Shown: positions 1-64,000 of the stretch, piece after piece
Position numbering within the stretch: the first letter of the stretch is position 1
Layout: the number at the start of each line of letters is the position of its first letter
DNA from: Psilocybe cubensis
Lineage: Eukaryota
DNA length: 64,000 nucleotides
Assembly: GCA_017499595.2 (NCBI GenBank)
Contig: CM038998.1
Span: 1,116,001 to 1,180,000, forward strand
Direction: 5' to 3'
Notes under the pieces: model-generated
What the model was told of the DNA's origin: nothing
The model's input: the letters and a program-made list of their open reading frames with translations, nothing else
Database searches by the model: none
Made by a program: the position numbers and the translations under genes

Positions 1-981
1 ATGGAACTGCTTGCTGGCAAGCCAGAATACGTTGTAGAACATGTACGTGCATTCCGATTATAGCAAAATGTCTGATACAAAAACATTATTCTATAGCGTG
101 AAGCTGACTGTAAATTTACATTCAATTTTGCGGAGGTCTACTGGAACTCGCGTCTTCATACAGAACATAAGCGACTGGTCGATTCATTCAAACCGGAAGA
201 CATTGTAGCAGATGCATTCGCCGGAGTTGGACCATTTGCTGTCCCTGCAGCAAGGAAAGGTTGTGCCGTTCTTGCAAATGATCTGAATCCGAACAGCGCC
301 AAATACTTGGATAAAAACGTGAAAGATAACCGGGTAATTTACGTGTTATTGAATGTTATCACCGTTTGCTGACGTTCGTCGTCATTGTCAACAGGTTACC
401 GCCCTTGTGCGCGTTTCGTGTGAAGACGGTCGCGATTTCATCCGAAGAAGTGTCGCGTCAGCATATGACGATCCATTCCCAGCGTACACTGGACCGAAAA
501 AAAGCAGAGTACAGGAGGAACGAGAACGCAAAATATTGCAAAAACTGGCTGCTGAAGGACACCCTCCTCCTCCAGCAACACCAACACCTCAACCTCGCCA
601 AAAAATATCACATTTCGTGATGAATTTACCTGATTCTGCGCTCACGTTCTTGGACGCTTTCCGAGGATTATTAAATGATGATAAGGGTCGGAATTTGAGC
701 GGTGTGTACGACGAAATGCCAATGGTGCATTGCCATTGCTTTACTCGCGAGCTCGACCCAGTGTTGGCCGAGAAGGATATTCGGCAGGTACGTCGAGGAA
801 TGTCTGTTCCGTGTTCCGGGCCATCACTGATGCATTTGAAAATCAGCGAGCGGAAGAAAAACTGGGGTACCCCTTGCCTGCAGATACCATATTTCACCTT
901 GTTCGTTCTGTGGCCCCTAACAAAGAGATGTATTGTATTAGTTTCCGACTTCCTCGCGAAGTAGCGTTTGCTTGTAGCTGA
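1..981 (+). CDS. TRM5: tRNA (guanine37-N1)-methyltransferase, 3' part (gene starts upstream of window); 4 exons visible
   Basis: Spliced translation gives FNFAEVYWNSRLHTEH, the SAM motif DAFAGVGPFAVPAARKGCAVLANDLNP, HFVMNLP and HLVRSVAPNKEMYCISFRLP, all typical of Trm5/Met-10+. Confidence 0.93.
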
Positions 982-1257
982 ACGCTGGAATAAAATTTTC
1001 GTTCCGGAAGTGATATTCGGGATAATTACATAAGGGACAACTTTCGGCCGTTCATTCAGGGTTGGATAAGGACCCTAATCGGGCAAGCAGTAGCCGGCGT
1101 TAACCCCGCACAGGAAAAACTTTGCGAGCTGTCCGTTCAACGTTGTGTCCGCTCCTCTCTTTCTGCTCCACTCCCTCCATCCCTGCTGGCTCTCTAACGC
1201 CAGCCTAGATATACCCCTTCAAGTATTATATTATATCCTAGTGCCTCACCTCCAGCC

Positions 1258-4200
1258 ATGTCGCCCTGGACCCGCATACTTCCGACTGTCCACTGCGACT
1301 CGCCAGATGGCTCCTCTTCTATCACAAAGTCGGCTCTCCAGTCGGTGCGCACCGCGGTAGCTGTACCCGAGAGCGAGCTTAAGCGGTGGAGGCGTACTTT
1401 CGAGGCTAACGCGAAGGTTATCAATGGCGAAAAGTAAGTGGTAACATTCACTGTCACATGAACCTGACGGTGAGAGAGAGGCAATGGTTCTGGATTGCTG
1501 ACCTAGGCGTGTTCTTTTATTCCCATTTTTGTTAGGTTTTTGGACGCGGATGGATTCATCGACGCTATTGCACCTGCAGGGGATCTCTCAAAGATTGGTC
1601 GCGCACAGTTTGGCATTCTATTTCGCATCGCCGACACTTCCCGACGTGGCCTCATTTCCTGGGATGATTTCACGGTGTTCGAGACTCTCTTGAAGCGGCC
1701 CGATGCTGATTACTGGATGGCGTTCCAGTACTTCGATGTGTATGTCATCTTACTATCCAAATGTTCTACAAGTCAATGATGCCTCATAAAGTGATCATTC
1801 TGGGTATATCGACTATAATGAATTCAAGACTGTCTTTTCTGCCAACCTCGGACCGGACGCTATACCTTTTGATTTCGACTGGTGAGCCCATCCCTATGAT
1901 GTCGTTAATGGGCGCCAATTCACTCGGCTACACGACAGCGACTGGATCAAACTATACCTCGGGAAGAAGAATGGATCCCACGTGTTAGGATGTCCGTTTA
2001 CCCTTCCCTTATCATCCAAACTCCGATCATTTAAAGCAACCTTTAGATAATGAATTTACGCAGCTTATGAAGGGCTTGCAGGGCGAGCGGCTGCGCCAGG
2101 CCTTCAAATACCTAGATACCGACCAGGATGGATTTATTAGACCGGAGGAGTTCAAAAGAATCATTCTAGTATGTGGCTCATATCGCATACTTGTGCGCGT
2201 ACAGGTTCTAACAGGTCTGTCACAGGAAATTGCGGGACATAAACTATCAGATTCCGTTATAGATCGTCTGCCCACTCTTTGTACTTTGAGCCCTGGGCAG
2301 CGTATATCTTATTCAGAAGTCGTTGCATTTCATAATGTTATTAGAGGCACGTTGATCTTTCAGAGACACGTTAAATCATTATTGATAATTTTTATCGCCT
2401 TTTAGAAATGGATATGGTAGAACGGTATGATTCACCGCTATTGTTACCGATGATTTATATCAATCATTTTTCTTGGAAGAATAATTCGTGAAGCGACTGC
2501 GAAAAGCAAAGATGGACGGATTGACCAGGCAGACTTCCTCAACCATGCAGCGTCAAGCTCCCGCTACTCGTTGTTCACACCCATGGAGGCTTCTATTGTC
2601 TTCCATTTTGCCAGTCGCGGACTTGCCTCGCAACGCTTGGCCCTCATCGATTTTGGACAGTTACTGGACCCACGTTGGAGACCTCCTCATGAGGAACTTT
2701 TTGACGCGAAACCGGCAGTCAAGGTATCATTTCTCCAGAACTTCCTCCATTCATCGTACAACTTTGTCCAAGGAGGTCAGTAGATCTGATTTAGGGGAAC
2801 TTCTTCTTAACTAATAATTAAATAATATAGGTGTCGCTGGTGCCTTTGGAGCAACTATTGTTTACCCTATTGACATGGGTGAGTTTTGCTTTCATACGAA
2901 GGGGTATCAACATTTCAGGCTGATAATAATTTGTAGTCAAGGTGTGTTCCCTTTCTCATATTTATTAGTATAATTCAGGGCGGTGATACTCAATTGCAAT
3001 CGGACAGACAAGGTTCGTTATTCTTCATTCATCTCAGGTGTCCCTCACGATGCTCATCTGTGGATAGAATGCAAAACCAACGCTCTACGGTGGTTGGCCA
3101 GTTGCTATACAAGAACAGCATAGATTGCGCAAAGAAAATTTTTCGTAACGAGGGCTTTTTGGGCTTCTACCGTGGACTTGGCCCCCAACTTGTTGTATGT
3201 ATGGAAATCGGAAAACTTGGGCGTCTATTCACCAAATTTTAGGGCGTTGCTCCCGAGAAAGCTATTAAATTGACTGTCAATGACCTTGTCCGTTCTCGTG
3301 CCATGGATCCTGAAACGGGGCGCATTGCAGTCGGCTGGGAGCTCGTGGCAGGAGGATTGGCAGGAGGATCACAAGTGGTACGTCGAGTTCAGGTTTTAAG
3401 GTTTCCAAGTTTAGCGTTTGACATGTCGCACAGGTGTTCACTAACCCTTTGGAGATTGTGTACGGATCAAATAACAATGGCGTGAAATCACTCATTGACA
3501 TATTCTTCACAGCAAAATTCGCTTGCAAGTACAAGGCGAGGCTGCGAAAGTTGAAGGTGCCGTACCGAAGGGTGCTATTCACATCATTCGTCAACTGGGA
3601 ATACTCGGGTTATACAAAGGATCCACGGCGTGCTTGCTCCGTGACATTCCATTCTCTGCCATTTATTTCACCGCGTATTCGCATCTGAAGAAAGATGTTT
3701 TCCAAGAAGGATATAACGACAAACGTCTCTCGTTTTTGGAAACTCTCGCGGCTGCTGGTATAGCGTACGTCTTGGTATTTTCTGCTCTGCAACTGTATGC
3801 CAGATGTCTGATATCATTGTGATGCTGTCAGTGGCATGCCTGCGGCATATCTTACAACACCAGCAGGTGAGAATCTCCCGTTGCTTCCTTTACTGCCTCA
3901 TCCATGATCTCATCTATTCCTAATCCTTCCAGATGTCGTGAAGACGAGATTACAGGTTGAAGCACGAAAAGGTCAAACAAATTACTCAGGTCTTCGTGAT
4001 GCCTTCGTAAAGATCTGTGCGTGTCACCATTGTAGTCACAATCAAGTCCCGACACTGATCATGATTTTGTCTTCATTAGATCGTGAAGAAGGATTCCGTG
4101 CTCTATTCAAAGGAGGCCCCGCACGTGTAATCCGTAGCAGTCCTCAGTTCGGATTTACACTTCTCGGTAAGAATCCTTGTATTTTTGCCTTACGTGCATG

Positions 4201-4565
4201 GCACTGATGTGCTTTTTCTGCAGCCTATGAAACGTTGAAGGACGTTGTAAGTGGTCTATTTATACATAGCCTTTGGTCACAAATGATGAACATGCTTTAC
4301 TATTCGCCGCTTCTTAGCTACCCGTAAGTGCCGTGTGAGCTTGGCGGCGACTGCTCTTTTCTCACCGAACCTTTTACAGTATCCTTGGGCAGATAAGCCT
4401 ATCAAGGTGGAGACTGCACTTACCTCTCGCCCTGACGAAATGTCGAAAGTGCGGGCTAGAAATGCACTCAAAATTTTGTTGGATGTTCATGGGGACTTTG
4501 GACATCGGGCAGCTGCATTTGCCGGCAAGCCTCTGTCTCTATCCAATCCAAGGCTGTCCTCATGA
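1258..4565 (+). CDS. AGC1: Mitochondrial Ca2+-binding aspartate/glutamate carrier (aralar/citrin-like), multi-exon
   Basis: N-terminal EF hands ([26 protein letters not shown]); three carrier repeats [64 protein letters not shown]. Confidence 0.95.
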
Positions 4566-5115
4566 TGATTGGGTGATGGATGAGAGGGATCAATTGGAGA
4601 AATCTTTAGTACGCGTATATATTATTAGTAGGATTCAATATTCAGGATTTGTTTGTACCAATCGGAGTGTGATTGATATATGGCAGGGATTCGGTATGTA
4701 CAATCAATCACGACCGAGATCTCCTTGGATTTCCTCCGGATGGACCGTCCTTGTTGATGAGGAGCGTGATGAGCATGCCAATGGTTGCGATGTTGGGAGT
4801 GTGAGAGTGGTGACAGCCAGAGAGTGATCCCATTCAAATACCTCCTTGGCTTATTCCATCTCTTTCCACCCTCCTTCTCTTCGTTTCTCTTCCCCCTTTC
4901 TTTTTCTTTCGTTCTTTTTTTTGAACGCGGTACGTCTTTTTCTGTTATACTGGCTCTCTTGCGGTCCTTATTTATCCCTTCCCTAGTTGCTCGTAGCACC
5001 GTTTCGTACACCGCACCTGCAAGACAGTGTCAACGCCAGCGTAGATCGCTCTATAATCGCTACAACATCGTATTCTTTTTTTGCATCTTTGCAGCCCACT
5101 TTCTTTTAAGTCATC

Positions 5116-6833
5116 ATGAAATCGATTGCCTTTGGTCTTTCTCTTGTGAGCGCCGCTGTGGCTCAAATCAGCGTGGTGGGGATTTCCATGGTCTCTGTCG
5201 ACCCCTCGGCTACCGCTTCGGTCGCTGCGTCCAGCTCTTCCGCAGGAGCCTCGGATTCCATCATCACACCAACACCCACCCCTGCTGGAGGGTATGGCGG
5301 AGGGTATGGAGGAGCAGAGCCGTCCATTCAGACGCAGGCTCCCCAGAGTTCGATTGATTTCTACCAGTACATGCCCTATTCTTCCTACCAGAACGGTGGA
5401 TACAAAACTCTCCAGTGTGGTTACGGATACTCGAAGCAGTCGGATGGGTCCTGCAAAAGGCTGTCTTGGGTACGTCCTTACCAATTTTGAGGGTTCAATT
5501 TAAATGCCGAGACTTTTTCTTTTCAGTACACGGATGTCGAATCGTGCTATGCTACCACAATTATTAACATTGAGAACAAGTGAGATTTTGCGGTGTTTAT
5601 GCATCACTTTTTTGCTTACTTGCTTCTTCTTTTCAGCAACTGTGGAGGCTACGGTTATGGCTACAACGGTGGATATAACTACAACAGCGTCCAGACGGTC
5701 ACTGTGACCTCTACGTCTGTATCGACGACGACCTGCACAGAAACTGCCACGAAGACTGAGCTCTCTACCCAACTTGTGCCTACCACCGTTACGATGCACG
5801 AGACTGTTTTCCAGACCATGACCGACGTCCAAAGTGTTACTCAAACCCAAGTCGTTACCTCTGTGGAAGTTGTGCCAACTACCCGAGTCTGGATTTCGAC
5901 TGAGATCGTCGATAAGACCCACGTCATTGAGCACACCATGACTGCAACAGAGACTATGACACAGACCAACATTTACACTCAGACTGCGACCCAGACCGAC
6001 ACTGCTACGGAGACCGTCAAGGAGACAATGACCGACTTTGTCACCCGCACTCAACTTAGCACGATCATCCAGCCCACTACGTACACCAAGGTTTGGGTCT
6101 CGACACAGGTCATCGATAACGTGAGTAATGGTAAAATCTCTATGGAACTTCCACTTAATTTCACGGTGAAATATAGACGAAGACAATCGAGAAAACTATG
6201 ACCGACACCGTTACTTCGGCCGTCACCTCTATACAAACTGCCACCTTGACAGAGACCATGACTGACAGTGTAACGGTCACTCAAGTCAGTACCTACGTAC
6301 AGCCCACCACCGTCACATCAGTGTGGAAGGAGACCAAGACCATTGACAACGTACGTTTCAGCCTCATCAGAAATGTCACGATGAAGAACTGATAATATAA
6401 TCACCCATTTAGACCCAAACAGTTGTGAACACCATCACATCTACTCAGGTTATGGATAGAACTTACACAACTACCTGGGTATCGACAGCCACCGCTACCG
6501 CCACTGCGACTACAACTGAGATCAAGAAGGTATTGGAAACTGGTCTTTCAGAGTGCCTTGGCAAGGTAGGTTTTCTTTCTTCTTAGGGATTTCTGAACAC
6601 CCAGCCGATTAAAATCTTGTGATACTTTGCAGTGCAAGTCGCAATACTGGTTGACGACAGGAAACAGCAACCAATGGAACACCTACGCCAGCCCCCCTGC
6701 CGCGACCACCACTGCTGCCAGCTACGGTGGGTCCTCGGGATCATATGGCTCAAGCGGCTCGTCGTCTGGCGGCTATGGAGGATCATATGGCTCAAGTGGC
6801 TCGTCGTCTGGCGGCTATGGAGGATCATACTAA
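5116..6833 (+). CDS. Secreted Thr/Val-rich repeat protein with Gly/Tyr/Ser-rich ends (cell wall/matrix-like, unknown family), ~6 exons
   Basis: Signal peptide MKSIAFGLSLVSAAVA; small Cys module (CGYGYSKQSDGSC...C...C); three internal Thr-rich repeats; GSYGSSGSSSGGYG tail; canonical introns join the ORFs 5116, 5593, 6198, 6627. Confidence 0.85.
6738..6830 (+). repeat. 42-bp coding tandem repeat (2 copies plus partial) encoding GSYGSSGSSSGGYG
   Basis: ggatcatatggctcaag(c/t)ggctcgtcgtctggcggctatgga repeated at 6738 and 6780, partial copy at 6822. Confidence 0.95.
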
Positions 6834-7335
6834 AGCTTTAAGTCAAAAAGATTCTCCTTAACAGGTCTCTGTTTCCGCAGCTTACACTGCCGTCATGTCA
6901 TAACGTCACTCATCGTAGAGTTTTTTCCGTTCTGGCCGTACTGATACACAAACCACGGACCCTCACCCCGCATTAACATAAAGCTTGCTCACAACGGACT
7001 ATTATATATACCTTCGATTTCTTTCGAGCTGCTATCAATATTTGGTGCTTAATACGTTTTTCAATGCGTAGTTATTTTTTCTTTGTTGACAGGTGTTCAC
7101 TTGCCCCAAACGGTTCTTCTTTCGACGTATTTATCCCTTTTTCTTCTTACCCTCTACTACTGTCTTTCGCTTTCTCTGGTCCAGGTCTACTAGGTTAGCG
7201 TTGCAATGAAATGCATTGAAAAGCGCTATATAAATGATGGAAAGATTTACTCATTCGAAAGAAAGATGACGTCATTAGCAGCATCAGTTGAATGCTCTTC
7301 AGATCGATACTCTTTGCCATTCAACACCCTTGATC

Positions 7336-7985
7336 ATGCCTCTATACATCGCAGATGGATCGATTGACCCTCTCTCTCTCCTATCTGTACCGGAGAAGTT
7401 TGTGATCTTTTACTCTTCCATTGTAGATGGACAGATGTGGTGTCCAGTGTGTCCTAGACTGTCGTTTGAGCTGATTCGGGATCTGATTTCTGTTGATCAG
7501 GATTGTCGAGAAATTGACCAGCTTGTACAGAACACGTTTTCCGAAGGCGGCCCAGCAGCTCTAATTGTCTACGTCGGCGATAGAGGACAGTGAGTTACTC
7601 ATCTTTGCAACTCCTCGAATCGCCAGGGGACCTTTACTCGAGCGAAAACCATTGCAACCATCATTTTCTCATGTTTTCTCTATTTTTTCCTTTGTTCTGT
7701 CTGTTTCCTCCTTAGATGGAAAACGGCGTCTAATGTGTACCGCCAAGAACCATGGAAGATCACGAGCGTACCGACAATCGTGCGCTTGAAAGACGTGCGT
7801 CCAATCTTTCTTTTCTCTGTAGAATGTTGTTGCCGGCGTGCCCTACTTTCGGGCAGTGCCTGAGGTACCTTGTGATTCTGTGAACCGCTAACCTGGTTCT
7901 GTGTTTTTAGGGAAAGGAAGAGGCGAGGCTCGAGGATCCTGGTCCCATTCAGCAGGGAATCGCAGCTTTTGTCAAGCCACAATAA
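7336..7985 (+). CDS. Thioredoxin-related protein TRP14/TXNDC17 (DUF953)-like, 4 exons
   Basis: Spliced WCP|DC active-site motif; IVYVGDRGQ|WKTASNVYRQEPWKITSVPTIVR pattern typical of TRP14. Confidence 0.88.
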
Positions 7986-8829
7986 ATATTACCGCATCAA
8001 TAAAAGCCAATTTTTGCATCGAAGTACTCTGAATTCAGTATTGTTTTTTTTTTTTGCCTCGTCGGTGATTGTACTATAGTGCTCAGGCGATTTGCACGTT
8101 CTTCCAAGATTTTTTCGCCAATTTAAAGTGCCATCTTCATATTAAAAAGCAGCTAAGCGCATGCCCCGAGGAACTGGAACTTAAACATATTGCCATGGAA
8201 GCGGCAAAATGTGAAGGCTTATTTGTCGATCGGGGATCCTCACTACGTTTCAATGGGTACTTACAGGCAGCCAATGTTGGCCACAAGTAAACTCTGAATT
8301 CTACGGATCGATGTCCAGGTCAGTTTCGGTAGACTTCACCGTCCGCGTTCAATCCATCGACTGGGTCGTTCTAATTAATCCTCATATCAATAATCAAGAC
8401 AGCCAACTGTGCAGCGGGTAGGGGGTGGCAGCAAATACGCATCAATACCCTCGGCGATACATATTATGCGTCCGGTACCCAACACAACACTCGGTCCTTA
8501 GTCCGTATGCATGCACATTGTCAGCATGCATTGTGTGTTCAAATCTCGAAACCATCGTAACGATGAATGTTTCACTTACGGGTTTAAATAAGCTTAGAGA
8601 GCTTAGATTTACTTTCAATACCAGAGTCACCCTTGCGCTATCCAGAATCAGAGATACTGATATTAGAACTAATATAATTCTGATTAGTCGGGAACAACTC
8701 AAAAATAGTACGGTATCACAATTCGCCTAGGGCCCCACAGTTGCGTTTCCAAACATCATCGGGTCTTGTTTCACGGATACGTTTAGACGGATGGTAGTAG
8801 ATGGTAGTAACACAAACTTTTAGATGGTG

Positions 8830-9533
8830 TCAAGTATCGCATAGCATTGTATCAATCTCTGGCCTGCTGAAATCACCACTTCGTCCGCCAGCTTTGTGAG
8901 TGACCATAATTTCACCGATAATCATTTCCTGCCCAGCCACAGCTTTCAGCATGTCCCAGACTGTCAACAGGCCTACAGACACAGATGTCAATGCCTCCAT
9001 TTCGACTCCAGTCTTGCCCTCGCATGCAACGGTCGCAGTACATAGAATGCTATACGTTACATCTTCGCCACTTCCTGATTTTCTTGTTGTAGTCTCTGGC
9101 TGTAGAACAACGCCAATTTTTGAAAGTGCGAGAGGATGGCAAAGCGGTATCAAAGATGAAGTTTGTTTTGCCCCCATAATCGCAGCCAGCTGGGCAACCG
9201 TTAGCACGTCACCCTTGTGCCTCGCTTTGGCGACGGCTCTAGATTCTGCGGATGAGGACGAAGAATCTTCCGTTGGGTAGGAGGCTGTGACTAATTCATA
9301 TGCCAGTTTCGTTATGTATATTCGACCAGAAGCTGTCGCAGTGCGCTTCGTGGGCTGTTTCTCGCCAACATCAACCATAGATGCACGACCACGTTCGTCG
9401 ATGTGGGTTAGTGATGGCGATGGTGATGATGAGGTGCTATAAACACGTAAACCTGACTTCTGGTGTCTGTGCACTGAACCTGAAGGTGAATGAACTAAAT
9501 GTAATGTTGGGTACATTGATTTCTTGAGGCGGC
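8830..9533 (-). CDS. MOCS1: Cyclic pyranopterin monophosphate synthase (MoaC/MOCS1B) domain, in frame behind the MoaA stop
   Basis: LTHIDERGRASMVDVGEK, KGDVLTVAQLAAIMGAKQTSSLIPLCHPL, GKTGVEMEALT, TVWDMLKAV, KAGGRSG are MoaC signatures. Confidence 0.95.
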
Positions 9534-9615
9534 CTGGTGATAGAAAGTGAATAAGAGTGTGCACATAGTGGAAATATGTAAGGCAATACACACATTGTTC
9601 ATGAAAGAAGAACAC

Positions 9616-11086
9616 TCAACCACCAATAAGTATCATCGGACGATTTGTGATGACATCAATGTCTTCCATGCCTGCGTGTTTTTCTTTCTTCCCAGACACT
9701 GAGCGTCCGATAGTTTCCAGAAGCTCTTGATCGGACGCTCCCGTGCGAAGTTTATCGCGGAGGGAGACTTCTGTCGCGTCGAATAGGCAAACCTACATTT
9801 ATGAGTACAAAACTTCGACACAAAACAAAAGAACGTACTTTTATTTGGCCATCCGCAGTTAGACGCAGACGATTGCAGGAACTGCAAAAATGATCTGACA
9901 TGCTTGAAATAAACCCAAAATGCCCTTTGTGGCCTGGTATCGACCATGACCTTGCCGTGTCGTTGAGTTCGTCTGGTGCGCGTTCCACATTCGGGTGCTT
10001 AGCCCGTATACGTTCCAACAATTCAGACGAAGGGACCATCTTCTTTTTGTCCCATTTATTGCCTGGAAACAGCTTGAACATCTCAGTTTCCGAAGGATCA
10101 AGAAAGGCGAACCTGTAAACGGCATAAATTCGATGAACCGCACTGAGATATTCTCAGTTTTTGTCATTTCTACGAAGTCAAGGACCTCTGAGTCGTTCAA
10201 ATCTTTGATGACCACGACATTAATCTTCACAGATGCGAGAGGGGATTCAAGAGCTACTTTGAGAGCTTTTAGAACCGCATCATGACCTCTTCGCCGAGTG
10301 ATGAGCTCAAATTTGAATGGATCTAAAGTATCGAGACTACAGTCCATCGGGGTAAGTTCCTGTGCCCATAGAGTATGAATCAAAAAGCAAACCTCAGGTT
10401 AAGATGACTCAGGCCATTTTCAACTAACTGGGGCAGGTGACGATGGAGAGCAAGGCCATTTGAAGTCATTCCAATGGATTTCAAGCCATATTTTCGCAAT
10501 GAATTCAAGTCACCTGCATTATTGTTCAATTTACAGCGGTTTGCCGAATACCAGATACACGCACCGATAATCTCTGCTATCCCTTTACGAATGGTTGGCT
10601 CTCCGCCGGTAAGCCTGATCTTAGTAACACCACTTTTGACAAAAAGTGTAGCCAGACGTATGATTTCTGCGTTGGTCAACAGTTTGCCATCAGGAGAGAG
10701 TTCTATGCCTTCGCTTGGCATGCAATAAAAGCCTGAAAAAGGTCGGTAACCTTTAAAAGCATAGAAGTAGTAGGAGTGACAAACATCGTAGGTTGCACCT
10801 CTCTGTCAGAGATATTCTCAGATAGTTATGCTGGCGATTGAATGTGTCTATCAAGTGCTTGTTTACAGGTGAAGCAAAGTCGATCTCGCGGATTCTGGCC
10901 TGGGCCACCGGATGAATGTGAGCAAAATTTGATCCTCGCAGTCAAAATGGTTTACCGCACCTGAGCACGACGCTGCAAGTTCAACGAAGTTGATGGCAAC
11001 TCAACTTGAGTTGCGATGCCTCTGGCCATCGAAAGAGGAAGCTTTGTCCATAAATTCGGAGTGATTTTGGTCGCAGGAAAAGTCAT
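9616..11086 (-). CDS. MOCS1: GTP 3',8-cyclase (MoaA/MOCS1A, radical SAM) with N-terminal mitochondrial presequence-like segment
   Basis: [19 protein letters not shown] (CxxxCxxC), [37 protein letters not shown], ends [12 protein letters not shown] (9618-9616); start [26 protein letters not shown]. Confidence 0.95.
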
Positions 11087-11370
11087 TGTTCAGCAAGAGA
11101 TATGATTTCATGGATTTATAAGAAACTGGACGCCATAAACTCCTATGATAACGGATATACGGTGATGGTCGGTGAGATGACTCCCAAAACACACTTGGTC
11201 GAACTTCGGTTAGTCTGAACCAGCAACTGAACAGCGGTCCGGTGCTGCCAGTCGCGTGACGGCTGTTACAGAAACGACGCGTCACCTCAATAGCATTGGC
11301 GGGCAAGACGCGTAATTCTCTACCACTTTCACTTTCTTCAGACCATTATTTCCCTTACGCATATTTCAAC
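11087..11370. promoter_or_regulatory. Short (~285 bp) divergent intergenic region shared by MOCS1 and PUP3; likely bidirectional promoter
   Basis: Head-to-head start codons at 11086 (-) and 11371 (+); contains CGCGTGAC/GACGCGTCAC-type elements (function inferred). Confidence 0.5.
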
Positions 11371-12215
11371 ATGGTGAGTATCCTAATGCTACTACCCTCA
11401 ACCGTTGTTGACTCTTTCTATAGTCGATCATGGATAACAACGGTGGCTCCGTGATAGCCATGGTAGGAAAGGACTGCGTAGCCATCGCCTCAGATTTGCG
11501 ATTGGGAAATCAAGCTCTCGGAATCTCGTCAAACTTTCAAAGGGTAAGCAAATGAATATATAAAACTGGTTTACTATAGAATAACATACTGTTTAGATAT
11601 TCCCTGTGACAGATCGAATCTTCCTTGGTCTTCCCGGTCTTGCAACAGATGTTGCAACAGTGTAAGGCGCTTTCAATTACCATGCCTTGAAATACCCATA
11701 CTAAAAGAAATTTGAAAATATAGGCATGAACGTCTACGTTACAGGCTCAATATGTATACAATTAAAGAAGAACGCGAAATCGAACCAGAAACTTTTGCCC
11801 ATCTGGTATCTTCAACCCTATATGAACATCGTTTTGGGCCCTATTTTGTCGAGCCCGTTATGGCCGGTATTTCGAAGACACCATCAGGCGGCGTGAAACC
11901 CTTCATTGCGGCGACTGATCTTATTGGATGTCTAAACTTTGCGAAGGACTTTGTCGTTGCAGGAACCGCGAGTTCGAAGCTGTACGGTGTGGCTGAAGGT
12001 CTCTGGGAGCCAGATTTGGAACCTGAGGATTTGTTCGAGACGATCTCGCAGACATTAATGAATGCCGTCGACCGTGATGCATTCTCCGGTTGGGGTTGCG
12101 TTGTGCATGTAATGTCAGTATGTCCACCCAATTTCATCTACAGTTACTAATTTCCGCCTTCTGCAGAACGAAAGACAGAGTAGTCACGCGTACGCTGAAA
12201 GGAAGGATGGATTAA
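11371..12215 (+). CDS. PUP3: 20S proteasome subunit beta-3
   Basis: M|SIMDNNGGSVIAMVGKDCVAIASDLRLG, LPGLATDV, RFGPYFVEPV, NAVDRDAFSGWG, RTLKGRMD*; first exon is ATG only. Confidence 0.96.
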
Positions 12216-12381
12216 CTTCGCTATGCTTCTCTCGTCCGTTACCTACTGTTGTTATTGACTTCAAATTGTATATCCTTTCGTCCTCTTTGCTCAGAAGGGC
12301 AAGCCATTCTCACGCTTGCCACCTCTGGTTGGTACCCAGTTCCTTCGGCTTCAGCAGCCATTTCATAGTAATGGGTATGCA

Positions 12382-14125
12382 ATGTTGGCATATTTTCAAG
12401 CTTTTATCGCGATTTTCATTGTCTCCTTCATCGCGATTATTGTCGGACCATCAAATGACCTTTCTCAAGATACATTTCGAGTGGCTGACCACATATATGG
12501 GCACACTCTCAATACGACCGTGGTTATCTTGAATTGGTCGCGATTTGACAATGTCAAACTAATTACTTCAACCATCTGCAAAAATCTACTGAATGATACG
12601 GTACAAACTATCATTGTGTGGAACAACAATCCTATCCCTTTATCCTATGAGGTGTGTAGTCTTGTTTTTGTCCTCGTTCAAGGATGAAAGCTAACTTACG
12701 CATTTATAGAACTTTATGAACGGCTCCTGTCCACAATGGGCATTAAACATAATAAACTCTCCCGAAAATCTATACTTTGAGGCGCGTTATGTAGCCTGCA
12801 CGTACGCTGGTACTGAGTTTTGTTTTATCCAGGTAAATTGTATGCTATATCTTCTCCTTCCGAATCTTTGCGCTTAAGTGTGGCATAGGACGACGATTAC
12901 TTTGTTCTACCTACAGTTATCAAAATGTTGACCTTGCGGATGCAAGAGAAATCTTTGAATTCTATTCACCTACAGCCACCACATGACATGCTTTCCAGCC
13001 AACTCAGGACTATCAACATTGATTCTTCTGTTCATACTACCTTTGCATGGTTGGGTTATGGAACTATCATCAAACGCTCGTTAGCTGTCGAATTCTTAGC
13101 TTTACTAGAAAAACTGCAACTTTCCGACGAAGTACATAAAATGTCGGATAACTACTTCACTATACTCAGCAATACGGTTCCTGAACGATGGTTTGATCCT
13201 GGGACACTTCTGGGAGGTGGGCAGCCATTCACGGTTGGTGCAGAAGGAGAACAGAGGAACAATCAGCATATTGTAATATCCATGCTTCTGACATTTTTAT
13301 CTGCATTGACATTCGAGACGAAACATAGATCAGGGCAGCAAGTATTTTGAACTCTATCACACAAAATGATGTTCATGCTTTGGATCTGCCTTATGTCCGC
13401 TTTCCACCGCAGTCAAAGACAGAGGATGATAGCTCCCGCGCACCGTGTCAACGCGACTTGTGCTTGGTCGAGACTTCTATCCGTCTGTTCCCGCAAGAGT
13501 TCGACAAATCGCTTGTGTCGGGAGTTTCAGATATACTCGAACTTGAGAAACGTAGGTTAGAACATCTAGGCGAAATAAGGAAGTTTCATTATCTGGAATT
13601 TCCCCCGTCGAACATGGTGGATTCCCGGTATGATACGGTCTTCCGTAGCTTTGACAGTAAGTTGCTTGGCTTTTACTCTGGAGTAGTGTCTTTGCCTAAT
13701 TATCCGAACTGACTGTGTTGGTAGATGCCAAAGCGGGAGATTGGATTATCTTGGATATGTTCCGACCTTTCACGTCCAGTCAATCCACGTTTGTCTTAGT
13801 AGTTGGTCGGGAAACCGAACCTATTCTTCGGGAGGCTATTTATGAAGTCTCCCGGGACGGAAAAATCTGGGTGAGTTTTAATAACTCTGTAACCGCCAAT
13901 TGCCCTGTTGTCGCTGATTGCATGGTATTTCTGCGTTATCAACTTTAGGATGGTTTTTCCAATGCCTTGGAGTGCTTCGATATGTTGAAGACAGAACATA
14001 CTGCTATAGCACAGTTAATGGCATGTAAGATTGTGTGTGAAGGTGGTGGACAACGATTTTACAGAGTGCGCTTGTTGGATGATATACAACAGAAATGGGT
14101 TATACATGAAGTATTTGTCGAATGA
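12382..14125 (+). CDS. Uncharacterised type II membrane/secreted protein with glycosyltransferase (GT-A, GT64/GT2-like) features
   Basis: N-terminal hydrophobic anchor; TVVILNWSR, IIVWNNNP, ENLYFEARY, CFIQ|DDDY (DxD), FAWLGYGT; exons joined by GT-AG introns. Confidence 0.6.
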
Positions 14126-14548
14126 ATTAGAATCACTTGACCTCCTGGAGTTCCACCTGAACCCATTTATTTGATATGAGTTAATTTAGGATTCTGGGGT
14201 AAGGGGTTAAGAGATGTTTTGTTTTCGAGGGACATGAGGAAAAGAACCAAAAGTATCGTCGGTCATCTTATTAATCCCAAGTAATAGAGGCGTAGCCTTG
14301 ATAGCATTCCTTTGCACACCGCAAGCAAAATTCCAAACAACTTTGCAGGCTTTTGAAGCCTCCCCCTATCCCGTTTGTGGATCAATTTTCAATATGGTGA
14401 ATTTCCAATTGGCCTGGGTCATAGGCGGGTCTCCGCTTACGTCATACTCTCCTGGTATACGCGAGGGCAGCGTGCGGTGATGTTGGCTTTACGCCGCTTG
14501 CTCTCACTCATTCTTATATTCGTTTTCTTGAAAGTAATCCTTAATCCA

Positions 14549-15781
14549 ATGTTCGTCACAGCTGTTCGTCGTGTGGCCACACCTGGAACCCTGGGCACAG
14601 CGAAACGTAGCATCTCTGTACAGGTAGTATGAACATTTCATTGGTTGCTTGGGACCCTCAGGTCGGCATGAATGTCGTGATACTGACGACGAAACAATGC
14701 ACAGTCCTTACTACATGGATCTCCGGAGGCTAAACAGGCAGGAGACCTCGATATCCAGCAGCACTCACGATTGGTTGGAAGGGGGAAATATATCCATGAG
14801 TTCCAAAGTAAGAGCACTGTCGTGTTTACATTTCGATGTGTGCATTCCTGAACGTTTTCTTCAGCACATCGCGTGAAACCCGAAAAGGTCGAAGAATATA
14901 AGAAGGCTGCGTAAGTTTTGGGTTGACAGTACTGTCGTTGCCAAGCGTGGCGCATGCTAAAAGCTGGTTCGGCGCGTAGGGAACGTTACTACAAGGGAAT
15001 GAAGGAAGATTCGAATCTTCGTGTCAAGCTATCAGGGAATTGGGAAACACTTGTTGGAGATCAAGACACTTTTATCCACATTTTGGAATACGAGAACTAT
15101 GCAGGATATGACAAGACTACACAACTTGTCAGGTCAACGGAGGTAAGGTTTGATAATATGGAATAGGTTGTCCGATGAAACTAATACGTACACACAGCAC
15201 CTTGAAGCATATCGAGCCATGCTGCCTTTCCTAACATCACGCACGACGCAGCTAAACCAAGAGTTCGCGATCTTGCCAACGGCTCCCCCACATGCTGAGG
15301 GGGGGATTTTTGAGCTGAGGACCTATCAGTTGAAGCCCGGAACACTTCTTGAATGGGAGAACACATGGTAAGATTCGTATGAATTTAGAGACATTCCCAG
15401 GTTTAAACGGCTGCTTTGACAGGAGAAGAGGCATCGAAGCGCGGCGCAAGTCCGTCGCTCCTGTTGGAGCATGGTTTTCGCAAGTGGGACGTTTACATCA
15501 GGTTCATCATATGTGGCAATATCCGTAAGTCACAACCCGGACTTCTGAAAACTAGACCACTGAAATCCTTGGTCTTGATTCAGGGACTTGCAAACGCGGA
15601 GGGATATCCGAGAGAAAGCATGGCAGATCGATGGTTGGGCAGAGACGGTTTCAAAGGTATGACGGCACTGTTTTGATCTATGAGAAGATTTTCTTGACGG
15701 GGTTCTGTTCAGACTGCTCAACTGGCAGAGTCGATGGATGCTTTCATTTTGACACCACTATCATTTAGCCCTCTGAAATAA
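14549..15781 (+). CDS. NIPSNAP family mitochondrial protein
   Basis: QHSRLVGRGKYIHEFQ, LSGNWETLVGDQDTFIHILEYENYAGYD, IFELRTYQLKPGTLLEWE, GAWFSQVGRLHQVHHMWQY, ends LTPLSFSPLK*. Confidence 0.93.
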
Positions 15782-16418
15782 GGCAATCGTTGTATTTCTA
15801 TATCATTTTTCACAATTAGCGAGGCTTCTATTACGGCGACTCTGGACCTTCTAATGAAGAGTAAAATACACTGGCAGGCGGCGTGAGCTTGCGACTTGTA
15901 TCTCATGACGAACGGAGGAGATAACTGATAATAGCGCAGCACACGAGTAAGTTCCGAGATGCTTTGCCCAAGACTAATCTACTTCTCACACCCTGGAGTG
16001 TGTGATCGTGAAGAAATTAGGTTGCGAACAAACGACGGGGATGTTATACTTGCATATACAACATTTAAACGGAATACCATCGGGATACCTCGGGAAATCA
16101 GGGGAAGCGGGCATGCTCCGCAGCGTCAGGCGCCAACTTGTTTGAGCGGAGAGTGTAAGAGATTGAGAGATGTGCTCACGGGAGAAGGAAAGCTACCGAA
16201 TGAGCTGGTTGACCAAGAAACTGGGTTGAAGAGACCTGGGACCATCTGGCAGTGTGTGAATGATTGCCGGCGGCTCTGCGGTTCGATCACCCATGACAAG
16301 CGCTCACGTGCGCCCCTTCGCGTCTCAGGCCAAGATCAGTCATTCCAAATACATCCAATATTGTACGTCTTGACTCCATCCTCCATCCATTAATCTTCTT
16401 CAATACTACTCCCCAACT

Positions 16419-19400
16419 ATGGAGTGGCACGAATCAGACCAGTCCGACGACGAGCATCACCATCTAGACGAATCACAGACAACCTCCAGGAAGCGAAGCA
16501 GCAGAGGTACCTCTTTCCCTATGTCTCTCAATATTAGCATCTCTGAGCCGTTGATCACAGCATGCGATCAGTGTCGCAAGACGAAGAGCAAATGCGAGAG
16601 ATCTGGAGGAGATATGAAGACATGTAAAAGCTGCGCGCTGACGGGAACAGGCAAGTCGTCCGGGATATTTGTGCCTCACAGTTCAATCATGTCTCATTCA
16701 TCGCTCACTATCTAGCTTGCACTTTTTTGGGTATGCCAATTGCAGTTCGCCGTCATTCCTGAAATATATTCACCTTGGATACCGTAACAGGCCCAAGCTA
16801 TAAACGTGGTCCACCAAAAGGTTATATCCATGCTATCGAGCAGCGTTGGCACCAGGTAGAAGCACTTTTAGGCTCTATTCTTCAGTGCCCCGATCCGAGG
16901 GTGCAGAGCATTGTCTCTGATCTTCGGCAGGATGATTTGGCCAGAGAGATTCTTGGGAGAGTAGATTCGGGACCTTACGTGCGTATTTGAATTTCAACTC
17001 ATGTCTCTTGGGCTCAAACGATGATATCATATACAGGGACCGTCTGGCCGACGGACGCAACGAGCAGACGCAACGAAAGAGGATTTTTTCGCCTCGATAT
17101 TGAAGAGCAATGAAAGCGCTCACGGAGATTCATCAAGGGCTCGGAGGCAGTCGCGGGTTTCAAGAGAGATTGTTTCGTCAAATCAAGGTAAGATGGATCT
17201 CTTTTTTCCTGACTGGCTTCACTAACTAAAACTTCGAAGATCATGGTCTTTCCGTTGTGCCCACAAAAGAATGGCAAGACAACCTATCGAAACGTTTGGC
17301 ATTTGGTCCTAGCGCAAGCACCAGCACCCGACTACCTGATGATCAAGGTGCTCCCTCATCACGTCGAAGGCGATTAAACGATAACAACGGACTGTCTCCA
17401 TCGAATTGGAACCAGTTGTATACGATTGATCCTGCCCCGGGTATGTTTATTTTTATCACCTTTGGTTATCTCTTCTAATGTGTTTGACGTCTAGATGAAA
17501 CTGACGAACTAAAGAACACATCTGAGGGTATGGGCCAATTGTCATTGGATGAGAACCAAGAAGTAAGATATTGTGCTTGATGTTTTGACACGTAATGGCT
17601 GAAGCTCAGTAGGTCCGTTTCCATGGGCAAGCCAGCGGGCTACATCTTCTTGGTCGAAACGAGCGGACAGATGATCGAATAGAGGGTGGTGTATGGTATG
17701 TTTCTTGTTGACTCCCTTTGATTCGGTCTGATGAGAATCTCAGGCGCCTACCCATGGCCAGAGTATGGCCCCCTTCTAAATTTGGCATCGACACACAAGC
17801 ACTACCCTATCCACGCGTTGATCTACCCCCACAAAACATTCAGGATGAACTAATTGACCTCTACTTTATCAATATACACCCAGTCTTCCCGGTTATTCAC
17901 AAAACAAGATTTTTGGCTGAATATAATTCAAGAAAAAGGTATGTAATTATCAATTTCGGATGTCATTTTTGTATTGATAACATGATCAGCGAGGGTCAAG
18001 ACTTTAGAGATTCTCCCGGGACTAGCTCAGGATCTACATACTCATCACCGAGACCAGAGCCGACTCAAGAAGTCACCCGCCTACTGTTATTCTCAATGTT
18101 TGCTGTTGCCGCCCGCTACGTCGCCGACCAGCCAGATTCACGAGAAGGGAACAAGATGTGGGACGCTGGGTACGAATATTTGGACCACGCCCGCAAAATC
18201 TTGAGTAAAAGGCCTCAATCTGGAGTTAATTTGAAATTTTCATTCATGTTCTATTTTTAGCAAACGTGTTCCATGTATCCCGGCCATCGACGGTACAGGC
18301 ATTGTTGCTCTTGGGATACAGGGAATTTGGCATTGGCTCTATGGAACAGGGATGGATATTTATCGGTGGGCTTTTATCAGGTGTTTTGTTTAGCATGCTG
18401 TTGATCGGGTTATGCCAGGTTCGGGCATTCGTATGGTGTGTGGTGCTTGTATCCGTTCGAATGATCGATTTCTGATTTGTATGGCTGTAGGCTTTTGACC
18501 TTGGCTTGAATTGTGATTCAGCGGGATGGAAAATGCACGGGCATGACCTGTTTTCACCCGAAGAAACGCAAACCCGACGTCAGATATGGTGGGCATGTAC
18601 TTTAACAGACAGGTAAGCATGCGCCAATCCAAGATTTACCTGAACTGGTGCTGAATATATCCCTCCATTAGATATGGATCTATCTATATGGGTACGATTT
18701 TTCTCATTAAAACAATCTTCTGATATTGAAGGTGTTTGTAGGTCGTCCCACAATGATCAAAGATGAGGACTTCGATACTCCATTACCTGGTGTCGATCCT
18801 GTGAGTGTTTTTAGTACCTTTGTCGAATTTTACTCAATGCTCAGAAATCATTGGACGTGATATAGATACAAGATCGCCAGCCATGGCAGCCTAGTCTAAC
18901 CAGAGATAACATTCCTTACCCTCCGGTCCCTGGCCGAGTTATGAGCGCATTTTGTGCTACGTCTCGATTAGGTGGGTTCACTTATCTATTTTCTCTCACC
19001 CTGTCATAAATTTAATTTTTCTTTTTGTTTTCTTCGAAAAGCCGTAATTTTGGGTGCCATCGTGACCCAAATATATCCGGTGCGCTCTAGGTCAAGCTCG
19101 ACACGACACACCATGCTGGCTGACTTGGAGAGCCGGCTGGACCAATGGTATATCACACTACCTGACGAACTACATTACGACGGCTCAAGTAAGAAATTGA
19201 CACCGCCACCGCAAATATGTTATCTGCACGTGCGATATTGGGGGGCGGTTCTGTTACTTCATCGTGCTTTGTGAGCATTGTTCTGTCAATGTTCCGTATT
19301 TCCCGCGACTGAATCATCTGGTTTTCTTAGCATACCCAATTGGAAAGGGTGCGGACTTTGAGTGTTGTTCATTGGAGAAATTTTGGCTTATTTCTTTTTG

Positions 19401-20308
19401 GTTCTCTTCTGGACAGGCAACCACAGGCGCTTCATCGTTCGTCTGTGGGCACGCGGGCGTTTGATCTCTCGCATTCGGCCGCGTGCCATATCATTTCGAT
19501 CGGTACTATAATGGATTATCACCGAGAATAGGAGGCTAATGTGTTGTTTTTAGTAACGAGTTACAGGGAGACCTTTACTATGAAAAAGGCGTCCCCATTC
19601 TTGACGTCCTATCTCCTAGCTGCAGCGTAAGCGTTATGTTTGCATCCGTCCGTTCGGGATCTGACTCATCGTTTAGAATAATGCACATTTTGACGCGTAA
19701 GTTGCCGAGAATACCAAGAATTTTTTTGTGCTTGGGCGCTAAATCGGCTATATTTCCAGTAACTGTTCGACCGGATAATATTGAGGCGAGTGTTGCACTG
19801 CAGAATTGCATGACGGCTCTCAAGGAAATGGAGGTATGCTATATTTGTACAACAACAAAGGTTCTTTGTTGAATACATGACAGGTCGTGTGGCCGAGTGC
19901 AGCGCGTGCGTGGGAGCTGCTTAACGGGGTGCATTTGCGCGCACAGGCGCACCCGCTTGCGCAACCCATGCGCTCCCCGCCGCAGTATGCGTACACAGAC
20001 CGCAATAAGCGGGGGGCACAGGATGCATTTGGGGACGAGAAGCCATCGGATTATCTTCAGCGCGAGGTGTTCAGGCCTTCCGCGTCTGGCACGCCGGACC
20101 ACACGGCCAGCGGCGGGGGCGAGCTGGTGAACGAGAGCAATCTGAATGCAAATGGTGTACAGGATGTCAGCACGCGGCTGATGGCGCACATGCTGGGGCT
20201 GGAGATCCCTGGGGTAGAGCCGTCGACGTCGTACTATCCTGGGTACGAGTGGTGGCCGCGGATGAACCAGGGCGGGGGGTATACGATTACGCCCCAGCAA
20301 GCGTCTCA

Positions 20309-20340
<32 letters not shown>

Positions 20341-20588
20341 AACAGCAGCAGCAGCAGGGAGGACAAAGCGGACAGTATGCCACGAGTGCGGAGTTTGGTG
20401 GGGCTGAGATGCAGCAGAGCCTTGGGGCGGCTGGGGGAGGCGGGGCTGGGAACTTGGATGGGACAAACTGGGAACAGAGCATGGCTGGAACTGGGGTGGG
20501 GCAGGTGGGTGACTATGGAATGACGGCTGGGAATAGCCACACTGGCAATTTGAACTACACGTATGACTTTGGACAGTATGGGTTGTAG
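16419..20588 (+). CDS. Zn(II)2Cys6 fungal transcription factor with Fungal_trans domain and polyQ tail, many exons
   Basis: ACDQCRKTKSKCE...CKSCALTGT|ACTFL|GPSYKRGPPKGY; LYFINIHPVFPVIHK; STVQALLLLGYRE; RRQIWWAC..DR. Confidence 0.92.
20307..20357 (+). repeat. CAG/CAA coding microsatellite (Q17)
   Basis: cagcagcagcagcaacaacaacaacaacagcagcaacagcagcagcagcag. Confidence 0.95.
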
Positions 20589-20763
20589 TATAAATATTAT
20601 TGTATAGTATGGGACTTATTATGTTTGTGAGAATCTAATCTGTTTTTCTGATGGTTGGTTACGTGAGCGGATGTGATCGCAATCACCTTGGACCTTCGTG
20701 GACCCACGATTGACGATTTCCCACTTGTTGGTCCAGCCTTGTCCAGCGCTAACCACACCCACC

Positions 20764-22790
20764 ATGTCCCACCTCCATGACCTCCTCAACCCAGATTCAA
20801 CTGAGAACCAGTCTCCAACGTATGTCTCTCAATCCCCAATTGTCCCTGTGCCCCCGCTGAACTTCCCACCCTCTTCCAGATTAGCCGTGGAGACAGAGCC
20901 AGAGCCATCCGATAGCCAGTCCTCTGAGGGCGAGGACGAGATCTCCCCCGCATCCGAGGACGAGATCGACGAGCTCGACGAAGAGTCCCCCGAGGAGGAG
21001 GACGAGGGTCCCCCGCCTGCGACGCGGCAGCGCAAGGGCCGGACGCACACTGCGGTGCGGCGGGCCAGGGAGAAGGCAGAAAAGGCGTCGGGGTCGAGGC
21101 CAGCTGCGGAGGCAGAGAGTCCTCAGGAGGATGCCGAGGCGAAGGACGACAACATTATCTCGCTCAAGGAGGAGGCGCGGCCAGAAAAGGCGCTCGAGCC
21201 TGCCCCGCGCAGGCGCCTTGAAAAGCATGACAGGAAGATTGACCTCGGCCTCCACGACCACAAGGCACATGCGGACTGCCCGGACACCCTCGCATGTCTC
21301 CCAGATACCCCCGGCCGCCCCCAGCACACCCTCCCCGTTATCCTGCGCTGTGCGATCCTCGGCAGCCCTCGCAAGCGCCTCACGATCCGCGAAATCTACG
21401 CGACAATGGAGTCCAAGTACCCGTACTACAAGTCGGCCGGACAGACTTGGAAGGTGCGTGCGCAGCCAAGTGTTGGTTGGCGCATATATTGACCCATTTT
21501 GTACAGCAATCGGTTCGCCACCATCTCTCGCTGAATCGGCTGTTTGAGCGCCAGCCGCGGCCTGTGACTGATCCGGGGTTTGGCTCATACTGGACGGTTA
21601 ACTTGTCCGCCCCCCCTGGAACGAAGCGCCCTCGCAAGAGGGGTAGGCCGCAGAAGGAGGGCGAGGGCGCGAGGTCGGGCGAGATGTCGGGCGAGAACTC
21701 GCCCATCACCCTTATGCCAGCGCCAACCAAGTTCCAGTTCCAGCCACAGACGCACCCCGCCCCGCCCCTGCCACCTCTGCCCCTCCCCCAAATCAGCTCC
21801 ATTCAAACATCGATATCGCCGCTGTCCCTTGGCCCCCCTCCACAGCCCCACCCACAGTCACTCAGCAACCCGCAGCTTTCCCCGTCGTCGCGCCATCCCC
21901 CACCGACACCCCAATCATCTTCGTCACATGCATCTCACGTTCCCATTGTTCACAATTCGCAGTTTGCGCCTATACAACTCACTATGTACGATCCACGACA
22001 ACACCATCCTACACCACCTGGCTATCCGCCATTGCTAAAATCACCTACACATCTGCACCCACATCGTCCATATCCGCATGACGGGCGACCCCCAGATTCT
22101 CGCGCCCTTGATATACAAAGACAACAAGAAGCCGCACATAGGCACCACGAGGCACAACGTGCACACGACGCGCATCGATCCTCAGATTCCCAACGTCATT
22201 CCTATGACACGCGCCGAAACTCCTTGAATAGACCACCGCCGCCCCCACCACCACCGACTAGCGATCTGGTCAGCCACCGCAAACCAGCGACACCCATGAC
22301 GCCGCACTCGTCGAAGGAATCGGAGGCGGAGAACGGGATGGACACAAATGGGCCCATCGTGTCCGACGACGAATTTGAGAGCGAGGAGGAGATGCGACCG
22401 CCGTATGTGCGGCGCGAAGCGGCATTCGTGGCGACGCGCCCATCGCCCATCTTTACGCTACCTCCATTCTCGAAGCTGGAGCATAACAAGGAGGAAATTA
22501 TGGAGCACATGCGGCAGGAGATCGCGTCATTGCGGCGCACGTCTGCGGAGGCGGTGTCGACTTCGCTCAGACTTACAGAGCAGCTGGCGAACGCGAATTT
22601 GGAGGTGTCGCGTTCGAGAGAAGCTGTCAGGGATTTAGAGGACATGTTGCAGCGCGAGGCCACACAGAGGAAGGAGGCGGAGAGGTTGAAAGACCAGGAG
22701 ATTGAGAGGCGGCGTGCGGCGGAGCATGCGCTGGGATCTTTGGCAAATAGGTCGCCTATTGCGCGTGCGAGGCCGACGACGACGACGTGA
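20764..22790 (+). CDS. Forkhead (winged helix) transcription factor with C-terminal coiled coil, 2 exons
   Basis: RPQHTLPVILRCAILGSPRKRLTIREIYATMESKYPYYKSAGQTWK|QSVRHHLSLNRLFERQPRPVTDPGFGSYWTV. Confidence 0.93.
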
Positions 22791-24026
22791 TGAACTGGGC
22801 AAATTTTAATGCCAAACGATGCAGTTCACAGAACAACTTACGGCTACCTGCGTTTCTAACTCTCTCTTTATTCTCGCCTCGGAGGGCCTCTGGAAGGGCA
22901 ACCCCTTTTCTCTTCCCGGATTACAGACCACAACACGCTTCATTTTATCAATGTGCGACACTATCTATTCCGCCCGCCCCCTTGCAGGTGGTGCTCTGCA
23001 GTGGGCAAAATGTTTACCCCCACCAACCAATATAGAGACGGATACTACTTTGATATATTTCTCTTATCCCTGCTGTGCCAATTGGTTGCTAGCATTTGGG
23101 GAAGGAGAAAGTTAGACACAGGACTTTTTTCTCCTAGGCCGCGCTTCTGATTTTTTTTTTCTTTCCTTGTTTTTCTCATTTTTTCGGTTTCTCGGTTTTC
23201 ATTCACATCTGCACTGCATTGAACGACACGACACACACACACACACCAAACCACACTTATATCGTTATCAACATCCCCACTCATTTCCATGTACCCATCC
23301 ACTACCCTTGCTATCTGGATTGTGTTTCTTTCTATCTCTATCTCTGGCTCTCTCTCTCTGGCTGCATGGCCGGAATTTACAGGCTCAAGCTCTCTTGGAC
23401 CACTCAAAACTCAACAACAAACCAACCGCACATTTTCTTTCTTTCATGCTCATGCTACCACTCATGAAAACGTTCAAAATATCAAGAGACATAAAATCAG
23501 GTCGGTCACGGTGGTTGGTGGACGATTTTAACGCCCCCTTTGCCGTCTTCTTCTACTGGGAACTGGTTCTTGCCGTTCAGCTCAAATCTCCAGTGCAATA
23601 TTATTATATTATTCCGCGATTCGGTGATTCTGGACCTGTGTCTACAAGGATGTGGGCTATGGTGCTGCGTACAGCTTATCGCCCACTTTCTCCTGCATGT
23701 ATGTATGTCGATAGAAATAAGGCCATGGCTATGGAGGAGCGTGGATTGTAGTTGGGGGTTCGTGGGGCTTAAGCTTGCAGATTTTGTAGGCTATGGGAGG
23801 GAATATGTTGTATGTATAACAGCATCATGATTTGTAAAGTAGTTTGCAGTACGTTGGGGGAGGAGGGGCGTGCGGGAAGTTACAGGCAACCATGGCCAAT
23901 TACGTACATACACGCACAAACAACAACATTTTCCATTACTCTTTGAAGTTTGATCGGGATTCAGGGTTTCGTGAACACTCTTTTTTGTCTCTTGGGCTCT
24001 GTCTGAAATTACTTGTGAAGGTTGCG

Positions 24027-27000
24027 ATGGCTGTCCCTGTAGGCAGCGGACGACCAAAACTTAAGACTGCGTGCGCATATTTTTCTTTTTCTTTTTTTGT
24101 TTTGTGAATGACAATTTTTGATGGTATTTTCTTACTGTAGATTCAAAAAGGCGCGTACGATCGCGCCGCTTTATACCTCTGGTGCTGTCGCTATCACGCT
24201 AGATGGCACGAGGCTCGTTACGTGTGTTGCGGAGGATATACTCTTGACGGATGTGGAGACTGGAGTGCAGATTTGCCGCTTTGTAGGGGTGCGTTTTTTT
24301 AATTTTTTTGTGTCCCCGTCAAAATTTTTTTTTCTTCTTCTTTAAATTGTGCTGATGTTCGTTTTTGAAAATTAGGATACGCAACCGATAAGCTCGTTAT
24401 GTATTACGCCGTCTGGATCGCATCTTCTTGTATTCACATCTTCGCTCTCGCTGCGCATTTACGAGCTCCCTCCCATCCCAAATTCAAACACAAACGCAAG
24501 CAGCCCACCAGAACAACTGAAAAAGCGCGTGCCGCCCGTACGCGTCGTCGGGCGCGCACACGACGCCCCGGTGCACGTATGCCGCGCGGACCCCACATCG
24601 ACGTATCTCGCATCAGGCGCGGCAGACGGCGTCGTGAAAGTATGGGACATCCGCCGCGGGTTCGTGACGCATGTGTTCCGCGGGCACGGCGGGGTCGTCA
24701 GCGCGCTGGCATTTAGCTTCCCGCGTGTGAAAGCCGATGCATTGGGATTGGATTCTGTGGGGGGGAGGAGGACGATGCACCTTGTGACGGCGTCGGTGGA
24801 TACGCGGATTAGGGTGTTTAATTTGACGGAGGGCGCGTCGACGTCGAGTGGGGGCGGGAAGCCTGAGGCGGTGTTGGAGGGCCATGTGTCGGTGCCGAGG
24901 GGGCTGGATGTGACGCCTGACGGGCGGTGGCTCGTCAGTGGTGGCCGAGACGCTGTTGTGCTTATTTGGGATATGCACTCGAAGTCCGCTGCGGCGTCGA
25001 CGACGGCGATGAAAGGCAAGACGAAAAAGGCGAGTGGGAAGGCGGTGGGGATGACGCCTAGTTTGGCGAAGACTGTGCCGGTGCTTGAGCGTGTTGAGGC
25101 GGTGGGATTTATGCAGGAGGAGGAGGAGGATGTGGAGAAAGGACAGTTGAGATTTTATACGGGTGGTGAGAAGGGTGTGATTAAAATTTGGGATGCGAAG
25201 AAGGGCCAGGTTCTGGAGACGTTTGGGCGGGAGGATGCCGCGACGACGACGGCCACTGCTTCTGCAGACGAAGATATGGAAGAGCAGCGGCAGATCACAA
25301 ATATTTTGTGTGTATTCTCGATTTTCTATTGAGGTATGGTTGTAACTAATTTTTGGCTGTACAGATACCTCCCCTCAAAATCGACCATGGTGTCTATCCA
25401 CGCCGACCAAAACATCATTTTCCATTCTGCAGTGGACGGAACGCTGTCCCGCCAGATGATCGGGTACAACGACGAAATCGTCGACGCGACGTTCCTCAGC
25501 CACCCCTCTTCTTCTTCACTATCACCACAGCAGCAGCAGCAGCGCGACACGCACGTGGCATTCGCGACCAACTCGTCTCTCATCCGCGTTTATTCCACAG
25601 CGAACCTCGACGCGCGGCTGTTGGAGGGCCACTCGGAGATTGTGCTCGCGCTCGATCGGTCGGCGGACGGCACGGTGCTCGCGAGCGGGAGTAAAGACAA
25701 GACGGCGAGGATCTGGGCGCCGGTCGTTGTGGATGATGATGCGTCGTCTGCGTCGTGGGGGTACAAGTGCGTGGGTGTGTGCGAGGGCCATGCGGAGAGT
25801 GTTGGTGCTGTTGCGATGGCACGCGGCGGCAGCGCGCCGGAGGGTGGGCGTGGAGGGCTCAAGTTTATGTTTACGGGCAGCCAGGACCGGACGATCAAGA
25901 TGTGGGATGTGTCCGATGTGCCTACAACTGTTGCCTCGTCTTCGGACGTGGACGTTGTGAGATGTAAAAGTCTGACGACGCACAAGGCGCACGAGAAGGA
26001 CATCAACGCGCTCGACATTTCGCCAAATGACCGATTCCTCGTGTCTGGCTCGCAGGACCGTACAGCTAAAATCTTCGAGATCCAGTATATCACGAGCAGC
26101 AACGGCTCGGTGCGCGGCGAGCTGAAGCTGGTGGGGACGTGCAAGGGCCACAAGCGCGGGGTGTGGACGGTGCGGTTCGGGCGGGCGGAGCGCGTGCTGG
26201 CGACGGGCAGCGGGGACAAGACGGTGAAGCTCTGGAGTCTGGACGACTACGCGTGCCTGCGCACGTTCGAGGGCCACACGAACTCGGTGCTCCGTGTGGA
26301 CTTTTTGTGCGCGGGGATGCAGCTGGTGAGCGCGGGCTCGGATGGGCTTGTCAAGGTGTGGAATGTGAGGGAGGAGGAGTGTGTTGCTACGCTGGATAAT
26401 CATGAGGATAAGGTTAGTGATTTTTTTTTTGGTAGTTGGATGAGTGAGATGTTGATTGGATTTTTGGTTAGGTGTGGGCTCTGGCTGTTAGCTCGGACGA
26501 GCGCACGATCATATCTGGCGCTGCAGACTCTGTGGTCACCTTTTGGGAAGACTGCACTGAAGAAGCCGAGACGGAAAAAGAAAACAAACGCGCCGATGCT
26601 GTTCTCAAGTACGATTTTATTTTTTGCAAGTCCCATCGCGTATTATTAATTAATTTTTTTGTGTCTACGTAAACTCTCTAGGGACCAGGATTTTATGAAC
26701 TACGTTGCACTGCGGGATTACAAGCGGGCGATAGAGTTGGCATTGGCGATGGCGCAGCCTGGGCGGCTGTTCAATCTGTTCCGAGATGTAGCGGGAGAGG
26801 GAGAGAGCAGTTCGCTGACCGGCAGCACGGCTGTGGACGAGGTGATACGGACGCTGCGGGGCAGTGAGCTGGCGAAGCTGCTGCGGTTCGTGCGGGACTG
26901 GAACACGAATGCAAAGACGTCTGTTGTGGCGCAGCAGGTGCTGTATGCGATTGTGAAGCTGCAGAGGGCGGAGCGGGTGATTGGGGCGTTTGGAGAGGAG

Positions 27001-27210
27001 ACAGCGGAGCGGGCGTTTGCGGAGGGCGAAGAGGAGGAAGATGCAACGAGTGGGGCAAAGACGGGACGGACGGCAGTCAAGGAAGTTTTGGAAGCACTGA
27101 TACCGTACTCTGAGCGGCACCAGGGGCGGATAGAGAGGCTGGTGCAGGAGAGCTACGTGGTGGACTATATCCTGGGCGAGATGGACGATGGGATGGACGT
27201 CGATACTTAG
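24027..27210 (+). CDS. UTP13: U3 snoRNP WD40 protein UTP13/TBL3
   Basis: LKTA|FKKARTIAPLYTSG start, many WD repeats (GHKRGVWTVRF, FEGHTNSVLRV, AHEKDINALDISPND), C-terminal Utp13 domain RDWNTNAKTSVVAQ...LIPYSERH...SYVVDYIL. Confidence 0.93.
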
Positions 27211-27215
27211 TTTAC

Positions 27216-28129
27216 TTATGCAGACTCTGTGTATATTTTGCCCAGCCGGCAGCCCTGCACCCCGTTGCACAGCAGCACCCACTCGCCGTCTGAGATAGTG
27301 TCCCGTGTGAGAATGCCCTCTGTGTCCTCCAAGATACGCCCGTGCTCCAGCAGCCACCGCCGCATCACACCTGCCAGGCATCCCGTCCCTGCTCCAGGCG
27401 TCACCCACTGTCCACCCCGGTAGAACGACACATTGAAGATTGTCGTCTCCATCACCTGTCCGTCCCCGTTGTACAACAGCACGTCCCACCCACTGCCGTC
27501 ACACTGCCCCGCGTTGCGCTCCTTCACCCGCTCGTACACGTCCCGCAGCGTCGTCTTTGTCTCTGTAAAAATCGACGGCTCTGTCGGTTCCTTATCGATG
27601 TACACCTTCATTGGGGGGCCTGTCGGCCCGGCGTCTAATCCTTCATCGTTATCGCTCGCTGCGATCGCGATCGCAGAGGGCTCGGGCACCGTCGTTGGGT
27701 CCTCTGTCAGATTCTGCGCGAGAGGCGTAGCTGTAGCTGCGATCCGGCCCTCTTTCGTCACCGTGATGCGGAGCTGTGGATGTTGTAAAATTAGCGAAAA
27801 GTAAAAAAGACTTTTGCAAAAAAAAAAAAAACAAAAAGAAAAGAAAAGAAAAGGTTTACTTTGTATGCGGTGGAAGTATGCCCGCGTATGCGCTGTTCGA
27901 GTATAGCGTCGAGGCAGCTCGCTTTGAGGTATTCATATCGCAGTAGCGTTTTGGCGTAGAGCCAGCTGTGGGTGTCTGCGGCCTCGATGAGCCGCTCGAG
28001 GTGCAGAGGGAGCAGGAAAAACGGCGAGGGCCCGTCCTTGTCGTTGTTCCATCCAAAAGACGTCAGATAGGGGTCGTACCGCGTCGACGTGAGTAATTGG
28101 TACGGAGTCAAGCCAGCTGCTCCTTCCAT
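27216..28129 (-). CDS. Class IV PLP aminotransferase-like, probable 4-amino-4-deoxychorismate lyase (Abz2-like), 2 exons
   Basis: LLTSTRYDP, LLPLHLERL, TKTTLRDVYE (PLP Lys), DVLLYNGDGQVMETTIFNV, GCLAGVMRRWLL, LCNGVQG. Confidence 0.85.
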
Positions 28130-28317
28130 CCTGGCGAGATAGATCATAGGAATGCGGAGAGATGAATCTAGGCAGGTTCTGGGCCCTCTTTCTACAAATA
28201 CACTCCTGCCCATTGGCTCACCCACTTGAAAATGATGTAATGCAACACGGTCACTTGAGTTTACATTTTCGTTAACTACTATTTACATGACAAGTATCTA
28301 TTTATTCAATAACTTTA

Positions 28318-29689
28318 TCAGACTTCAACCGCGATTTTCGCGTCAGCGTCCACCTGTGCGGATGTGTTAGCATCTAGGTTTTTCAAGAGTAAAGATAGAA
28401 AACTTGCAGTTTGTGCCGCGAAAGTCTGGCTCTGCTGTTGCAGCCTGAACGCGTTCGCACTAGTCCCGTTTCCAATCTCCGACGTGTTCTGCGCATTCGC
28501 GCTCGCAGCCTTGAGCTCTGCACGCGAGTTAAGAGTATCCAACAAAGTCTATCATGCATACGCAATCAGCCAAACAAAAAAACAATGCTGACACCGCGGA
28601 AAAGCCGTACGTTGGTATAAATACGTCCAATGGGGTACGCGAACATGGCGTACAGGTTCGTGTTGCGGTGGAGCACGAAGCTGAACAGGTCTGCGAGTGC
28701 GAAGAGCGAGGCGAAAAGGCCTGTTTGGATCGCTCCGCGGATGAGGCGGTTGACGACGGTGTCGGTCTTGCGGAAGCCCGTGCGCGAGCGCGCGAGTACG
28801 TAGGTCAGTACAGCTGGAAAAATGGTTATTTTCGATGTGGAGAGAGAGAGGGATAAGTAAAGCGTACTGGTTATGGTGAGATCTGCGGCGGTTTGGAATC
28901 CGAGCCAGCAGATGACGTAGGGAGTGAGAGGAGCAAAGTATGCGACTCTACAGGAAAAAAAAAGTCAGTGATTATTCCAATTTTGGAAGATAGAACGACT
29001 TACTTGTCGATGATCCCAGAGCGGACTCCGGCGTATACACCAAATATGAATCCAGTCAAACTGAACAGGCCAATGATGCCTACAATGGTGTAGTTCTTGG
29101 TCAGGAGAAGAACGCTGAAAGGCATGGTTAGATTTTGGGTTAGAGTAAAAATATGGAAGATGTACCGATGGCCCAAGAAGAATTGGGTGAAGATGGCAGC
29201 GACGGATGTGGCGACAGCTGTGAAAGGGATTGTCCATCCTACCGCTGTTATTGGATGAGCAGAGTTCTAATTTAGTGGTGGAGCAGAGCTTACATCCCAA
29301 AGCTGCCGGGTTGGCATAGTTGGTGACTCCAGTTTGCCAAGCAGCATAAACAGCCCTGTTAATTGGTCAGATATCTTCCCTAAAATATTTTCCAGCTGAC
29401 TTACACGGCGCTGTGAATCGTATCAACCACGAAGAGAATTCCAACGATGGATTTGATCCAAAGTGCGTCGTTGAACTCTGCGTGTCTCCATCAGAAAATA
29501 CTATCCGAGTAAGATAAATATGAAGCATACTCGTGTTGCGATACACCAGGAACTGGTACGTCACCAAACCGTAGAGGTAGGTGTTGACTAAAAATACATC
29601 AGTTTCATACATACGACCGAAGTACTATTTCGACACGCACAGAGAATACCAAGGAGGAGAACGCCAACGGTGGTATCGAAAGCACCCAT
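28318..29689 (-). CDS. Multi-pass membrane protein, basidiomycete DUF6534-like family
   Basis: MGAFDTTVGVLLLG..NTYLYGLVTYQ, LFVVDTIHS, TGFRKTDTVVNRLIRGAIQTG, GRIYTN|TLLDTLNSR. Confidence 0.8.
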
Positions 29690-31879
29690 TTTAGCCGACG
29701 TACAGAGGTAGGTACTGTAGAGGAGGAAGATAGGCGAAGGGGGAGCTGGGGTGGATTCCAACGACGAACCAAACACCACCGAAAGTCAAGGGCGTTTTAA
29801 ACTGTCTGTGAGCAGGTACAGAGGGGGAAAAACTAGTCCAAAACAAGCGGCAGGGTAACGTTAACGCGATTCAATGAGATGAGATAACTGTGAATTTAAT
29901 TGAGATCCACATTCCGTCAAGGGTGTTCGATGGGTAAGGGTCGGCACAGGGCCTGTCCTGTCCTGTCCTGTTGAAACCTAGACCGAAACAAATGGATGAA
30001 TTCAGTCCAGTGAGCTTTAGATTGAGCTTTGGCGAGCGAAAGGACGCCGCGAAGATATGCATTTAGTTTTTTACGTTGGGGTGTTTGGTGATTCGTTGAT
30101 TGTGTACAGGTGTGATTATAATATCAGAATGTGGGAGAGACGCTAGAAGGCACAGCGCTGGTTTTTTCCTTTGAATTCTTTCGAGTTTCCCCCGCTCGAA
30201 GCGTTGGACTTGAGACGGAGATGGTCAAGGCTGGGAATGGATGTCATGAGAATTTTGGACTTTGCAGGTAACTTAATTGTCTGTCCATGATGCCTGCCAG
30301 AGAGAAGGCGGGTTTAAGTCGTAGAGGCAATAATGTTCGCGGCTGAGCCGAAATGCACACTTTGTCAAGCTGGCTATCAGACGGAGGAAACGCTGGAGTA
30401 TCGGATGGACACGATCCGGGATGCGGAGCAGGTAAAATTTTCAGAGGTCAAAGTTATGTTGTGAATGCTTTTCTTCACGTTATGGTTTTCGCTAAGTAGA
30501 TTTTGACTGACGTTTTTTGTTGGTGGACAAGGTGAGAAAGAAGTTTCTGTGGCGGTGTCATGGGTAAGTCCGGAGCTGGAGCCGGCGGCCGAGCAAACAT
30601 TCATCGTCGCCGGAGGTGACGCCGTTCGTCCATTGATTCGCACAACCCTGCATGGGTTGTTCCCTTTCAGAGCCTTTCAGCCACTCGTCCACTTGGCCAA
30701 TGCTGTTTCGCGATTGATTTCGCCGCTTTTTCACAATCGACATCGATTATGACGGATATGCACACTTGTTGTTTCTGTGAAGCGGACCGCGTTGGTACCC
30801 TTGTTGGAGCATCAATGTGAAAATTTCTTGCTGGAGTTCAATGCACTGTGGTCCACGCAATGGAAGGCGTCTAAATATCTGGGGACAAAACTTGTCGGTG
30901 TCTGTAGACTGTGACGACTCGGAGCCTCGAGGGCGGGAAACCCAAAGTGTCTGTCCATGTCCAAACAATTTTTTGACATCGGGGCAGCCCGAATTGCGGA
31001 TAGACCCTACTCCCATTCCCACAGAATCACCTACACCGTATACGAGAAGAAAGAAAGAAAAAAACCTTGACGCATAACTCTATTCAACGTTAATACCATT
31101 CAGTTCAGTTCAAGTCGATGGACCGGAAATACTTAATGGAGTCTAGAGTCTCTGACTTAGCGTTCTTTTCCTTTGCGTAAAGGCGAGGGTTTTCTGATTG
31201 ATTAATTGGCCTTTTATTTCGAGGGTTTTATTTTCTGCGCTAGCGTTTCGCCCCGCTCGATTTCGAAGGGTTGAACGTATGGATTTTTCTAGCTCGCGCG
31301 GTAGCGCGCGGTCAGCGTACCAGAGCGCGTGCGCCGTGCGGCGACTACAGTAACAGGTGGAACGCACTAACAGGACGCGTTAAGCCATCCCAGGTGGGAC
31401 GCCGCGGTCTAGATGTTACGTTGTCAGGCACACCAAATGGAAAAGATGGCTGATTGCTGATCTGGTGCCCGGTGGATTAGTGCGCGTACAACTATAACCT
31501 GCGAACATGATCTCCTCAACCCCATTAGCGAAGCGCGAACAGGTCATGTTGCATTGATCTCAAACTCCAGAGGGGGCCCCATAGACCGGGGAAGGACTTG
31601 CGACCCTGGAATAGGAAGTTATGGAACCTTCGAACGGCGAACGGCGCTCTGTACAACCCCAATGAGGTTTATGAAAAAAAAACGGCGGGGTTGGTGTAGA
31701 CCTTGAGAGCGATTCGCTCGCTTAGGAGCTCACTAATATGGTCCTGGAGCATCAAGGGTGCATATACCGCATCATTTAAAGCAGATATCGCTTGGGCATC
31801 GCAGCAACCCATATCTTAGAGGCCATCGCTCTAGCTTTCGACGATACACTGCAATCGCGACTTTATACTGGCACCTACC

Positions 31880-33882
31880 ATGACCTCGATATCTGAACTT
31901 AGCAGCCTACAAAAGACGCTGAACGCGGCAATTGACACGTTCAAGGCTGAGCTCGCCGCGCAGAATATGCCTGAGCTCTCGTTGAACACGTCCAAGCCGC
32001 ATCCCATCGATGATCTCGCCTTCATCCCAACGCCAGCGATGTTCGAGGCTCGTCGCGCTGCACTTGCCAGTTTGGTGTGTATTTTTTTTCCTGCTGCAGA
32101 TTAACTTTAAGGCTTATCTGGATTTATTTGCGTGTAGGGTCTTATCAAATCGTTGATTCAGTCTCCGTATGATGCGCTTACAGCGAATACGTGGATGGTT
32201 ATGGAAGTTGCTGGTGTCCGACTTACTGCTGAGATCGGTCTGGCGTCTATCCTGGGAGACTCGGAAGAAGGTTTGAGCATCAAGGAGATCGCTGAGAAAA
32301 CAGGCGTTGATGAGTTGAAACTTGGTGCGTAGATTGCCTTTTAACTTGACCATGATTAATGATTGACTTGGTTTGTTATATTTTTGTAGAACGCGTCTTG
32401 CGCCTTTTGATCACTCAAGGATGGTTCCGCGAACCAAAGCAGGGATATTTTGCTAATAACCGTCTGAGCAATCTGATCAAGAAGGGCTTGCCAGGATTCC
32501 ACCTTGCAACTTATATGTACGTGCTCCCAACGATCGTGCTGCAAGCTCCCTGAATTGAACTTGAAATTTATTAGGAACGAACTCTTCATGAAAGTTGCGA
32601 CCAACTTCCCAGAGATGATCAATCATCCTGACCCGGAATTCCGCAAGAACACGGACCCGCTGCATACGGCATTCCAGCTCGCGTACAAGACCGATATCAG
32701 CTACTTTGGTGCCGACGGATGGCTGACGAAAGACCCTGAAGAAGCTGTTAAATTTGGACAATCGTAAGTTTGGCTTCGGTTCTTCTTTTGTGGGGTAATA
32801 GCGGCGTGATAACGAGTTGGAGCTGACGTTAACTCTTTTCTTCAATTTTTTCTTTCGATTCCTTTGCTATGCTTCTGTACGAATCTTCTGTTTGGGTGCG
32901 GTGGCGTTGTTGACCTAATAGTATGGTGGCTGTCGGGCCTACATCGGATCCCGGTGTTGTTGCAGACTTTGCATGGGATGAGATTGCGAAAGACAAGGAT
33001 GGTATTGTGGACGTTGGAGGAGGACAGGGCTCACTATGCTGCTCACTCGCAGCCAAGTAAGTGATTTTCTTCGATGATATTTGTTATTTTGAAGCTAAAT
33101 TATCGCCATAGGTACCCCAACATTAAGAAATTCGTTGTTCAGGATCTGCCTGAGACACGTGAAGGAGCCGAGGCCTACATTGCATCGAAAGGACTTACAG
33201 GACGCGTGGAGTTTGAGGTACAAGATTTCTTCAAGCCACAACAGCGTAAAGGAAAATATGTCTACGTGATGCAGCGAGGTTTGTATTTTTTTTTCAGTTT
33301 ATTTTTTGTTATTAAAAATCGTCTTGGATAGTTCTGCACGACTGGAGCACTGAGAAAGGCGCGATCATGATCAAACAAATTCGAGATGTTTTGAATGAAG
33401 ATGTTCGTGGTCTCCCATCAGTTCTGGTTTCATTATACTTACCAAAATCCATTCCGTAGAGTTGTCTGTTAATTGTTGATACCGTGATTCAACCGGGAGT
33501 TGTCTCTTCTGAAGGCCAGGACCTCGTCCAATCGCTGTTGAAGCTGAACAAGAGCGTTTATCAACCGGTGCCACCTCCTGAATTTATCCCCGTTGATTTT
33601 GGAGAGGCCAGTCGTATTCAGCACCAGATTAATGTTGCGTTGACTGCTCTGTGCAATTGTGAGGACTTTCTTGATTTTTTGGGGGAGCTTGTGCTGACTG
33701 TATTTGATGATAGCGTTTGAGAGGACTTTGCCGCAGTTGCAGGAGATGGTAGAGCTTGGCGGAATGAAGATCAAGAAGGTTAATGCTACCAGGTATATTT
33801 TTTTCTTCCGCAGTTTTATCCTTGATTTGACCTTCTCGTCCGCAGGGGTTGGGCATCAATCACGGAAGTCGTCCCAGCTTGA
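31880..33882 (+). CDS. SAM-dependent O-methyltransferase (Methyltransf_2 with N-terminal dimerisation helix-turn-helix), multi-exon
   Basis: GLSIKEIAEKTGVDELKL|ERVLRLL, FANNRLS, VDVGGGQG, FVVQDLP, QDFFKPQ, LHDWS, ERTLPQLQEM. Confidence 0.9.
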
Positions 33883-34619
33883 TTGTGGTCATGTACATTT
33901 TTTTTATTTTTTATCTTACTTGAGGGACATTGAAATCAAAAATGTATGTATCATCTTTGCGGAATAAAAAATCATCATAAGATCGTTGCATAGGAGCTGC
34001 TTACTGATTGGTGACTATCTAATGACGGTTGCATATCTGTGTTTTTCTGCAAACTGCTGAAGACCATCTTTTAATGAGATAGTGGACATTATTTATCAGC
34101 TGATAAGATATCAATATCATGAAGATGGATACTAGATGGAAATACGGTATCCTGACTTATGAAGTGACTATGATAAAGTGCGAACTCTGGAACAGCATCA
34201 AGGGGCCATTTTTCAAGTCAGGCTTCTCTAGTAGATCCGCAAGGCGGTGTAATTTTTCGGCGCCTTCAAAGTGACTTGGAGCACTGTGGGCGCTTCCATC
34301 GTCACGACTCATGCTTGAAGGACCAAATATTCAGTAAACTGAGAGGTTACAAGAATGCTTATAAAGACACTTACGCGTCGAGGAGCTGAAGTGTATGAGA
34401 TAGAATGCTCGAGTTGAATGAATTGTGCCACCAATCGCCGAGCTTTGTTTGGTGTCGTCGTCAGCGCTTACGGACCGGGCGGCAATGTGACAGTGACGGC
34501 ACGGCGGTGCTTGAAACCGAAAGAGTCATTAGGTCTGATTGCTCTTCTGCTGCGGCCACCTCCTCTTTTCTTAACAACTTGAATCATCTCTTTGCTTTGT
34601 GTCCTCTTTATTCTGCCAC

Positions 34620-37600
34620 ATGTTTACTATCAAAATCACGTATCGAGGGCTGACTCGAAGACACACCTTCCCAGACACCAATACTTTCCCCAGTTACGAC
34701 GATATCTCCACCCAAGTGAGTCTCACGTTCAAAGACTCGTCCCAGATAACGACAACGACTAATACATTTCCCCAGCTAAATCACTCCTTTTCTTTATCTA
34801 ACAATGTTTATTATTCCAAACTATTATTTTCTCCCGATGCTGCCCAGCCTTCTCGCATCTTAATCGGCAAGGAAGTTCACAACGCGTACGAGTATAACAA
34901 GTGCATTCGCCAGTTCAGGAATCGTTCTTGGCCCCATGCTATGCTGAGATTCACAATCATAGACGTGTCCTCTCGCGTTGCTGAAACTACTTGTGAGTAC
35001 TATGCTTTCTAAGCATTTATCTGTCCACTCTTTATTAATAACCGGTTCCCCCTTTCTAGCCTTGCCGACGACGAGCACAATCTATACTCGGTTCCCTCCT
35101 GTCGGCCCTCGAGTGGCATTCTCCTCTGCGAACGCCATTGAAAGTCAGACTAATGCAATGGACGTCGATTCCACCCCCGCACCCTCGGCAACCCGCAGTG
35201 TCTCTATGAGACAAACTAGGCCGCAGCCTGTTCGACCGGCTGCGCAGCGCAGGGCATCAGATGTTGCTTGTTGCTCGGCTAAAAGTGCCAACGAGGACAT
35301 GCGCGTCATCTTGACCGAGTTTAAAGACATTGTCGACAGCGCGTTAGCCACCAATCTCTCCATGATGACAAATGGCTCCAATACTGCTAATGAGGCACCG
35401 CCTCCGTCGGTCTGTTCAAATTGCACTAGAAACATTGGAGCAGTCCGTAACGGTCATGGGGATTGGTACTCGTGTGAGAACTGCCATGTTGTGGTGGTGA
35501 GTAACTATTTTCCTTGGCTTATTTTTATTGTAAAATTGACAATATCCTAAGTGTGATTCGTGCCATATCGTCGACAAGCCTGCTGGCTTCTGTTTGAGCA
35601 ACATGGGGACACATCAGATGAAGTTAGCTAGCGCATCAGACGCTCGAGGATCTAATCTACCCATTCCTCATCTTCCAACACCATGGGATAGATTCATGAC
35701 AGGGCCACCTAGTTCATCAACCCCGCAATCATCTTCTCCATCCAATACCACTCCACAAGTTCCTGTAGACTCTTCGAATCCTACACCTGTGGTTCATGTA
35801 GGTATTATATGTGATGTTTGCAACAAGGTCGTTGAAGGTGTTCGCCACAAATGCCTCGATTGTCCCGGTGTGTTAATTGCATCTTTCATTGTTGAATCGA
35901 ATCTAAGACGCTTTGTTTGAAGACTATGATTTATGCGATTCGTGCATTGGAAATGGTGCCGCTGAAGCGCACAACCCTTTCCACGAGTTCTTTGACATAC
36001 TGGAACCAGGCAGGGTTATTGTCCATACAGTCTTCAACGGTGATAGCGACAGAGAGACAGCAAGGCCGTCTCAAAGGCGGTCATCAGCATCAGCATCCGT
36101 TCCTGCCCCCGAGCCCGCTGCGCCTTCATCTCCGGCTGTCCACCCTGCCACTTGTGACCTCTGCGAATCGCGAATCATTGGCAATCGTTATGTACGTTTT
36201 CTGCCTGTCCGAGTGACTTTGCGGATGATTAATCATATGTTTAGAAATGTCTTGTATGTCCAGACTTCGATGCTTGCGACTCCTGTTTCAGGTAAGTTCA
36301 TCGTCTTATTTGGTACTTAGAAGCTTTCTGACCTTTATTTTATAGCATTACACCGGAGCAACATCCTCGACATGCTTTTGCCCGACTTCAAACCCCTGAA
36401 GATTATGTCGTAAGCATTGTCATCCGTTGTAAGGTTGCAATGAAAAACCTAATCATTCCGCAGCGTGCGCGCAATGTCACTAACCCAATGCATTACGCTA
36501 CTTGTGATGGTATGTTTTATGAATATCCGGGTGCAACATTTGTTTTCTAAGCGGCCTGTATCATAGGCTGTAACAAACCAATTTATGGTTGCAGATTCAA
36601 GGTAAGTATATCATCTCATACTTGGTAGTGAGCGCAAGCCAACAAAAATATAGTGCATGCATCCTGACTGCCCAGATTACGATCTTTGCGAAAGCTGTGA
36701 AGCGCTGCCAATTCCAGTCCACCCCCCTTTGCACCCTATGTTGAAGATGAGGCTGCCAGAATCTGTGATTCCGACAGTCTACAGAGTCGGTGAAAGGCAG
36801 GTAATCCCTGAGACTACGCCACGAGTCGTCACACAAGTGAAGACTCCTGTCGCTGAGTCCCCTGCCTCAAAGCCAACGGTGCCACCCAAGTCTCCAGTGC
36901 CTGTCCCTACGGAACCATTGGTTAACCCTTTCCTTCATGACGACGAGCGAGTCAAGACTCCAACACCTTCTGCAAAGCCCTCTTCACCTATCAAGGCATC
37001 CCCAGCTAAACCTCCACCTGTACCACCGAAGCCGGAAATGATCTCACATGCATCATGGGCCTCGATTCCTGGGTTCTTCGGGTCCTCTGCACAATGGGAA
37101 ATCAGACCTCCACACCCGTATGAACATTATCCACCAGTGTCGGATAACCTTGGTGATATCTTCCAACCCAAGGCTTCATTGGGCAACCCTTTCGCAGACA
37201 TTCCTCTCTTGAATGTCTCAACGATTTCGGCTGCACCGACCTTTGGTCCAGTCCCAAAGACCACGCCGAACTTGCCACCTGTTGCATCATCAGAAATTAC
37301 TTTGCCCACTGTACCGAATCATACACCGATGAACCCATGGCCTACAACCAATGCGGCAGAACGTCAGGAGCTTTTGCAGCTCATTGCCAATGCTTCAGGA
37401 TCCCATGGCCCGCCCGTCGTCCCTGCAGAGCAAACTGCTAAACCACTTACGCCGCCTGCACCGCCTGTCGAGCACCTTGTTTCTATCCATGAAATCTCTG
37501 ACAGTAATCCTGAGCCTTCTTCCAAGTCCGAAAAATCACAGACTGTATCTCCGCGCGACTTTTCTAACCTTTCGTTGTCACATTTGTTGCATGACCTTGA

Positions 37601-38714
37601 GGACCGAGTCGCTTCTTTGAAAGCCAATAGTGACGTTGACGAAGATAAGCTTCCTAGCGTCACAGGGTCATCTCTATCGGAGGAGGCTCTCCTCAAACGA
37701 CCAACTTCAGAACCCTCGATGTCTAATAACACACTCTCGTATCCTCCCTCTCTTGCGCACTTGATCGCTGAACTGCCCACCCTTGTTCCCAAGGCAGCTG
37801 ATGTTCTTCCTCCATCATCACTAACAACCGATGCAAAGGAAGCCACTCTCCCTCTTGTCCCTTTGAGTGCATCTTTCATCGAAGACGTGACGGTGCCAGA
37901 TGGTCAAGTGTTCCCTCCTGGCGCAGAGTTCGTGAAATGCTGGCGGCTGCGCAATGATAGCACCCGAGACTGGCCGGAGTCGACACAGTTGGTATTTGTT
38001 GCTGGAGAATCGCTGGCGACCCAGAAAGGCGAGTTGGCTGTTGAGTTGGGTAAGGTTGAAGCCGGTAAGGAAATTGATGTGTGGACGGGAGAATTAAAGG
38101 TTTGTAGCATCCTCGTTCTTCCATATTTTTTTGCTTCATGTGATACTTATGCTTTGACTTTTCAGGCTCCCGAAGGTCCTGGGCGATACGTAGGTTATTG
38201 GAGATTGAAAGCTAACGGTGAATTATTTGGAAGTAGCTTATGGATTGAGTGCGTTGTTGTCATTCGCTAATTGTTTCATCGCAACCTCTAATTTTTTTTA
38301 ATTTTTAGAATCAATGTAGTGGAAGCGGACCACCACTCTTCCGACGAGTCTTCTATGGCGGCTTCCTCTGTTATCATGCCGCAGTCGTCAGCAATCGCCC
38401 AGGATGGTGCAAGCCGCCAAGCTGTTTCTTCTACCGTACAATCCGCCGCTGGGGATACGTCCACCATTTCCACTGAGGATGACCTCTCCGATGCTGGCTC
38501 TGACATTTCGTTGATCAGCATGCCATCCTCGCCATCTGACGATGAGGACGAAGGACTCTTCCACGATAGCCGTTCGTTCATCACTGCCGAGTCCGCCGCC
38601 GCCGCTTCTGTGGTCGCCTCTTCTTCTAGGACTCGCAGTGTTCAGAACTCTCGTCTCTCATCGGCTATGGATTATGTACTCCTGTACGACGATACATCTT
38701 CTTCCGAGGATTGA
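34620..38714 (+). CDS. NBR1: NBR1-like selective autophagy receptor: PB1-like N-terminus, four ZZ zinc fingers, FW (four-Trp) domain, C-terminal AIM/LIR
   Basis: ZZ motifs CDVCNKVVEGVRHKCLDCP|DYDLC, CDLCESRIIGNRY|KCLVCPDFDAC, CD|GCNKPIYGCRFK|CMHPDCPDYDLC; FW domain DVTVPDGQVFPPGAEFVKCWRLRN...GRYVGYWRL...FGSSLWIE; terminal DYVLL. Confidence 0.9.
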
Positions 38715-39722
38715 TCTCACGACAAGGTAAATCAACAAGTGTATTTGTATCATCACATTATCCGGTCATATTGCTCGAACCTTATTCATGCGTCGTCTTT
38801 CATTTTTTTAAACTAAACCCACTGTCTGTAAAACTACTTCCTGTCTCCCCTATTATGCGCTGTTGTTGTACTGTGCCATGATGTGGCCGATAAGTCATAC
38901 ACCCCATACTCAATTGTGTAGAAAAAGGGATGCCCATTTTATGTTGCTACATACACGTTCGGCAATATCAAGTTGGTTTTAATCCCAATTTTAAGGTCAT
39001 GCATGTTCTGGTGGAAGATACCGATGGCCATTCAAACTGGACACAAGTAAAAGGTAAAAATTTTGAATACAAACATTGTAGAAATGTCTCCACGACGTTC
39101 AGGTAAGGTTCAGCTCAAAGCTTCGACAAAGTTCAAGTGCCCAGTTGTCCTTCAGAAAAAATGAAACAAGTGCTCTGGAGTGAACGCATGGGAAGGAATC
39201 GTCTCCCCGAATGAGGCTACCTAACTTTTTCTATATCTCCAATTCTGTAAATTGTGAGGAATCCTTTAGGACCTGCTCGTTCCATGAGAGGAAGTTCCCC
39301 TTCTCTTGTTTCTGCAGTTGATACCGACTGGCTATGATTTGTTGGTGAGCCTCTAGAACGGTTGTTAGGGGAAATGATTCACTTCAACGTAAAACTGGCA
39401 TAATTGGCATCCTGAAGAAGCGTGGTTCACAAGAACCCTACTACCCTAGTTCTGGCCATTAAAATATAAATAAAAGTTCATGGTTGGTGCACAATCTGTG
39501 GCTTGCCGAGTCAAGCAGCAAAAAAACTATGTGATTGAATTGGCGAGGATGGGTTGCGTTGGACACACTGTAACACAACAAGAAAACCCCACAATAACTG
39601 ATGGCCACTGGGTATACAAGAGATTTAACCGTCACATTTCTCGGCTGTAAAAATGGAAATCGATCAAAGTCCCGAACAGGGCCAAAGGCCAATCCCTGAC
39701 AATAATGTCGAGGCAGACTGAA

Positions 39723-40903
39723 TCAAGAATGTGGTGGATCCTTGCGAGACCTCTTGGTCTGCAGGTGTTTCTTAGTATCAGAATCGGAACTACTTGACAT
39801 GCCATACTGAGAGTCGGATTTACGCTTGTTTCGAGAACTTTGTTGAAAGGTGAATAATTCTGGCCTGAATTTGTTGCTGCCTCCAATTTTCCAATCAGCT
39901 TCCGTGGTGGTGGAACAAACATCTCGACAGAGTTGGAGTGCCCAGCCTTTCTTCAAGTAAAGTGATAGAAGATGACTGGCCCGAACGTCCGGGAAATGTA
40001 TATGTTCTCGAATGATCTTATCCAACTTCTGGCATACTTGTGATTCTGTAGCATCTGGGAAATCGTTTAAGACTTGCTCATGCCACAGCATAAATGCCCT
40101 CTTGTCCCGGTCCTCCAGTTGGTAACGATTGCTGATAATTTGTTGGTATTTCCTTAGGATAGTTTCCAGGGGACGCGAAGTGAATTTCTGTTTGCGAACG
40201 GTATGGGTGTTCAAAATCCTGTCGTATTTGGTCTCGGAACACCACGTTCCAGTTTCGGTGTGTAGCACGTCGTTGTATACACCCCTCATAAGCGATTTAA
40301 TTGTGACAATAGACTGGCTGTGTTCACCATGCCTCATTGCCACCCAGAATAAAACATACCAAAAAGATTCTAAGTCATAGTCCTTCACGTGTGTTGGCGA
40401 CGCATCATCTTCACGCTCTCCTATAAGGCGGTAAGCCATGAATGGCCAGGTACCCTAATAAGACAGGATGAGCAACTAAGTAACAAATATAAATAAAATA
40501 CCCCACAGTTCGCTCAGGCAAACTAGCCTGCTGGCCGATGGTGGACTTATTTTGGTCCCAATCAACTAGAAGACCACGACTGTTCTCGTCGATCATTATG
40601 TTGTCTGAACTGATATCACGGTGGAGCATACGAGCCGACTCAAAAGCTTCATGGTGAGCTATACCAACAGATTTGTTAAGTTGCGCGTCTCTGAGGGGAC
40701 TTGGACAAATACTGTATACCATGAACTGCATCTGTAAATGCCGTTAAAAGTTCCCTGATGTGCGAAAACTGGGTCAAGGGTTTGGCATTTTTGTTGAAAG
40801 CAACGGTATAATGTTGAAATTTCGTGGTGCGTTCTGCCCAACTACCGCATTTCGGAATGTGGGGCTTTGCTACCAAGTAGGTTTTTGTTTGCTGAGGCTG
40901 CAT
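39723..40903 (-). CDS. Fungal FunK1 (Pkinase_fungal) kinase, N-lobe-truncated copy A (3 exons; gene or pseudogene)
   Basis: KPLTQFSHIRELLTAFTDAV|AHHEAFESARMLHRDISSDNIMI..GLLVDWD..PERT|GTWPFMAYRL..DYDLESFWYVLFW; no N-lobe upstream. Confidence 0.75.
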
Positions 40904-41969
40904 ATCCAGGGAGAGACGATGCTGTTATGTTGAATACTAGCGGGGACAAAGGCAGAGTCGATAGATATGGAATGGAGTATTCGCGTTTAGTGTAGTACAA
41001 AGTAGAGTTAGATAGTTAGTCAAATGGTCACGCTGGCGCACGATTTGGGTAATGAGGCACACACGGAATTGTCCAGTGCCTCTGAATGGCCTACAATGAG
41101 CCTGCCCAAAGTCTGCCCTCACAGAGTCGGTTAAAAACGAAAATATGTCGTTTGATTATGAAGATATCGAAGATACCGTTTACATGCACGGGAAAAGGAC
41201 AGTGACTTCGGGTTTCGAGTTAAACGAACAAAATTATGCAGTAACACGGCGCCTTCAGTCCATTCACAATTTGCAAGGTCGGCTAACGGTCGACCATTTG
41301 GGAAATACGATGTGGTGCGTGAATGGCCAATCTTTTTAAGAGACTTTGGTGAGTATGTCTGCTGACTATTGCCTTGATTGGTTATTTAAGCACAACGAGG
41401 TTCCCAAGAAGCTTTTCGAATCAAATCAATGAGATGCCCATGAGTAGGCTGCAGAGTCGGAGTCGTAGCTTGTCAACGGTCAGTTAAGGCGAGAGGACGA
41501 AAAGGTGAGAGTATGAGGACCATTGCGTATAGTCAAAAGTCACACGGTAGGTGTCCAACAACATGGTGGGCGTAACGTGCCTAGCAGCATGATCACTTCA
41601 CTGGTAAACTTCAAATTTTACTTGGACAGTGTATCATTGACTCATTATTCATTGAGATGATTTGAGGTACATAGAGAGAGCATATATATACAATAGGTAT
41701 ATGGGCCGCACTGCTGAGCATTGATGAAGCTTAAAGTTGCGAGAAATCAAGCGACTAAAGCTGTTACTTATCGTGGCATAACGGTGAAGGATGAGATAGA
41801 AATAGAACCTCGAATGAAAAAATCATGGAGGTAGACAAAGTTACGAACTATTTGCTGTTACCTGTACATTGATAAGTGTCGAACCCTTGCAGGGTGTTTT
41901 GTTGCGTGGTATTTCGTTGTCGTTGGCATCGCTTGCACTCGACATGTACTGAGACTTGGATTGGCGCAT

Positions 41970-43053
41970 TTATCGAGAGTATTGCTGGGAGTTAAGTAAT
42001 TCTGGCCTATATTTGTTGGTACCTCCAATTTTCCATTCAGCTTCTGTGGTGGTGTCACAAACATTTCTACAGAGCTGGAGCGCCCAGTCGTCCTTCAAAC
42101 AAAGGGACAAAGCACATCTGGATTGAAGATATCGGAATCGTTTATTTTGCTTAATGATGCTGTCCAACTTGTCCCACACTTCGGACTCTGTGGCTTTCGG
42201 GGAGCCCTCTAAAACTTGCTGATGCCACTTAAGAAATGCCTCCTTGTCCCGCTCGTGTAATTGGTATCGGCTGCTGATAATTTGTTGGAACTCCTCTAGA
42301 ATGGTTTCTAGAGGACGTGAGGCGAAAATTTGTTTCCGAACGGTGAGCGGGTTCAAAAGCTTATCATATTTAGTTTCGGGGCATGAGATTCCAGCTTCAG
42401 TATATTGTCTATTGTCGTAGACATTCTTCATGATTGACTTGATTTCAGAAATAGGCTGACCGTGTTCAGCATGCCTCATTGCTACCCAGAATAAAACATG
42501 CCAGAATGATTCCAGATCATCTTCTTTCGTAGGTATTGGCATTGGTTCATCGACTTTGCGCGGTGCCACAAGACGGTAAGAAATGAACTGCCAGGTTCCC
42601 TAATATAATAGGATGAGCAATTGTGCAACCACTATTGATAAGGTCTCTTACTGTGTGCTCCGCTATAGTAGATTCATTCCGTCCAAGAGTCGACTCGGAC
42701 AAATCCCAATCAACCAGGATTCCACCGCCGTTCTTCTCAATCACAATGCTTCCGACGCTGATATCTCGGTGGAGAATACGAGCCAACTCGAAAACTTCAT
42801 GGTGGGCTGCAGTCCGAGTAGCAGATATTTGATTGGTCATTTCTGGGGATGATTACTAAGTAAACGAATTACCTTGGATCGCATCTGTAAATGCGGTTAA
42901 AAGTTCCTTGACGTTCGAGAACTGCGTTAAAGGTTTGAAATTTTTGTCAAAAGTCAACTTGAAGGTCTGGTATTTGAGGAACTTGTATGCTCGATCACCC
43001 CGTCTAGTTTCTGATTTTGTTGGCAAGAAGATTTTGGTTGTTTGAAGGCACAT
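41970..43053 (-). CDS. Fungal FunK1 kinase, N-lobe-truncated copy B (3 exons; stop earlier than in copy A)
   Basis: [75 protein letters not shown]. Confidence 0.75.
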
Positions 43054-43844
43054 ATCAAAGTAACAGTTGTAGTATGGTGTATACCGTCGGCGACCAAGGT
43101 AAAGCCTTCCTGAGTAGGAAGAACGTGGAGTGTTCGTGTTTGATGTAGCACAAATTCGCAAAGCAGACAGATAGATTTAGGAGCAACCCAATCAAAAAGT
43201 TCAACCCAGGTCACGCCGACGCATGATTCAAGTTTCGAACAATGAGTGGCATGGGCACGCTGCACGGCGGGAGATGGTCAGTAGATTAGATATTAGATAT
43301 TAGATATGTAAAGTACCTGAGAAAGACAATAAGAGTACACAAATTCTGTACAATTGAAAAAAGGACTGAAACATCTTGTCCACAGAGATCAATACTGAGC
43401 TGAAACCAAAAGTGCATCGGCGGAATATCGAGGAGCTGGAAAAGAGTTGAAAGGCATTATGGATTGCCGTCAATAAGTGGGCAACACTGAGAGCTCGAGA
43501 TAGGAGTTCAAACAAAATTTGAAAAGACTGCGAACAAATTTTGAGTGAACCATGGGCCTAATTGTTGGTGGCTTTTCAAGCCGCTTTTGTTGGCCTTCAC
43601 TGCTTGAAGTACTGTGTTCCCATAAAACCCGAGTGCTAGTAGAACTCCGACTCGTCGATGAAAACCCGTGATAAAGACAAAGTCCATACATTAGCCTGTT
43701 AAGGCCCGAGAAAGCAAATGCGAAGAAGCTGAATTTGTCCCGCCAATGGACTCCTATGGAGTGGGTCCAAAGAAACAAAATGCAAACAAAATAAGTTCTC
43801 ACGGCAGCATCCGACAACTTCAAGCTTCATGCCTTAATCTTTAA

Positions 43845-44290
43845 ATGCCAGCACCTGGCATGCTCTAGTGGGGAGCTTGCTTTATTCGAATACTGGATTT
43901 GAATTTTGTATTTGCTAGAATACAACATTCAATCGTTATATATATTCACTAAGATCAATGCCATATGTATCTAAAGTAAATCCAAGTTCATTCCGAATCC
44001 TACGTATAGTATCTTCCTGTAACATTTTCATAGAAGGAGTCTCTTCAGACCGCTGTAATCTTGAAAGTGGAAAGTGATCTTTAAAAACCAAGCCTTTTAA
44101 AGACTTGACCCGTGAAATTGCAACATATGAAAGACCCGATGAGAATTCCTTTAATCCTAGTTGAATAGTAGCATGTGTCAGCGTTAAACCCTGACTTTTG
44201 TGAATTGTAATTGCCCAAGCTAAGGCCAAAGGTAATTGTGTTCGAGATAGGGTTTTATCAGCACGGTTTTCCCACCGAGCAGTAACACAT
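43845..44290 (-). mobile_element. PIF1-type helicase C-terminal fragment, probable Helitron-like transposon remnant
   Basis: [23 protein letters not shown]...[16 protein letters not shown] (PIF1 motifs V/VI), intronless, AT-rich; 7-bp-stem hairpin at 43845-43861 downstream of the stop. Confidence 0.75.
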
Positions 44291-44291
44291 C

Positions 44292-45940
44292 CTATACAGG
44301 GTTACCAAATTTGCCTCCCTCTTCGTTGATACTCGAAAGCGCTGGTGTCTTGCGCGCCCTTTTGTTACGTGGCTTTCCGTCACGTTCATCATCGTTCTCG
44401 CTCGACATAGCAGAATACTGAGATTCCGATCTGCGTTTTTGCATCGAGCTTTTTTGATAAGTCAATAACTCAAGCCGACGCTGGTTGGAGCCCCCGTGAT
44501 TCCGTTGACTGACATCGGTAGTTGAAAACACGTCCTCCAAAAGTTTTGCTGCCCAGTTGGGTTGAAGCGAAAGCAAGAATTCGTTCGGATCAATTAAAGC
44601 AATCCTGTCATTGAGATCCTTCGTTTTCATGTTGTGAGAGTAAATCTTTGACAACAAATGTAAGCCAATTTGTTCGTCTGTTGCAGCTTCATTGTTCTGT
44701 TTTAAGAAGGCATCTCTCCATGACACAAGTAGCTGCTTTGAAGCTTCAGTGATAATATATCTTTTGTTGATCACAGCGAGATAATTCTCAAGAGTGGTGG
44801 CAAGAGGGGAAGAGGTGAATTGGAATTCACTGGTGATGTACTGGCTCTGGCGTAAGATATACTTCTTTGTAACACTTGGTGTGTATTTAGAATCTGCAAG
44901 AATGCGTCTCCTATCGTACACGTCGAATAGAATATGTTTGATGTGTTCCGTTTCTTTGTCATGTTCGGCACGTCTAAGAGCTGTCCAGAACAAGACGTGC
45001 CAGAAGGATTCCAGATCATCGTCCTTATTGTGTAATGGCTTCGGAAGAGTGTCGTTGGGCCCACTTTCAGCAACAAGGCGATAGGCAATGAATTGCCAAG
45101 TTCCCTGATGACAAGAAAATTAGATATCTACTCGTAAATATAACAAAGAACAATTCCGTACCGTACGCTCAGGCAGGCTAGGCCCCTCACTTTGCTCAAT
45201 GGGCAACTTGGTAGACTTCGACAAATCCCAATCCACCAGGAGACCATGCCCATCGTCATCAATCATGACGTTCCCTGCACTGACGTCACGATGAAGTATA
45301 TGGCCCAGCTCGCACGCCTCATGGTAAGCTGGATGGGAACGACAGAGTCAATTCGATCTCCTTCCGCGATGTAAGATGAGATATAATTACCTTGGATCGT
45401 GTCAGAAAACACAGTGAGAAGCTCTTTCATATCCTTGAATTCTTCGAGAGGTTTTGCATATTCATTGAGGACTAATCGATAATGCCTAAAACTCCGGAAC
45501 TTATCAGGACGATCTCCACGCTTGGTATCTTTTTTGACATCTAGGCAGGTTTTCGTCTCCTGAAGGTCCATGTCATCGTATGTAAGCACTGTTGGTATAT
45601 GGTGGACTCCAGCGGCAGCTAAAGTAGCATATGTTTCATGCTCGGGTTTCAGAGAACGCGAAAGAATCCGCCAGCTGTCTTTCATGAACACATATTTTTT
45701 AGTTTGCATGTCATAGGCTTTGAATGTGCGTGTTGAGCGTCCAGTCGGCGAGGCAGTTGCCATAAACTGTGGCGCCGCAATAATAAAAGACATTGCCTTG
45801 ATGGTGATTCTATAGAATGGTCCCTCCGCGTTGATGTCGAGCGCACTTTTAACAGCAGCTGGGAGGGCAGGGTCTGCAGGAACTAAACGAGTGGCATTGG
45901 GATCAACGCCCCTGGCTTCCGGAGTTATATCCCAGTCCAT
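44292..45940 (-). CDS. Fungal FunK1 kinase copy C (N-lobe present, catalytic motifs intact, 5' end rearranged)
   Basis: [74 protein letters not shown]. Confidence 0.8.
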
Positions 45941-46220
45941 CAGAAGCCCGCGACCATTTTCACCAATCAGAATATTTCCAGGACTAGCATCGCCATGAAG
46001 AATGTGAGTTTTCTCGAAGGCTTCACGTTGAAGGTGATAGCAATATCAATTGTAGAATTGTATAGTACCGAGTATGATGTAGTTTACCTTCGATAGCATC
46101 TGTAAATGCACCTAGAAGCTTCTTGACATTGTAGAACTCCTCCAATGGCTTTGAAGATGGCATAAGGGCCAAATTATGAATTCGGATTTTCGAAATCTGT
46201 ATGGACGGTCACCCCGTTCT
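45925..46220 (-). pseudogene. FunK1 kinase fragment D fused to the 5' end of copy C
   Basis: ERGDRPYRFRK(frameshift)..KPLEEFYNVKKLLGAFTDAIE|..[32 protein letters not shown]. Confidence 0.7.
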
Positions 46221-47387
46221 TGGCGATGGAGTCATGAAAGAAGATGATCCTGGCCAGCTGAAATTGAATATTGTCTTTAATAGAGTGCAGTTCCACCCAG
46301 TTACTGTGAAAGGATAACGCGGTTCAAGCAGAACAAGAGCTGGCCATCGCCAAAAGCAAATTCAACCAGGTCACGGTATCAGTATCGACATGACTGTGAT
46401 TGGCAAAAGGGGCATACTACAGATGAACATGAACCGCAATCGCATTGGATGTAAGTGCCAGTCTTAGGTTCTCTATTCCCCAGTGTCGAGGCCTCACAGA
46501 ATCCGGGATTTTTATGATGTCTATTGAAATATATTGTAACGCGGACTTCAGGTTCCGATAAAATGGCTGTAACTTGGAAGGATAAATTCTTCCTGAGATG
46601 CAGGCTGGAATCGGCAGTGTCGTCTTAGTCACAAATGGTATTGACAGACTTGATGTTGTTCCATTGCGAGTGAAATTTGAGCATAGAGAGAATTGTAGAA
46701 AGTTTGATACATAATATCCTAGACGATGTTGTGGGTGCGAGAGGTCAGGAAAAGGAAGTTAGGATGCGCGACGAGCTTCCAGATAGAATGGATTGACGCG
46801 CCAAACATGGCAAGCGACAAGTGGCTGTGCCTTGAACCTGACTCCGACATTGGCACAAGAACGCTTTCTTTTCTACTGGCAACATCCTCCAGATTGGTTG
46901 GTTCCTTGAACCTTCCTTGATTCAGTTATCCTCCAGGACTACATACTCCCCCTCGCTCTAAGAAAAATTTTCGAGTTGGCGAGCAATGGTCGACTTCTAC
47001 TTTCCCTTTCAACGGAAGACTGCCATTAAGCTTCCAGTCTGCGAGTAAAACTGCTTTCCTGACAAATTGGTCAAGACGAAGGCGAGCGCATTCAAATTCG
47101 AATGATTGCGATCTATTTCGACAAATCAGTTGCATTAACACTCGTTATTCAACCCATGCGAAAATCAAACTTTTGATGGGCCACCGCGTCGACGTCTTTT
47201 TTCACCTCAGGATTCGGAAGGTGTAGAAAAGAATCGGCAAGTGCCGCTGTACCAACACAGTTTAAAGCTATTTTGGTCCGCAGCATAGCCGCCCATCTCT
47301 CACTGTCAACCAGCACGTCTTCCTGTGCTTAGCAACTGCTTAACGCCAGACCCAAGTCAAGTGCCATTCCCGGGCCATACTTCACCT

Positions 47388-49575
47388 ATGGATGGCATTC
47401 TTGACCGCTTCACCATCGCTACCTCGTTTCCAGAGAAAGATACTGGAGAACCCAATGAGCAAACGTACGTTTCCCACCTCAAAGTATGGCAAGGAGCTGG
47501 CCGTGAAGGAGATTCGATGCAATGTCGATACATTGTCCTCTCTGGTTTGTGGTAAATCACGTATTAAACAATCTGTAAATTGAGTTGTTCGAATAGAGCA
47601 CCACGATGGTTCCGCATGTCTGCACAAATCCAAGTTAAATAGCAATGGCACACTCTCTGTTGGCAAAACCTTTCGGTTGTCAGGATTGCGAAAAGTTGTG
47701 GTGTCGAGTGTAAGGCAAGACATTTCACCAATTGGGTATTGGTTCTGAATTGCCCCTCAGCCATACCTCTTTAGCTTAATCTTTAGCAAAACGTACAGAT
47801 GGCGATCGGAAGCTAGAGCCGACCAAACTGAATTCTTGGAAACCTTGATTTCTACCTTTCGAAAGGTCACTAAAGGGCAGATACCGCTGCAGTTGACGGG
47901 TCTCCATGATTGTGAGCTTTATGAAATGAAGACGCTGTTCGATATTGACGTGGATACCCCTACAGATGATGTCCCGTCGCACTCAGCTCCTGATAGCAGC
48001 CAGATCGACGGCAAGAGCCCATCACCTTCCAGGAATTGCAACGAGAGTTCCTACCGCCAGATCTCAGTTTCACAGGATAATTCTATTGCATCTATGCAGA
48101 CCATGTTCGCTATTTCAAGCGCACCGGTCAATCCCGCAAATTCCTCTTCTCTCAAGCAGGATCCACCCATCCATTCTGCTTTGTGCTTTTTCTGCGACTC
48201 TCGGATTGTTGGTGACCGATATGTATGTCTTTTCATCGCCTTAAGCCTGGACACAATCTAAACACAGCCCGTTAAGAAATGTTTGGACTGTCCCGACTTT
48301 GACTGCTGTAGCACCTGCTTCGTGTACGTTCTTCGGACATCCATGTCAATGTTGTCCTTATTTTCTTGGTAGTATTACCCCTCAACAGCACCCTGACCAC
48401 GCTTTTGTACGAATCAAGGCATCAGAAGATCACATTGTAAGCCAATATATTATGTCAACTTCGTATTTACGCATCAGGCTCATTTCTTTCTTAGCGTGCC
48501 CGTCCTTCTGTGAAACAGATGCATAACACTACTTGCAAGGGTATGCTCAAAACTTTGCGTTTTCGCTGATGTGTTCAAGCTCGTTTATATAGGATGCTCT
48601 ATGTCCATATATGGTTGCAGATTCAAGGTGATTAAATTCTTTTCTTGCGAATAGTTTCTTTACACTGATAGTAAAACGAAAAAGTGCATGCACCCCGAGT
48701 GTCCTGATTACAATCTTTGTGAAACCTGCGAAGCACTTCCGATTCCTGTCCATTCTGTTTTGCATCCAATGCTAAAGATCAAGACACCCGGGACGTTGAT
48801 TCCTCTTGTGCGCAGCAGCATGCACGGAAATATGGCCTGTGAATCACCGTCATTTACGTCCCCCACAGATCGGACCACTGTTATCCCAAAACTGGAGCTT
48901 ATCCCTAAGCTAGAATTTGAAAGCACGGTCTTCCAATTGCCAACGGATACCAATCCCTGGTCCAACTCGTTGACGAATAAAAATGTCACGTCCGAGCTTC
49001 CTAAGAGGAGATCTCTGCCTGTGCCCCTGACAGTCACCAATCTGGTCGATCCTCTTCAAACGAGAGTTTCTTTGACAAATGCAAACACTTTTACTGATAT
49101 GACCATTCCCGACAATCCCAACTCTGTATCCACATCCGCGTACAACCCAAAGTCTGCTATACCCATGGAAATGCGGCCATCTTGTGCATCTAATCTTACT
49201 CTAACGAAGCCATCGAAACTACCCGAACCCTTGCAGTTCAATACTAACGATTCATCCATCGCAATTGACCATCCATTCATTACCCAGTCATCTCAGCTTG
49301 GGTGTGAAGAACTATCTCCTTCATTAACCAACGGTAAAGATGGATATTCTCGTTCCACAGCTCATTCGACCTCGTTGGTTGTTTCCCCTGAGGAGGAAGA
49401 CGACATTGATTTGGTCAGTGTGTCTTCGTCCCCCATTGACGATGATGACGAAGGACTGTTTCGGGAATGTCGAATTCATATTTCTCCTGAGCCTGTTCTC
49501 ACTGGGCGTATGCTCCGCGAAAGTGAATCTGCCAAAGATTATGTTCTTGTGGACGATTTTGTATACAAACACTAA
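47388..49575 (+). CDS. Chimeric protein: Sec3-like N-terminal PH (PIP2-binding-type) domain + two NBR1-derived ZZ fingers + acidic tail with AIM/LIR; 8 exons
   Basis: Exons 47388-47544, 47597-47709, 47761-48222 give TYVSHLKVWQ..RYIVLS|E..LHKSKLNSNGTLSVGKTFRLSGLR..|PYLFSLIFSKTYRWRSE..EFLETLISTFRKVT; later exons are colinear with NBR1 ZZ3-ZZ4 with identical intron positions; ends DYVLVDDFVYKH*. Confidence 0.8.
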
Positions 49576-49774
49576 TATGGCATTTCAGGTGACTCGTTCA
49601 TATTTGACTAAAACAAATCACTTCAGAACCTTTTCTATTCCACATATATAAAACATCAAAACACATCGTATTAATCAATATACGCCAGTGTATATATTGA
49701 TTGCCATAAGTTTGCTTGTATCTTTGGACAATGGAACCAAGTTAGCCTCTGATACCAAAAATGTGATGTCAAAA

Positions 49775-50704
49775 CTATAGCATTGTGGGGGTACACAACA
49801 ATGCCGTTACAAAGTCTCTACCAAATAACTCAGTGTGTACCTCTTTATACTTTGGTAAACTCTCTCCGTTGTCAGACATGTTGGCAGGATAAGTATAACC
49901 TACGCCTGCATCTCCCACAAGGACTGGGGCAGTAGTGATTATCAGAGAATCTACGACCGCTTCGGATAAGAAAGAGGCGATAATCTGAGCCCCTCCTTCA
50001 ACCATCAACGTTTGCACCCCATGGTCCTTCAGAGTTTTGAGGGCGTTAGCAATGGATACAATTCCAGTCTTCCTGTCCTCGGACGGTATTACTGCAACTT
50101 CCAAAATCTTTGCCCCCGCAGCTATGAGAGCAATCATTCTGGCTTGCTTATCAATGTCATGGCCCTGAGATGACAATGAGTTTTCTCCACAGAGAATCCA
50201 AGGCCTTCTCCCAATGCCATTTTGAAAATTGCGTAACAATTTGCAAGTGGGTGACAGACGAAGGTGGGTGTCAATAATTATGGGGCGGGGTAGGTGATGT
50301 GGTGTTGATGTTGGCGGTGGTAAATGGCGTACTGTATGCAGTAAATGAGATTCATGCCGACAATAACCGACATGTTTGTTTATGGTGTGGACTGACCGTT
50401 GAGCTGCGGGTCGTCATTTATCGCCGTTCCGATCCCCACAAGAATGGCATCATGCATAGTCCTCATCCTGCTCAAAATAATGGGAAAAGGCTCAGTAGCT
50501 GTATGCGAGCTCCTTATCGTACCAGTGTGTCATAAGCATGCTTTCTTTCCCACTGAGAATAAGTTGACGTCTGCCCGCCCCAGCTATCTTCGCGTCCAAA
50601 GATTGAGCAAATGTTAAAGTAACACGAGGCCGAGTGAGTGGGATTGGAGAAGATTGATAGCGTCCAACAACATTTTTCAGAAACTCTGGGAAGGCCATAT
50701 TCAT
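49775..50704 (-). CDS. RIB7: 2,5-diamino-6-(ribosylamino)-4(3H)-pyrimidinone 5'-phosphate reductase (RibD_C/Rib7)
   Basis: RPRVTLTFAQSLDAKIAG, LILSGKESMLMTH|..MHDAILVGIGTAINDDPQLN, PRPIIID, LMVEGGAQII, ITTAPVLVG. Confidence 0.9.
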
Positions 50705-50929
50705 TCTTTTTACTTCGTGGGCCTGGTAGCTCGACAGTACGAACTTCCGTTGGCCTGAAAACAGGCTTGAGATTCGAGAAACTTTGCCTGTGTGATGCGA
50801 CAAACGCGATCACGTGCAGGATCTAATCAGTGGCCCGTCATGAGCATTGTTGTTTTCCTCCCTCTGTTGTGAAGGACCATGCACGTTGTGGGCCTCCCCA
50901 TTGTTCGCCCTCTACCTATATATCTAAGA

Positions 50930-53314
50930 ATGTCTTTGCCTCCGGGTTCAACAGATGAAATAAAAGCGGGTGATGTTCAAGTAGGCACCTTTCGCTTTTG
51001 TTCCGCTCAATTCATCGTCACTTCATCCGCAATGTTAGAACCCTCAAAAACAATCTCTGCCAACTCTCAGGATACCTGGAGTCACCAAACCATACAGAAG
51101 GAAAAACTTATGTCCTCCGAGCGGCTACTTAGCAGGTACCTGAGGTTCTCAAACATCTCTAAAGAATCTTTGGCAGAGATACATCGGAATGTCAAAAATG
51201 TCAGGGACGATTTGCGGTACCATTCCTTCTGGGACGATACATGGGGCCGCCGCGTCTTCCGGGGAAAGGTAGCTTCTCTAGAAGAAATTCAAGGCTTTTT
51301 ATATGCCTCACCTCTTTGGGATAAAAAAACGGAACGATGGCGATATATACCCCATGAGCCGGATTCTGAGCAAGATCTTCACATACCCTTTGTCGAGTTG
51401 ATTAGCACGGTTCTAGGCTACTTTGGAGATTTTGAAAATAGGTCTGTTCATCTGACTCACAAGGACATTGTGTTCGACCCAACTACAAGTGAGGAACAGG
51501 AGCTATTTAAACTTGTGCCCGACATTACCATCATGGGCACAGGAGCGAATTTCTCCTCAAGTGGGACACCGGGCTCTGGGATCCTATCTTCGGCATATGT
51601 TAATTGTGTGTCACCGATAGAGGTCAGCACATCTCAGCGAACCTCCCAAGACTTCGAACACTATCTGGTTCAGATGGGCCATTATGCTAGGTACTTTCCC
51701 ATTTCATTTCACGACAATCTAAAGCTGATGTATTTCTCTAGGCAATGCTTCATAGAACAGGACAACAGGAAATTTGTTTACACCCTTCTTCTCAACGAAC
51801 GCTACGTCCATATTTGCACCTTCGATCGCAGTGGATCTCATTCTAGTTCTGCCATTGATATACACCTGAAACCTCGTCTACTGGTTCGCCTAATCCTAGG
51901 TATATGTTCTCCGAATGACTCTGTGGTTGGATTTGACACCGATGTGTTCTGGAATACGGATAAAACGAGGCGCTTCATTGCTACGGTTGATCAAAACGAG
52001 GAGCAAGTGTGCTATGAGCTTGTCGACACTCGCCCGGTCTTTAGCTCTCGTTCTTTGCGTGGTGTTGGAACTCGCTTCTGGTCAGCTAAAGACGCCAATG
52101 GGAAGAAGTTGCTTATCAAAGATTCTTGGCACACAAAGGGGAACATCCCGGAGGAAGGCTTCCTGGAAGCAGCAGAGGAATTTGTGGCCGTGGGATCGAT
52201 GGTCGCATCTCAGCAAGGTGACCTTGTATCGAGCATACGAGACTTTGCCCGTGATGCAATTCCCTCCCATCCAGAGAATGTTTTTTGGGATCGAGTTTTC
52301 AGTAGGACAACCTTTGAAGACGGTAGTACACTGCTCTGCAAAATCTCCACCAGTCGGGATTTTCTGTTAAATGTCCGTAACGTTATTGAAGGTTTGTGGT
52401 TTACTCAATTTTGTTGTAGCTATTGGGTATTCACTTTTTTTACATTCGTCAGGTAACCAAAGTTTATGGGAGGGTGGTCTTCTATATCGTCGCGTCAACC
52501 TCAACAACTTCATTGTGGGGGAAAAGGAAAACCCGGCAGGTGAACCAGGGATGATCGACATGAATTTATCCTTTTGGTTGAATCGTTCTACGAGTCTGCT
52601 CGGGGTACAAGTCAGAGCCGTAAGTGATGCTTCGACGTGTTGAACGGTTGTGAACTAACTGCTTTGCAGGGGAGTCCTGCATTTCTTTCGATCAATGAAC
52701 TCATGAATGGGGATCAAGAAAAAGGTTTCAACAAGCATGACCACATAGATGACATAGAGTCAATTTTCTATGCTCTTTGCTGGGTAACTATCGGTAATGT
52801 CAATCTACAAGATGAGGTTTCGCCCTTTCCAAGTTGTCTCAATGATTGGGGCGATTCCGACCTTAAAATCGCGGCTTACAGCAAACAAGCGGTCTTACTT
52901 CTTGATGAATTTCTGCCCGCTCGACAGGTGACTTCTTTCTTTGGGCCGGTCTTTCAACATCTACTGCGTCAAATTCATACGTTTCTGAGACCACGAATTG
53001 CTCGCAAGCTGATTTCTGCGAACTTCGACATTGTGCAGCCCGTGATATCTACTGCTGTTGTTGACTATGCCACTATTCTTGGATTCATCGACGAGGCTCT
53101 GGAGGAACTATGCATCTTGGATGAAAGGCGACCAGAAATGGTTCAACCACAGGTGGACACTTCTTATGTATCCGCCACCGTTGTATCGACTTCTCGAAAA
53201 AGGTCCGCTTTGGAACTGGGTCGATTTTCCGAGGCCAGAGCCATTGGAAAGAAAAGGCCTAAGATATATGCGAATGGTAGCCCATCTTCTCTCCCTCAGC
53301 AACGTCGATGTTGA
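50930..53314 (+). CDS. Full-length FunK1-family protein with degenerate catalytic loop (probable pseudokinase)
   Basis: QMGHYA|RQCFIEQDNRKFV, FDRSG, GFDTDV, GVGTRFW, LIKDSW, LLYRRVNLNNF (HRD lost), IDMNLS, HDHIDDIESIFYALCW. Confidence 0.8.
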
Positions 53315-53596
53315 TGAGTGGAGGATTCTTTTGTTATCATTCTTACTTTACTCCGAGGCCTACTTCCATTTTCTTCCATCTTATTTGTATCTTGGGTTTT
53401 GTTTTCAGGAACACGATTATTTGTAAAAGCCATTGGCAGTGTTGTATTTTTATGATAGTTGTTAGTATTCATTATTTTGTGTAATCCGTAGCTCTCATCT
53501 TTTTCCCATCTCTCGTCGAATTCAATAGGAGCGGTTTTCAATCTCCGCTCGAACAAACTTGACAACATTCGAGATAACCGAACTCATACCAAAAGA

Positions 53597-53878
53597 ATGT
53601 CTGGAACAGAATCGCGTTCAAATCTTCCTCCACCTCGGAATCGAACTCTTCTTCAATCTTGGACAGGCAAGAAACTTCAAATAATCTTGTTTGTGTTGAG
53701 AGGTGCTGAATATAACGGATGTGTAGCAATTCCAGCAAAATCGCGCCTTCTTCTTTCCCTTGGTGTTTGCACCTTCGCTGTAGTCGGACTTGCTGTTTCG
53801 GACTATTATGAAAGTACACTTATAGCAGCACAAAAAGAGAAGTCGCAGTCAAGTGCCCGTACCGGTTCCTCTCTTTGA
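53597..53878 (+). CDS. Small single-TM hypothetical protein (~73 aa if the in-frame GC-AG intron 53667-53726 is spliced)
   Basis: MSGTESRSNLPPPRNRTLLQSWT|AIPAKSRLLLSLGVCTFAVVGLAVSDYYE..; hydrophobic helix; intron has a CTGAA branch-like site and TAG acceptor. Confidence 0.55.
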   Translation: MSGTESRSNLPPPRNRTLLQSWTGKKLQIILFVLRGAEYNGCVAIPAKSRLLLSLGVCTFAVVGLAVSDYYESTLIAAQKEKSQSSARTGSSL

Positions 53879-54088
53879 TTCCGCAGAAAATGTGTTTATG
53901 TCGGAATATGAAGTAACAATGAATACATTGTGAGTTCTTAACAAAAGTAGACTGCTGGATGATACCCAAGACCTGCAAAGTCTAGACCTATATCTCAAAA
54001 AAACTGTACGCAATAATACCAATGGGTGTGAAGATATACAACCAGATAATATTGGTGCTTTCCGGAAGATCACCATCCGTATGTCGCT

Positions 54089-54838
54089 TCAGGCGAAGCT
54101 GTTTTTTTTTTCACCTTCGAGACTCGCAAATGGACGCGCTTTTTCTTTTTCTTTCACAATCGATTCCAGTGATGCCAGTGTTGGGTATCGGTGCCCATCT
54201 TCATTAGCCAACTGGAACTCCCAGCTCCTCTTTTCCCAGTCTGGTATCATTGTCTCCCCGCCGTAGCCCATCTTTCGTCGTTTCCCACATATTGCTGCAC
54301 GCACAAATCCCCACCACGCGTCAAAAAAGGAGATCGCCATTGCAAGGACCGCGAGGAACGTGATGGTGATCACCGCTATTCCGATGACTTTCCACTGCTT
54401 TAGCTCGGCTGGTGGTGTCGTCGACGCGTCTTCCAGTACGCCTGGGGCATATGAGGTTATACTCAGGGATGTGGATGAGGATTCGGGTGCAGACTCTACT
54501 GAAGGGAATGTGGTACTGGCTGAAGCTTGTGAAGACGTGGCTTCAACACTATGCTCTGAAGCCCCGCTCGCCACTGTGCTTGCCGCTGTCATTTTAACGC
54601 GCGTGGGGGATGCACGTGTCTCAATGGCGGCGGTGGTCGTAGTTGGAACTGGAGTAGCAGCGGTTGATGTGACTGTTGGAGTGATGATATTTGCGTTAGC
54701 GGGGACATTCGCGTCGTCCCCAAGCAATCCTAATAGATCTCGTGTATCGCGCAGGGCGGTTCGTTGATATTCGACAGGGCGAGAAGTGACTAACCCTGCA
54801 AAAACATGGAAATAGCATATCCACACTGGTAGTCTCAT
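54089..54838 (-). CDS. Type I membrane protein with signal peptide and Ser/Thr-rich ectodomain (cell-surface sensor-like)
   Basis: Signal MRLPVWICYFHVFAGLVTS, S/T/P/A-rich stalk, TM VIGIAVITITFLAVLAMAISFF, basic KRRK, cytosolic tail PDWEKRSWE..GHRYPT. Confidence 0.75.
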   Translation of the reverse strand: MRLPVWICYFHVFAGLVTSRPVEYQRTALRDTRDLLGLLGDDANVPANANIITPTVTSTAATPVPTTTTAAIETRASPTRVKMTAASTVASGASEHSVEATSSQASASTTFPSVESAPESSSTSLSITSYAPGVLEDASTTPPAELKQWKVIGIAVITITFLAVLAMAISFFDAWWGFVRAAICGKRRKMGYGGETMIPDWEKRSWEFQLANEDGHRYPTLASLESIVKEKEKARPFASLEGEKKNSFA

Positions 54839-55340
54839 GCTAGGAGGTTAAAGTACATATGTGAGAGCGAGCTGCCAGCTTGACGTGCAGGACGATCGAT
54901 CAAGTACCCCTTTAGGCCTCCGTGCGCGTCGTCTACACTCTCCCATCCACTTTAATCTGCGATTTGGCTTCTATCCTCCAATGCATAATCTTGCTTATCG
55001 ATCTACGACACTCAGGGCAAATATTGTAGCACTCACTTTTTCTCTGAATCCAGGGGACTTGGAATTGCGCAAAACAGGGTTTGCTGACGGGCACTCGATC
55101 ATTTTTCTGAGATATTAGGTCTTGTTTCTCCGACTCCGTTGCTCCAAGATCGACAAGGAATGAATGGGTCGGTGGATGTGTATCTGTCTCAGTAGTCTGA
55201 ACCAGTGCGTCATTCCTGAAAGCTGGAAGAAAATTCTGATATAAGTCATCGGTCGATTCGCATTCCTTGAATACCCAACTCAGTCCGTCGCACTCAGTGA
55301 ACAATCATCAAGTCCGCTACCAATTTTGTATTTCAGCATC

Positions 55341-56289
55341 ATGGACAGTTACGGCTCCAAAGGACGTCGAGGTCGGGATAATGACTGTAAGTAGCTTATG
55401 TTCTTCTGCAGTAACTGCCAGTGTCTGACGGAACTCTTTCCCTGGTCCAGACGACTATGACCAATATTCCAACTCGACGAATCAGCCTCGCTCAGGAAAA
55501 GGTAGCACCCAAGGTGGTTATGGTAGCAATCAAGGCTATCAGACCGGATACGGGGGCGATACTCGAAGCAGTCAGGGAGGTTACTCCTCGGGTAATCGAG
55601 GTTCAAGTCACGGAACCTATGGAAGGAGCGACGATCACGAAGATGGCTACTATGGAAGCAGGGACCGAGGCTGGAGCCAGGGCAGTTATGGCAGAGGTAA
55701 TCAAGGCAGTGGCGGGTACGGTGATGACTATTCTGGTGGAGGTTGTGAGTTTTGTATCATCGGTGCTTCAACCTTAGGCTCACGTTCTTTTAGTGAGTGG
55801 GACCCAAGCTGGAGGTGATTATGGCCGCAGGAGCGGCGGCAACTCTGGATTTGGCAGCAGCGGTCAAGGCTTTGGAGGCAGCGGTTCCGGAGGCGGTTAT
55901 TACGATGACTCTGGGAATTGTAAGTCTTTGTGGGATACGCTTAATCTTTACTTACCAAAACATTGCAGACGGAGGATCTACTCAATCCAGCCACAGTAAA
56001 TGTAAGTATAAACGTTTATTCATATTTTGTTCTTTTCCGAGCATTTTTTTAGATGGAAGTCAGCAGTCAAGCGGTCAAGGCTATGGAAGCAATAAATCTC
56101 ATTCGAAGCGTGAGTCTGCATTCATGACTCGCCATTATAATTTTTGACATAAAATTGCTTCGCTTATTTGTAGCAGGCGATAAGGAAAGTCTTCTGGACA
56201 AAGCCAAGGATGTGTACAACGATATCAAAGGTTCTGGATCTGGAAGCAGTGGAAAAAGAGGTGGCGGTGGGCATGACACGATGTATTGA
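55341..56289 (+). CDS. Gly/Ser/Tyr-rich hydrophilic low-complexity protein (hydrophilin/dehydrin-like), ~6 exons
   Basis: MDSYGSKGRRGRDND|..QGGYGSNQGYQTGYGG..|..ESLLDKAKDVYNDIKGSGSGSSGKRGGGGHDTMY*; canonical introns. Confidence 0.7.
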
Positions 56290-56625
56290 AGTGTGCGGGG
56301 GGCAGATGAATCTTTGAGAGGTGGAACATGTGGAGGTGGAGAAGAGTGGTGATTTGATTGAAACGTCTCACAGGCATTAACGTTTGCGATAATCCTGTTG
56401 TACTTGTATCCAATTCTTTGTGTACTATCCTACAGGGCACTAGCTACTGTACCTCGTCCTGTTGTATCTGCTTTGTTTCAATTACACACATTATCCATAT
56501 ATCAGAGTTGATATGTCGGACGCGTGAAATCGCGAATCCCCGGACCAGCCGCATTAGGGAATTCAATTTAAACGCGCAGGCGTGAATATCACGTGAACGA
56601 GACCTCGATCTCTTGAACCTCAATT

Positions 56626-57522
56626 ATGTTTACTGGCCTTGTAAGCCGTTTTGCACACTGACATCGTCGCCCGACAAGGGGAATCTCACTCGATGGTGTA
56701 GATTGAACACAAAGGAACCGTATCATCTGTTATCAAGGATGATGGTGGATGCACCCTGACGATTGCCGATTCCGCTACGATTCTTGGAGACTGTCACATC
56801 GGCGACTCAATTGCAGTAAATGGGGCCTGCTTGACGGTCACCGAGTTTGATACCCAGGCTCAGGGAGGATTCTTCAAAGTTTGGCTAGCCAATGAGACGT
56901 TAGATAGGACAGATCTTGGTGCGTTGTCCATCTCACCCTGTGTAGTTTAAATTTGTTGATTTGATTGTTAGGCGAAAGACAAGTGGGAGACCAAGTCAAC
57001 CTTGAGCGTGCGATGGCTGCACACGTACGATTTGGGGGTCATTTTGTACAGGTACGACTTGCGTTTATCATTTCTCTCGATAGCGGGATTCATTGTTCGG
57101 TTACGCCTATTAAGGCACATGTAGACGGGACAGCAAATGTGGTCAACCGGGTTCCCGACGGTGACTCTCTGCGACTTACCTTCCAGTTACCTGTGCCTAC
57201 GACAGAACGTCCCTCACTCTTGCCATACCTAATTCCAAAAGGATATGTGACCATCGACGGTGCTTCTTTAACTCTAACAGGAGTCAACGATTCTGAAAGG
57301 ACGTTCAGTGTCATGCTGATCAAACATACCCAGGAAATGATTACTCTAAGCGGAAAACCTATAGGAAGCAAAGTAAATATCGAGGTGGACATGGTCGGGA
57401 AATATGTGCAGAAAAGCGTTGTTGCTGCCCTCGGAGGAGGTGAAGATCAGGGGCTAAAGTCATTGATCGAAAAAATTGTAGAGGATACCCTGGTCAAGAA
57501 GGGCGTAGTACCTTCGTCGTAA
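56626..57522 (+). CDS. RIB5: Riboflavin synthase
   Basis: MFTGL|IEHKG, GDSIAVNGACLTV, ETLDRTDL|GE..VNLERAM..RFGGHFVQ|AHVDG, KGYVTIDGASLT, VNIEVDMVGKY. Confidence 0.96.
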
Positions 57523-57746
57523 GGCCTCCGCCGGTCATACTCAGCTGTATGCAGTATGTAGACAGAAATCAGTTGTAAAACACTATATTTGCAAAAACAA
57601 ACCTCTGTATTCTGTATCTTATCACAATTACGGAAGCATGTGAACAATGCAAAGCTCGGTTTGAACGCGAACGTTGATGTCAATTTGCACGCCAGATCGT
57701 TCTTCGGCCAACCTTACACCTTCGTCCTGAACCCCACCTCGTCGAA

Positions 57747-59973
57747 ATGGATTCGGGAACCACTTTTAGACCGAAGGTGCGTTTGCTTTGTTGCCCAACT
57801 TCAGCGAAGACTAATTGGCTGGTCTTTGGTACAGGTCACTGTGAAACTAAACTACGACAAACCATCCACCTCCACAGTACCTCACACCCGGATTCAGGTT
57901 TCAAGACCCCCATCGCCTGCCAAATCATACGTTTCTTCGAGCAATACAGAACTTAACTTTCGCCCGAAGGCTAAAGTTAACAGTAGCGCTACTACACGGA
58001 AGGCCGCAGGCAGCACAATTTCATGTCAGTTGTATTCGAAGCATCGTCTCGTCTGTTTCACTCAATATTCTAGCAGCCAGTACAAGTACTACTCCTCGCG
58101 CCAATTCTCCTACGAAGCTAAACCCGCGTGTCAAAGTTGGTGTCCTGTCACCCACCAATGGAGTCAACAATGGGACGTTGCGATCTCCGACGGCCACTTC
58201 AGCCCCTGCGACTCCCGAGCTACGACGGTCTGCAAAGACACAATCTATATCCTCATTACGTTCAGAAGAACCACGGGCGCGAACGATCAGTACTTCTCTC
58301 CGACATGCCCCCTCAATGGCCAACTTTCGGCAGTCCGCGTCGTCTGTGGTGTCTGGCTCCGGGTCTGTAGTTTCGGGTATTGGGTCCGCCTCAGTATCAC
58401 CTAGACTATTGTCCACCAACTCCGCGGTGGGGGTTGGGGAGCGTTCAAGTTCCCCCACTCCTAAAATCCGTTCAAAGGTGTCCAATCTCGTCAAGTCAGC
58501 TAGCGAATCCTCCGCACGACCACCGTCACCCTCAAGTCCACCCACCGTGAACATTTTGTCATCGACGCGCCTTGCGCCAGCACAACGTACACGTACACCT
58601 TCTGTATCGTCCTCTGTAAATCTAATTAACCAGCAGCATCCGCCTCAGTCTTCAACCAGTCCACCTCAACAGTTTTTCCCTATTACCACTACAGTCCCGG
58701 CTGCTAATCCTCATCGGTTTGCTCCCAGTCGACCACCGGCAGCGCAACGCATAAATTCTTCTCCAGGCCATCATGTTTTCCAGTCGTTCAGTCAACCATC
58801 TTCCACTCCACTTGTAGACCAGTCATCATTATCTTCAAGCAGACCACGGTCGGCAGGAGGGCTGCTAAATGGTAAATCACCCTCAGCCAAGGTTGACCCT
58901 ACATTGATACCATTGCCGCCGCACTCTCCACCGGCCTCTGCGGTCTCATTTTCATCTCGGTCATCCGCGTCACGCTCATCTGCCAATGCCTCACATCTTG
59001 GAGCTGGAGGAGATGCTTCGTTATCTTCTTCGACGGAGAGTGGCAGTGCGCGGAGTCCTGGTGCCAGGTTTCAAGGAAATTCGGAAGGTTTGCGGGCAAC
59101 GCTAGACAATCTCGTGGAATATACATCTGGAGCAAACTCTACGTCGGACGATGACGACAGCGGTTTGGATCGCGACACCGATGGTGAGGGCGCTGAAGAC
59201 AACAACGTGAAGGCAGAAGCTAAGTCGAATCGTAAGGTGCGTAGCAATCTGAGCCTTCATTATCGAGCTACCTTTGATCATCTTTTCAGATTGCAGACTT
59301 GGAAATAACAAACCGGTCCTTGCTCGTCATTAACGCATCTCTCGAGGCGACAAAGCATCGACAAGCCAAGGAAATCCATGAGCTTAAGAAAAAGCTGCGT
59401 GAATCGCGATTGATTCTTCCTCCCCGCACATACCGGTCTTTGAGCTCTCAGGATCCTAAGGAGCTAGAAGATGACGACGATGAATTCGAAGGCTCGGACA
59501 TTGAAGACACCGAAGGGGACGAAATATACAAACGGGTCAAACTCATCCTTGAGACATTGCTAGTATCAGGGAGAACTGCACTCGAAACGCAACCGAAGGA
59601 CTTCCCGGAAGCTGGAAAGGGTGCTGCTAAAGTCCTGTCTCCAGAGGAACAAAGAGACTACCATGGTGAAAATGAACTGGATCAAGATGAACAAGGATCC
59701 AGTTCAAGCACGCCACCCCCTGAACCCGATTCATCAGAGGCGAGTACCCAAAATCACGAACATGGAGGCGCTAATATACCCAACGGAAGTCGCGGAGACA
59801 TGGATGAAGGCGAATACGATACTTCTAATTATAGTGCCGACGGAGACTCAATTGATGATGCAGGCAATGAGACGATTACCTCTGAAGAAGAGGTGGAAGC
59901 GATGACGATATCAGCTCTTTCCCCACCTTCAAGTCCTCCCCCTCCACCTATTCTCATCACACAACCTACATAG
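57747..59973 (+). CDS. Hypothetical Ser/Pro-rich protein with conserved-looking coiled coil and acidic tail, 4 exons
   Basis: MDSGTTFRPK|VTVKLNYDKP..; EAKSNRK|IADLEITNRSLLVINASLEATKHRQAKEIHELKKKLRESRLILPP; introns at 57777, 58025, 59237. Confidence 0.75.
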
Positions 59974-61159
59974 ATGAGAAATATGAGTGACCGTTAACTA
60001 CACGCGGTTGGTCGTCCCGTTGATACCATAGTTTGTTTCATGCGTCGCGCATTAACTAAAATAAATTCATGAACCCGGATATTCTGATACAACCACACAC
60101 CTAGATACCTTTGTTACTTACTTGGAATGTACAATTCACTCCTTTCTCATAGTACTTGTTACTTCTATTGTACATCTTCAGGACACATCTATGTCCTATT
60201 CATTATTGTCATTTGATATAAATTCATTCGATCTCATCGTATATTGGATTATGCAAACCCGTCCCAATCTTTCCTGGTTGTTCTGAATTCATTGACAACA
60301 TGACAATTTTCTTGTATCCAAAGCTAATAACCTCTGGAGACTATGTGATTTATTTATACCCATCAACTGTTTATTCCAGACTTGTGAGACTAACAACACC
60401 AATGACTTCTTTTTTTTTCTAGTACTCTTCCCTTCCCGTACACATGCTTAATTCTCAAATTCTCCATACATCTTCTGTTGCTGCGAAAGTCTAAGGGTTG
60501 ATATTTTCTATGTTGTTAACTTGATGCCGAATGGCGAGGCAAGACAAGGGAACCCGAGCCATCGGCGGTCCTAACTCACAAATTGCTACGTAGACTAAAT
60601 CTCCACTGCGACACAACATCGAAGCAAAGAATGACATAAACTCGTCTGTGTAAATTCTACAGGATGATGACTATTCTTTGGCTGTTTTCCATACTCATGT
60701 ACAAATCTTGCTGGCTTGTAACGCTACTTGCCTGCCACCCGGGACAATAACTTTCCAACTCCAAAATCAGGGCAGTGAGGGCGACGCCCCACACTTACGC
60801 GAGCTCTCGTGCGGATGGTTTGACCCAATGCGCGCCAATTCTATTATACACATTACCAAGTATAGCTTTAATTGGCTCAGAAAAGGTTAGACCGTCTGCC
60901 GATTTGGAAAACGTGTCGTCCATTTCATTTTGGAGCGCTTCTACGAGCCACGATTGCTGTTGCAATAAATGACGATGCTGGTGATAGTGGTTGCATCATT
61001 GGGGCATGAGACAACCTATGTGCGACAAAGTCATGGTCCATTCTGCATGAGGCCAAACCCATAAAACCCATAATTTTTGGGTGAAACACCCAGAGACAAC
61101 TCGACTACTTTTCACCCTTCGATTCCAACTAAATTTGCTAGTACATCTCTTGTTTGGAC

Positions 61160-61822
61160 ATGGCTGACAGTGAGTCGGTCGCGTTCCTCATGCTGCGTTT
61201 TTCTCATCTACTTTCATACAGCTAAGAACCCTGGAAACGTTGCGCGTGGTCTCAAGGCCACTATACACAACGCCAATGTCTCGGAAGAAGCAAAGGAAAA
61301 CGCTGCTCAACGCCTCGCGCAAATGGGAGAAGAAGTTCCGGGTGATTTTTCCTCGGGCGCGCAATCGGGAAACGACACATACAAACCTGATTCCGATGAT
61401 TTGAGTGGAAGTCGAATGCGAGGTATGTTTTATTTTATTCTCCATCGGATCTGTGACAGATTTGTGATATATGTATCTCTTTTCAGGGACTAGATCGTCG
61501 GCGTCGAGTAAGCCTTAATTTTGTACTGTTTGTTCAGGTTCAGCCGTTGAAAAATTGTTGTTAGAGGCCAATGACGAAGGCTTATTTTCACCATCCGAGA
61601 TCGAGACAGATCTTGACTACGCTCAAGGTGAAAGTGTCGGCGAAGACGTCCAGCACGGTGGAGAAACCAACCGTGTCTTGGGAGGATACAAAGCTACTTT
61701 GAAGAGTAAGTCTTGCTCGTTAGGCTCTCGGGACAGTAGTGTTTATATTGTTGCCAGACCCTCGCGTATCGAATCAAGCCAAACAACATGCTCAAGAAAT
61801 GCTGGATGATGCCGAGATCTAA
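61160..61822 (+). CDS. Conidiation protein Con-6 family, copy 1
   Basis: KNPGNVARGLKATIHNANVSEEAKENAAQRL and ETNRVLGGYKATLK|NPRVSNQAKQHAQEML; middle exon boundaries uncertain. Confidence 0.85.
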
Positions 61823-62995
61823 GCCATTGGAAAGCGACCAATCCATATAATGGGATGCAATCTCTCTTGGACATTTTTCCAAGTGTATCGACATTGTTTA
61901 TGTACAAAATATAATTGACGATGTTATTTTGACACGTTGACTGCTTGTATACATCATACGCCTTGTGTTCAAGTTGATGAGTTGTGTGGACATGACATGT
62001 TGAAATGTATTGAGAATGCATATTAAGAGTTTCTAGTGCCGTTTGTTAGTGTAGGCCAATGATCAGTACGTATTTGTCTCTAGATCTGGGATACTTCAAG
62101 TTGAGCGGTCAATTGTCAATCAATGTCCCTTTGAATTTTATCCAGCCACGCCAGCAAGAAAATATAATCAGAGATCCTTCTGTTCAAAGTTTTATCAATT
62201 GGTTTTCTTTGGGTTTTCAACTCTTTCTGTTCACTGCTCGAAAGTGTGCCTAAAAGGGGTCACGCGAAACCGTACACATCAAGTCCAGAAAGGGAAGGTC
62301 GCTGAATGACCGCGATTCTTTCCTTTTTGTTTACAAACAGTCACGACCGCTCATTATAATGCTCATGCCTCTGGACCAAAATGTGTCACCAGTGGTCTTT
62401 AACGTCTGGTTACTACTGTGCAACTCTCAAATGGCAACTTCCCCGTCAATTCTACTAACGGAGAACTTATACTATGTGAACCTCGATAAAACTGGCAAAG
62501 ACGACAGCATGGAGTGCCCAAGGAGTGTCCAATATAATTGCCCCTGAGTCAACTCACAAACAGCAAATTTCGATCGCCGTAAATGAACCCGTTTTGACCT
62601 CCTTCCTGCAGTAATAAATCACTTCTTTGCAATGGAGTAGCAGTCCGTGGACTTCTGCCGCATCTGTTCCAGCCATGCAATACGTTGGGTGGGGCAGCGG
62701 AATAATCATTTTTACGGCTACAATGAATTATTCTTCGATTATGGTAATACCCTTGGTGCTGAACCGGATTTTAGGTCTTTTTTGCTTTACACATCTTTGG
62801 AGCCTGGGGCTTGATGATGACGATGATAATACTTTTGCATCATTGGTGCAGCAAAGGAAGGCTGATGCGCGTCCCTCGACCTTGACCCTGCACGGAAAGT
62901 CATGTATAAAAAGAGTATTTTCTTGCACTGTCTGAGTCCTCAGCTCAACTTGTCACATCAACACATCGATCACACCAATAACTACTCTTTTGAAC

Positions 62996-63693
62996 ATGGC
63001 CGGAAGTGCGTGCTACATCGTTCCACTAGCTGGTTATTCGTTGTTGACTTGAAACTCTAAGCCAATGATAAGAACCAAGACTACGTCACTCGCGGGCTTA
63101 AAGCCGCTATTCACAACGACAACGTCTCCGATGAAGCGAAGAAAAATGCCGCACAGCGCCTCAAGAACATGGGCTCGGAAGTACCCTCTGATTTCAGCTC
63201 AGGTGGTGGCCGATCTGGAGGAACCAACTTTGACGATTCTAGAAGCCTGAATCCTAACCAGGAACGCGGTGCGTTCTTTTGCTCACTAGAAGTGCTGTAA
63301 GATTGAATTTACTAACTGTAACTTTGGGTTTCTGTCAGGTTACAAATCAGTTTTATCGAGTAAGTCACCATATGAATGCTGCGGAAATCCCATTACTGAC
63401 TAATTATATAGGAGACAATACGTCCAACGAAGCAAAGGACCATGCACGGGCGATGCTTGCGGGAGACGAGCCCGGTTACACTGATCACGATGCTGAAGGC
63501 GACGCAGTGGACGTGGAAACCAGCGGTAAAGAGACGAATCGCGTCTTAGGAGGCTACAAGGCAACCTTAAAGAGTATGTTATTTTCACTGCCAATTTCTG
63601 ACCAGTTTGACTAATGTATTTTTTTCAGACCCAAATGTATCTGATCAAGCCAAGCAACACGCCGAGGACGTCTTGCGTGAGGCGTGTGATTAA
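62996..63693 (+). CDS. Conidiation protein Con-6 family, copy 2 (three repeats)
   Basis: KNQDYVTRGLKAAIHNDNVSDEAKKNAAQRL; ER|GYKSVLS|..NTSNEAKDHARAML; ETNRVLGGYKATLK|NPNVSDQAKQHAEDVL; exact end uncertain. Confidence 0.85.
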
Positions 63694-64000
63694 ACAACTG
63701 CATTTCTTTCTTGCAACTTTGACTCGTTGTCTGCAGCGCTCAACTAAGAACCCAATGTAACGATTACTACTTTCTTGTGCCATCTGTAGCCTTGTAATGG
63801 GTAATCAATCATCGTCAATGTATTTATAAAAGGTTAACTTCGTGTGATAGTCAGCTGCGACTTAAAATCGAGTAGCGGGGAGTTAAAAGGATGCTCGTAA
63901 CGCGTGCAATATGATGACGTGAAGAGCACAGAATCTATATATATAGTATTAGATTTATATGTAGTTCCAATTTCCAGTCTATAGAGAATCAGTCGTCCGT

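Follow-up and report, generated by a model that had tools for sequence, protein, structure and literature searches.

One MOCS1 gene of a mushroom very likely serves two enzymes through competing splice donors on either side of its MoaA stop codon

How can one gene supply two enzymes when the first should end freely at its stop codon and the second lies directly behind that stop in the same reading frame? This question is raised by a gene on the minus strand of a 64,000-nucleotide stretch of Psilocybe cubensis DNA (assembly GCA_017499595.2, contig CM038998.1, positions 1,116,001 to 1,180,000), which we call the window and whose numbering is used throughout. Its orthologs are nit-7 of Neurospora and human MOCS1, and this is the agaric member of the group. 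A first-pass annotation, made from the letters alone, had noted that MoaA ends with Gly-Gly-TGA and that MoaC follows in frame, and both points are confirmed: the last MoaA exon closes with GGT GGT (9624-9619) and then TGA (9618-9616), and the open frame that continues behind this stop (9615-8830) matches the Pfam MoaC family (PF01967) with an E value of 3.6e-44. A search of the organism's own genome returned only this one MoaC match. The Gly-Gly (GG) motif of MoaA is essential (PMC9026282). The answer that we consider very likely is that one gene, with one acceptor and competing donors that flank the MoaA stop, gives rise both to MoaA with a free Gly-Gly end and to a MoaA-linker-MoaC precursor that would probably be imported and cut later (Table 1).

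The whole gene is covered by one spliced transcript contig, and five of its seven splice joints are also present in a second sequencing run (X2). The Radical_SAM and Mob_synth_C Pfam matches each fall on single MoaA exons, and the cluster motifs of MoaA are CxxxCxxC at residue 77 and a C-terminal CxxCx13C at residue 311. Its N-terminal 40 residues include five R/K and one D/E. A Pfam match of exon 6 to PPP1R21_C (E 0.008) is below the cut-off and was taken as chance.

Table 1. Features of the gene in the window, with the basis on which each is given. The slash marks an exon-intron boundary.
Feature	Position	Strand	Basis
Spliced transcript contig, whole gene	8678..11150	-	Run X1 record 1, 8 exons, 2097 nt, 7 GT-AG joints
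Start codon ATG	11086	-	Opens 384-aa ORF
Presequence-like MoaA N-terminal extension	11012..11086	-	Composition; putative targeting role
MoaA/MOCS1A coding, 384 aa	9616..11086	-	Spliced contig joints
MoaA exons	11086-10961, 10899-10785, 10732-10565, 10513-10393, 10336-10113, 10062-9839, 9792-9616	-	Contig joints
Terminal GG motif, two GGT codons	9619..9624	-	Sequence; GG-stop in related loci
MoaA stop TGA	9616..9618	-	Retained in spliced contigs
Alternative candidate donor, first Gly codon, intron start 9623	9618..9624	-	Sequence
Putative fusion donor G/GTTGAGT, intron start 9620, contains stop	9612..9621	-	Conservation and duplex energy
Putative 87-nt stop-removing intron, giving 617-aa fusion	9534..9620	-	In-frame join; phase-1 join in relatives
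60-nt intron actually spliced	9534..9593	-	Joint 9532/9593 in X1 and X2, GT..AG ends; absent from X3 and X5
Linker, 40 residues, basic, Ser-rich, acid-free	9412..9533	-	Composition
In-frame linker ATG	9514..9516	-	39 nt behind stop in spliced mRNA; two out-of-frame ATGs precede
R-V-Y-S, putative R-2 type MPP site (cleavage ahead of Y, which is then trimmed)	9436..9447	-	Motif match
MoaC/MOCS1B domain, single exon, stop 8832-8830	8830..9411	-	Pfam PF01967

Four sequencing runs (X1, X2, X3 and X5) were aligned to the window, none of the five candidate runs being recorded as RNA. X1 and X2, both from the same study, show splicing; X3 and X5 are DNA and unspliced, with X3 nearly identical to the window and perhaps its source. 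All four were used as assembled contigs only. Both spliced runs join a donor at 9593 to an acceptor ending at 9534, and because this donor sits 22 nucleotides behind the TGA, the stop codon stays in the mRNA. The first-pass annotation had instead proposed a stop-removing intron of 87 or 90 nucleotides. Part of this proposal stands: a GT is present at 9620 and at 9623, either can be joined in frame to the CAG ending at 9534 with loss of the TGA, and that acceptor is the one used in the spliced contigs. Its donors do not appear, as neither splicing from 9620 or 9623 nor intron retention is found in the contigs of the two spliced runs of this one study. Because assembled contigs drop rare forms, these data establish the presence of the 9593 form without establishing the absence of the others, and the interval 9534-9593, which has no cover in the spliced contigs, was not counted as evidence against retention. 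The stop-keeping mRNA seen here is made by alternative donor choice and is bicistronic in form; it is not made by retention, the route that had been suggested for it.

The same contigs bear on whether MoaC is transcribed from its own promoter within the 3′ end of MoaA as a separate mRNA, an explanation to which we give next to no credence. Contigs cannot reveal transcript starts, which is a point in its favor, but contigs of X1 and X2 alike connect MoaA's last exon with the MoaC exon, with even depth across the two, 5′ RACE in N. crassa gave full-length forms only (PMC7232280), and the conserved fusion frame described below would be left unexplained. In the DNA run X3, an allele changes the in-frame TAT codon at 9588-9586, inside the junction intron, to TAA, and this change at 9586 also alters position +8 of the 9593 donor.

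Related loci allow the junction to be viewed more broadly. With a search pattern that stopped one base into the first Gly codon, 68 loci were recovered from metagenomes, and every one of them reads on as Gly-Gly-stop (60 TGA, five TAG and three TAA). MoaC lies downstream in 66, and the contigs of the other two end there. Removal of 16 duplicates left 53 distinct loci, the window included. Of these, 46 have GGT as their second Gly codon and seven have GGA, and because the seven compensate with GGT as their first Gly codon, all 53 keep a phase-1 GT in a Gly codon. When this GT was joined to the top-scoring acceptor, picked regardless of frame, an open MoaC fusion resulted in 40 of 48 loci (two loci lacking MoaC and three lacking an acceptor candidate were left out) and in 18 of the 19 with a single acceptor candidate, with intron lengths in all three phases. 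The score of 40/48 is strong only against a one-in-three null, since the candidate-weighted expectation is 35/48, and for the window the procedure took 9495 rather than the RNA-seen acceptor 9534; the test is therefore a rough one.

In four loci (L020, L064, L021 and L045), which are probably mRNA, no intron interrupts the MoaA frame. The junction intron is still present in L020 and L064, L045 keeps the stop, and L021 keeps the stop but lacks about 60 nucleotides, leaving MoaC out of frame; the L021 junction probably lies 15 nucleotides behind the stop.

These loci also weigh on readthrough of the TGA, which the first-pass annotation had offered as another way to make the fusion, with the unspliced interval and the 60-nucleotide intron both preserving the frame. 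Such preservation in both forms in the window would favor this idea, as would the use of TGA in 60 of the 68 loci. However, in only 12 of 48 loci do MoaC and the stop share a genomic frame, so that the in-frame interval here is incidental and readthrough becomes unlikely. In addition, the X3 allele places a TAA in the interval, MoaC is out of frame in the stop-keeping L021 transcript, and eight of the 68 stops are TAG or TAA. We consider readthrough highly improbable and have set it aside.

Fused proteins are common in relatives. The best 120 long homologs are all MoaA-MoaC fusions, and the named ones come from Agaricomycetes; the closest named protein, from Psilocybe cyanescens, matches at 71% over the linker and MoaC and at 91% over the last MoaA exon. 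Among 80 further matches to the last MoaA exon, 50 (many of them exon fragments) end exactly at the GG motif and 30 continue. A phase-1 Gly junction fits all 146 fused proteins that carry the anchor motif, most of which are gene models and so do not constitute proof. Continuous fused ORFs occur on contigs of 1.1-2.4 kb from several lineages (P0022, P0036, P0042, P0067, P0072, P0092, P0108, P0122-P0124, P0133, P0149 and P0214), and because members on long contigs (P0127 and P0128) are called as fragments, these short contigs, whose library type is not given, are probably spliced mRNA. One Suillus-like lineage provides both forms, the fused ORF P0108 and the stop-keeping transcript L021. Production from one gene of MoaA with a free Gly-Gly end together with a spliced fusion precursor appears well supported by conservation. 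Two protein models deserve mention for themselves. P0173, an 868-residue model, ends in the MoaA GG motif with about 480 other residues ahead and is possibly a merged gene model, and in P0001, the nearest model that has a name, about 18 residues behind the GG region look intron-like, so its junction seems mis-set.

Two Gly codons could hold the fusion donor, and we favor 9620, in the second, over 9623, in the first. We infer a fusion splice at 9620 because Gly-Gly-stop recurs at 68/68 loci, a GT in a Gly codon at 53/53, and fused ORFs are found on transcript-sized contigs; what counts against it is that its junction occurs in neither of the two spliced runs of this organism (one study, contigs). 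A second-Gly donor is allowed by 112 of the 146 fused proteins, and it is used by the fused ORF in both clusters in which that ORF differs from the genome model (P0122 vs P0121 and P0092 vs P0129).

The 9620 donor has an odd feature: because the TGA is embedded in it, the usual G at position +5 is impossible. Pairing with U1 was computed for the 5′ end of mammalian U1 as given in PMC4856993. The predicted duplex energy at 9620 is -2.6 kcal/mol in the canonical register, which ranks worst among the candidate donors, versus -7.3 kcal/mol with the +3 base bulged. Judged with the same mammalian U1 end, the bulged register is the more stable one at 41/41 G/GTTRAGT sites and at 0/101 constitutive donors, and GTTRAG itself occurs at none of these 101 donors of the same loci. 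A GT stands directly behind the stop in all 41 loci that combine GGT as second Gly codon with TGA or TAA, in three of five with GGT-TAG, and in none of the seven with GGA-TGA. The 41 loci are related but do not form one clade, since they fall into 18 lineages at 75% MoaC identity. This pattern suggests that U1 may read the 9620 donor with one base bulged, helped by the conserved GT behind the stop. We lean, if only slightly, toward the wider proposal that in Agaricomycetes the stop-containing donor G/GT-TRA-GT is read in this manner and sets the ratio of MoaA to MoaC, with the register determined by which stop is used (TGA/TAA or TAG). No U1 snRNA of the organism itself turned up: an Rfam RF00003 search came back blank, as did its control, and a 12-nucleotide U1 motif gave five matches against five control matches, none of which fit an RNA family.

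The same switch might operate with 9623 as the fusion donor, as is probable in N. crassa, and with the GT behind the stop as a further stop-keeping donor, in which case there would be no bulged U1 site. Canonical pairing is better at 9623 (-4.4 kcal/mol), 34 of the 146 fused proteins need a first-Gly donor, a donor probably also follows closely on the stop in N. crassa, and one clade of 10 loci has a fair donor, GTTAGC, at that place. Yet only 14 of the 53 distinct loci have a GT in the first Gly codon and 39 do not. The GT behind the stop, moreover, is followed by a +5 G in only 15/41 cases vs 70/101 for constitutive donors, and here it pairs at -0.2 kcal/mol while the contigs use 9593 instead. 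This arrangement is therefore an unlikely one, and 9620 is retained as the favored donor.

Other candidate donors in the window were rejected: 9615 (a frameshift behind the stop, with U1 pairing of -0.2 kcal/mol), 9641 (no U1 pairing) and 9654 (out of frame with acceptor 9534). Among related loci, the TAG stop of the Boletales-like L010, L021, L028, L047 and L058 places a canonical G at +5 of the second-Gly donor. Seven loci (L006, L013, L015, L027, L041, L043 and L061) read GGT GGA TGA, have no GT behind the stop, and have the donor shifted to the first Gly codon, the position deduced below for N. crassa. GC-type donors occur several times among the constitutive donors of conserved MoaA introns, for instance three times as GCCCGT at the position of intron 10112-10063.

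How MoaC would be freed from the fusion depends on the linker. Its earlier description as basic, Ser-rich and acid-free is accurate (six R/K, 11 S and no D/E among 40 residues), and the R-V-Y-S that had been pointed out is located at 9447-9436. In 105 of the best 120 proteins both anchors were present and the linker could be compared: net charge is at least +3 in 101 and at most one acidic residue is found in 88. The pattern R-x-[YFWL]-S lies within the last 25 linker residues of 55/105, compared with a mean of 7.7 and a maximum of 16 in 1000 shuffles, and the strict motif is absent from the other 50. For the site inside yeast Arg5,6, an R-2/aromatic consensus of MPP has been described (PMC8734313); the linker motif matches it and is plausibly an MPP site of this kind.

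Internal targeting by the linker, as the first-pass annotation had supposed, is the human route and is not the one we adopt. Because the N. crassa linker did not import NIT-7B without an N-terminal signal, the linker here is more likely to be a cleavage site only. The competing view, in which splicing is the same and the linker itself is the import signal, as reported for human MOCS1AB (10.1101/429183), could draw on the presequence-like linkers of 101/105 relatives, but the N. crassa fusion stayed cytosolic when it lacked its N-terminal signal (PMC7232280), and MoaA here has a basic N-terminal extension. We rate this view as improbable, and cleavage of a precursor imported by its N-terminus remains our preferred reading.

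A bicistronic mRNA could also be translated as such, with reinitiation at the linker ATG (9516) giving MoaC with a short presequence of its own. In the sole junction form seen, the stop is kept and the MoaC ORF is present in full, this ATG lies upstream of R-V-Y-S, linkers built from genomic loci contain Met in 29/40 (and the motif in 22/40), and reinitiation at trace level is reported in a human patient (PMC9607355). Nevertheless, two out-of-frame ATGs precede 9516, Leu stands at the corresponding position in the closest relative with a name, and the position of the ATG is not conserved in relatives, with Met in only 42/105 protein linkers and in 12 at least eight residues upstream of the motif. 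Met-started NIT-7B of N. crassa was cytosolic and did not complement (PMC7232280), and reinitiation leaves the conserved phase-1 donor unexplained. We regard it as very unlikely.

The mechanism that we propose would involve donor competition. One pre-mRNA with one 3′ acceptor (9534) would offer 5′ donors that flank the MoaA stop and compete. Use of donor 9593, which is seen here, or retention, which is seen in relatives only, would make the 384-residue MoaA with its free Gly-Gly end the first ORF. Use of the weak phase-1 donor in the second Gly codon (9620), which might pair with U1 with one base bulged by virtue of the GT behind the stop, would drop the stop and yield a 617-residue MoaA-linker-MoaC precursor. 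This precursor would probably be imported by its N-terminal presequence, and an MPP cut at R-V/Y-S would release MoaC of about 202 residues. In the fusion, no activity is expected of the MoaA half.

Much of this scheme resembles known systems, for which Probst et al. 2014 (N. crassa nit-7), Gray and Nicholls 2000 (human MOCS1) and Roca et al. 2012 (bulged 5′ splice sites) are reportedly the papers cited. In N. crassa, NIT-7A is made from unspliced mRNA and NIT-7AB after removal of nucleotides 1460-1696, whereas a third form, in which 1469-1696 are removed, is dispensable (PMC7232280). Growth requires NIT-7A as well as NIT-7AB, B is released after import, and B started at its own Met, or AB without the N-terminal signal, is cytosolic (PMC7232280). 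From the strain table of that paper, in which A spans nucleotides 1-1464, position 1460 would be phase 1 in the first Gly codon and 1469 just behind the stop. Both genes combine one locus with a stop-containing intron behind Gly-Gly and a phase-1 Gly donor that leads to an A-linker-B fusion, the latter two putative here, and with a second donor behind the stop, probable in N. crassa (variant 1469). They differ in that N. crassa has one 237-nucleotide intron and the gene here seven, that the fusion donor would lie in the first Gly codon there and in the second (G/GTTGAGT) here, and that the main A-coding form is unspliced there but is seen spliced 22 nucleotides behind the stop here. Release of B after mitochondrial import is reported for N. 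crassa and would be expected here.

Human MOCS1 contrasts a type I bicistronic mRNA with type II/III splicing to MOCS1AB, which has an internal signal and a predicted MPP site (10.1101/429183, PMC9607355, PMC9026282). It shares with the mushroom gene a spliced, stop-keeping bicistronic mRNA set against a stop-removing splice that is putative here, the requirement for a free Gly-Gly end, and a linker with a predicted MPP site. However, types II and III omit either the stretch of exon 9 that encodes GG or the entire exon, whereas the putative fusion here keeps both Gly residues, buried, and the human linker imports MOCS1B, whereas import here would be N-terminal. Yeast Arg5,6 likewise has a presequence-like stretch and an R-2/aromatic site between two enzymes (PMC8734313), but its precursor yields two active enzymes, unlike the precursor here with its putative cleavage and a MoaA half expected to be inactive. 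A bulge in the +2/+3 register is described for human 5′ splice sites (PMC4856993, PMC9311317), which also have an extra U after GU, a consensus shifted one base downstream and a more stable bulged register (PMC4856993). Those sites were demonstrated with suppressor U1 in human cells, whereas the fungal case is argued from conservation and energy, and the register shift here, unlike theirs, arises from an embedded stop codon. The literature that we searched, mostly without subscription papers, contained no basidiomycete report of the switch and none of bulged donors in MOCS1 or in fungi.

A one-gene, two-enzyme switch is already published for Neurospora and humans and the mushroom case extends it, so a specialist would not be surprised by the switch as such. 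The new-looking detail is the conserved, odd donor that contains a stop codon. If true, it would be a conserved and functional non-canonical U1 register in fungi that is dictated by stop-codon choice. With the G/GTTRAGT donor, bulged U1 pairing could be tested on a naturally occurring example in fungi, and the tuning of the ratio between MoaA and MoaC would become easy to approach. The gene models at NCBI usually give the fusion alone, in which MoaA activity is expected to be absent, or MoaA alone; because only one form is annotated, each model misses one needed product.

The region upstream of the gene has features of its own. A proteasome subunit gene (Pfam PF00227, presumably beta-3-like) lies head-to-head at 11427-12150 on the plus strand, about 340 bp from the MoaA start codon, which suggests a short bidirectional promoter common to both genes. 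Run X1 also has a contig over 11239-11300. The 5′ leader of the spliced contig contains out-of-frame ATGs at 11136 and 11111 (minus strand), which open a six-codon uORF and an ORF of 36 codons that overlaps with the MoaA start at 11086; initiation could be weakened or diverted by them. A second in-frame MoaA ATG is present at 11029.

What the first reader, a model, noticed from the sequence alone, without database searches (positions are those of the whole stretch)
47388..49575. Intact chimeric gene: exocyst Sec3-type PH domain fused to NBR1 ZZ fingers and an Atg8-interacting motif, a candidate novel autophagy receptor
Seen: three exons only partly captured by the ORF track (47388-47544, 47597-47709, 47761 onward; donors GTTTGT and GTAAGG, acceptors TAG and CAG) splice in frame to MDGILDRFTIATSFPEKDTGEPNEQTYVSHLKVWQGAGREGDSMQCRYIVLSEHHDGSACLHKSKLNSNGTLSVGKTFRLSGLRKVVVSSPYLFSLIFSKTYRWRSEARADQTEFLETLISTFRKVTKGQIPLQLTGL. 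The rest of the gene is colinear with ZZ3-ZZ4 of the NBR1 gene 9 kb upstream, with five introns at the same positions (..RY|KC..CF|IT..|RAR..C.|GC..RFK|CMHP). It also keeps the NBR1 tail (DIDLVSVSSSPIDDDDEGLF..DYVLV vs DISLISMPSSPSDDEDEGLF..DYVLL). PB1, ZZ1-2 and FW are absent, and I see no frameshift or stop. Knowledge: the Y..H.K.W / RYI.LS / HKSKLN.NGT.SVGKT / TYRW pattern is what I recognise as the fungal Sec3 N-terminal PH-like domain, which binds PI(4,5)P2, Rho GTPases and Sso t-SNAREs. Fungal Nbr1 uses ZZ domains to bind cargo and a Y-x-x-L/V/I motif to bind Atg8. Inference: exon shuffling built a new receptor that could link plasma-membrane or exocytic-site components to Atg8, or act as a decoy. 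I know of no described protein with this architecture.
Basis: partly seen in the sequence, partly recalled or inferred. Interest (0 to 1): 0.9.

Follow-up and report, generated by a model that had tools for sequence, protein, structure and literature searches.

The report
Expressed Sec3-PH / NBR1 fusion gene
A mushroom (Psilocybe cubensis) carries a real, transcribed gene that joins the membrane-landmark domain of the exocyst protein Sec3 to the zinc fingers and Atg8-binding tail of the autophagy receptor NBR1, an architecture not found elsewhere and of untested function.

Summary
Window 47388-49575 (+) is an intact gene of Psilocybe cubensis.

- **N-terminus:** a full Sec3-type PH domain. Pfam PF15277 scores 60 bits, and the ten best structural matches of the model are all yeast Sec3 PH.
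- **Rest of the protein:** paralogous to ZZ3-ZZ4 and the tail of the NBR1 gene at about 34.6-38.7 kb. Four internal exons have identical sizes and phases.
- **Join:** it lies inside exon 4 (48049-48120), so this is not intron-mediated exon shuffling.
- **Age and constraint:** the paralogues are old (synonymous sites saturated, pN 0.216). Exon 1 and the last exon have counterparts in another organism.
- **Rarity:** no other protein with this architecture turned up.
- **Divergence:** the PH lost most of Sec3's polybasic PIP2 patch. Both ZZ fingers changed acidic-pocket residues. Two tail motifs (DIDLV, DYVLV) are conserved.

An Atg8/Atg11-linked adaptor role is plausible but untested. Both public gene models are mis-spliced, and NCBI's name "SEC3" is wrong.

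The parts
47256..49653 (+). Transcript span seen in the spliced RNA contigs (X1 covers 47256-49644, X2 covers 47325-49653)
   Evidence: table 8
47388..47544 (+). CDS exon 1 (ATG at 47388; PH domain, first part)
47597..47709 (+). CDS exon 2 (PH domain core, HKSKLNSNGTLSVGKTF)
47761..47911 (+). CDS exon 3 (PH domain C-terminal strands and helix)
47912..47965 (+).
47966..48222 (+). CDS exon 4: the SEC3-derived linker runs to 48048, 48049-48120 resembles neither parent, and the NBR1-derived part starts near 48121 (beginning of ZZ3)
48277..48323 (+). CDS exon 5 (47 nt; NBR1 counterpart 36245-36291)
48373..48436 (+). CDS exon 6 (64 nt; NBR1 counterpart 36346-36409)
48495..48540 (+). CDS exon 7 (46 nt; NBR1 counterpart 36464-36509)
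48593..48627 (+). CDS exon 8 (35 nt; NBR1 counterpart 36567-36601)
48685..49575 (+). CDS exon 9: second half of ZZ4, an S/T/P/N-rich linker, the acidic tail and the stop codon
47520..47865 (+). Sec3-PIP2_bind PH domain as matched by Pfam (residues 45-125; spans introns 1 and 2)
47517..47528 (+). M-Q-C-R, in the place of the Sec3 polybasic patch (yeast KKKR; Agaricomycete SEC3 has mostly (R/K/Q)KPR)
48184..48400 (+). ZZ3-type finger, residues 214-251 (all eight Cys/His kept; pocket reads F, D, D)
48534..48765 (+). ZZ4-type finger, residues 277-317 (all Cys/His kept; pocket reads K, D, N)
49402..49461 (+). Conserved acidic tail block DIDLVSVSSSPIDDDDEGLF (residues 530-549). DIDLV fits the FIR / Atg11-claw type core motif
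49537..49551 (+). DYVLV (residues 575-579), a candidate Atg8-interacting motif
34600..38714 (+). Parent paralogue: the full NBR1 gene (four ZZ fingers, FW domain, tail ..DYVLLYDD..). Its 5' end is approximate

Best explanation
SHOWN. This is a genuine, transcribed and fully spliced 9-exon gene of Psilocybe cubensis encoding 586 aa. A copy of the 5' part of SEC3 (PH domain plus the start of its linker, introns included) became joined at DNA level, exon to exon, to a copy of the 3' part of NBR1 (ZZ3, ZZ4, linker and tail, introns included, FW region lost). The duplication is old, and the gene also occurs in at least one other organism.

INFERRED mechanism. The protein works as an NBR1-derived adaptor.
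- Its acidic tail carries two conserved short motifs: DIDLV, preceded by EEEDD, and DYVLV, followed by DD. These would dock it to the autophagy machinery (Atg11/FIP200-type claw and Atg8).
- The Sec3-type PH domain replaces PB1 and ZZ1-2. It would bring the protein to the partners of Sec3's PH, meaning Rho/Cdc42-type GTPases or the Sso-type syntaxin at exocytic plasma-membrane sites.
- Dependence on PI(4,5)P2 is probably weakened, because three of the four polybasic residues are gone.
- The two ZZ fingers keep their zinc ligands but have altered N-terminus-binding pockets. If they bind cargo, their specificity differs from NBR1's.
For: Gene and expression:
- The spliced frame is open.
- One spliced contig in each of two runs covers PH through tail. 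Intergenic sequence and introns are covered only in the DNA runs.

PH domain:
- PF15277 scores 60 bits, profile positions 4-87 of 87.
- Yeast Sec3 PH chains match by sequence at E 5.6e-8.
- The model has pLDDT 87.3, and its ten best PDB matches are all Sec3 PH, TM 0.73-0.82.

Origin from SEC3:
- The PH region (residues 1-140) is 56% identical to P. cyanescens SEC3.
- It is sister to that SEC3 in a 45-row tree, SH-aLRT 96.
- Similarity to SEC3 extends over 47415-48048.

Origin from NBR1:
- Exons of 47, 64, 46 and 35 nt have the same phases in both genes.
- 79 of 125 residues are identical over ZZ3-ZZ4.

Constraint:
- pS is 0.83 (saturated) against pN 0.216.
- All zinc ligands are kept.
- A second strain differs by an in-frame 3-nt insertion, two missense changes and one synonymous change.

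Orthologue:
- P0002 is a last-exon ORF, 43% identical, with SPIDDDDEGLFRE and DYVLVDD.
- P0056 is exon 1. It shares 7 states with this gene that are absent from 6 SEC3-type rows, including MQCRYIVLS.
- Both sit on a contig of 5673 nt.

Tail motifs:
- They are conserved between the fusion gene, its orthologue, P. cubensis NBR1 and, for the YV(V/L)(L/V) block, one Mycena NBR1.
- Both fit the psi-Theta-x-x-Gamma core (passages of PMC7946963).
- Fungal Nbr1 carries a LIR and binds Atg8 (passages of PMC9233695).
Against: - No binding, localisation or phenotype data exist, so the whole functional part rests on motifs of 5 residues and on homology.
- PB1 and FW, which give NBR1 its oligomerisation and part of its cargo binding, are absent.
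- The PH branch is very long: 1.0 against 0 for P. cyanescens SEC3. The polybasic patch is lost. Two of the 11 nearly invariant family columns are changed, F72L and W78F. The Sec3-type interactions may therefore be lost.
- Three of the six ZZ pocket positions differ from the D/N seen in the NBR1s.
- The RNA evidence comes from one study, and its runs are RNA only by inference.
- That the two orthologue fragments lie on one contig is inferred from equal contig length only.
- dN/dS could not be assigned to the fusion gene's own branch.
Confidence: 0.45

Rival explanations
1. Regulatory decoy or competitor rather than a cargo receptor. The isolated Sec3 PH titrates Sec3's partners (Rho/Cdc42, Sso syntaxin), or the tail titrates Atg8/Atg11. 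This would modulate exocytosis or NBR1-dependent autophagy without carrying cargo, much as amisyn reuses a Sec3-type PH next to a SNARE motif.
For: - It lacks the Sec3 coiled-coil and C-terminal parts, and also PB1 and FW.
- The ZZ pockets are altered.
- The Atlas shows that Sec3-type PH domains do occur outside the exocyst, as PH-only clusters and in amisyn/STXBP6.
- Short PH-only proteins are annotated in several Agaricomycetes.
Against: - Zinc ligands and two ZZ fingers have been kept across saturated synonymous divergence. That is hard to explain if only the PH or the tail mattered.
- The PH itself has diverged strongly at a known functional patch.
Confidence: 0.25
2. Transcribed chimeric gene without a maintained function: a relic of duplication that is drifting.
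For: - The PH branch is very long.
- Conserved functional residues are lost in the PH and the ZZ pockets.
- Distribution is narrow: 0 of 139 PH relatives carry a ZZ or NBR1 part and 0 of 80 ZZ loci carry a Sec3-type PH.
- Within-species changes are 2 missense to 1 synonymous.
Against: - The 1761-nt frame is open although synonymous sites against the parent are saturated.
- Eight introns are precisely spliced.
- The indel seen in a second strain preserves the frame.
- Intact exon-1 and last-exon ORFs exist in another organism, with the same derived residues and the same tail motifs.
- All 16 zinc ligands are kept.
Confidence: 0.12
3. It is the organism's exocyst subunit SEC3, as NCBI's record names it.
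For: The name in the NCBI record, and the PF15277 match.
Against: - There is no Sec3_CC or Sec3_C-term domain. The genuine SEC3 of P. cyanescens (1077 aa) has both.
- Everything after residue ~190 is NBR1-derived.
- The PH is only 56% identical to a congeneric SEC3.
Confidence: 0.01
4. Assembly artefact that joins two unrelated loci.
For: None beyond the unusual architecture.
Against: - DNA contigs of two runs cover the whole stretch without a break at the join. X3 may be the window's own source; X4 is a different strain.
- RNA contigs of two further runs cross the join.
Confidence: 0.01

Closest known systems
Fungal NBR1 (here the paralogue at about 34.6-38.7 kb; Chaetomium, Sordaria and S. 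pombe Nbr1 in the literature)
   Same: - ZZ3 and ZZ4 with all zinc ligands.
- Five shared intron positions.
- The acidic tail block and the YVL(L/V) motif.
- Literature, from passages only: ZZ domains bind cargo N-termini, and a LIR binds Atg8.
   Different: - No PB1, ZZ1-2 or FW domain.
- ZZ pocket residues are F/D/D and K/D/N, against D or N, D, D in the NBR1s compared.
- A Sec3 PH domain sits at the N-terminus.
Exocyst subunit SEC3 / EXOC1
   Same: - The N-terminal PH domain by sequence and by fold.
- Sister to P. cyanescens SEC3 in the tree.
- Introns 1 and 2 lie where unspliced ORF fragments of other Agaricomycete SEC3 genes break off (this is an inference).
   Different: - No coiled-coil or C-terminal exocyst-assembly domains.
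- The polybasic patch reads MQCR.
- The branch is very long.
p62/SQSTM1, seen as a shortened NBR1 paralogue
   Same: A duplicated, shortened NBR1 relative that keeps ZZ and LIR and lacks FW (review PMC9582228, passages). ZZ4 matches p62 ZZ chains at E about 4e-5.
   Different: p62 keeps PB1 and has a UBA domain. This protein has neither, and it has a PH domain. It arose independently in a mushroom lineage.
Amisyn / STXBP6
   Same: A Sec3-type PH domain reused outside the exocyst and fused to another module (Atlas clusters with PF15277 plus Synaptobrevin).
   Different: Amisyn is a vertebrate protein with a SNARE motif as its partner module. It has no ZZ fingers and no Atg8-type motif. Its function is recalled, not checked here.

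Membership tests
Sec3-PIP2_bind PH domain (Pfam PF15277) | Match to the family HMM above the gathering score over the whole domain | tested here: met
   60 bits against a cut-off of 25.3, profile 4-87 of 87, residues 45-125. Exons 2 and 3 match colinear halves of the profile on their own.
Sec3-PIP2_bind PH domain (Pfam PF15277) | PH fold closest to Sec3 PH | tested here: met
   Model with pLDDT 87.3 and pTM 0.81: seven strands plus a C-terminal helix. The ten best Foldseek PDB matches are all yeast Sec3 PH.
Sec3-PIP2_bind PH domain (Pfam PF15277) | Polybasic patch needed for PIP2 binding (yeast K134, K135, K136, R137) | tested here: not met
   The aligned residues are M44, Q45, C46 and R47, so only the Arg is kept (mutant data in passages of PMC2213614). 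Six SEC3-type rows have K at the Q45 column. The family-invariant R47 and K63 and the nearly invariant K76 are kept.
Sec3-PIP2_bind PH domain (Pfam PF15277) | Binding of PI(4,5)P2, Rho1/Cdc42 or Sso2 | not testable with these tools
   Needs liposome and pull-down assays.
Exocyst subunit SEC3 | Sec3 coiled-coil (PF09763) and Sec3 C-terminal (PF20654) domains | tested here: not met
   Absent at E <= 0.1. Both are present in P. cyanescens SEC3.
NBR1 | FW (N_BRCA1_IG, PF16158) signature domain | tested here: not met
   Absent. Present in the neighbouring NBR1 gene at 86.6 bits and in 27 of 80 metagenome NBR1-like loci.
NBR1 | N-terminal PB1 domain | tested here: not met
   The N-terminus is a PH domain. 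Caveat: Pfam did not call PB1 on the ORF piece of the neighbouring NBR1 either.
NBR1 | ZZ zinc fingers homologous to those of NBR1 | tested here: met
   Pfam ZZ at 28.2 bits in 2 stretches. 79 of 125 residues identical to the paralogue's ZZ3-ZZ4, with shared intron positions.
NBR1 | LIR/AIM that binds Atg8 | tested here: inconclusive
   The motif DYVLV is present and conserved in the orthologue and the paralogue. Binding is untested.
N-terminus-binding ZZ domains (p62, Nbr1-ZZ1 type) | Three conserved acidic-pocket residues, mostly Asp | tested here: not met
   ZZ3 reads F, D, D and ZZ4 reads K, D, N. P. cubensis NBR1 and two Mycena NBR1s have D or N, D, D in both fingers. That a three-residue pocket exists comes from passages of bioRxiv 10.1101/2021.02.07.430097. 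The mapping of its positions onto C-D-x-C and D-x-D is recalled from p62, and the paper's figure S9C was not seen.

The most novel reading that the evidence does not exclude
A new type of selective-autophagy receptor, confined to a mushroom lineage. It would read exocytic-site landmarks through a re-tuned Sec3 PH domain (Rho/Cdc42 or the plasma-membrane syntaxin rather than PIP2) and hand them, or cargo held by re-specified ZZ fingers, to Atg8/Atg11. That would be a direct, single-protein link between the polarised-secretion machinery and autophagy.
Probability: 0.3. Interest if true: 0.75.

Novelty: new variant of a known kind. Interest (0 to 1): 0.55.

Why it matters
- **Origin of a new gene.** It is a clean natural example of a new multi-domain gene made from the halves of two well-studied genes. 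Both parents are identifiable, introns are preserved on both sides, and the gene is expressed.
- **If the tail binds Atg8/Atg11.** It would show that the NBR1 scaffold can be re-aimed by swapping its N-terminal module. It would also give a handle on crosstalk between the exocyst and autophagy in filamentous fungi.
- **Annotation.** NCBI's record calls this protein SEC3, and both public models are mis-spliced.

Tried and rejected
- **Whole genome:** none is held. I could not read P. cubensis's own SEC3 gene, its introns or its location. SEC3 is not in the window.
- **Earlier findings:** none.
- **RNA runs:** no holder is on record as RNA. The RNA nature of X1 and X2 is inferred from splicing and from the lack of intron and intergenic cover.
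- **Metagenome scan with P0001:** 72 pattern matches, none related.
- **Metagenome scan with alignment A2:** 144 relatives, 80 kept. 0 of 80 have a Sec3-type PH and 27 of 80 have FW, so they are ordinary NBR1-like genes or short ZZ contigs.
- **Protein searches:**
  - At lengths 320-1021, P0001 found only itself, P0002 and NBR1-type proteins, 7 hits in all.
  - The 'longer' search with exon 3 found only P0001.
  - The PH-only search of 1.84 billion representatives gave 140 hits, and none of the 139 non-self hits carries a ZZ or NBR1 part.
- **Orthologue fragments for exons 3-4:** only P0061 scored marginally closer to the fusion gene than to SEC3 (57.4 against 55.8 bits), which is not informative.
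- **Atlas:** no usable feature hit and no cluster combining PF15277 with ZZ.
- **DNA comparison of the two paralogues:** only three coding pieces align, at 70-75%. Introns and flanks do not, so no duplication borders were found.
- **dS:** not computable, because pS of 0.83 exceeds the correction limit. My first attempt was mis-registered by one residue.
- **Papers:**
  - The search for K134/R168 gave nothing useful.
  - The review PMC11576722 names no residues.
  - The eLife paper PMC9427108 gave no pocket residue numbers in the passages seen.
  - No listed paper combined Psilocybe cubensis, NBR1 and Sec3 in a relevant way.
- **Supplements:** closed. Figure S9C of the ZZ preprint may bear on the pocket mapping.
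Full report
**1. What is in the sequence**

ATG lies at 47388. Exons 47388-47544, 47597-47709 and one starting at 47761 have GT donors and AG acceptors, and they splice in frame to the quoted peptide. Adding exons 48277-48323, 48373-48436, 48495-48540, 48593-48627 and 48685-49575 keeps the frame open to the TAA at 49573-49575.

**2. Expression and the true exon structure**

Five public runs hold this stretch, and none is on record as RNA. I laid four of them.

- Runs X3 and X4 (one study) carry the DNA unspliced. X3 may be the window's own source.
- Runs X1 and X2 (another study, two samples) each hold one contig, of 1962 and 1902 nt, covering 47256-49644 and 47325-49653.
- In those contigs all seven predicted introns are cut out at GT..AG.
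- X1 and X2 have no cover on the upstream intergenic bins or on the introns. They are therefore RNA-derived, though this is my inference.

The mature CDS has 9 exons and 586 aa. The PH exons and the ZZ exons sit in one transcript. The evidence comes from one study.

**3. Organism and public models**

The protein is in public databases for Psilocybe cubensis under two models, and neither matches the RNA.

- P0001 (583 aa) is named "Exocyst complex component SEC3" by NCBI. It keeps the 54-nt intron and skips exon 5 and part of exon 6, which destroys ZZ3.
- P0170 (607 aa) is called "ZZ-type domain-containing protein" by UniRef. It keeps the same intron and adds 9 nt at the exon 5 acceptor.

**4. 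The N-terminal domain**

- Exons 2 and 3 on their own match colinear halves of Pfam PF15277, Sec3-PIP2_bind.
- On P0001 and P0170 the match is 60 bits (E 2.3e-16) over profile positions 4-87 of 87, residues 45-125.
- Yeast Sec3 PH chains match by sequence at E 5.6e-8 to 1.3e-6, with query residues 12-134 aligned to Sec3 95-228.
- A model built on a 25-row alignment has pLDDT 87.3 and pTM 0.81 and shows seven strands plus a C-terminal helix.
- Its ten best PDB matches are all yeast Sec3 PH, TM 0.73-0.82.

**5. Where the PH came from**

- A search of 1.84 billion representatives with residues 1-140 gave 140 hits. The named ones I looked up are mostly basidiomycete SEC3 or short PH-only proteins.
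- The closest relative is the genuine SEC3 of P. cyanescens (1077 aa, with the Sec3_CC and Sec3_C-term domains), at 56% identity.
- In a tree of 45 rows the fusion PH is its sister (SH-aLRT 96). Its end branch is 1.0 against 0. For that tree I dropped rows covering fewer than 105 query residues and the redundant cluster members P0147-P0166.
- Similarity to SEC3 runs over 47415-48048. The alignment opens an 18-residue gap exactly at the RNA-supported 54-nt intron.
- The real SEC3 gene is not in the window.

**6. The NBR1-derived part**

A full NBR1 gene lies at about 34.6-38.7 kb, with an FW domain at 86.6 bits.

- Its exons 36245-36291, 36346-36409, 36464-36509 and 36567-36601 are 47, 64, 46 and 35 nt long. 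Exons 5-8 here have the same sizes and the same phases, so the five flanking introns sit at identical positions.
- Over ZZ3-ZZ4, 79 of 125 residues and 244 of 375 bases are identical.
- pS is 0.83, which is saturated, while pN is 0.216.
- At DNA level only three coding pieces align, at 70-75%. Introns and flanks do not align.
- The fusion gene is 63% identical to its neighbour NBR1 and 58% to two Mycena NBR1s. The neighbour is 65% identical to the Mycena proteins.

The duplication is therefore old, and the ZZ part is not strongly accelerated.

**7. The join**

- SEC3 similarity ends at 48048.
- NBR1 similarity starts near 48121.
- The 24 codons between them (48049-48120) resemble neither parent.

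All of this lies inside exon 4. In NBR1 the corresponding exon also holds the end of ZZ2. The fusion was therefore exon to exon, within two low-complexity linkers, and not intron-mediated exon shuffling. The last exon lacks the FW region and its introns.

**8. Conservation elsewhere**

P0002 (342 aa) is an ORF equal to the last exon of a relative. It is 43% identical and starts at MHPECPDY. It shares the blocks SPIDDDDEGLFRE and DYVLVDD and has no FW domain.

P0056 (85 aa) is an exon 1 that reads on into its intron.

- It is identical to this gene at 31 of 53 aligned positions, against 27 of 51 for P. cyanescens SEC3.
- It shares 7 states with this gene that are absent from six SEC3-type rows, among them Q and C in the polybasic patch.
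- At 5 positions it agrees with SEC3 where P. cubensis has diverged.

Both proteins are recorded on a single contig of 5673 nt. I take them to be one orthologous gene, but I could not read that contig.

Nothing else with the architecture was found:

- 0 of 139 PH relatives carry a ZZ or NBR1 part.
- No 320-1021 aa protein other than P0001 combines the two.
- No Atlas cluster combines PF15277 with ZZ.
- 0 of 80 metagenome ZZ loci carry a Sec3-type PH.

A second strain (X4) differs by D42E, L405Q, a synonymous change at V579, an in-frame GTT insertion, and two non-coding changes.

**9. What has changed in the domains**

PH domain:

- In yeast Sec3, K134, K135, K136 and R137 are needed for PIP2 binding. 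I140, L141, S142 and P145 are needed for Cdc42 binding (passages of PMC2213614).
- The fusion protein aligns M, Q, C, R to the first set and V, L, S, H to the second.
- Agaricomycete SEC3 rows have mostly (R/K/Q)-K-P-R at the polybasic site.
- The orthologue shares MQCR, so the loss is old and has been kept.
- The family-invariant R47 and K63 and the nearly invariant K76 remain. F72 and W78 of the consensus are L and F here.

ZZ fingers:

- All Cys and His zinc ligands are kept.
- ZZ domains bind protein N-termini through a pocket of three mostly Asp residues (passages of bioRxiv 10.1101/2021.02.07.430097).
- I mapped the pocket positions by recall from p62, because the relevant supplementary figure was not seen.
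- On that mapping, P. cubensis NBR1 and both Mycena NBR1s have D or N, D, D in both fingers. The fusion gene has F, D, D in ZZ3 and K, D, N in ZZ4.

**10. The tail**

Two blocks survive between the paralogues in an otherwise unalignable tail.

- DIDLVSVSSSPIDDDDEGLF matches DISLISMPSSPSDDEDEGLF at 14 of 20 positions, by my own count.
- DYVLV matches DYVLL.
- Both blocks are also present in the orthologue. The second recurs as RYVVLYDD in one Mycena NBR1.
- Both fit the core psi-Theta-x-x-Gamma proposed for FIP200-claw (FIR) and LIR motifs. [quoted passage not shown]
- Fungal Nbr1 proteins carry a LIR, and Chaetomium Nbr1 binds Atg8 (passages of PMC9233695).

Five-residue matches are weak on their own. 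Here their conservation is what counts.

**11. Reading**

Shown:

- It is a real, expressed, spliced fusion gene.
- It is old and constrained.
- Its architecture is Sec3-PH, linker, ZZ, ZZ, long S/T/P/N-rich linker, acidic tail.

Inferred: it is an NBR1-derived adaptor whose tail engages Atg8/Atg11. Its PH domain would direct it to Sec3's protein partners rather than to PIP2.

Rivals:

- a decoy or competitor;
- a drifting relic;
- a true SEC3, which the domain content excludes;
- an assembly artefact, which one search excludes.

It is not a member of the SEC3 family, because the exocyst-assembly domains are missing. It is not NBR1 in the strict sense, because FW and PB1 are missing. It is a paralogue built from both.

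**12. Verdict**

No paper among those listed describes such a protein. This is a new variant of a known kind, and its function is open.

Noticed in passing
window 47912-47965 and 48223-48372: Both public gene models of this locus disagree with the RNA contigs. P0001 keeps the 54-nt intron and skips exon 5 and part of exon 6, losing 21 aa of ZZ3. P0170 keeps the intron and adds 9 nt (PVK) at the exon 5 acceptor. NCBI's product name 'Exocyst complex component SEC3' is a misnomer.
   Followed up: yes
window 39723-46045 (-): Three paralogous gene copies with fungal protein kinase (Pkinase_fungal, FunK1-type) matches lie between NBR1 and the fusion gene. A helicase C-terminal fragment (weak Herpes_Helicase and UvrD_C_2 matches, PIF1/Helitron-like by recall) at 43936-44301 abuts one of them. 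This suggests a rearrangement-prone stretch.
   Followed up: partly
proteins P0008, P0010, P0013, P0015: Several Agaricomycetes have short annotated proteins that are little more than a Sec3-type PH domain: Hymenopellis radicata (155 aa, two accessions), Postia placenta (222 aa), Phanerochaete sordida (280 aa) and one of 150 aa. They may be truncated models of SEC3 or real PH-only paralogues.
   Followed up: no
P0003 C-terminus against window 38292-38711: Mycena maculata NBR1 has EDEEWASV (a W-x-x-V motif) where Psilocybe NBR1 and the fusion gene have DDEDEGLF / DDDDEGLF. The acidic block may hold a LIR in some species and not in others.
   Followed up: no
window 47425, 47513, 47724, 49028, 49551, 49868: A second strain (run X4) differs by an in-frame GTT insertion in exon 1, D42E, one intronic change, L405Q, a synonymous change in the last codon of DYVLV, and one change in the 3' flank.
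   Followed up: yes
window 49775-50413 (-): The gene downstream on the opposite strand has a RibD C-terminal domain (66.8 bits). Separate short contigs in X1 and X2 cover 49736-50000.
   Followed up: partly
window 48610-48629 and about 36584-36603: A 20-nt stretch (tatggttgcagattcaaggt) is identical in the two paralogues across the exon 8 donor. It showed up as a second placement of the X3 contig.
   Followed up: partly
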